Source of the DNA: Hyperthermus butylicus DSM 5456 | GTDB lineage: Archaea; Thermoproteota; Thermoprotei_A; Sulfolobales; Pyrodictiaceae | Direction of reading: 5' to 3' | Length of the DNA: 32,000 bases | Assembly: GCF_000015145.1 (NCBI RefSeq) | Contig: NC_008818.1 | Span: forward strand, 570,001-602,000 | Part shown: in pieces, positions 1-32,000 of the stretch | How positions within the stretch are numbered: position 1 is the stretch's first letter | Layout: each line of letters starts with the position of its first letter | Notes under the pieces: generated by a model | Database searches by the model: none | Told to the model about the DNA's origin: nothing | The model's input: only the letters and a program-made list of their open reading frames with translations | Translations under genes and position numbers: made by a program

Positions 1-2
1 GT

Positions 3-146
3 CCCGAGGAAGAGCTGGAGATGCTAGAGGAGTACAAGAAGATGTTAGAGGAGGACCTCAAGGAGCTACAGGAGGAGCTGAAAAGCGTCGAGGAACGAAT
101 ACGGGAGCTAAGAGAGATAATTAGGCATAGAAGCAGCAAAGCATAG
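3..146 (+). CDS. 3' end of a CDS truncated by the left window edge; charged coiled-coil C-terminus, product unknown
   Basis: Frame 3 is open from the window edge to TAG at 144-146. It reads PEEELEMLEEYKKMLEEDLKELQEELKSVEERIRELREIIRHRSSKA*, a heptad-like Glu/Leu/Lys helix. It is absent from the ORF track because there is no in-window start. Confidence 0.4.
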   Translation, partial: PEEELEMLEEYKKMLEEDLKELQEELKSVEERIRELREIIRHRSSKA

Positions 147-684
147 CATAAGGAAACGCTTAACTATAGTATTTTTCGCTCGTGTAATCCTAGTAACAAT
201 GCAAGCTCGTCCCTTCTATATCAGCCCGGCTATCCCAACCCTAACCCATATCTTCGTATCTTCTTACCAAGTGTTCTACATTCTCTATATCATCTGTTGT
301 ATGTTCCCCATGGGCCATCCCTCGTAGAAGAGCATGGTTGTGGTAAGCTAGGAGATTGGTGTAGGAGGGTCGGAAAAGAGCTTGTGGCTGCAGCTCCTGG
401 CTTGGGCTGAATGTGATAGTGGTTGAGGTTGACGGGAGTGTGAGGCTTGCTGGGGCATTGCGATGCCAGGGGATATAGTCAGTGTTGATGGTATGGTGAC
501 ATAGTCCCTAGAGCCGGGGCTGCCGTTGTCTCGGCAGCCTTGGCGATCTTCCTGACTCTCTAGACCTTCGGGCAACAGTTTGTGCTTGTAGGTATAAGTT
601 TCGTGGATGTATTGTGTGCCTTCGGTTTCTGTCGCCAAGCTTATCTTATACGGTTGATGTGTACAGGGCTGCATGGGTGCTTAG

Positions 685-1983
685 ATGGTCTCGGAGGCAC
701 TGTCGCTACTGGTATTCCTAGCAACTATTGTCGCGATAAATGCCAGGATTATCGATGAAACGGTTGTCGCTCTAGTCGGGCTTACAGCGATGGTCGTGCT
801 GGCGGGTTATCGGCCGGATGACGCCTTTCACGCTGTGGACTGGAATGTTATAATGATACTGCTCGGTATGTGGATGATAACAGCCTACCTTAACCGTGCA
901 GGGTTTTCGGAGGCTGTAGTACGTTTCGTCTCTAGGAGGGTTAGGGACTACCGTCTATTCCTGGTATATCTCATGCTCATAGCTGGCTTTATATCGATGT
1001 TCGTCGATAATGTGCTTGTAATCCTCCTCCTAGGCTCAATGGTCATAGAGGCTGCTCGGAGGAATGGGGCGAACATAGGCCTAGCGGTACTCATGATAGG
1101 GTTCTCTGCGAACTTCATGGGTACAGCCTTGTTGATGGGTGATTTGCCGCCTCAGCTTCTCCACAGTGTGGCAGGTGCAGAATTCCTAGACTTCATATGG
1201 AGCCGTGGCAAGCCTAGCAGCTTCCCACTACTCACGATTACATTCCTCGCTGTAACTGGGTTGATGTACTTCCTCTTCATAAGGCGTGAACCTTCGATGC
1301 TCCAGCTGCCAGAGACTAGTAGCAGTGGAGTGGGGGCTGATCGGAGGCTTCTAAACATCTCGGTATTCTTCTTCGCGGCAACCGTAGCCGCTATGGCTCT
1401 AAGGCCCTTGCTCGGCGTGCCCCTGGGCTTCATAACCATTGCTGGTGCCTCGCTGCTAGCACTAACTGTTGAGGTTTGGAGACGGCTAGGAGGCAGAGTA
1501 CCGTCCTTTGAGGAGATTATCGGCGATGTGGAGTGGCGTGCGCTAATGTTCTACGCGCTCCTATTCAGCCTCGTAGGCGGGCTCGAGGAGTCCGGTGTGC
1601 TGCGGCGAGCTGCCGAGCACCTACAACCCTACGTTCAGGCCGGCGGCGTAGCCGCCTATACGGTGTTCTACTGGGTCACCGGGCTTCTATCAACGATGAT
1701 TGAGCATGATGCTCTTCTTCTCACATTCCTCTACATAGTCCGTAATGCTGCAAACCTCGCGGGGGTCGATGCGTGGCCCCTCTACTGGGCCATGGCGTGG
1801 GCTGCAACTCTAGGCAGCAACGCGACGATAGTAGCAGCCCCAGCACTATACGTTGCAGTAACCATGGCCGAGAAGGCGGGCCACAGAATATCACCCAGAG
1901 AGTTCCTACGCTACTCCCTCACATACGCTACAGCCTCGCTAGTCATACACTACCTCCTAACACTACCGCTCTGGGGCACCTAG
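685..1983 (+). CDS. Integral membrane permease, ArsB/NhaD (ion transporter superfamily) type
   Basis: 432-aa ORF with an ATG start, hydrophobic throughout with many predicted TM segments. Patterns such as LGSNATIVAAPALYV and FSANFMGTALLMGDLPPQ resemble ArsB/NhaD/CitMHS-type permeases. A TATA-like 'ttatcttata' lies about 40 nt upstream. Confidence 0.8.
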   Translation: MVSEALSLLVFLATIVAINARIIDETVVALVGLTAMVVLAGYRPDDAFHAVDWNVIMILLGMWMITAYLNRAGFSEAVVRFVSRRVRDYRLFLVYLMLIAGFISMFVDNVLVILLLGSMVIEAARRNGANIGLAVLMIGFSANFMGTALLMGDLPPQLLHSVAGAEFLDFIWSRGKPSSFPLLTITFLAVTGLMYFLFIRREPSMLQLPETSSSGVGADRRLLNISVFFFAATVAAMALRPLLGVPLGFITIAGASLLALTVEVWRRLGGRVPSFEEIIGDVEWRALMFYALLFSLVGGLEESGVLRRAAEHLQPYVQAGGVAAYTVFYWVTGLLSTMIEHDALLLTFLYIVRNAANLAGVDAWPLYWAMAWAATLGSNATIVAAPALYVAVTMAEKAGHRISPREFLRYSLTYATASLVIHYLLTLPLWGT

Positions 1984-2031
1984 AGGCAGACACGAAGGGC
2001 TCAAGAGGTGGGTAGCGGCCGTCGCCGGCTC

Positions 2032-2081
2032 GGCGCCAGCCCATCCCGGGGAGGGCCGTGGACGGCCCCGTAGCTGGCGCC
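2032..2081. other. GC-rich compound hairpin in a convergent intergenic region
   Basis: The outer arms GGCGCCAGC (2032-2040) and GCTGGCGCC (2073-2081) are exact reverse complements. The inner stem is GGGCCG (2053-2058) / CGGCCC (2063-2068) with loop TGGA. It lies between the stop of the permease (+) and the stop of the GNAT gene (-). Confidence 0.4.
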
Positions 2082-2166
2082 CAGCCCCGACGTCCCCGCG
2101 TAGCTATAGCATCTTATCAACATACTCCTCGAGGAGGTTGCAAGCAGCCCCATTGCTGGAGCTGTA

Positions 2167-2998
2167 TTACAGCGTGGCCCGATGCGCGAATATCCACGGT
2201 CTAGCTCTTAGGGCTCTATAGCCGAGCCGCGCATAGACCCTTATGGCTGGCTTGTTGCCTGCCTCAACATGCAGCAGGGGCTTAGCACCACAGGCTAGGG
2301 CTCTAGCCGTAACCGTACTCGTGACGGCCTTTGCTAAGCCTCGTCCACGGTATTCCGGCCTCGTGTAGACGTTGCCTATGAGCCATATATCGTGCATCCG
2401 GATGTATGTACATGCTATGGAGGCTAGAACGCCCTCGACGTAGGCGCCATAGCAGCCCAGAGTTCTGAGCAGCCTCGAGGCCTCTTCGGGGCTTAGCTTC
2501 CTGCCACGGGTGGCCTCAACCTCTGCATAGTCTGCTGCATGCTGCTCCCCAAGCTCTACCACGCGTACGCCCGGGGCATGGTAGGGCTTGAAGAGTCTGG
2601 GCGAGTCTATGGCCATGTCAATATAGGTTTTCCCCCTGGCATTGTAGCCGTTGTGCTCGAGTACAGCCTTGAAGCCCCAGCTGAGCCTTGTCGAGGAGCC
2701 GTGAAGCTGCACAATGATACTTCCATACTTGTCGCTAAGCCTCTGGAGAAGGGAGTTCAAGTGTTCGGGCCTAGCATTCCAACAACGTGTATGAATAGTT
2801 TATCTCTGCTAGCCCTATAGGCTACAACGTAGCCTACAAGGGAGCCTTCATCCCTGCTAGGAGGACGCCTGTGGTCGCATCTGGGTGGTAGACTAGGTCG
2901 TAGACAGCATAGAAGTGTGTAAACGGGTCACCACGGTATAGGCGGAAGAGCCCAGTGACGAGCCGTGAGCTAGCCTCCTCCAGCCATACAGTCTCCAA
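2167..2998 (-). pseudogene. GNAT-family N-acetyltransferase, reading frame interrupted twice (pseudogene or homopolymer sequencing errors)
   Basis: The 197-aa ORF 2167..2760 carries the acetyl-CoA motif YTRPEYRGRGLAKAV. Upstream, protein-like sequence continues in the two other frames. One segment is ...RLYRGDPFTHFYAVYDLVYHPDATTGVLLA, from the 2834..3055 ORF with a likely TTG start at 2998. The next is RDEGSLVGYVVAYRASRDKLFIHVVGMLGP, followed by EHLNSLLQRLSDKYG... Adding one base at the C3 run 2852-2854 and one at the G3 run 2767-2769 restores a single ORF of about 275 aa. Confidence 0.6.
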
Positions 2999-3041
2999 GA
3001 CAAATTGTACCCCAGCTCCCGGAGGGTCCACACTTGGACTG

Positions 3042-3752
3042 CTAGTCCAGTGCAACGGGTAAGTCTGTGTTGTAGAGCCTTACACCATGCTGCTCGGGGT
3101 CAAAATCCATGCCCACCGCCTTTACCAGCACCCCAGCCCTGGTAGCCCTGGCTATGAGACCCGGTATCTCCGGGTCTCCTTCAGGGTTTGGCTTAAACCT
3201 CCTAGCGCCGGGTAGTGCGGCGATGAAGACCAAGGCTACACGATAGCCTCGGCTGGCATGCTCTATGAGTTCGCGTATGTGCCTCCGTCCACGAGGCGTG
3301 GGGCAATCCGGGTACATAGCCGTGGCGTTGGGACCCATTAGCACTGCGCTCTTAGTCTCAACGTATACCCTCCCATCCCTACAGTCCAGCAGGAGGTCGA
3401 GCACCGAGGAGCCAAGCCGGGGCCTCCAGCTGGCAACCCTGCAGCTCCTCAGCCAGGGTATGAGGCCTAGCTCCACCGCCCTGGCGAATGCTTCTTCCTG
3501 GAGCCTCGTATCGATAACCGCGAAGCCGCCAGCATACTCTACCGCAAAGAGCCGGTAGCGGGTCCTACCAGGCCTCTCCAAGGGCCTACAGAGCCCAAGG
3601 CGACCGGGCACAAGCACGTCGAGGAGGCGACCAGTATTCGTGTTATGGGCTAGTATGTGTTCTCCTTCAGCTTCAACCTCTACAACGAAGCGATTAACCC
3701 TCCTTAAAATCCTGCACTCAACATATGCCGGAATCGTAGCCACGATATCCAA
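3042..3752 (-). CDS. sfsA: SfsA (sugar fermentation stimulation protein homolog; nuclease-fold DNA-binding protein)
   Basis: 236-aa ORF with SfsA family hallmarks: RVNRFVVEV, AHNTNTGRL, VYVETKSA, YPDCPTPRGRRHIRELI. Confidence 0.9.
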   Translation of the reverse strand: MDIVATIPAYVECRILRRVNRFVVEVEAEGEHILAHNTNTGRLLDVLVPGRLGLCRPLERPGRTRYRLFAVEYAGGFAVIDTRLQEEAFARAVELGLIPWLRSCRVASWRPRLGSSVLDLLLDCRDGRVYVETKSAVLMGPNATAMYPDCPTPRGRRHIRELIEHASRGYRVALVFIAALPGARRFKPNPEGDPEIPGLIARATRAGVLVKAVGMDFDPEQHGVRLYNTDLPVALD

Positions 3753-3954
3753 GTATTCCCCTCCACGTGGGACCTATAGAGGCGCCAGATTTTAGGTTAT
3801 GAAGCTGATACAAGCGCGACCATTCCTGGAGGATAGGCTTAAGGGCAGGGAGTATCACTACTAATAGAAAGAAAGGTGTAGGATGGACTCCGGTAGCCTC
3901 CCCAGAACTAACCCGTAACCGCCATGGAGGCTGGGCCCGCTGGACTGGAGGTGA

Positions 3955-4329
3955 ATGAATGTGCAAGTTCTCCGTCGAACACAACACGGCGATATGAGGA
4001 AGGAGCTCCGGGTTAGGCTTGGCTGGGGCCTCGTTGCTGTTGTGGGCTACATCCTCAGCCCACTGTCGTGGTGGAATGACCTCTTTGTAAACATCCCACT
4101 CGCTATACTTGCCGGAAAGCTCTTTGAGCTAGCTGGTCTCCGCTTCGTGTACGGGTTCTACCTGGGATACCTGCTAACGAACATTGCAGGCATGGTGCTA
4201 CTAGTGCTCGGTGTTGGAGGTGCCGTGAAGGGCTATGCTAACCGTCGCGAGCTAGTGAAAGTCATACTGATTGCAGCAATCTATTCCACAGCGGTATACC
4301 CAGTGCTGGTAGCACTAGGACTCGCATAA
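3955..4329 (+). CDS. Small hypothetical membrane protein (about 3 TM segments)
   Basis: 124-aa ORF. Hydrophobic segments follow a basic N-terminus, and a SPLSWWNDLFVNIPLA motif is present. The true start may be the internal ATG at 3994 (MRKELRV...). No family recognised. Confidence 0.55.
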   Translation: MNVQVLRRTQHGDMRKELRVRLGWGLVAVVGYILSPLSWWNDLFVNIPLAILAGKLFELAGLRFVYGFYLGYLLTNIAGMVLLVLGVGGAVKGYANRRELVKVILIAAIYSTAVYPVLVALGLA

Positions 4330-4345
4330 CGATACGCGTAACATG

Positions 4346-5179
4346 CTAATCTCTCCTAAGAGCTCTTGTGTATATCTCGTATGCCCTGGGCTGTAGCTCT
4401 AGTAATGGGAGCTGCTTACGCACCTCATTAATGTAGTCCAGGTCTACATCGACCTCGGCGTAGCCCGGCTCGGATCCCAGGTCGAGCCTTACAACACCCA
4501 TTGGGTCTACGAGTATGCTGCGTCCAGTGAAGTGCGGCCCAGTCATCGAGGCTACTGCAAGGTAAACTGTGTTTTCGAGAGCTCTAGACCTAGCAGTGAC
4601 GAGGAGATGCTCCTCTTTGAGATTCCCACGGTACCAGGCAGCTGGTACTGCTACAAGCTCTGCGCCACGGAGAGCCAGGCTGCGAGCCAGCTCGGGAAAG
4701 CGCAGCTCAAAACACACGATAAACCCAACCCGAACCCCCCTCACCTCGAGGACCGGCGGCGGCTGCTCACCCCGGCAAAGGCTCTTTGACTCCCTCACGC
4801 CCAGCGCGTCAAAGAGCACTGTCTTCCTGTAAACCACTTGCACCTCCTTGCCCGGCTCCACCATCACTATGGAGCTGTAGGCGCAGTCCCCGCTCCGCTC
4901 AAGGAACCCCGAGACTATCACAGCCGTATACTCGGATGAAATTTCCTCGAGAAACCTTATGAATGGAGAGTCTTTGGGATTCTCAGCCCGAGCCCTTACC
5001 TCGGCTGCACGGAGCCCAGCAGGATACACATTACCGTATTCGGGTAGCACTATAATGTCGGCCTCGACACGGTAGCGGGAGAGGAGTCTTCGGAGCCTCT
5101 CTCCACTCTCAATCCCGCTGCGCCCAGCCTCAAACTGGGCTAGGCCAAGCCTAACCCGCGCCACTACACAGCACCACAT
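4346..5179 (-). CDS. Carbon-nitrogen hydrolase (nitrilase superfamily)
   Basis: The Glu-Lys-Cys catalytic triad contexts are present: LPEYGN, YRKTVLFD, VCFELRFPE. The track ORF extends to a TTG at 5245. The ATG at 5179 (MWCCVVARVRLGLAQFE) gives the usual short N-terminus before the first beta-strand. Confidence 0.85.
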   Translation of the reverse strand: MWCCVVARVRLGLAQFEAGRSGIESGERLRRLLSRYRVEADIIVLPEYGNVYPAGLRAAEVRARAENPKDSPFIRFLEEISSEYTAVIVSGFLERSGDCAYSSIVMVEPGKEVQVVYRKTVLFDALGVRESKSLCRGEQPPPVLEVRGVRVGFIVCFELRFPELARSLALRGAELVAVPAAWYRGNLKEEHLLVTARSRALENTVYLAVASMTGPHFTGRSILVDPMGVVRLDLGSEPGYAEVDVDLDYINEVRKQLPLLELQPRAYEIYTRALRRD

Positions 5180-5335
5180 AATAAAGGCATGCGTTGTGAG
5201 GAATTTCTCTCCAGCTCCAGCCCCTAAGAGGCTATGTAGCAGCAAGTATTTATGAAAGAGCTGTAACAGTTACAGATAAGGTCTTCATCTTAGCATCCTA
5301 CGCGGGCCCCGCTAGGCTGGAGGCAAGAAACCACC

Positions 5336-5551
5336 ATGGCCCTACAGGGCTCCGAGAAGCTTCTCACAATGCTGTCCATCCTGTTCATAGCAGGGTATGT
5401 TGGTATAAACACTGTAGCGCCCCTCCCGGGACTCCTTGCCGCGAAGAAACTTGCAGCTGGGCATGTACCACTCCCAGCAGTAGTTCCCGCCGTAGCACTG
5501 CTAGCAGCCCACCGGACAGCAAGCTCTACAAACAATACTAAGGGCGTGTAG
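5336..5551 (+). CDS. Possible small membrane protein (weak call)
   Basis: 71-aa ATG-initiated ORF filling an otherwise empty 324-bp gap. It has two hydrophobic stretches (LLTMLSILFIAGYVGI; PLPAVVPAVALLAA). There is no family recognition, and an antisense ORF of similar size exists. Confidence 0.25.
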   Translation: MALQGSEKLLTMLSILFIAGYVGINTVAPLPGLLAAKKLAAGHVPLPAVVPAVALLAAHRTASSTNNTKGV

Positions 5552-5569
5552 CTCCCAGATGGCGGTGTT

Positions 5570-6070
5570 CTAGCGGCTGCGTAGTGTAGCTACTACTACC
5601 AGCTCTAAGATGCTGGCTATGAGGAGGACTATGAAGCCTATAATGATTATAGTTAGTATTGCACCGTACCAGTAGAGTTTCCCGGTCAGCCTTGCGAGGC
5701 CCTCGTCCCCGTATCTGGCTAGGATCTCCATTAGCCTTCTCCGGTAGTATCCCATTGCGAGCATGGAGATGTAGAGTAGGACGAGGCCAGCAATTATCGC
5801 AGTGCCAAAACCCGGCGGTCCGGCGAGCAGGCCAGCGAATATCGAGCCGAGCCCCATTACGAGCACGGCAACTACTACGCCAGCCAGGAAGCCTACCGTG
5901 GAGATAAGCGCATAGCGAAGTATCTCGCTCTGCTCGTAGTACGAGGCTAAGCCGTACATGCCTACAAGGTACAGTACGAGTCCGATAATAGCTGCTGAAG
6001 GATGTCCAGAACTCAGGAGGGATACAATGATGCCAGCAATAACCAGGAGCTTTGCAAGATTGAGATTCAA
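5570..6070 (-). CDS. Multi-pass membrane protein, DUF996-like
   Basis: 166-aa ORF with a TTG start and 4-5 TM segments. The pattern GLVLYLVGMYGLASYYEQSEILRYAL resembles archaeal DUF996 proteins, a family assignment made from memory. The overlapping 180-aa ORF in another frame is not protein-like. Confidence 0.65.
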   Translation of the reverse strand: MNLNLAKLLVIAGIIVSLLSSGHPSAAIIGLVLYLVGMYGLASYYEQSEILRYALISTVGFLAGVVVAVLVMGLGSIFAGLLAGPPGFGTAIIAGLVLLYISMLAMGYYRRRLMEILARYGDEGLARLTGKLYWYGAILTIIIIGFIVLLIASILELVVVATLRSR

Positions 6071-6154
6071 TGTTATACACCAGCCTCCAGCAAGCTACTG
6101 GTGTAGTTGTTATAGCCTAAGGGGAGAAAATAATGTATAGTCCTTAGCTGTGGG

Positions 6155-7186
6155 CTATCTGTAGAGCCAACATGCAACCCAGTGGCCGCGCTCGGCCTCG
6201 ACGAGTGGTGGCTCCTCCCTCCTACACCTTTCGCTGGCGTAGGGGCAACGTGTATGGAACCGGCATCCGGGTGGCGGGTTGATGGGGGAGGGAGGCTCGC
6301 CTACTATTCTTATCGGCTTCTTTGCCCGGGCCTTGGCGGGATCAGGTATGGGTATGGAGGCTAGTAGCATCTTGGTGTAGGGATGTAGCGGTTTTTCAAA
6401 CACCTCCTCTGCAGGGCCGAGCTCGACTATCTTGCCCAGGTACATGACTGCTATGTAATCGCTCATGTACCTCACGACGCCGAGATCGTGGCTTATGAAG
6501 AGGTATGTCAGTTTCCTCTTTGCCTGCAACTCTTTTAGGAGGTTTAGTATCTGAGCCTGCACCGATACGTCGAGAGCGCTTGTGGGCTCGTCAAGCACCA
6601 TGAACTCAGGGTTTACCGCGAGAGCCCTTGCGATAGCTATTCTCTGCCTCTGCCCGCCGCTAAACTCGTGGGGGTAACGGTAGACGTGGGTCTCGTTGAG
6701 CCCAACCTCCTCTAGTAGCTTCACAATGTATGCGTAGGGGTCTCCAACCTCTACCCGGTGGACCTTCAATGCCTCCATGATTATGTCGTAAACGGTCATC
6801 CTTGGGTTGAGGCTGCTATATGGGTCCTGGAATATCATCTGCGCCTTCTTCCGGAATGCTTTAAGCTCCTTACCTCTCAGCTCGAAGACGTTCCGTCCAT
6901 CAAAGAACACGTAGCCACTTGTCGGCTCTATGAGGCGTAGAATAAGCCTACCAATAGTCGTCTTGCCGCTGCCGCTCTCCCCTACAAGCCCAATGGTCTT
7001 GCCGCGTGGAATAATGAACGAGACATCATCTACGGCCTTGACCCAGCCACTAACCCTGATGAACCCCCTTACAGGGAAGTACTTCTTAAGCCTATAGACA
7101 AGTACGTGGGGTTCCTCGCCTGGAAACATTCTTGCAAGGCTGTTGACAGCTTCTCTGTATACCTCCCCACTATTGCCGCGAGCCAC
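6155..7186 (-). CDS. Peptide (Dpp/Opp-type) ABC transporter ATP-binding protein, DppF/OppF-like
   Basis: Walker [10 protein letters not shown], signature [15 protein letters not shown], Walker [12 protein letters not shown], and a C-terminal oligopeptide-transporter extension with four Cys (CRFHTRC...C...C). GTG start. Confidence 0.9.
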
Positions 7187-7281
7187 CTATACGGCACCTC
7201 ACACGGCTTAGAGACTCAAGTTGGGGGGCCCGGCACAGCCTTATATACATCATACAACCCGAAGGCTTAGCGTAAATAAAA

Positions 7282-8319
7282 TCAATGGATAAGCCTGGCT
7301 GGGTTGGGATGTTTGTCTATGTATCTCCAGCAGGCTACGCGGTGCCTCTCGTTAACCCATATCTCCGGCGGCCTATCCTGACGACAGATCTCTGCCATGT
7401 AGGGACATCGTGGATGGAATCTGCAGCCCGGCGGCGGGTGAATGAGGTTGGGCACAGTGCCCGGTATTGATTCCAGCTTCTCTATCTTCTTCGTGGGGTC
7501 CGGTACCGCCCTTAGGAGGAGCTGAGTGTAAGGGTGCAGAGGGTTGCTGAACAGCTCCTCTGTGGGTGCCTCCTCTACTATGATGCCAGCATACATTACT
7601 GCAACTCGGTCGCACATCTCTGCTACGAGGCCCATGTTGTGTGTGATGAGTAGCAGGGTTAGACCCTCCCTCCTCTTGAGCTCGCGTAGCAGCTCCATTA
7701 TCTGAGCTTGAATAGTCACGTCTAGCGCTGTCGTAGGTTCATCGGCTATTATTAGCTTGGGATTGTTTGCAAGGCTCATGCTTATCACTGCTCTCTGCTT
7801 CATCCCGCCGCTCAGCTCGTGGGGGTAAGACTTCACCCTCCTCTCCGGGTCTGGTATCAACGTCTTCTTCAAGAGCTCCACGGCCCTTGTGAAGCCCTCC
7901 TTTATCTTCTTTATCATGTCATGTACAAGCATGGTCTCCGAGATCTGGTAGCCAATAGTGTATAGTGGGTCTAGCGCTGAGCCTGGATCCTGGAAGATGT
8001 ATGCTATCTCAGCACCCCTTATGCGGCGTAGCTCCTCCTCACTCAGCCTCATAATGTCTATCCTCTTGCCCGGCTCTGGGTAGTAGTATATCTCGCCCTT
8101 CTCAATCCTACCAGGAGGTTGTATGAGCCTCGTTAGCGCCCTAGAGGTTACACTCTTGCCGCAGCCGGTCTCGCCAACCAGGCAGTACGTCTCGCCCCTC
8201 TCTATGCAGAAGCTTACACCGTAGATCGCCTTGACTACGCCGGCATACGTGTAGAAGTTGACGTACAGGTCGCGAACCTCGACTATGGGGTCCCGGCAGC
8301 GAAGCATACCGCCACCCAT
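7282..8319 (-). CDS. Peptide (Dpp/Opp-type) ABC transporter ATP-binding protein, DppD/OppD-like
   Basis: Walker A GETGCGKSV, signature LSGGMKQRAVISMSL, Walker B IIADEPTTALD, and a C-terminal four-Cys extension. The ATG at 8319 sits 1 nt after the TGA (8321-8323) of the upstream permease. The track ORF extends further to 8361. Confidence 0.9.
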   Translation of the reverse strand: MGGGMLRCRDPIVEVRDLYVNFYTYAGVVKAIYGVSFCIERGETYCLVGETGCGKSVTSRALTRLIQPPGRIEKGEIYYYPEPGKRIDIMRLSEEELRRIRGAEIAYIFQDPGSALDPLYTIGYQISETMLVHDMIKKIKEGFTRAVELLKKTLIPDPERRVKSYPHELSGGMKQRAVISMSLANNPKLIIADEPTTALDVTIQAQIMELLRELKRREGLTLLLITHNMGLVAEMCDRVAVMYAGIIVEEAPTEELFSNPLHPYTQLLLRAVPDPTKKIEKLESIPGTVPNLIHPPPGCRFHPRCPYMAEICRQDRPPEIWVNERHRVACWRYIDKHPNPARLIH

Positions 8320-8320
8320 T

Positions 8321-9532
8321 TCACTCGCCACCCCCACCAGCTGCCTCTTCCTCAGCCTCAACCACCTTCTTCACCTTGAACTCTATGCTCCTCCTAGTCC
8401 TAGGGTCTAGTATGTCTCTCAGAGCGTCGCCGAGCAAGTTGAAGCCGAAGACTGTGAGGAATATCATTAAGCCTGGCCAGAATATTAGCCACCAAGCTCG
8501 GGGGAAGTACTGGGCTCCGTCGAATATTATCCTGCCCCAGTCAGCTAGCGGCGGGACAACACCTAGGCCTAGGTAGCTTAGTCCAGCCTCCGTGAGTATA
8601 ACACCACCCATGTCCATCGTTACGTATACTAGTACAGGGCCAATCATGTTTGGCAATATGTGGCGGAACATTATGCCTAGAGTGGAGACGCCTAGAGCCC
8701 TTGCAGCCTCAACGTAAGTGTTCTCCCTTACACTAAGCACCATGCCGCGCACGAGCCTCGTATAGGATGGCCACCATACCATCCAGAGTGCAATTATTAC
8801 AGATGCCAGGCTGGCAAGTGCGGGCTCATGCTCAGGCTTGACAGCGAATAGGTAGCGTAAGATGGTAGCAATGTTCGGGTACTGCTCGAAGACCCCTTGC
8901 AGCGCGTAGGGTAGCGTTGCTGAGAAGGCTATAGCTAGTATTAGCCCTGGGAACGCGAGGAATATATCGGTAATCCTCATTATAACCTCGTCAACAGCGC
9001 CGCCATAGTAGCCTGCAACGAGCCCCAACAGTATACCTATGGTTGCGCCTACGCTAACTACAAGTATTGCGACGACAAGACTTGTACGTGCACCATAGAG
9101 TATCCTGCTGTAAAGGTCTCTACCAAAGTTATCCGAGCCAAGTATGAATGTGAAGTTGCCGGGCTCCAGCCCTACCCTACGACAGTATGTGCTATTTCGT
9201 ATCTCGATAGTTGTACCTGGAGGCGCTAGCTTGGATTCAAACTCGCCAGGCTTCTTGGTCTTCTCGCAGAAGATAAACTGGGTATCGTAGCTTACCGGGG
9301 CGATGTATGGCCCAATGATTGCAAGTATTACAAATGCAGCTACCAGCACGAGGCCAGTAAGGCCTAGAGGTGAACGGTTGAGCGTGTATAGCATTAGCTT
9401 CCACTCCTCGAGCCGGCCCTGGTTCTTCAGCTTCCAGCCAGGCCTAACACGGTCTATGACTATTGCAAGCCCATCAACCAGCTTGTCAGCAAGCCTATCG
9501 AGGATCTTCTTCTCGTACACGTACTCGGGCAT
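8321..9532 (-). CDS. Peptide ABC transporter permease, DppC/OppC-like
   Basis: 403-aa polytopic membrane protein with the EAA-loop region YVEAARALGVSTLGIMFRHILPN. It has a long N-terminal extension and a long extracytoplasmic loop after TM1. Confidence 0.9.
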   Translation of the reverse strand: MPEYVYEKKILDRLADKLVDGLAIVIDRVRPGWKLKNQGRLEEWKLMLYTLNRSPLGLTGLVLVAAFVILAIIGPYIAPVSYDTQFIFCEKTKKPGEFESKLAPPGTTIEIRNSTYCRRVGLEPGNFTFILGSDNFGRDLYSRILYGARTSLVVAILVVSVGATIGILLGLVAGYYGGAVDEVIMRITDIFLAFPGLILAIAFSATLPYALQGVFEQYPNIATILRYLFAVKPEHEPALASLASVIIALWMVWWPSYTRLVRGMVLSVRENTYVEAARALGVSTLGIMFRHILPNMIGPVLVYVTMDMGGVILTEAGLSYLGLGVVPPLADWGRIIFDGAQYFPRAWWLIFWPGLMIFLTVFGFNLLGDALRDILDPRTRRSIEFKVKKVVEAEEEAAGGGGE

Positions 9533-9538
9533 GTGTAT

Positions 9539-9546
9539 TCACCTCC
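9539..9546 (-). promoter_or_regulatory. Shine-Dalgarno sequence for the DppC-like gene
   Basis: The minus strand reads GGAGGTGA 6 nt upstream of the ATG at 9532 and immediately after the TAG (9549-9551) of the preceding permease gene. Confidence 0.6.
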
Positions 9547-9548
9547 CT

Positions 9549-10562
9549 CTAGTATCTCACCCTGGGGTCTATGATGGCGTAAAGTATGTCTATGATCAAG
9601 TTTATAGTCACGTATATCAGTGCTATGAATAGCACAGCTGCTATCAACACTATGTAGTCGAAGTTGTGTATCGCCCTGATCATGTACGTGCCAAGCCCCG
9701 GCAGGTTAAAGACGGTCTCAGTAATCGGCGCGCCCGCCAGGAGCCCGCCAAACATTAAGCCCAGAACTGTAACAACGGGGGTTAGCGCGTTTCGGAGCAC
9801 GTGAATGTAGATTCTACCACGGGGAAAGCCACGGGCTTCCATGAAGTTTATGTATTCTCCGCTAAACGCGTCGAGGAAGCTATTCCGCACGATCCTTGTT
9901 ATAAAGCCTATGCCGCCGTAGGCGAGCATGAATGCCGGCAGCCACATTCTTTTGATAAACAATACTATGTACTCGATGTCCATCTTTAGGAAGGCATCTA
10001 GTATCGGTATGCCGGTAATCCTATAGTCTGGCATTGGGAATCCTGTAAGGCTTATGAGGCCGCGTGGCTGCAGCACGAAAATTAGAAGGTAGGCTAGCCA
10101 GAAGATTGGCGTCGATATTCCGATGAGGGCGAAAGCTCTTATCACAACATCAATCCACGTATCCCTTTTGATGGCGGCTATTATGCCTAGAGGTATACCG
10201 ATAGTTATTATGAATAGGAATGCGAATAGTGTTAGAGGCAGCGTAACCGTCAGCAGCTTCTCCATAATCTGATCCCAGACATTTGTGTGCGTCACAGGGC
10301 TCACAGCCTCACCACTCAGCACCTTCTTGAGAAAGAAGTAGTATTGTACATACCAGGGGTCGTTGAGGTGGTACTCCTCGATAAGCCTCTGGACAACCTC
10401 GGGGTCAGCCTTCTCGCCGCCAGCCCATAGCCTAGCTGGATTAGCTGGTATCTGTACAGCAATAATGTAGACGAGGAATGTAACACCTATCACTGTTGGC
10501 ACGAACGTTATGAGTCTGCGGAGTAGGAAGCGGCGTAGATTGGCCAATTCCCTAACCCCCAT
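9549..10562 (-). CDS. Peptide ABC transporter permease, DppB/OppB-like
   Basis: 337-aa polytopic membrane protein with the family N-terminus RFLLRRLITFVPTVIGVTFLVY and EAA-loop region NFMEARGFPRGRIYIHVLRNAL. It is the first gene of the minus-strand operon. Confidence 0.9.
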   Translation of the reverse strand: MGVRELANLRRFLLRRLITFVPTVIGVTFLVYIIAVQIPANPARLWAGGEKADPEVVQRLIEEYHLNDPWYVQYYFFLKKVLSGEAVSPVTHTNVWDQIMEKLLTVTLPLTLFAFLFIITIGIPLGIIAAIKRDTWIDVVIRAFALIGISTPIFWLAYLLIFVLQPRGLISLTGFPMPDYRITGIPILDAFLKMDIEYIVLFIKRMWLPAFMLAYGGIGFITRIVRNSFLDAFSGEYINFMEARGFPRGRIYIHVLRNALTPVVTVLGLMFGGLLAGAPITETVFNLPGLGTYMIRAIHNFDYIVLIAAVLFIALIYVTINLIIDILYAIIDPRVRY

Positions 10563-10656
10563 TCACCCGCGCTACTGAGATGATACTTCGTACATGTTGG
10601 CTCCGGGCTCTGGGATAAGGCTGCCCCCTATTAGTGCTTCCCTGCACAAAGCCCAG

Positions 10657-10686
10657 TATTCAAAAATACTATTCAAAAATACTATT
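10657..10686. repeat. Tandem 13-bp direct repeat (2 perfect copies plus 4 bp) in the divergent dpp promoter region; candidate operator
   Basis: TATTCAAAAATAC occurs at 10657-10669 and again at 10670-10682, followed by TATT. Copy 1 plus the preceding G forms GTATT-CAAA-AATAC. A nearby palindrome GTATATATAC (10708-10717) and a GAATAC (10724-10729) are also present. Confidence 0.6.
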
Positions 10687-10873
10687 TAGCTTGTATCTAA
10701 TTACAAAGTATATATACATTATTGAATACACGTAAAATATACAACGTTCCCACTCTAGAACCCTTCAACTACTGCCTGGAGCCATCAATTCCGCTTGCTT
10801 CGCCATAACTTCCTCCGACGTCTATACATCTGAGCACAGGGTAAAGCATAGTCAAATCCCACGCTTGCACAAC

Positions 10874-10890
10874 AATAAAAGCTTTTTAAA
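10874..10890 (+). promoter_or_regulatory. Candidate BRE/TATA promoter for the binding-protein gene
   Basis: aataaaagcTTTTTAAA, with the TATA-like TTTTTAAA at 10883-10890, lies about 55 nt upstream of the GTG at 10945. This implies a leader of about 30 nt containing GGGTGG. Confidence 0.4.
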
Positions 10891-10944
10891 GGGGCCAAGG
10901 GGTAGGCTAGAACCCGATAGAATAGGTAGCCCGTAGACATATGG

Positions 10945-13164
10945 GTGGGAGTTGTGGCGAGTCGTGCGGCTTTAATAGCTGGTATTGTTGTGCTTGTTGT
11001 TATTGTTGCTGGTATTGCGGTCTACTTTGCCTCCAAGCCTGAGGAGAAGCCTGCAGCACCAACCGAACAGCCAACAGAACAACCAACAACAACACCAACA
11101 GAAGAAAAGCCTGCTGAAGAGCAACCGGTACAGGCGGCAAAGCCTCAGCTTCCACCCGAGGTCAAGGTTATAGAGGTTAGCAAGGCTGTAATCGCTGTTG
11201 CACCAAAGGATGTAGCTGTCGAGGACATAGTTAACGCGATTGATACTAAGGGCAAGAAGCTGATAATTGTCCGCTACGAGGTTGATGAGGAGAACACTAA
11301 GCCGGTAGAAGAAAGTGTAGGCTTCTCCGACATAAACCCAGCATTCTATAGGAACACAACGATAGACGCACTAATCATAGCTGCGAGAAAGGAGACCAAC
11401 CCCGAGATACGTGAAATGCTCTATGAAGCTGTCTACAAGCTGAGCAACTACGAGGTACCAATACTCTGGCTTGGCCAGTATATGCTTGTGCGTAGTCAGT
11501 GGAGCTGGGTGCACGGCCGCTACTATCACCCAACACTAGCTGAGCGCTACGACTTGCTATGGGAGGATCCAGCTGCGCCTGTGAAGAACCTGGAGTTTGG
11601 TGGCTACAAGAATGACCCCTCAACATACGTGATAGCAACTATAGGCTGGCCTGACACCTTCGACCCAGCAGCAGACTATGAGACCTTCGGCTGGGCGATA
11701 TTCCACAACATTGGTGACACTCTAGTAACCTACTGGAAGGATGATACTAAGGAGGTTATACCAGACCTAGCTGTTGCATGGGTACACGATAAGGAAGGTA
11801 CAACCTGGTACTTCGTGATACGTGGCGGTGTAAAGGCCTACGATCCATGGCACAACAAGGTCTACGATATAAGTGCTGTAGACGTGTTATTCACAATATG
11901 GCGTGTAGCGAGGCTAGGCCTAGACCCGAGCTGGATGGTTACAGAGTTCATTGACGTAAACAACTCCAAGGTGCTAACTGAGGAGGAGTTCGACCAGATA
12001 CTAGCCCAGGGCGGCCTCTATGCAGACTACAAGGGCCAGACGATAGAGCCTAAGAGCTTGAAGGAGCTGCTAGAATTCTTCGGCTACGATGGTGAGACTG
12101 CTGGTGTTGTAATGCTCAAGCTATACATGCCGTACAGCCCGATACTCAGCATACTCAGCGACCCATTCCTAATAGTCATCCCGATGAAGTACTTGTTTGA
12201 CAATGTCGACGAGTTGAAGGGCAAATATGAGGAGGCCCTGGAGGCAAGCCAGTACGGCAAGAACCCGGCAGCGTGGGCCAACTATATAGGCACGGGTGAG
12301 CAGGAGCCGACGCACCTCTACCTCCACAAATACCCCATTGGCACCGGGCCATACTATGTTGCCGAGTACAAGGAGGATAGCTACATAGTGCTAAAGTACA
12401 ACCCATACTACTGGAACAAGAGCCTATGGTACATGGAGCCCTATGGTAAGGATGGTGTGCCAAGCCACCAGACAGTAATCTACCTTATAGCCAACGACCA
12501 CGTAACAAGGCTGCAGATCTACAAGGCTGGCCAGGCCGACACAGCAGTTGTGCCGCTCGATAGGCTTGACGAAGTTAGAGACTACAAGCTGCAGGACAAC
12601 CCACAGTTCAAGATAGAGGTGGAGACTGGCGGACTAGAGCCAGCGATAGTCTACATAGTGCTCAACGCTAACAAGGAGCCATTCAACAATAGGCTTGTAA
12701 GGCAGGCGTTAATGTATGCTATACCATTCGACCAGATCAAGGAGGTGGTATACTCCGGGTTCCTTGAGAGGCTATATGGTGTCATACCTGCAGGCTTCCC
12801 AGGCCACAACGATGACATAGTGATAAAGTACACGTTCGACCTAGACAAGGCTATGGAGCTGATACAGAAGAGCGGTATAGACCCAACCAAGTATAACATC
12901 GAGATCTGGTACAACGAGGGTAACGCACAGCGCGAACAGATAGCCACCCTGCTACAGCAGACATGGGGCCAGCTAGGCTTCAAGGTTGGCGTAAAGGCGC
13001 TCAACTGGCCAACGCTACTATCAAAGACCGAGAAGGGCGACTTCGACGTATACATCATCGGCTGGGCGCCAGACTACCTAGACCCAGACAACTATGCAGG
13101 CCCACTATTCTACGGTGGTACCAGGTTCAGCTTCCTAGAGGTAGTAGTACCAGAGCAAGGCTAA
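10945..13164 (+). CDS. Family-5 (DppA/OppA-type) solute-binding protein, N-terminally membrane-anchored, apparently circularly permuted
   Basis: 739-aa ORF with a GTG start (alternative GTG at 10954). The order of elements is an N-terminal TM helix, a Pro/Thr/Glu linker, the family-5 body (TYVIATIGWPDTFDPAADYE..., LAVAWVHDKEGTTWYFVIRGGVKAYD) and a C-terminal GWAPDYLDPDNY. See the finding on permutation. Confidence 0.9.
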   Translation: MGVVASRAALIAGIVVLVVIVAGIAVYFASKPEEKPAAPTEQPTEQPTTTPTEEKPAEEQPVQAAKPQLPPEVKVIEVSKAVIAVAPKDVAVEDIVNAIDTKGKKLIIVRYEVDEENTKPVEESVGFSDINPAFYRNTTIDALIIAARKETNPEIREMLYEAVYKLSNYEVPILWLGQYMLVRSQWSWVHGRYYHPTLAERYDLLWEDPAAPVKNLEFGGYKNDPSTYVIATIGWPDTFDPAADYETFGWAIFHNIGDTLVTYWKDDTKEVIPDLAVAWVHDKEGTTWYFVIRGGVKAYDPWHNKVYDISAVDVLFTIWRVARLGLDPSWMVTEFIDVNNSKVLTEEEFDQILAQGGLYADYKGQTIEPKSLKELLEFFGYDGETAGVVMLKLYMPYSPILSILSDPFLIVIPMKYLFDNVDELKGKYEEALEASQYGKNPAAWANYIGTGEQEPTHLYLHKYPIGTGPYYVAEYKEDSYIVLKYNPYYWNKSLWYMEPYGKDGVPSHQTVIYLIANDHVTRLQIYKAGQADTAVVPLDRLDEVRDYKLQDNPQFKIEVETGGLEPAIVYIVLNANKEPFNNRLVRQALMYAIPFDQIKEVVYSGFLERLYGVIPAGFPGHNDDIVIKYTFDLDKAMELIQKSGIDPTKYNIEIWYNEGNAQREQIATLLQQTWGQLGFKVGVKALNWPTLLSKTEKGDFDVYIIGWAPDYLDPDNYAGPLFYGGTRFSFLEVVVPEQG
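11059..11106 (+). repeat. Four imperfect tandem 12-bp repeats encoding PTEQ-PTEQ-PTTT-PTEE (linker)
   Basis: CCAACCGAACAG / CCAACAGAACAA / CCAACAACAACA / CCAACAGAAGAA, in frame within the binding-protein gene directly after the TM anchor. Confidence 0.8.
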
Positions 13165-13207
13165 CCCTCTAAGAGGGCCGAAGTGGTGCGACAAGCTGGC
13201 TCCGAAC

Positions 13208-13230
13208 TTGTTTTTACGTGTTTTTCATTT
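13208..13230 (+). terminator. T-tract terminator region after the binding-protein gene
   Basis: ttgTTTTTacgtgTTTTTcaTTT lies 45-65 nt after the TAA. It is preceded by a short CCCTC/GAGGG hairpin overlapping the stop region (13165-13177). Oligo-T tracts are the established archaeal termination signal. Confidence 0.5.
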
Positions 13231-13262
13231 CACGCTCTTCTCGCCCGCGCGTGCTCCCCTGG

Positions 13263-14147
13263 TTACTCTTGGACTGCGGGTGCTCTGCGACAAACTAGCA
13301 CGTTTGTCTGAGCCCTACGCACCACAGTCTCTGTCGTAGCTCCTATCGGTGATGTGCGGCTCAAACCTGGGCCGACAATGATTAGTGCAGCGTCTAGCCT
13401 TGCTGCCTCCTCTATTATCCGTTTACCGGGCTTCCCTTCGAGGAGTCTAGTGTTCACAGCTAGGCCACGGTGTCTCGCTTTCTCTGCAAGCTTCTCCAGC
13501 CTCTCCCTTGCGAGGATGGGGTCTTCGCCTGGCTCGAGTACATGTAGCAGTGTAAGAGGATTCCCTGTATGCTCAGCAACCTCTACCGAGCATGTATACA
13601 CGTCTTCTAGGTAGAGATTGAAGTCTATGGCTGCTACAACGGTGCCCTTGAGCGGGGGTGGCTGTACTGGCTCGCCGTCCGGGCTCCTCCGTATCCTTGC
13701 TATGAGCAGAGGTTTACGTGACGCGTGGAGTACCTCCTCGACAACACTGCCCAGTAGCAGTTCGCGGAGGAGGCCATGGCCTCGGGAGCCTAGCACTATG
13801 TAGTCCGCGCCGTATGCCTCGGAGGCTCTCACTATCCATCCAGCTGGGTTGCCAATCTTGGGCCTCGGCACCTCCACCTCAAACCCGTAGCGCTCCAGCA
13901 TGCTTGCATACTCTGCAAGTTTCCCCAACGCCTTCCTCCTCTGCTCCTCAACAACCTTGTCAACAGACACTATCCCAGCCAAAAGTTCTGCCACAATGTG
14001 CTCTGGCACGACATGGAGAAGTATAAGTGTTGTTGTGCCGAGGAGTCTCAGGTTTGGAAGCCACTCTACAAGCACGTCAGACGATGGAGACATGTCTAGA
14101 CCAACGAGCGCTGTAGCAAACCTCCATCCAGAATCCCTTATCTGCAT
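13263..14147 (-). CDS. Tandem universal stress protein (UspA) domain protein
   Basis: 294-aa ORF with two USP-like halves. Each half ends in the ATP-binding-type motif context: YIVLGSRGHGLLRELLLGSVVEEVLHASRKPLLIA and LIIVGPGLSRTSPIGATTETVVRRAQTNVLVCR. Confidence 0.85.
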   Translation of the reverse strand: MQIRDSGWRFATALVGLDMSPSSDVLVEWLPNLRLLGTTTLILLHVVPEHIVAELLAGIVSVDKVVEEQRRKALGKLAEYASMLERYGFEVEVPRPKIGNPAGWIVRASEAYGADYIVLGSRGHGLLRELLLGSVVEEVLHASRKPLLIARIRRSPDGEPVQPPPLKGTVVAAIDFNLYLEDVYTCSVEVAEHTGNPLTLLHVLEPGEDPILARERLEKLAEKARHRGLAVNTRLLEGKPGKRIIEEAARLDAALIIVGPGLSRTSPIGATTETVVRRAQTNVLVCRRAPAVQE

Positions 14148-14404
14148 ATCATTGCAAACCTCCTGGAGACCACTACACTTATACAGTATCTAGCCCACCC
14201 CTAAGTCTAAACAATGCCTGGATTAACAACAATACAGCATAGCAGAGCTTGACAGCAAGGTACCAAAAGGAATGATCGGAAAACCGTGAAGAAGAGCGTT
14301 CCAAGAATATTCTGTACTTCGCTGAAGGGTTAAGAGTTGCCCAGCTATACGGCCCTCGACATAGTCGGTTGCTTGAACACTTAATGTGCGGGGCTTAGCC
14401 GGGG

Positions 14405-15177
14405 ATGGTTTTCAGGTTCGGTCACGGGAAACCAGTCATAGACCCCTATGAACTCAAGAAGGACAGGGTGCTACAGGGCAAGAAGATAGTCCTCACGTTT
14501 CACCCCGCATTACTTGCTAAAGCGAAAAACGTGCTTGAGAATGTTAGGAGCTGTGAAGCTGAGCGGGTGGCTCTTCAAGAGCTTTATGGGCGTTTACCGT
14601 GGCAAGGAGGTGCTCGTTGCTCTTCCGTATCCCGGTTCTCCTGATGCTGTGGCAGTACTCGAAGTACTCGCCGCTATGGGTGGAAGCGTATTCGTGGTTG
14701 TTGGAAGAGTTGGAGCTATCCACCCAACGTTGAGTGTAGGCGACGTGTTTGTTCCAACGTGGGGGCTACGCGAGGAGGGTGTAAGCTTCCACTACGTTCC
14801 CGACACGGATTTCATCCCGAAACCTGATGCCGAACTGGCCGACGCTCTTTACAGACGTGCTATAGGGTTGAAGGGGGAAGAGGAGAATTAGGATCGTTAA
14901 GGGAGGTGTCTGGACTACCGACGCGATATTCCGGGAGACCGTTGACAGGGTTGTAGAGTACTCGTCAAAGGGCGTATATGGGGTTGACATGGAGTCCACA
15001 GCGTTGATGACAGCGGCTTGGTATAGAGGCGTGAGGCTAACCGTCATAGCATCCGTATCCGACGAACTACACCACGATGGAAGGTGGGTGAAAGGATCCC
15101 AGAGCAGGAGGCTCAGAGTAACAGAGAAGCTTATTGTTAGAGCGGCCCTTGACACGGCCTCGGATCTAGAGCCCTAG
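14405..15177 (+). pseudogene. Nucleoside phosphorylase (PNP/UDP family 1, uridine/purine nucleoside phosphorylase-like) interrupted by two +1 frameshifts
   Basis: Three consecutive ORFs in three frames (14405.., 14514..14891, ..15177) together give a protein of about 255 aa. Family features include GSPDAVAVLEVLAAMGGSVFVVVGRVGA, GGVWTTDAIFRET and GVDMESTAL. Removing one A from the A5 run (14525-14529), or a base near 14545-14550, together with one G from the G5 run (14873-14877), restores one frame (…AIGLKGKRRIRIVKGGVWTTD…). Confidence 0.7.
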
Positions 15178-15515
15178 ACTTTACTGGAGCCCTGATACAG
15201 TGAACATCCTAGCTCTACATCCTACTCTATATTTATAGCTTAAACTTATAGCTGGCCGGGCTGCGAGAAAGCTATCCAGAGCTCTAGGCGAGATATTGAT
15301 CCTTGAAGCCTGGGCAGAAGCCTACAATCTCCATGTCCACGGTTCAGCGAACGCGCTTACAGCACCGAAGACATAGAGCCGGCGACATAGTTGATAGAGA
15401 AGCAGTCGAGTGCACGAGGAATCGGCTGGAGAGCATGAACATAGACAAGAGCCTCGGCACCTTGCCCATTCTTCACCCGTTACTGTCAGCGCCGGGGTAG
15501 CGTGGAGGTGCCTCC

Positions 15516-17657
15516 TCACGGGCTCCGACGTTGAGTCCTACTCCTCCTGCACCCAATTAATGCTTTGAGTGCTTCCCGCAGGAGCGCTTGTGCTTCTTCT
15601 ACGCTGGCTCCCAGGATTTCCGCTGTTTCACCGATCGGTTTTCCTTGAAGTATTCTCGCCACGAGCGCTACTAGGCTGCGGTCATCTAGTCTGTCTTCGC
15701 AGCCTGCCAGTAGGGCTGATGCCGTGGCTAGGTATGCGGAGTCTATTACCTGCTCTAGCTCGACCACTCCCTCCATATAGGTGTTGAGCGCCTTGTGGTC
15801 CAGCTGTTCGAGTACTATCGGCGCATCGTGGAGGGGCTGGGTAGCCCTCAGGAGTATAGCCGTCTTTTCTGCTGCTAGGTCGCGGTAGGTGCTATGTGCA
15901 CCTAGAACTAGCTTCCTCCGTGCCCTCCTGGAGGCGTTCGTGAGCACCTCTGCACCCTTGGGGGTTAGGGGCTTTGCGAAGCCGAGGTTCTTCTCGCCCG
16001 TAGCCTTGTTGTAGCGGGGGCTCACGTAGAACAGTGTGTAGCCGGTCTTAACCCAGAACCCTATGACGTCGTGGCGGCCAAACAGTGCGGCAACAATGTC
16101 TACTCCTTTGCCGCGGGCCCAGTCCTCGACAGCGCTTAGCAGCTTCCTGCCAAGGCCGCGGCGCTGCAGCTCGGGGTGGACGGCTATCCTCACGATCCTG
16201 GCAGCCTTCAGCTCCTTTGCCGCACTGTCTGCTTGGAGCCACAGAATCTTAAGAGCGATCCTCGCGGGCTCCTCTAGCCCCCACTCCTCCAGTGCCACAT
16301 CGGCCGCAGCTGCTAGACTGCCACCGCAGACTAGGGCGTGAAGTATGTGGTTTCGGGACTCGAGGATGACGAGGAGGTAGTCGGGCTCCGTGCGATAGTG
16401 AGCTAGCGCTAGGAGTTGGACTAGCCTCCTAACAGCCTCCGGCTGCTCGGCGAGGCTGCGGGGCTCTAGCTGCTCAACCCTGCACTCATCAACACTGGCT
16501 GGAGCTGGGTAGTCGGGCTCGGGCTTTAGCACGAACACCCTGTTAACCCAGTCCTCGAGGGGGTCCCCGGGCGGGTAGCGTATCGGCTCACGTAGCTCAA
16601 CCCTCTCAAGGGGCTTGGGGAGCACATCCTCGACCATGTGTTGGAACACTCTGCCGCTACCCTCGTAGCCGTGTATCGTTGTTGCAGCCAGCACTCTGCC
16701 GCTCTTCCAGGCTAGTCTACGGAGCCTTGCAACTCCCACGGCGGCGGCCTCGTCGACTACAAGGAGTCCGGTTGGCTTAGCATCGTCGGGAGCTGCGTAG
16801 GCTATACGACCCCAGGGCCCCGTAACAGCTACGACATCGCCGCCGACTCGGCGGATGCGGTAACGTAGGCCTAGGACTCGCAGGCCGCGAATGAGTCCCT
16901 TGTAGAAGCTCGCTAGGCTAGCAGGGCTAGGTGCGACGGCCACAGCCTCGCCAGCTGCTCCACGCTTTACGGCTAGGGCGACAGCTAGGCCTAGCAGGTA
17001 GCTCTTGCCTCTGCCCCGGTCGCCGGTTACCAGGAAGCTGCGATAGCCAGCGTCGAGGTATAGACTGAACCTGTCCAGCGCCTCTGCCTGGCTGGGCGTG
17101 GCGGCGAGCCCGAGGAGCCTCCTCGGCGCTCCAAACCTGGGCTCGTAGCCTCGGGGGCCGAGGAGCCACTCGTGGGCTCTCCCCCTGGGTGGCTGGTACG
17201 CGTACACCTCACCGGTATCAGCGTCGGCCCAGAGGAGCACTCTAGCCTCGCGCAGTGAGGAGAGGAGGTAGCGACGGTAGCCCCCCACGCCGCCACTGGG
17301 CCCTGGATTCCACTCGTGCAGCGGCGGTGCCATGATGACCAGCATTCCTCCCGAGGAAACTACTCCTGCGAGGCCTGCCACAAGGTTGGGTCGTAGCAAG
17401 CCGTCGGTAGCAATGATAACGTAGTCGGCCTCGCTGCCAAGTAGCCTCTCAAACCCGCCAGGAGAGCCGGGCCTGCAACGCCTGGGGACAGCAAGGGACT
17501 GGGGGGCCACAGCTATACAATTACCGTCCAGCACTTCAGCGGTAGTATTCAGCAGCCACTGGAGCCTATTGCTGTGAACTACAGCGAGGCCACGGTAGCC
17601 AGAGTTGCGTATCTCCACGGCGAACCTTGCAAGGCTCTCCGGGTGGCTATACTTCAT
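15516..17657 (-). CDS. tmcA: tRNA(Met) cytidine acetyltransferase TmcA (NAT10-family RNA acetyltransferase/helicase)
   Basis: 713-aa ORF with Walker A GDRGRGKSYLLG in the helicase module and the GNAT motif RIVRIAVHPELQRRGLGRKLL. The domain order is as in TmcA/NAT10. Confidence 0.9.
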   Translation of the reverse strand: MKYSHPESLARFAVEIRNSGYRGLAVVHSNRLQWLLNTTAEVLDGNCIAVAPQSLAVPRRCRPGSPGGFERLLGSEADYVIIATDGLLRPNLVAGLAGVVSSGGMLVIMAPPLHEWNPGPSGGVGGYRRYLLSSLREARVLLWADADTGEVYAYQPPRGRAHEWLLGPRGYEPRFGAPRRLLGLAATPSQAEALDRFSLYLDAGYRSFLVTGDRGRGKSYLLGLAVALAVKRGAAGEAVAVAPSPASLASFYKGLIRGLRVLGLRYRIRRVGGDVVAVTGPWGRIAYAAPDDAKPTGLLVVDEAAAVGVARLRRLAWKSGRVLAATTIHGYEGSGRVFQHMVEDVLPKPLERVELREPIRYPPGDPLEDWVNRVFVLKPEPDYPAPASVDECRVEQLEPRSLAEQPEAVRRLVQLLALAHYRTEPDYLLVILESRNHILHALVCGGSLAAAADVALEEWGLEEPARIALKILWLQADSAAKELKAARIVRIAVHPELQRRGLGRKLLSAVEDWARGKGVDIVAALFGRHDVIGFWVKTGYTLFYVSPRYNKATGEKNLGFAKPLTPKGAEVLTNASRRARRKLVLGAHSTYRDLAAEKTAILLRATQPLHDAPIVLEQLDHKALNTYMEGVVELEQVIDSAYLATASALLAGCEDRLDDRSLVALVARILQGKPIGETAEILGASVEEAQALLREALKALIGCRRSRTQRRSP

Positions 17658-17689
17658 GCCAGCTACACACCCTTCGGCAAGGAGATGGG

Positions 17690-17812
17690 AGAATGGGGCG
17701 GCGCTGGGGAGGCCACTATACCGGCCTTGCCGGTCCCCGCATCACCCCAACAGCGGGCCGGAGACTCGGCCCGGTCTGCGGGGCGGGGCCGGGGGAGCCC
17801 CGCGGCCCACCA
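17690..17812. other. GC-rich hairpin-dense element upstream of tmcA (candidate structured leader or ncRNA)
   Basis: Hairpin 1 is GGGCCG (17755-17760) - GAGACT - CGGCCC (17767-17772). Hairpin 2 is CTGCGGGGC (17776-17784) / GCCCCGCGG (17797-17805), 9 bp with one G-U pair and a 12-nt loop. An alternative pairing is CCGGTCCCCGC (17730-17740) with GCGGGCCGG (17753-17761). No protein-like ORF is present. Confidence 0.35.
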
Positions 17813-18082
17813 CGTGATGAATCTTCAGTCATGAGAGACACCTATAACAGTTAAGCTTGTCACTCACCCTGGCTATCCAAGGCTACCGCATGCGGGTTTG
17901 GGGCGCACATCGGCACGTTCAACAGAGTGGTGCTCTACGGTCTACTCCATGGCTGGAAGCGTTGATATACATAGTGGTGAATACATGCTGGCATGAGGGA
18001 GATCGGCAGGTGTAGCAGCGGCGATTGCTGGGAGCCAGAGTTTAACCGCTATTGTTGGAGGATGTTTCGGTGAGCAGGCTGT

Positions 18083-18087
18083 AAAAA
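18083..18087 (-). terminator. T5 tract downstream of livF-like gene
   Basis: The minus strand reads cagcTTTTTacagcc about 22 nt after the TAG at 18109-18111. Confidence 0.35.
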
Positions 18088-18108
18088 GCTGTATGGGCTG
18101 GGGTTCAG

Positions 18109-18882
18109 CTACTTTGAGATGCCAAGGTATAGCTTGCTGAGCTCGGGATGTGACAGTATCTCCTTGGACGGGCCCTCATAGGCTACTCGGCCCTGGACGA
18201 GTATATACCCCCTATCAGCTATCTCGAGCGCCCTCCTGGCATTCTGTTCCACGAGGAGAACGGTTACACCCCTATCAGCTATTTCCCTTATCTTCCTGAA
18301 TATCTCTTCAGCAATCTTGGGTGCCAGTGCAGCGGTAGGCTCGTCAAGTAGTAGAACCTGGGGCTTCATGAGGAGTGCCCTCGCTATTGCTAACATCTGT
18401 CTCTCGCCGCCACTCAGCGTGCCCGCTTTCTGTTTCCTCCTCTCGCGCAGCACTGGGAACATGTTGTAGATCTCCTCTAGCATATCTTCAAACAGCTTAT
18501 CAGGACTAGCACCATCCTTTTGCGGTGAAGGGCTACTCGCATACCTTTCCCTAAACACTATCCTGGACAACTTTAGGTTCTCCTCAACGGTGAGCCTTGC
18601 AAATATGTTGTCCACCTGTGGCACGTAGGCTAGCCCGAGGTAGGGCTTTCTACTGGGAGGAATCTTGGTGATGTCTCTCCCGCCGAGAATTATCCTGCCA
18701 CGATATACTGTTGTGAAGCCGAATATCGTCTTTAGGAGTGTACTCTTGCCGCTACCGTTTGGCCCAACAATGGCTACCAATTCTCCAGGCTTAGCCTTTA
18801 CCGATACGCCGTAGAGTATCTGTAGCTTCCCATAGCCTGCGTGTAGTTCCTCGACGACGAGGGGGAGACCATTCACGGCCAA
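18109..18882 (-). CDS. livF: Branched-chain amino acid (HAAT family) ABC transporter ATP-binding protein, LivF-like
   Basis: Walker A GPNGSGKST, signature LSGGERQMLAIARAL, Walker B LLLDEPTAALAP. It abuts the livG-like gene with zero gap. Confidence 0.9.
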   Translation of the reverse strand: MAVNGLPLVVEELHAGYGKLQILYGVSVKAKPGELVAIVGPNGSGKSTLLKTIFGFTTVYRGRIILGGRDITKIPPSRKPYLGLAYVPQVDNIFARLTVEENLKLSRIVFRERYASSPSPQKDGASPDKLFEDMLEEIYNMFPVLRERRKQKAGTLSGGERQMLAIARALLMKPQVLLLDEPTAALAPKIAEEIFRKIREIADRGVTVLLVEQNARRALEIADRGYILVQGRVAYEGPSKEILSHPELSKLYLGISK

Positions 18883-19671
18883 TCACCCTCCAAGGTAAAT
18901 GTCTAGCACGACCGGGTTCTCAGCAACCTCCTCCGGTTTGCCCTCGGCAACTATCTTGCCACGGTGCATTACGTACACGTAGTCGACGAAGTCGAAAAGT
19001 ATCTCCAGCCTGTGCTCGATTATTAGGAAGGTTAGCCCGTACTCGCTTCTCAGCCTCTCTATCCCCTCGAATATCCTCCTGGCCAGGGTGGGATTCACGC
19101 CGGCAGATGGCTCGTCTAGTAAGAGTAGTTTAGCACGCGCCATTAGGGCGCGTGCAAGCTCCGCTAGCTTCATCTGTCCTCCGCTGATGTTTAGGGGGAG
19201 CATGTGATCCACGCTGGACAGCTCGACGAAGTCTATCCAGTCTAGTGCTTCTCCTGCCAGCTTTCTCTCCTGCCCCTCCCAGAGCCTCTGGAAAAGCGCT
19301 CCTGCAATGTTCTCGCCTTTCCGGTTCTCGGCAGCGCCTAGCACGTTCTCGAACACTGTTAGGCTCGTCCATAGCCTTGGATTCTGAAATGTCCTTATAA
19401 GCCCCAACTTGTATATCTCATGTGGCTTCCTACCCGCTATGTCGACTCCGTCGAAGATTATGCGGCCCTTGTCGGGCTTGTACAATCCAGCCACAACATT
19501 GAATAATGTCGTCTTACCACTACCATTGGGGCCTATGAGGCCAATTATGCTGCGACGCGGCACTCTAAGGCTTACACCGTCTACTGCACGTATGCCGCCA
19601 AAGTACTTGTAGAGGTCCTCAACAACCAATATGTATTTGTCAAAGTCGTAGCCTCCCTTCATGTTTTTCAC
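18883..19671 (-). CDS. livG: Branched-chain amino acid (HAAT family) ABC transporter ATP-binding protein, LivG-like
   Basis: Walker A GPNGSGKTT, signature ISGGQMKLAELARAL, Walker B LLLDEPSAGVNP. There is a 4-nt overlap with the upstream permease gene. Confidence 0.9.
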   Translation of the reverse strand: MKNMKGGYDFDKYILVVEDLYKYFGGIRAVDGVSLRVPRRSIIGLIGPNGSGKTTLFNVVAGLYKPDKGRIIFDGVDIAGRKPHEIYKLGLIRTFQNPRLWTSLTVFENVLGAAENRKGENIAGALFQRLWEGQERKLAGEALDWIDFVELSSVDHMLPLNISGGQMKLAELARALMARAKLLLLDEPSAGVNPTLARRIFEGIERLRSEYGLTFLIIEHRLEILFDFVDYVYVMHRGKIVAEGKPEEVAENPVVLDIYLGG

Positions 19672-20792
19672 CTCCTCATCCTAAGCTTGTCTAGGATGTT
19701 CTGCATGAAGGGCGGTGTTTTGCCACGTACAGCCATGTAGACCTTCCATGCAGGTGTCCTGACGGGCTTCTCTGGCAGGAGCCCGTAGGGCCGGAAGAAT
19801 ATGGCGAGTATTATTGCGAGGCCATAGACGAGGTAGTAGATGTAGCTCCCCCAGTCTAGCCCGTGGAATGCAGCTAGGTTTGTACCCACGGTGTAGCTGA
19901 GCCTCTCGATAAAGGCCATAGCGGCGGCACCAAGTATGCTGCCCACATTGTTTCCTACGCCGCCTACAAGCACGAATGTGAGGACCAGGAATGTAAGCTC
20001 GGGGAGATAGTTGTCTGGGTTTACGCTGCTAAAGTAGACCAGGGAGTAGACGGCGCCAGCTATACCGGCAAGGAATGAGCCTATAACCATAGCCTCTAGC
20101 CTTGCCCTGGCTACGTTCCTGCCGAGAGCCTCAGCTGCAACCTCGTCGTCCCGAATCATCCTCAGCTTTCTGCCGAAGGGAGAGTTCATCTGCTTCTCGA
20201 CATAGTACAGGTAGAGGATGACAAGCCCCCATACGAAGAGGGCACGAAGTGTATCCACAAGCACTGCTGGCGGGTTGGGCCCAGCAATCCTGGCAGCTAT
20301 TGACTTGAAGTCGGGGCCGGGTAGCGGGAGAGACATTGTGCCACCCATTATCGGCTTGTAGACCCTAATTACAAGCCACACCAGCTGGGCAGCCATCAGC
20401 AGTGCGATTGCCAGATAGTCCTCTCTCAGCCTTACAGCGGGATACGAGAACGCTACGGCCATCACTACAGCGATAGCGCCGCCTATCAAGGCGGATATGG
20501 CAAACACAAGCCATGTATCTAGAGGGTGCTGCTGGTACGCGGGCAGTACCGCCCCGTTGTAGTACCCGAAGAAGTCCAGTGTTGCCGGCGATGCCGGATC
20601 CATACCTAGGAGGAGTGGGGGTCCAATCCTCGTAGCGGTAATCGCCGCTGCTATGCCTCCAGCAGCTATGAAGGCGGCCTTTCCAAAATTCGGTATGCCC
20701 GCCCATCCATACTCTATGTTCATGCTTATAGCTAGTAGGGAGTAGACCCCCGCCACTACAAGGTATTGTACAAGGAAGCTAACCACATCCAC
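19668..20792 (-). CDS. livM: HAAT-family ABC transporter permease, LivM-like
   Basis: 374-aa polytopic membrane protein with the conserved loop region FGRKLRMIRDDEVAAEALGRNVARARLEAMVIGSFLAGIAGA. Confidence 0.9.
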   Translation of the reverse strand: MDVVSFLVQYLVVAGVYSLLAISMNIEYGWAGIPNFGKAAFIAAGGIAAAITATRIGPPLLLGMDPASPATLDFFGYYNGAVLPAYQQHPLDTWLVFAISALIGGAIAVVMAVAFSYPAVRLREDYLAIALLMAAQLVWLVIRVYKPIMGGTMSLPLPGPDFKSIAARIAGPNPPAVLVDTLRALFVWGLVILYLYYVEKQMNSPFGRKLRMIRDDEVAAEALGRNVARARLEAMVIGSFLAGIAGAVYSLVYFSSVNPDNYLPELTFLVLTFVLVGGVGNNVGSILGAAAMAFIERLSYTVGTNLAAFHGLDWGSYIYYLVYGLAIILAIFFRPYGLLPEKPVRTPAWKVYMAVRGKTPPFMQNILDKLRMRR

Positions 20793-20798
20793 ACTACA

Positions 20799-21794
20799 TC
20801 ACCTCCGTCCTATCCTCCAAACTAGCCTGATAAGCCTATACCAGTCAATTCCCGCCAGGCCCTCCGGGAAGAAGAGGAGCACGAGGAGGGTCAACGCGAA
20901 GGGGACTGAGAGGGCTAGAGAGCTATCAAGCCCAAGGCTTGATGAGATCCAAGCAGCAGCCTCGTTGTAAGCAAGGCCGAGGAGTATGCTCGCAGCAAGC
21001 GTTCCATAGAAGCTGCCTAGGCCGCCGAGAACTGCTGCAGCGAATATTGAAAGTAGGTTCATCCAGCCAAGCTCTACTATAGGCCTCTCTCCCGGAGGCC
21101 CCGTCAGTATAAACATTAGTACTCCTCCAAGCGCCGCCAGCCCTCCACCTATAAACCAGGCTATGGCTTGCACCCTGAAGCTGTTTATTCCAGCGGCCTC
21201 GGCGAGTGTGGGATTATCAGCTACTGCTCGTAGAGAGATACCGAGCATTGTCTTTGAGGTAAACAGCGCTATTAGTACAAGCGCTGCAACAGCTAACACA
21301 ATACTCAGCAGCTCGGCAAGATCTATCCTAAACCCAGCCACGACGTACTCAGCAGCTCCGGGGGATGGCAGGCTAAGCCACTGGAACAAGCCTGCGACAA
21401 TGTAGAGCAGGAAACGTATAACCATCATAACACCTATGCTAGCCACCATAAGCTGGAGAGGTGTTGCCCCCCTCCTTGAAAGCGGCCAGAAGACGGCAAC
21501 GAACGTGGCAAGAGATACCAGCCCACCGGCCGCGAAGACAAGGGCTAGCATCCAGAGATTGTCCGGGCTGAGAGATGCACAGTAGACTATGTCGTAGCCT
21601 TTGCAGTTTGCAAAGCTGTGCAGAGCTGCTACAAGCAAGAGATACGTTATCACTCCAATACTTGCGAACTCCCCGTGGGCGAAGTTGGCGATTCTACTGA
21701 CGGAATAGTAGATTGCAAGACCGCCAGCCATTAGTGCTAATGCAGAGCCCCACGCCAGAGAGTACACTATGAAGCTTAGCTCCATAGCCATCAC
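20799..21794 (-). CDS. livH: HAAT-family ABC transporter permease, LivH-like
   Basis: 331-aa polytopic membrane protein. Family features are ANFAHGEF near the N-terminus and LRAVADNPTLAEAAGINSFRVQAIAWFIGGGLAALGG. Confidence 0.9.
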   Translation of the reverse strand: MMAMELSFIVYSLAWGSALALMAGGLAIYYSVSRIANFAHGEFASIGVITYLLLVAALHSFANCKGYDIVYCASLSPDNLWMLALVFAAGGLVSLATFVAVFWPLSRRGATPLQLMVASIGVMMVIRFLLYIVAGLFQWLSLPSPGAAEYVVAGFRIDLAELLSIVLAVAALVLIALFTSKTMLGISLRAVADNPTLAEAAGINSFRVQAIAWFIGGGLAALGGVLMFILTGPPGERPIVELGWMNLLSIFAAAVLGGLGSFYGTLAASILLGLAYNEAAAWISSSLGLDSSLALSVPFALTLLVLLFFPEGLAGIDWYRLIRLVWRIGRR

Positions 21795-21950
21795 CTCTCA
21801 ACGCTTGAAGCCTTGCTGCCATGAATGTTGCAGCCAACCCGCTCGTTACGGAACCACGCTTTCTGCAACAGTTATATATTTAACGGCTCCACTAATTGTA
21901 ACATCGATAATCATTTAGTACAATTCACGATAACAAATGAGAGACATGCG

Positions 21951-21965
21951 AATGATTTTATCATT
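21951..21965. promoter_or_regulatory. Inverted repeat AATGAT-TTT-ATCATT in the divergent liv promoter region; candidate operator
   Basis: Perfect 6-bp arms. Further ATCATT copies occur at 21910-21915 and 21973-21978, within an AT-rich stretch that also holds the TATA-like 'gttatatattta' (about 21871-21882). Confidence 0.4.
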
Positions 21966-22038
21966 ATTTTATATCATTTACATGTAGAAATACTTTTAAT
22001 ATGGGGTGATTGGAATCCCCGGACGAGAGAGTGGGATC

Positions 22039-23364
22039 ATGAAAGGATTTAGAGCAATCTCAATATATGTTGTTGTGGGCCTGCTAATACTGGGCCTGCT
22101 AGTAGGCCTAGCAGTAGGCTACTTTATTGGTGGCGGCGGCGGTGAGAGTAAGTCAGCTACTAGTACACCAGCCTTCAACGAAAGCTCAAGCGTAAACTTT
22201 ACTGCTGCAGGAGGCGGCCTTCAGGGCGAGATACCTATCGGCATATTGCTCCCGCAGACGGGAAGCTTGGCGCAGGATGGAAGGGACAATATTAAGGCTG
22301 CCAAGCTGGCAATAGAAGACTTTAACAAGCTACTAGAGTCGATAGGTGCTCCATTCCGCTTTAAGGCTATAGTTGCTGATAGTGGTACTGACCCCAATAA
22401 GGCGCTTGCAGCACTACAGACACTCTACAACCAGCACCACGTACAGATTGTCGTGGGTACTGATAGCAGCTGGGTGCTAAGCGGCGTAATGAGCTTTGCC
22501 AACGAGCACCACATAGTCATGATAAGCCCAGCCAGTACGAGCCCTGCGCTAGCACTGAAGGACTACATATTCAGGATCGTTGGCAACGATAAGGGTCAGG
22601 GTAAGGCGCTAGCAGCACTAGTTCACAATAATGGGTTCAACGCTGCTGTCGTGATATTCAGAGACGAAGCTTATGGCCGTGGCATAGCTGAGGCATTCAA
22701 GGAGAACTTTGAAGCCTTGGGTGGTACAGCGGTCCTAGTACCGTATAACCCACAGAAGAGCGACTATGCTCCAGAGGTTCAGAAGCTAGCATCGGAGGTT
22801 GAGAAGCTCCTCAACGAGGGTAAAAATGTTGCAGTTATCATCGTCGCGTTCGAAACAGACGGGATAAACATACTGAGCCATGCAGCCGATATACCGGTGC
22901 TAAGCCAGGTAAAGTGGTTTGCCAGCGAGTCTATCAGGTCGCCAGCGCTGCTCAAGGCCCCTGACAAGGTTAGACAGTTTCTAGCCAAGGTGGAGCTTGA
23001 GGGTACATTCCCAATACCGCCCAAGAGCCCGCTAGGTGAATGGTTTGAAAAGCACTTCGAGGAGGTATACGGCCATCCGCCAGAGTCTCCGTTCTCGCCA
23101 TACGCTTATGATGCCGCCTACCTGGCATGCCTGGCTGTAACCATTGCAGGTAAGTACGACGGTACGGTCATAGCTAAGGTGTTGCCGGAGGTGGCTAAGA
23201 ACTACTATGGTGTTACGGGCTGGAAGTTGCTAGACGAGAATGGTGACCTCAAGTACCAGGAGTACAGCATCTGGAAGTACGTCTGCGAAGGGGGATCCTG
23301 CGAGTTCATCGATATCGCCATATACGATCCACAAAGTGGCAAGATACAGCAGATAGCAGGCTAG
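22039..23364 (+). CDS. Type-1 periplasmic-binding-protein fold solute-binding protein (LivJ/LivK-like), N-terminally membrane-anchored
   Basis: The ATG at 22039 gives MKGFRAISIYVVVGLLILGLLVGLAVGYF (TM anchor), then a Gly/Ser/Thr linker, then IPIGILLPQTGSLAQDGRDNIKAAKLAIEDFN, typical of the Leu/Ile/Val-binding family. The track ORF starts at GTG 22006. Confidence 0.85.
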   Translation: MKGFRAISIYVVVGLLILGLLVGLAVGYFIGGGGGESKSATSTPAFNESSSVNFTAAGGGLQGEIPIGILLPQTGSLAQDGRDNIKAAKLAIEDFNKLLESIGAPFRFKAIVADSGTDPNKALAALQTLYNQHHVQIVVGTDSSWVLSGVMSFANEHHIVMISPASTSPALALKDYIFRIVGNDKGQGKALAALVHNNGFNAAVVIFRDEAYGRGIAEAFKENFEALGGTAVLVPYNPQKSDYAPEVQKLASEVEKLLNEGKNVAVIIVAFETDGINILSHAADIPVLSQVKWFASESIRSPALLKAPDKVRQFLAKVELEGTFPIPPKSPLGEWFEKHFEEVYGHPPESPFSPYAYDAAYLACLAVTIAGKYDGTVIAKVLPEVAKNYYGVTGWKLLDENGDLKYQEYSIWKYVCEGGSCEFIDIAIYDPQSGKIQQIAG

Positions 23365-23406
23365 ACCTAATCTAAACGCCTAGTACACATCATAGCCCAA
23401 AGCCTC

Positions 23407-23412
23407 TTTTTT
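23407..23412 (+). terminator. T6 tract after the LivK-like gene
   Basis: cctcTTTTTTac lies 43 nt downstream of the TAG at 23362-23364. Confidence 0.45.
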
Positions 23413-23851
23413 ACAAGCTTCATGGACACGGCATGGGCTTATTAGGATTGTTAGGGGATGGCAGCATAGTGTGGTCTTCACGACTTTGGCGTGATGGTTT
23501 GTCTAGGGCTCTCCTATCCGGACTGCCAGCACCAGCGTGCATGTATATCCTTGAAACGGTGTAGGGTGCCTCATTCGGAACAGCGCCAGCCGGTAATTCC
23601 ATGCTGTTCGATCTAGCAGCGTCGAATAGCTCGGCTATCGCGTCGTGGTAAACAGCGTTTTAACACGTATTCTACGAGAATACGGTACTGATAATATGGT
23701 GGTTCAATAGAATTGCATCAGTGTTTAGCTGTGAGGCTAGGAGCCAGGCTTGTTTAATCCCAGCTTCATGAGGGGATTCTAGCCCGCGTCGTATGTAGGG
23801 CAACATCTATAACGGGTTAGACGTGTCTTGCTAGTCTTAGTGGGTGTTTCT

Positions 23852-24262
23852 ATGTCGAAATTATTGTCTGTCAGTAGGGAGGCCGGGTTCGAGGAGCGTG
23901 TGCGTAGATTCTTGGAGCTGGCTATAAGGCGGTATAACAGGTACCGTGGCGTTGAGTCTACTGCTAAGCTGCTAGAGGTAAAGGGTGATGTAGCCTACGT
24001 CGTGTTTGAGGGTAGCTTCTGCGAGACCTGCGGTATCAACGACTGGGTAGATGATCTCAAGTACGTGATCGAGGATCTTGGTGGAGAGGCTGAGCTCATA
24101 GCAGTTGTTGAGCCTCCGTCGAGGGATGAGTTCTTCGACTACCGTATAGGCGTGTTTAAGATTAGGAAGGTTCCTGAGAACCTGGATGAGCTTGAGAGGG
24201 AGGAGGAAGAGCTCGAGAAGTACTTCTCCCATCAGAACGAGGAGGCGGCACAGAGGGTCTAG
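23852..24262 (+). CDS. Small hypothetical protein with a single CxxC (NifU C-terminal-like strand-CxxC pattern) and an acidic helical tail
   Basis: The ATG at 23852 (MSKLLSV...) lies within the 144-aa track ORF. The core LLEVKGDVAYVVFEGSFCETCGINDWVDDL is followed by ELEREEEELEKYF. A TATA-like 'atctataacgg' lies about 40 nt upstream. Confidence 0.65.
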   Translation: MSKLLSVSREAGFEERVRRFLELAIRRYNRYRGVESTAKLLEVKGDVAYVVFEGSFCETCGINDWVDDLKYVIEDLGGEAELIAVVEPPSRDEFFDYRIGVFKIRKVPENLDELEREEEELEKYFSHQNEEAAQRV

Positions 24263-24377
24263 AACCTCCCTCTGGATAGCATTCCTTCGCGGCTATTGCT
24301 GAACGCTAAGGCTTGCAGGGCTTGGTTCGCTATAGCGAAGAGAGCGTCGGTGACATACCCTGAGGCTGTGTTTTTAT

Positions 24378-24947
24378 TCAGGCTCCGAGTATGTAGGCTG
24401 GCGAGACCCTTACACCCCTGGCGGCCAGTTTTACTGTACACCGCCTACAGTACATTGGTTTCTTCTTATCAACCCCCCATATGCTATTGCTGAAGTTCAT
24501 GACGCAGCCCGGGGTAGCACAGTGCTCCAGGCCAAGGGCGTGGCCAAGCTCGTGTAGCGCTTCCTTCAGAAGCCTCCTACGATAGAGAGCTTCGTTTGGC
24601 GGCTCACCGTAGAACTCTGGGTGCAGCCTCGCAGTGTAGACCACGGCGACACCCCGGCCCAGGAGTGCCTGGCCAAATACAAAGTTGAGGCCTGGCGTAT
24701 AGGCGTCAAAGCCTGCCACAACCAGTAGGGCATCGCCCCTAAGCTTCTCGTGGAGAATAGCTGCAAGCTCCAGTATAGCGTCGCTGAGGTACTGGCGGCG
24801 CACCGGGTCATAGGCTGACGGAGGCGGCTCCAGCTCCTGCTCCACGATGTTTACGTGTGCGTTACTGTAGGCCTCCCTGAGCCTAGCAGAGAGAAACACC
24901 AGATCATCCCGCTCAACGTGTGTACCCGCAATGTGTATGACTACCAT
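24378..24947 (-). CDS. amzA: Archaemetzincin (zinc metalloprotease AmzA)
   Basis: Diagnostic motif HELGHALGLEHCATPGCVMNF...CRRC (HExxHxxGxxxC...CxM...CxxC). 189 aa. GGAGG lies 9 nt upstream of the ATG. Confidence 0.9.
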   Translation of the reverse strand: MVVIHIAGTHVERDDLVFLSARLREAYSNAHVNIVEQELEPPPSAYDPVRRQYLSDAILELAAILHEKLRGDALLVVAGFDAYTPGLNFVFGQALLGRGVAVVYTARLHPEFYGEPPNEALYRRRLLKEALHELGHALGLEHCATPGCVMNFSNSIWGVDKKKPMYCRRCTVKLAARGVRVSPAYILGA

Positions 24948-25113
24948 GATGTTGTGCCTCCATACTATGCTAGAGCTAGAGCGGCAGCTAGTAGTAGTGT
25001 GAAGAGAGTCAAGCGTATGAGTTCTACCATGCCTAGAAGCCTTATCCTAGACATTTGTATCTTCCTGGCCCGCAGGGCGTTCCACACCAGCTTTATGGTG
25101 GGCTCCACGCATG

Positions 25114-25782
25114 TCAGCAGTGCAGTGCAGGCTTGACAGCTGCAGCAAGGGGTAGCGCAGGGAGCCATAGCGCTAATGGTAAGAGAGGACTCGTACTGCG
25201 CATGGGAAGCCTCGACTCTACATACGCTGCTGTGCTAGCAGTGTACAGCGCCATGAGGCCTGCAGCTGTGATGGTTAGAGTTGTGGGCTCGCCAGCGAGG
25301 ACAGAGGCTAGTACAGCGGTATAGGAGAGAAGGGCAGCGTCAGCTATGTAGCCCATAGCGGTGCCTAGGAGACCCCTCACAGCCGCAGCGGTGTAGCCAG
25401 CGAAGAGAGGCGAGTAGGCTAGGAGCGCGGCAGCAACAGCACTACGCCCAAGAATGAATGCAGCTGCGTACGGCAAAACATTGACACTGGCAACGGCTGC
25501 TACAAGACGTGCACAGCGCCTCTTCGCAGCATCAAAGGCGGCGTCGAAGGTCAACACGTGCAGAGATACGGCTGCCGCAGCGAACAACAAGCCCCACAAG
25601 GTGACAGACTCCATCGACACGACACCGACAGCGGCGCTAAACACTATGATGCCAGCAGCACTAGGCTCCCGGGGCAGCCTAACAAGGCCGCGGAGCCCTA
25701 CGCTGCAGCCTCGCCCCATTAAGGGACTCCCATCGAGCGGCAAAACAGTAAACCATGATATGGCTGGCGTGGGAGCCTCCAC
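25114..25782 (-). CDS. Ala-rich polytopic membrane protein, function unknown
   Basis: 222-aa GTG-initiated ORF with about 6 hydrophobic segments. The opposite-strand ORF is not protein-like. The N-terminal SWFTVLPL and LHVLTFDAAFDA only loosely recall CobS-type proteins, so no call is made. Confidence 0.5.
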   Translation of the reverse strand: MEAPTPAISWFTVLPLDGSPLMGRGCSVGLRGLVRLPREPSAAGIIVFSAAVGVVSMESVTLWGLLFAAAAVSLHVLTFDAAFDAAKRRCARLVAAVASVNVLPYAAAFILGRSAVAAALLAYSPLFAGYTAAAVRGLLGTAMGYIADAALLSYTAVLASVLAGEPTTLTITAAGLMALYTASTAAYVESRLPMRSTSPLLPLALWLPALPLAAAVKPALHC

Positions 25783-25987
25783 CAGCCAGTATGCAGCCCC
25801 TCGCGGCTCAGTGCTAGAGGGAGGAATCCAGCTTGAAGGAACGTCCTGGAGAACGACTTGCAGCCCTTAAGAAGGGGGTAGGGTGTTATAGCTCCTTGGG
25901 CGGTGAGGATCGCCTGCGACGAAAGAAGGCCGCCACAGTGTTGGCGGCGATGCTGATGGAAGAGCCGTGCCGAGCCCTCCTCCCCTT

Positions 25988-27100
25988 CTAGAGTACATCC
26001 TTTATGAAGCGGCCGTTCTCATATATCAGGTCGCCGTCAGCGTAGACCTTGTGGCTCCAGAGGCTCCTTATCATGTCCCAGTGGATGCTCGACTGGTTCC
26101 TCCCGCCAGTCTCGGGGTAGGATGCTCCTAGTGCTATGTGCATGGTGCCGCCTATCTTCTCGTCGAATAGTATCTCCTTGGTGAACCTGTCAATGTTGTA
26201 GTTTAGCCCGAAGGCTAGCTCTCCCAGCCTCCTGGCTCCCTCGTCTGTCTGGAGCATCTTACGGAGAAAGTCCTCGCCTCTCCTCGCAGTGGCCTCTACG
26301 ACTTCGCCGCGGCGGAAGACGAGCCGTACACCCTCCACCTCGACGCCCCGCCATATGGCGGGGTAGTCGAACTCTATGTAGCCCTCAGCTGTGTCCTCCA
26401 CCGGGCCGGTAAAGACTTCGCCGCCTGGCATGTTGTAGCGGCCGTCATCGTTTATCCACTTCCTCCCCGCGACGCTCACCTTGAAGTCTATACCGGGCCC
26501 CTTGATGTGTAGCTCTGACACCCTGTTCAACATGTCCACTATCTTCTGCTGCTCCCTAGCCTTCTCTCTCCACGCAGCTATGGGGTCGTCGCGGTCAACC
26601 ATGGTTGCACGATATACGAACTCTTCAAACTCGAGAATAGACATGCCAGCCTCCTGGGCCATAGCCCGTGTTGGGTAGGGCGCCAGGGTCCAGCGCAGCT
26701 CGCCTCTCGCGCTCCTCTCCATGTATATCCTTGTCAGCTCGAACCGGGCCCGGCTACGCCTAGCCATCCTCTCCGGATCAACGCCATTCAAGTGCTTGGT
26801 ATGGCTCGGCGCCAGTATGGATATGGAGACGTCAATCTTTTCGGCTAGGAGCTTCTCCACGGGGCTAATATGGTCTAGGACATTGTCCTTGGCGTACCGG
26901 TAGAATATTTCATCGAGAACCTCGTCTCGGAGGCTTACGAGGAGCGGGTACCCGCCCCGGCTAACGACCTCCCGGTAAAGCTCCCGCACTAGAGGCAACG
27001 CCTCAAGTCCAGCAGATATAACGACTTCGTCGCCTGGGCGAATGGAGACACAGTATTCTGCAATCAGCTTGGCAAGCTTTGAGATACGAGGGTCGGGCAT
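25988..27100 (-). CDS. Aminopeptidase, M29 family (AmpS/PepS/aminopeptidase T type)
   Basis: 370-aa ORF. The N-terminus LAKLIAEYCVSIRPGDEVVI and the C-terminal metal-site region GGTMHIALGASYPETGGRNQSSIHWDMI are typical of thermophilic metalloprotease M29. Confidence 0.9.
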   Translation of the reverse strand: MPDPRISKLAKLIAEYCVSIRPGDEVVISAGLEALPLVRELYREVVSRGGYPLLVSLRDEVLDEIFYRYAKDNVLDHISPVEKLLAEKIDVSISILAPSHTKHLNGVDPERMARRSRARFELTRIYMERSARGELRWTLAPYPTRAMAQEAGMSILEFEEFVYRATMVDRDDPIAAWREKAREQQKIVDMLNRVSELHIKGPGIDFKVSVAGRKWINDDGRYNMPGGEVFTGPVEDTAEGYIEFDYPAIWRGVEVEGVRLVFRRGEVVEATARRGEDFLRKMLQTDEGARRLGELAFGLNYNIDRFTKEILFDEKIGGTMHIALGASYPETGGRNQSSIHWDMIRSLWSHKVYADGDLIYENGRFIKDVL

Positions 27101-27185
27101 AGCCTAGCCGCCATATGACACGGGAGTCCCGGCCGTAAAAGAGGCCAGCGGCCACGCTTCCCTTAACACCAGCCTCACGGGAAGC

Positions 27186-28211
27186 TTGGGCAGCAGGGAG
27201 GGGCGGGCAGTATTGATATTCGTGATATACCGTGTCATAAGGAGGTTGGTTAGAGAGCTTGCAGGCAGGATAACAATTATCCTTGTCGCGTTTGCGGGGC
27301 TTCTACTCGTTGCAGGTGCCATTTTCAGCTATGTCGAATATCGTGGCCTCTGGGAGGGCGTCTACTGGGCCTTCGTGACAGCCACGACGATAGGCTACGG
27401 CGATATATACCCGGAGACGTGGCTCGGGCGCGTCGTAGCAGTAGCAACAGCTGTAGCTGGCATAGCCCTATTTACGGCACTCATAGGCGTTGTGGCAGAC
27501 CATTTTGCCGCGAAAGCTGCCAGGGCTGAGAGGGGTGAGCTACCAGTACGCGAGAAGGGCCACATAGTGATTATGGGCTGGACACGTCATACAGAGAGAC
27601 TAGTCGAGGAGCTGCGCGCAAATCTTTCCGACAAGCACATAGTCCTGCTAAACACTGATGGCCCCGTGATACGTACAGCAAGCATTACAACCGTGCGTGG
27701 TGACCCCACGAGGACCAAGGACCAGCTAAAAGCTAGCACAGACAAGGCCTGGGCAATAGTAGTCTCTACTGGTGACGACTCAAAGACGATACTAGCAGTA
27801 CTCCACGCCAGGAGGCTCAACCCCCAAGCACTAATCGTCGCGGAGGCGCTCGAAGAGGAGAACATCGACCCGATAAGGCAGGCTGGCGCCGACCGTGTAG
27901 TATACACGGGTGGTCTTGGAGGAGACCTCCTGGCAAGCGCAGTCTTCGAGCCCTCAGTTCCACGGCTCATAGCTGACCTAGCTAGTAGTGTTGAGGGCAT
28001 AGCAGACCTTGTAGAGGAGCCCGCCACGAGCTATGCAGGCAAGACGTTCCTGGAGGCACTAGTAGAGGCTAAGAAGACCGAGGACAAGCTATTGGTAGCC
28101 GTGGTAAAGCATGACGGGATGATAATCGCAAGCCCGCCACCAGACTACCGGATAGAGGATGGCGACAAGCTAATCGTCCTAGTAAAGTCGCACAGGGAGA
28201 AGAGTAGCTGA
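27186..28211 (+). CDS. Two-TM potassium channel with cytoplasmic RCK/TrkA-N domain (MthK-like)
   Basis: K+ selectivity filter TTIGYGD between two TM helices, followed by Rossmann-like HIVIMGWTRHTERLVEEL. The start is uncertain: TTG at 27186 in the track, with in-frame TTG/GTG candidates at 27213 and 27222. Confidence 0.85.
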   Translation: MGSREGRAVLIFVIYRVIRRLVRELAGRITIILVAFAGLLLVAGAIFSYVEYRGLWEGVYWAFVTATTIGYGDIYPETWLGRVVAVATAVAGIALFTALIGVVADHFAAKAARAERGELPVREKGHIVIMGWTRHTERLVEELRANLSDKHIVLLNTDGPVIRTASITTVRGDPTRTKDQLKASTDKAWAIVVSTGDDSKTILAVLHARRLNPQALIVAEALEEENIDPIRQAGADRVVYTGGLGGDLLASAVFEPSVPRLIADLASSVEGIADLVEEPATSYAGKTFLEALVEAKKTEDKLLVAVVKHDGMIIASPPPDYRIEDGDKLIVLVKSHREKSS

Positions 28212-28766
28212 ACTCTAGCAAGCCGTAGCAAAAACACACAGTAAACAAGCTGGTGACGGCTTTTGGTGGATTGGCTATCCTAAAGCTTGTCCTGGAGGAC
28301 GTGGTATAGCCCGCTCCCAGAGGACGAGCAGACATGACCAGCAGGATAGCCATGCTAGACCTGGAGGCTACGTGCCTCCGCGGCCCCGCTGCCGCATAGC
28401 ATCGCTAGCCCTCATTCCCCAGGTCGCCAAGGCCTCGGCTAGGCTCCACAGTTTACGCCGTGGAACCCCTGGGAACAGGTGGGAGAAACAGCCCTGGTGT
28501 ATGGGGTAACCTCCAGTGACGCCCCAGGACCACAGTCAAACACCAGCCTCGACGAGGCAATTAGGGCAGCGCTAAGCTACACACTCATAGCCTACGGGGC
28601 CAACTACATCAGCCCACTCCTAGCCGAGGCCGAGAAAGGGAAGCTAAAACCCACAAGAATCTGCTACATAGACCTCCTCAGCCACCTCCTATCAAACCCA
28701 GCCTGGGGTCGTGGAAGCTTGCCTGGGGTACATACAGAAGGGGAACCAAGGAGGATTCGGTGGGGG

Positions 28767-28843
<77 letters not shown>

Positions 28844-28929
28844 ACCCAGCCGGAGGGGCTGGGCTCCATTAATGTTGTGTTATCGTGTTGGCTGGTGGGT
28901 CTTTATTTTTGTCGGTCTTGCTTCGGCGG

Positions 28930-30435
28930 CTAGGGTTCTAGGATTATTCTTATCCTTGCCTTCGGGTCGGGGGCTTCCAGCCTCATTGAGGTTATGAGGC
29001 TGCGGTGTGTCGTTAGGTCTATCCTTGTCTTGCCTGGGTGTAGTGTGTAGGTGTCCGTATCGGCATTGCCTGGTGGCGTGTTGAGGGTGTAGGTGTAGAC
29101 CGTTATCCTGTTTGTCTTGTTGGTTTTTACTTCGAGTTCTGCGTAACGGTAACCTGTTAGCGGTATGCCTGCAAACTGTTTGTTGTCGACAATCCAGCCC
29201 TCTAGCTCGATTACTAGGGGTGGAGGTGGGTTCGTGAGAAGCCTGCCAGCGTCGAATGCAACTATGCTTTTGCGGCTGTAGTCTATTCTGGTTGCATCGT
29301 AGCGCTCTAGGTTTGGCACGGTATTGCCTGCTATGAGCACTTTTGAACCCATCAGCGTCATACTGGTGATCCTTACTCCCAACGCGGCCACTATCCTTGC
29401 TGTGGGTGGGGATATGTAGACGAGTATTGAGGGGGCTACCGGCCTCTGGGATGCTTTCTGCTGCACCTCTGGCAGCTCATCGGTGCCCCTCACTGTGGCG
29501 TGGCTCTGGGCACTAAATGCCACTAGTAGCCCGCCGGCGAGTGGTAGAATGTTGCTTCTCAAGGGCCCGTAGGTATTATAGTGGAAGTCCATCATCCTAA
29601 CGAATACGTGTTCGTTGCCGAAGGGGTCGAAGACTATGATTCCGCCCTTAACTGCGGCGTAGAGCTTTGTGTAGGCTGCTTCTATGTCGCCGCTCCGGTA
29701 GCCCCAGAGCCCGCCGCCATCAACGCTATAGGTTTCAACGGGATCCAGCTCTACCGTTACCGTTTGGCTGTAGTTGTCAAGGTTTATGCAGTGTAGTCCA
29801 GGCCTACCGCCCCAGCCGTGGTGTAGTGTGAAGCAAGCATAGTCCATGTATATTGTGCCTCTTAGCACGCGCTTCCCTGATGCTCTCCGTGCAGCGCCCC
29901 TCCGCCGATCGATCTCGTAGACTCCAAGGTTGAAGTGTCCGTCTCCGCGGGCTGCTAGGAGGGTGTCAGTGCTTGGGTTATAGAGTAGGTCTGTAACCTC
30001 TCCGGCCCACTGGCGTTTATCGCCACCGCCCTCGAGCCATAGGAGTTTTACGCTTCTCTCTCCTGTATCGTAGGCGTGTACATGGCTATACTTGTTTGTG
30101 AAGCTTATTACCGACCTGCCATCGGCGGTGTGGAGTACGTCGGTTGGTGCGTGAACCCAGCCCCCGAAGTATATGGTGCCATCCACTGCCACGGAGGCGT
30201 TGTAGGTGTCGCCGCCGGAGCGTGGCGGCTTGCCAATGTGCTCGAAACGGTATATTCTTGTCTCGCAGTCGTCGTGGTGGAAGAATGCTATAGCTTCAAA
30301 CGCTAGGGTGTAGTAGAGGGTGCCTCGGTGGTATAGTAGGCCGTAGACCCCACCGCCTCCCCATTCTGGGGAGAGGCTATTGGATGGCAGCTCGAGCTTC
30401 GAGAGGATGCAGTCGAGCCCGGCCACACATTCCAC
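28930..30435 (-). CDS. Uncharacterised 501-aa cytoplasmic protein, repeated Gly-Gly turn motifs suggest a beta-propeller plus C-terminal beta-sandwich
   Basis: The GTG at 30435 lies 4 nt after the TAG of the upstream flavoenzyme gene. An alternative GTG at 30426 is preceded by GGAGGGTG. Recurrent motifs are WGGGGVYGLLY, IYFGGWVH, LEGGGDKRQW, HGWGGRPGLH, VDGGGLWGY, VKGGIIVF and LAGGLLVAF. There is no TM segment or signal peptide. It possibly belongs to an archaeal DUF family (DUF2139, from memory, unverified). Confidence 0.75.
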   Translation of the reverse strand: MECVAGLDCILSKLELPSNSLSPEWGGGGVYGLLYHRGTLYYTLAFEAIAFFHHDDCETRIYRFEHIGKPPRSGGDTYNASVAVDGTIYFGGWVHAPTDVLHTADGRSVISFTNKYSHVHAYDTGERSVKLLWLEGGGDKRQWAGEVTDLLYNPSTDTLLAARGDGHFNLGVYEIDRRRGAARRASGKRVLRGTIYMDYACFTLHHGWGGRPGLHCINLDNYSQTVTVELDPVETYSVDGGGLWGYRSGDIEAAYTKLYAAVKGGIIVFDPFGNEHVFVRMMDFHYNTYGPLRSNILPLAGGLLVAFSAQSHATVRGTDELPEVQQKASQRPVAPSILVYISPPTARIVAALGVRITSMTLMGSKVLIAGNTVPNLERYDATRIDYSRKSIVAFDAGRLLTNPPPPLVIELEGWIVDNKQFAGIPLTGYRYAELEVKTNKTNRITVYTYTLNTPPGNADTDTYTLHPGKTRIDLTTHRSLITSMRLEAPDPKARIRIILEP

Positions 30436-30439
30436 CCTC

Positions 30440-31630
30440 CTAGCCTAGGACTAGGCCCTCCGGTATGAGGCGGCCCTCCCTAAACCTGTCCGGGTTGTAG
30501 GGCTTCATGTGTGGATGCTCCTTGTCTTCGGCGATGAGTTTTGCGAGAAGCTCGCCGGCATAGGGTGCCATCATTAGGCCGTGACCGCTGTAGCCCGTGT
30601 CAACGTAGAGGCCCTCCGGCCACTCAGAGCCCCTGCCAAGCACGTGGCTGTGGTCGGGGGTTACGTTATAGGTGCCGCTCCAAGCCCGGAGGATGCGGAG
30701 GCACGAACCACCCTTCAGAAGCCTCGCTAGCAGCCGAGCAGTGGCTCGGAGCCATTCGAGGGATACACCGCCAAAGTCTAGCGTCTTCGGATCCCTGGTC
30801 TTCCCGGTTGCTATTACCTCGCCCTTCAGCGTCTGCCCAATGTATGAGCCCTCCTCGAATACTATCACTAGGGGGCCTATGGTGTAGCGGTAGGGCTCCG
30901 TCACCAGGAGGCTTTTACGGACAGGATCCAGGGGGAGATCAACGCCAGCTGTCTGGAGGAGACGGCGGCTCCAAGACCCAGCAGCAACAACCACTGTTCC
31001 AGCCCGGATGCTCCCGAAGCCCTCTACATGGACCCCAGCGACTCTGCTGCCGTTAACGAGTATCCGCTCAACCCTAGCACCCTCAACAATGGCTACGCCG
31101 TGTCTTGCAGCATAGGAGGCAAGAGCCATGGACATGTAGTCGTGGTGTAAGCTCCCATTCTGGGGACCAAAGACTCCAGCCACGAAGCCTTCAAGGTTTA
31201 TGTAGGGGTGCCGCTCAGCAACCTCCCCAATTTCGAGAAACCTTACTGGCACGCCGAGAGGCTCCCATATCTCCCTATTGACTTTACGGAGCTTCTCCAA
31301 GCTATCCTCACGTTGTACGAGCCAGAGGTAGCCCCGCCGAGCTATAACAGGGTTTACACCCGTTACCCTGGGTATTTCGAGTATCCTCCTGGCGGACTCC
31401 CTGGCGAATACAGTGTTCTCCCGGGAGAAGAAGTGTACACGGAACCTCCCAGCGTTTCTTGTCGTGGAGCCATAGAAAATGCTGTGCTGCTCGAGAACCA
31501 CAACCCTGCCAGGATACCCTATTCTTGCAAGGTAGTAGGCTAGGGCTAAGCCTGCAACGCCACCCCCAATAATAGCTATATCTGCCTCCCGTGGTGGCCT
31601 CTCCGTCACTATGCGCTGGGGGAGCGGCAC
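30440..31630 (-). CDS. FAD-dependent oxidoreductase, sarcosine oxidase beta / dye-linked L-proline dehydrogenase beta-subunit-like (DAO family)
   Basis: The N-terminal dinucleotide fold is DIAIIGGGVAGLALAYYLA...VVVLEQ. The C-terminal GYSGHGLMMAPYAG is typical of the DAO family. The GTG start is preceded by GGGTGG 6 nt upstream. Confidence 0.9.
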   Translation of the reverse strand: MPLPQRIVTERPPREADIAIIGGGVAGLALAYYLARIGYPGRVVVLEQHSIFYGSTTRNAGRFRVHFFSRENTVFARESARRILEIPRVTGVNPVIARRGYLWLVQREDSLEKLRKVNREIWEPLGVPVRFLEIGEVAERHPYINLEGFVAGVFGPQNGSLHHDYMSMALASYAARHGVAIVEGARVERILVNGSRVAGVHVEGFGSIRAGTVVVAAGSWSRRLLQTAGVDLPLDPVRKSLLVTEPYRYTIGPLVIVFEEGSYIGQTLKGEVIATGKTRDPKTLDFGGVSLEWLRATARLLARLLKGGSCLRILRAWSGTYNVTPDHSHVLGRGSEWPEGLYVDTGYSGHGLMMAPYAGELLAKLIAEDKEHPHMKPYNPDRFREGRLIPEGLVLG

Positions 31631-31650
31631 AATAGTCCACCCATCTCGGG

Positions 31651-32000
31651 CTATGCGAGTAGTGATACCTGGGGCAGGGATAGTGGGGGCCTTGCGCGGA
31701 AAACACCGATACTGTTGACGGGTACCCGGTATAGGTGCGAGAGGATGAGTGCAGCCGTGACGGCGCTGAATCGCCCCTGCTCCAGCCCGGTGCCGAGCCC
31801 AGTAGCTCTCTTCAACAGCTCCATCCCATGGTAACCCCTCTCCCAGGCCTCAATGACGTCTCCAAGCACGATATCCTCGTCGAGATCCACAAATTGTAGT
31901 CCCTTGACGCTGCTTGACAGTAGGACCGGCGGCCTAGTAGCCACGTCGGTGCTGTCGGGGCTGCAGCCAGCGATGCGCGACACCCTCCTATAGGCTTGGT
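31651..32000 (-). CDS. 3' part of a sarcosine oxidase alpha / proline dehydrogenase alpha-subunit-like gene, truncated by the right window edge
   Basis: The frame is open to the window end, so the GTG at 31983 in the track is probably internal. LQFVDLDEDIVLGDVIEAWERGYHGMELLKRATGLGTGLEQGRFS...FRARPP matches the conserved FVDxxxDVxxxDIxxAxxEGFxxxExxKRYTxxGMxxxQGK...FRPP segment of SoxA-type alpha subunits. Confidence 0.65.
   Translation of the reverse strand, partial: QAYRRVSRIAGCSPDSTDVATRPPVLLSSSVKGLQFVDLDEDIVLGDVIEAWERGYHGMELLKRATGLGTGLEQGRFSAVTAALILSHLYRVPVNSIGVFRARPPLSLPQVSLLA

What the first reader, a model, noticed from the sequence alone, without database searches (positions are those of the whole stretch)
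10945..13164. Peptide-binding protein appears circularly permuted: canonical C-terminal segment of family-5 SBPs sits at the N-terminus
In canonical DppA/OppA-type (family 5) binding proteins the GW..DY.DP.N motif is followed by about 100 residues. That tail contains ...Y.N.E.D.LI..A..E.D...R..LY......I...P.I.L.........V.G.... Here the ORF stops only 23 residues after GWAPDYLDPDNY (…GGTRFSFLEVVVPEQG*), and T-tract terminators and the next gene follow immediately. A segment matching the missing tail is instead found right after the N-terminal TM anchor and linker: GFSDINPAFYRNTTIDALIIAARKETNPEIREMLYEAVYKLSNYEVPILWLGQYMLVRSQWSWVHGRYYHPTLAERYDLLWED. It is joined by about 20 residues to the normal N-terminal start (TYVIATIGWPDTFDPAADYETFGWAIFHNIGDTLV). 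The order C-tail then N-lobe then rest is the signature of a circular permutation, classically produced by tandem duplication followed by trimming. I am not aware of this being described for cluster-C binding proteins.
Basis: partly seen in the sequence, partly recalled or inferred. Interest (0 to 1): 0.7.

Follow-up and report, generated by a model that had tools for sequence, protein, structure and literature searches.

The report
Circularly permuted archaeal peptide-binding protein
This Hyperthermus butylicus peptide-transporter binding protein keeps the normal DppA/OppA fold, but its usual C-terminal tail is encoded at the front of the gene, and its archaeal relatives carry several other rotations of the same chain, so the family has been circularly permuted repeatedly.

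Summary

- **The gene.** ORF 10945-13164 (+) encodes a 739-aa protein, 100% identical to a Hyperthermus butylicus ABC substrate-binding protein.
- **The permutation.** A full-length HMM of 79 canonical-order relatives hits it in three non-collinear pieces. The HMM C-terminal tail (401-519) matches residues 95-207 (i-E 4e-12; 21 shuffled or reversed controls gave no hit). HMM 31-181 matches residues 222-421, and HMM 186-433 matches residues 455-723.
- **Not an artefact.** The order is conserved in more than 80 orthologues, including isolate genomes. AlphaFold2 folds it confidently (pLDDT 94.5) into a DppA-like structure. The gene sits divergently next to dppBCDF-type genes.
- **Wider finding.** Relatives carry other cut points: A' (about residue 100), B (about 505), C (about 650) and D (about 552 or 578). 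Head-to-tail fused double binding proteins also exist. Two pairs with different chain order are 81-84% identical and keep the same leader, so these switches are recent.
- **Corrections.** Pfam PF00496 stops at the GW..DY.DP motif and cannot test the tail. The termini lie inside a family-specific beta insertion.
- **Novelty.** No solved structure and no paper describing this was found.
- **Verdict.** A functional, membrane-tethered peptide-binding protein that is a new topological variant of a known family.

The parts
10945..13164 (+). Complete gene for the circularly permuted family-5 (cluster C) substrate-binding protein, 739 aa plus stop. It is 100% identical to a Hyperthermus butylicus ABC transporter substrate-binding protein.
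10966..11028 (+). N-terminal hydrophobic anchor, residues 8-28 (AALIAGIVVLVVIVAGIAVYF). It is either a transmembrane anchor or a class III-type signal segment.
   Evidence: Read directly from the translation. No family hit apart from weak matches to TM-region models.
11029..11163 (+). Pro/Thr/Glu-rich tether, residues 29-73.
   Evidence: The equivalent Thr-rich linkers in orthologues are not conserved in sequence.
11164..11319 (+). N-terminal part of a family-specific beta insertion, residues 74-125: two strands, a short helix and a third strand. Canonical proteins lack it. The chain termini of this permutant lie within this insertion.
   Evidence: AF2 secondary structure. Not covered by the canonical HMM. 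In type B proteins it is covalently continuous with the GW..DP..FYGGT.F strand.
11320..11568 (+). Relocated 'C-terminal tail', residues 126-208: two helices plus a long strand. It is homologous to the last ~90 residues of canonical DppA/OppA-type proteins.
   Evidence: secondary structure
11569..11622 (+). Permutation junction, residues 209-226 (PAAPVKNLEFGGYKNDPS). It joins the old C-terminus to the old N-terminus.
   Evidence: The related junction motif (K/E)DPxAP recurs in the other permuted types.
11608..13113 (+). Collinear body, residues 222-723. It corresponds to canonical HMM positions 31-438, and to DppA residues ~31-448 in 5f1q numbering. It contains PF00496 (residues 270-725) and ends in GWAPDYLDPDNY.
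13072..13074 (+). Asp710 in GWAPD. It aligns with the Asp of E. coli DppA GWTGD, which is D408 in mature numbering. From memory of the DppA structures, that residue binds the ligand alpha-amino group.
   Evidence: Alignment. The functional role is recalled, not tested.
13114..13161 (+). New C-terminus, residues 724-739, with a final beta strand (FSFLEVV). This is the other half of the opened beta insertion.
13211..13225 (+). Two T5 tracts downstream of the stop codon, a candidate archaeal terminator.
   Evidence: The bacterial-type terminator scan found nothing here.
6155..10562 (-). Divergently transcribed partner genes: DppB-like permease (9549-10562), DppC-like permease (8321-9532), and two ATPases with an oligo_HPY C-terminal domain (7282-8361 and 6155-7186).

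Best explanation
The gene encodes a functional, membrane-tethered peptide-binding protein of the DppA/OppA (family 5, cluster C) type. It serves the divergently encoded DppBCDF-like ABC importer. Its chain is a natural circular permutation of the canonical order.

- The canonical C-terminal tail (two helices plus the strand that returns to the N-lobe) is encoded first.
- That tail is fused through an 18-residue junction to the canonical N-terminus.
- The chain then ends just after the GW..DY.DP motif.
- The new termini lie in a family-specific beta insertion on the C-lobe, so the N-terminal anchor and Pro/Thr-rich linker now hang from the C-lobe.
- The three-dimensional fold, and probably the binding and docking mechanism, are unchanged.

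Shown here: the non-collinear homology, conservation of the order, a confident DppA-like model, and the operon context.

Inferred: peptide as the ligand; that the relocated segment occupies exactly the canonical tail position; and an origin by in-frame tandem duplication or fusion followed by trimming at both ends. Trimming seems to have happened repeatedly at different loops in this archaeal family.
For: 1. Canonical full-length HMMs hit the protein in rotated order. The tail hit is at i-E 6e-14 and 4e-12 with an unselected set of 79 canonical proteins; 21 shuffled or reversed controls gave nothing.
2. The permuted-family HMM maps 90 canonical proteins as N-part, middle, then tail = q131-205.
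3. A profile of the N-terminal segment alone retrieves only C-terminal tails (residues ~418-549) of solved family-5 proteins as its seven best PDB hits.
4. The AF2 model of residues 70-739 has pLDDT 94.5 and pTM 0.90. Foldseek's top hits are DppA, HbpA, AapF and OppA, with ~500-530 aligned columns.
5. Type B relatives run from q506 through q735 straight into q74 and on to q501. They therefore contain the canonical GW-to-tail connection. Their AF2 model is equally confident (pLDDT 92.7), and its secondary-structure order is an exact rotation of the type A order.
6. Of the 269 homologues collected, 86 have the query's order. Sources include isolate genomes and 60 GTDB genome loci.
7. Dpp/Opp permease and ATPase genes are adjacent in the window and next to permuted relatives elsewhere.
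8. Natural fused double binding proteins exist.
9. A probable Pyrococcus furiosus orthologue, PF1408, was detected as an abundant extracellular lipoprotein (PMC3824201).
Against: - No coordinates were available, so a permutation-aware superposition (CE-CP or TM-align -cp) could not be run. The 3D equivalence of the relocated tail rests on sequence homology, secondary-structure order and Foldseek aligned lengths.
- No binding or transport data exist for this protein.
- NCBIfam's DppA equivalog cut-off is far from met (103.8 versus 1005 bits), so the ligand class is only inferred.
- The duplication-and-trimming route is a model. No intermediate was found within the query's own close lineage.
- In the recent switches the leader peptide is retained, which needs more than simple end-trimming.
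Confidence: 0.93

Rival explanations
1. The N-terminal segment (residues 74-226) is an unrelated extra domain, and the protein is a C-terminally truncated binding protein that simply lacks the canonical tail.
For: Pfam gives a single collinear PF00496 hit. The single-sequence search of the segment against PDB gave only E=0.13.
Against: PF00496 does not cover the tail at all. Profile searches in both directions place the segment on the canonical tail with E down to 6e-14, and shuffled controls are silent. Type B relatives carry the same segment directly after GW..DP, as canonical proteins do.
Confidence: 0.03
2. The arrangement is an assembly or annotation artefact, or a decaying pseudogene specific to this genome.
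For: None beyond the unusual order.
Against: The identical order occurs in 86 homologues at 50-79% identity from many independent isolates and metagenomes. The reading frame is intact. The AF2 model is confident. A probable Pyrococcus orthologue was detected by mass spectrometry.
Confidence: 0.01
3. The permuted order is real but arose by a route other than duplication and trimming. One example is excision, circularisation and re-insertion of the mature-domain coding segment behind a fixed leader. Another is recombination between differently ordered paralogues.
For: Two pairs of 81-84% identical proteins differ in chain order yet keep the same leader or lipobox. A similar junction peptide, (K/E)DPxAP, recurs in lineages that are only 35-45% identical.
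Against: Fused double binding proteins, the classical intermediates, exist in the wider family. No mobile-element or recombinase signature was looked for or seen next to the genes examined.
Confidence: 0.15

Closest known systems
E. coli / Yersinia DppA (PDB 1DPP, 1DPE, 5F1Q) and other solved family-5 (cluster C) binding proteins such as HbpA/GbpA, AapF (7KZ8) and YliB/GsiB
   Same: The same fold by Foldseek (E 1e-25, 18-22% identity). The same GW.(P/G)D..DPDN motif, including the Asp aligned with DppA D408. The same type of partner permeases and ATPases.
   Different: The chain order is rotated: the tail that follows GW..DP in DppA is encoded before the N-lobe. There is a ~70-residue beta insertion at the site of the termini, and extra insertions in the N-lobe (residues ~345-385 and 419-453). 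Attachment is by an N-terminal membrane anchor rather than a cleaved periplasmic signal. The protein scores far below the DppA equivalog cut-off.
Canonical-order relatives, apparently archaeal (e.g. P0131, P0132, P0134-P0136; 527-563 aa)
   Same: 33-38% identity over the body. The tail motif W(V/L)xGYYYNP equals the query's WVHGRYYHP. The tail alone matches at E 1e-7.
   Different: Their order is N-lobe, C-lobe, then tail, and they have no beta insertion. P0132 heads its own oppBCDF operon.
Type B/C/D permuted relatives: Pyrobaculum aerophilum, P. ferrireducens and other Pyrobaculum proteins (P0097, P0087, P0114); Thermoplasmata MAG loci L047 and L055; P0121; P0129
   Same: The same family, 46-73% identical in the aligned blocks for type B. 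They share the tail-to-N-lobe junction and the beta insertion.
   Different: The termini sit at other loops: about q505 (B), about q650 (C), and about q552 or q578 (D). Some carry C-terminal anchors as well or instead, such as the PGF-CTERM of P0133.
Other naturally circularly permuted protein families (from general knowledge: swaposins, DNA methyltransferase classes, some glycosyl hydrolases and lectins)
   Same: Homologous segments in rotated order with a conserved fold. The suggested origin is duplication or fusion followed by trimming.
   Different: Here several distinct cut points coexist within one family, including pairs more than 80% identical. The protein is a hinge-bending two-lobe receptor in which the cut changes both the tether point and the lobe connectivity.

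Membership tests
Family-5 / cluster C substrate-binding proteins (Pfam PF00496 SBP_bac_5) | Match to PF00496 above its gathering score | tested here: met
   210.6 bits against a cut-off of 32.4; residues 270-725 match HMM 1-364 of 368.
Family-5 / cluster C substrate-binding proteins (Pfam PF00496 SBP_bac_5) | Bilobed cluster C fold with the extra N-lobe subdomain | tested here: met
   AF2 model with pLDDT 94.5 and pTM 0.90. There are 171 PDB matches at E<=0.001; the best are DppA, HbpA, AapF and OppA.
Family-5 / cluster C substrate-binding proteins (Pfam PF00496 SBP_bac_5) | Canonical chain order: N-lobe, then C-lobe ending in GW..DY.DP, then a ~90-residue C-terminal tail | tested here: not met
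   The tail (HMM 431-524) aligns to residues 116-207, upstream of the N-lobe. The chain ends 22 residues after the motif.
Family-5 / cluster C substrate-binding proteins (Pfam PF00496 SBP_bac_5) | Genomic association with OppB/C-type permeases and OppD/F-type ATPases carrying oligo_HPY | tested here: met
   Four such genes lie divergently at 6155-10562.
Family-5 / cluster C substrate-binding proteins (Pfam PF00496 SBP_bac_5) | Binds peptide (or nickel/opine) ligand in the inter-lobe cleft | not testable with these tools
   Only indirect evidence: Asp710 aligns with the DppA ligand-binding Asp (the role is recalled from memory).
DppA proper (NCBIfam NF043070 equivalog) | Score at or above the curated equivalog cut-off | tested here: not met
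   103.8 bits against a cut-off of 1005. The protein is a distant relative, not a DppA orthologue.
Naturally circularly permuted homologue of a known fold | Statistically significant homologous segments in rotated (non-collinear) order | tested here: met
   Three HMM domains in rotated order, with controls. The reverse mapping holds on 90 canonical proteins.
Naturally circularly permuted homologue of a known fold | The arrangement is inherited, not an artefact | tested here: met
   86 same-order homologues, plus 60 loci in GTDB species genomes.
Naturally circularly permuted homologue of a known fold | Relocated segment superposes on the original segment in 3D (permutation-aware structural alignment) | not testable with these tools

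The most novel reading that the evidence does not exclude
Family-5 binding proteins of mostly hyperthermophilic archaea are a hotspot of recurrent, still ongoing circular permutation.

- At least six termini positions coexist: canonical, A, A', B, C and D.
- Type A itself seems to have arisen twice. The cut lies before the linker helix in Thermococcales and after it in Desulfurococcales.
- Two switches occurred between proteins that are 81-84% identical and kept the same leader.

This would imply either an unusually easy genetic route through tolerated fused double binding proteins, or selection on where the receptor is tethered and how its lobes are connected. One variant, D2, cuts at about q578, next to what I infer (from recalled DppA domain boundaries) to be the inter-lobe hinge strand.
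Probability: 0.55. Interest if true: 0.8.

Novelty: new variant of a known kind. Interest (0 to 1): 0.65.

Why it matters
Substrate-binding proteins are textbook hinge-bending receptors. They are also favoured scaffolds for biosensors, where circular permutants are usually made by hand.

A conserved natural permutant moves the membrane tether to the other lobe. Sister forms cut at other loops, including next to the hinge. Together they form a ready-made series for asking how chain connectivity and tether position affect folding at ~100 C, open/closed dynamics and docking to the permease.

The series also contains canonical forms, fused doubles, several permutants and pairs more than 80% identical. 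That makes it an unusually complete natural record of how circular permutation happens.

In practice, domain databases that model only the 'middle' of the family (PF00496) hide the rearrangement. Some orthologues are also misnamed 'DNA-binding protein'.

Tried and rejected
PF00496 gave one collinear hit. The model stops at GW..DY.DP, so it is uninformative about the tail. I replaced it with home-built full-length HMMs.
- **NCBIfam full-length models.** DppA, SapA, NikA and others aligned only up to about position 448 and did not report the tail.
- **Single-sequence search of residues 92-231 against PDB.** This gave only E=0.13. The hit was to the right region of AapF, but it was too weak alone.
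- **Misassembly, pseudogene and unrelated-domain readings.** All rejected on conservation and profile evidence.
- **An early idea of mine about type B.** I thought type B cuts at the inter-lobe hinge. Mapping to DppA numbering puts that cut inside domain I. It is the D variants (about q552 and q578) that flank what I take to be the hinge strand.
- **Literature searches.** Queries combining circular permutation with solute-, substrate- or oligopeptide-binding proteins, with SBP_bac_5, and with archaeal OppA found no description.
- **Bacterial promoter/terminator scan.** Not informative for an archaeon.
- **The GTDB scan.** It used a single peptide pattern, so the taxonomic census is partial.
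Full report
**What is there.** ORF 10945-13164 (+) encodes 739 residues. The sequence is 100% identical to an ABC transporter substrate-binding protein of Hyperthermus butylicus. Reading the translation gives these parts:
- residues 8-28: a hydrophobic anchor;
- residues 29-73: a Pro/Thr/Glu-rich linker;
- residues 74-125: a strand-rich segment;
- residues 209-226: an 18-residue connector;
- residues 227-723: a body that ends in GWAPDYLDPDNY;
- then 22 more residues and the stop codon.

Two T5 tracts and a convergent universal stress protein gene follow. Upstream, transcribed divergently, lie two Opp/Dpp-type permease genes and two ATPase genes with the oligo_HPY domain.

Pfam PF00496 gives one collinear hit (residues 270-725, HMM 1-364 of 368). 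By itself that would read as a refutation. However, PF00496 is the 'middle' model and ends at the GW..DY.DP motif, so it says nothing about the tail. Full-length NCBIfam models and PDB sequences align only up to about DppA position 448 of 535-543, which is query residue 722. That leaves about 90 canonical C-terminal positions with no partner at the query's C-terminus.

**Test of the tail homology.**
- Alone, residues 92-231 hit the C-terminal region of AapF (7KZ8, residues 417-459 of 491) at only E=0.13.
- A profile of this segment, built from 28 homologues, took as its seven best PDB hits only family-5 binding proteins. Every hit fell in the C-terminal tail (chain residues ~418-549; E 0.0017-0.06).
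- The exhaustive search of 1.84 billion representatives returned closer canonical-order relatives. Against five of them the query segment matches positions ~443-556 of 527-563 at E down to 1e-7.
- Those 54 proteins had been chosen for having a detectable tail hit, so I rebuilt the HMM from all 79 canonical-order relatives of normal length. The result held: the tail domain scored 48.5 bits, i-E 3.9e-12. Twenty shuffles and one reversal of the segment gave nothing even at E<=1000 with filters off.
- In the reverse direction, an HMM of the permuted family maps 90 canonical proteins as [q~224-337][q~455-725][q~131-205].

This is the signature of a circular permutation.

**Not an artefact, and folded.** Of the 269 homologues collected, 86 have exactly the query's order. 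They come from isolates (Pyrodictium occultum, Staphylothermus marinus, Aeropyrum pernix, Thermococcus, Pyrococcus) and from many metagenomes. A scan of GTDB species genomes found the same order in Pyrodictiaceae, Acidilobaceae, other Desulfurococcales and Thermococcus.

AlphaFold2 on residues 70-739 with 61 sequences gave pLDDT 94.5 and pTM 0.90. Foldseek's best solved matches are DppA, HbpA/GbpA, AapF and OppA at 18-22% identity with ~500-530 aligned columns. That length is what the collinear body, residues 222-723, allows. In the model the relocated segment forms helix, helix, then a long strand (q138-149, q153-169, q173-186). From memory, this is the pattern of the canonical tail.

No solved structure is closer than about 22% identity, so no member of the permuted family has been solved.

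**The wider picture.** Thirty-two homologues, from Pyrobaculum, other Thermoprotei, Desulfurococcales MAGs and one Thermococci MAG, have a second order, type B. After the leader they start at q~506. They run through GW..DP..FYGGT.F, a short linker helix and straight into q74. They then continue through the tail and the N-lobe and end at q~501 (...NPYYWN..LYGFKP).

Type B therefore keeps the canonical GW-to-tail connection and shares with the query the non-canonical tail-to-N-lobe junction. It also shows that residues 74-125 plus 724-739 of the query are two halves of one inserted beta module, which the query's termini have opened.

The type B model (P0054 with 31 sequences) is equally confident, with pLDDT 92.7 and pTM 0.90. 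Its secondary-structure elements are an exact rotation of the type A list. Its Foldseek alignments to the same PDB proteins span ~350-388 columns. That is the length of C-lobe plus insertion plus tail, and so indirect support that the tail is structurally collinear there.

More distant representatives add further cut points:

| Type | Chain starts at | Examples |
|---|---|---|
| A' | ~q100-104; the C-terminus runs on into the hairpin | P0124-P0127; Thermoprotei and Korarchaeota MAGs by source name |
| C | ~q650 | P0121 with the insertion; P0129, P0133, P0191, P0236 without it; P0133 carries PGF-CTERM |
| D1 | ~q552 | P0122; Thermoplasmata and Methanobacteriota MAG loci L047, L048, L055 |
| D2 | ~q578 | P0140, P0148, P0189, P0227 |
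| B without the insertion | ~q505 | P0174 |

Every cut falls in a loop between predicted secondary-structure elements. Each type was seen on several independent contigs.

Head-to-tail fused double or multiple binding proteins also exist. In these the first tail runs directly into the next N-lobe (P0210, 1346 aa; P0147, 4308 aa; also P0160, P0169, P0219). They are the intermediates that the duplication-and-trimming model needs.

**How recent and how often.** I re-permuted all cores to one order and built an NJ tree.
- Type B is paraphyletic.
- Thermococcales type A is nested among type B, apart from Desulfurococcales type A.
- Two type B proteins, P0113 and P0120, sit inside the Thermococcales type A clade. 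They are 81-83% identical to Thermococcales type A proteins but at most 68% to any other type B. The nearest neighbour was type A in 200 of 200 column resamplings, and in both halves separately.
- They carry the same lipobox leader (VVASGCIGG) as the type A proteins.

The Thermococcales type A cut lies before the linker helix (N-terminus ...TPAILELDKVAVIETDK). The Desulfurococcales cut lies after it (C-terminus ...SLSELRAFFSG in Aeropyrum), and the helix is lost in Hyperthermus and Pyrodictium. Type A therefore probably arose twice.

Independently, type C P0129 and canonical-order P0132 are 83-84% identical in both blocks and share the N-terminal anchor. They sit in different loci.

These comparisons rest on an NJ tree and pairwise identities, not on a supported ML phylogeny. 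The number of events, at least four by my reading, is provisional.

**How it most likely works.** The protein is an extracellular receptor held at the membrane by its N-terminal hydrophobic segment and flexible linker. It binds peptides between its lobes and delivers them to the adjacent DppBCDF-type importer.
- The alignment to DppA conserves the Asp of GW(x)xD (Asp710). From memory of the DppA structures, that residue binds the ligand alpha-amino group.
- Permuted relatives also sit next to Opp-type permease genes.
- P. furiosus PF1408, a 79.4-kDa 'putative dipeptide-binding' lipoprotein, was found abundantly in the secretome with 30 peptides and 52% coverage (PMC3824201). Its leader resembles that of the P. 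abyssi orthologue. I infer it is a type A orthologue but did not verify this.

The consequence of the permutation is topological. The tether now leaves from the C-lobe insertion instead of the N-lobe. Whether that is adaptive or neutral is unknown.

**Comparison with what is known, and novelty.** The protein is a member of the family-5 / cluster C superfamily by Pfam score, fold and operon context. It fails the family's canonical chain order. It is not a DppA orthologue (103.8 versus 1005 bits).

Seven full-text searches found no description of permuted Dpp/Opp-type binding proteins. They paired circular permutation with solute-, substrate- or oligopeptide-binding proteins, with SBP_bac_5, and with archaeal OppA. 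Papers in subscription journals are not covered, so prior mention cannot be excluded.

I rate it a new variant of a known kind. The single-gene observation is solid and moderately surprising. The family-wide recurrent permutation is the more interesting result.

**Limits.**
- No model coordinates were available, so no CE-CP-type superposition could be run.
- There are no ligand data.
- The taxonomic census from one peptide pattern is partial.
- The mechanism of the leader-preserving switches, and the recurrence of a similar junction peptide, (K/E)DPxAP, in lineages only 35-45% identical, remain unexplained.

Noticed in passing
window 10657-10682 and 10718-10729: A perfect tandem direct repeat, TATTCAAAAATAC x2, with an inverted partner 50 nt downstream. 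It lies in the 382-nt divergent intergenic region between the dppB-like gene and the binding-protein gene, and is a candidate operator for a shared regulator. A BRE/TATA-like AAAGCTTTTTAAAGG lies at ~10879-10893, upstream of the start codon.
   Followed up: no
homologues P0006, P0075, P0092, P0106, P0108: NCBI names several orthologues of this binding protein 'DNA-binding protein' (Pyrodictium occultum and several Thermococcus). Given the PF00496 match and the operon context, this looks like a propagated annotation error.
   Followed up: no
P0147 (4308 aa), P0210 (1346 aa), P0160, P0169, P0219: Giant or double proteins containing two or more complete family-5 binding-protein units fused head to tail. 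P0147 was seen on four contigs.
   Followed up: partly
P0129 (L002 8001-9749) versus P0132 (L063 8001-9692): A type C permutant and a canonical-order protein are 83-84% identical and share the N-terminal anchor. They occupy different loci. P0132 heads its own oppBCDF operon. P0129 is a second binding-protein gene lying divergent to another opp operon.
   Followed up: partly
junctions in query residues 205-226, P0174, P0129, P0133: The peptide joining the old C-terminus to the old N-terminus is similar across lineages that are only 35-45% identical: WEDPAAP..., YKDPAAPNPDTF, YKDPNATNPDTF, WKTSDANQPDTF. Whether this reflects a common origin of the junction, gene conversion or convergence is unexplained.
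   Followed up: no
window 15516-17657 (-), 13263-14147 (-), 28767-28843 (-): Neighbouring genes: a TmcA/NAT10-type RNA cytidine acetyltransferase, a tandem-domain universal stress protein, and tRNA-Ala(GGC). The tRNA is the only Rfam or ARAGORN hit in the window.
   Followed up: no
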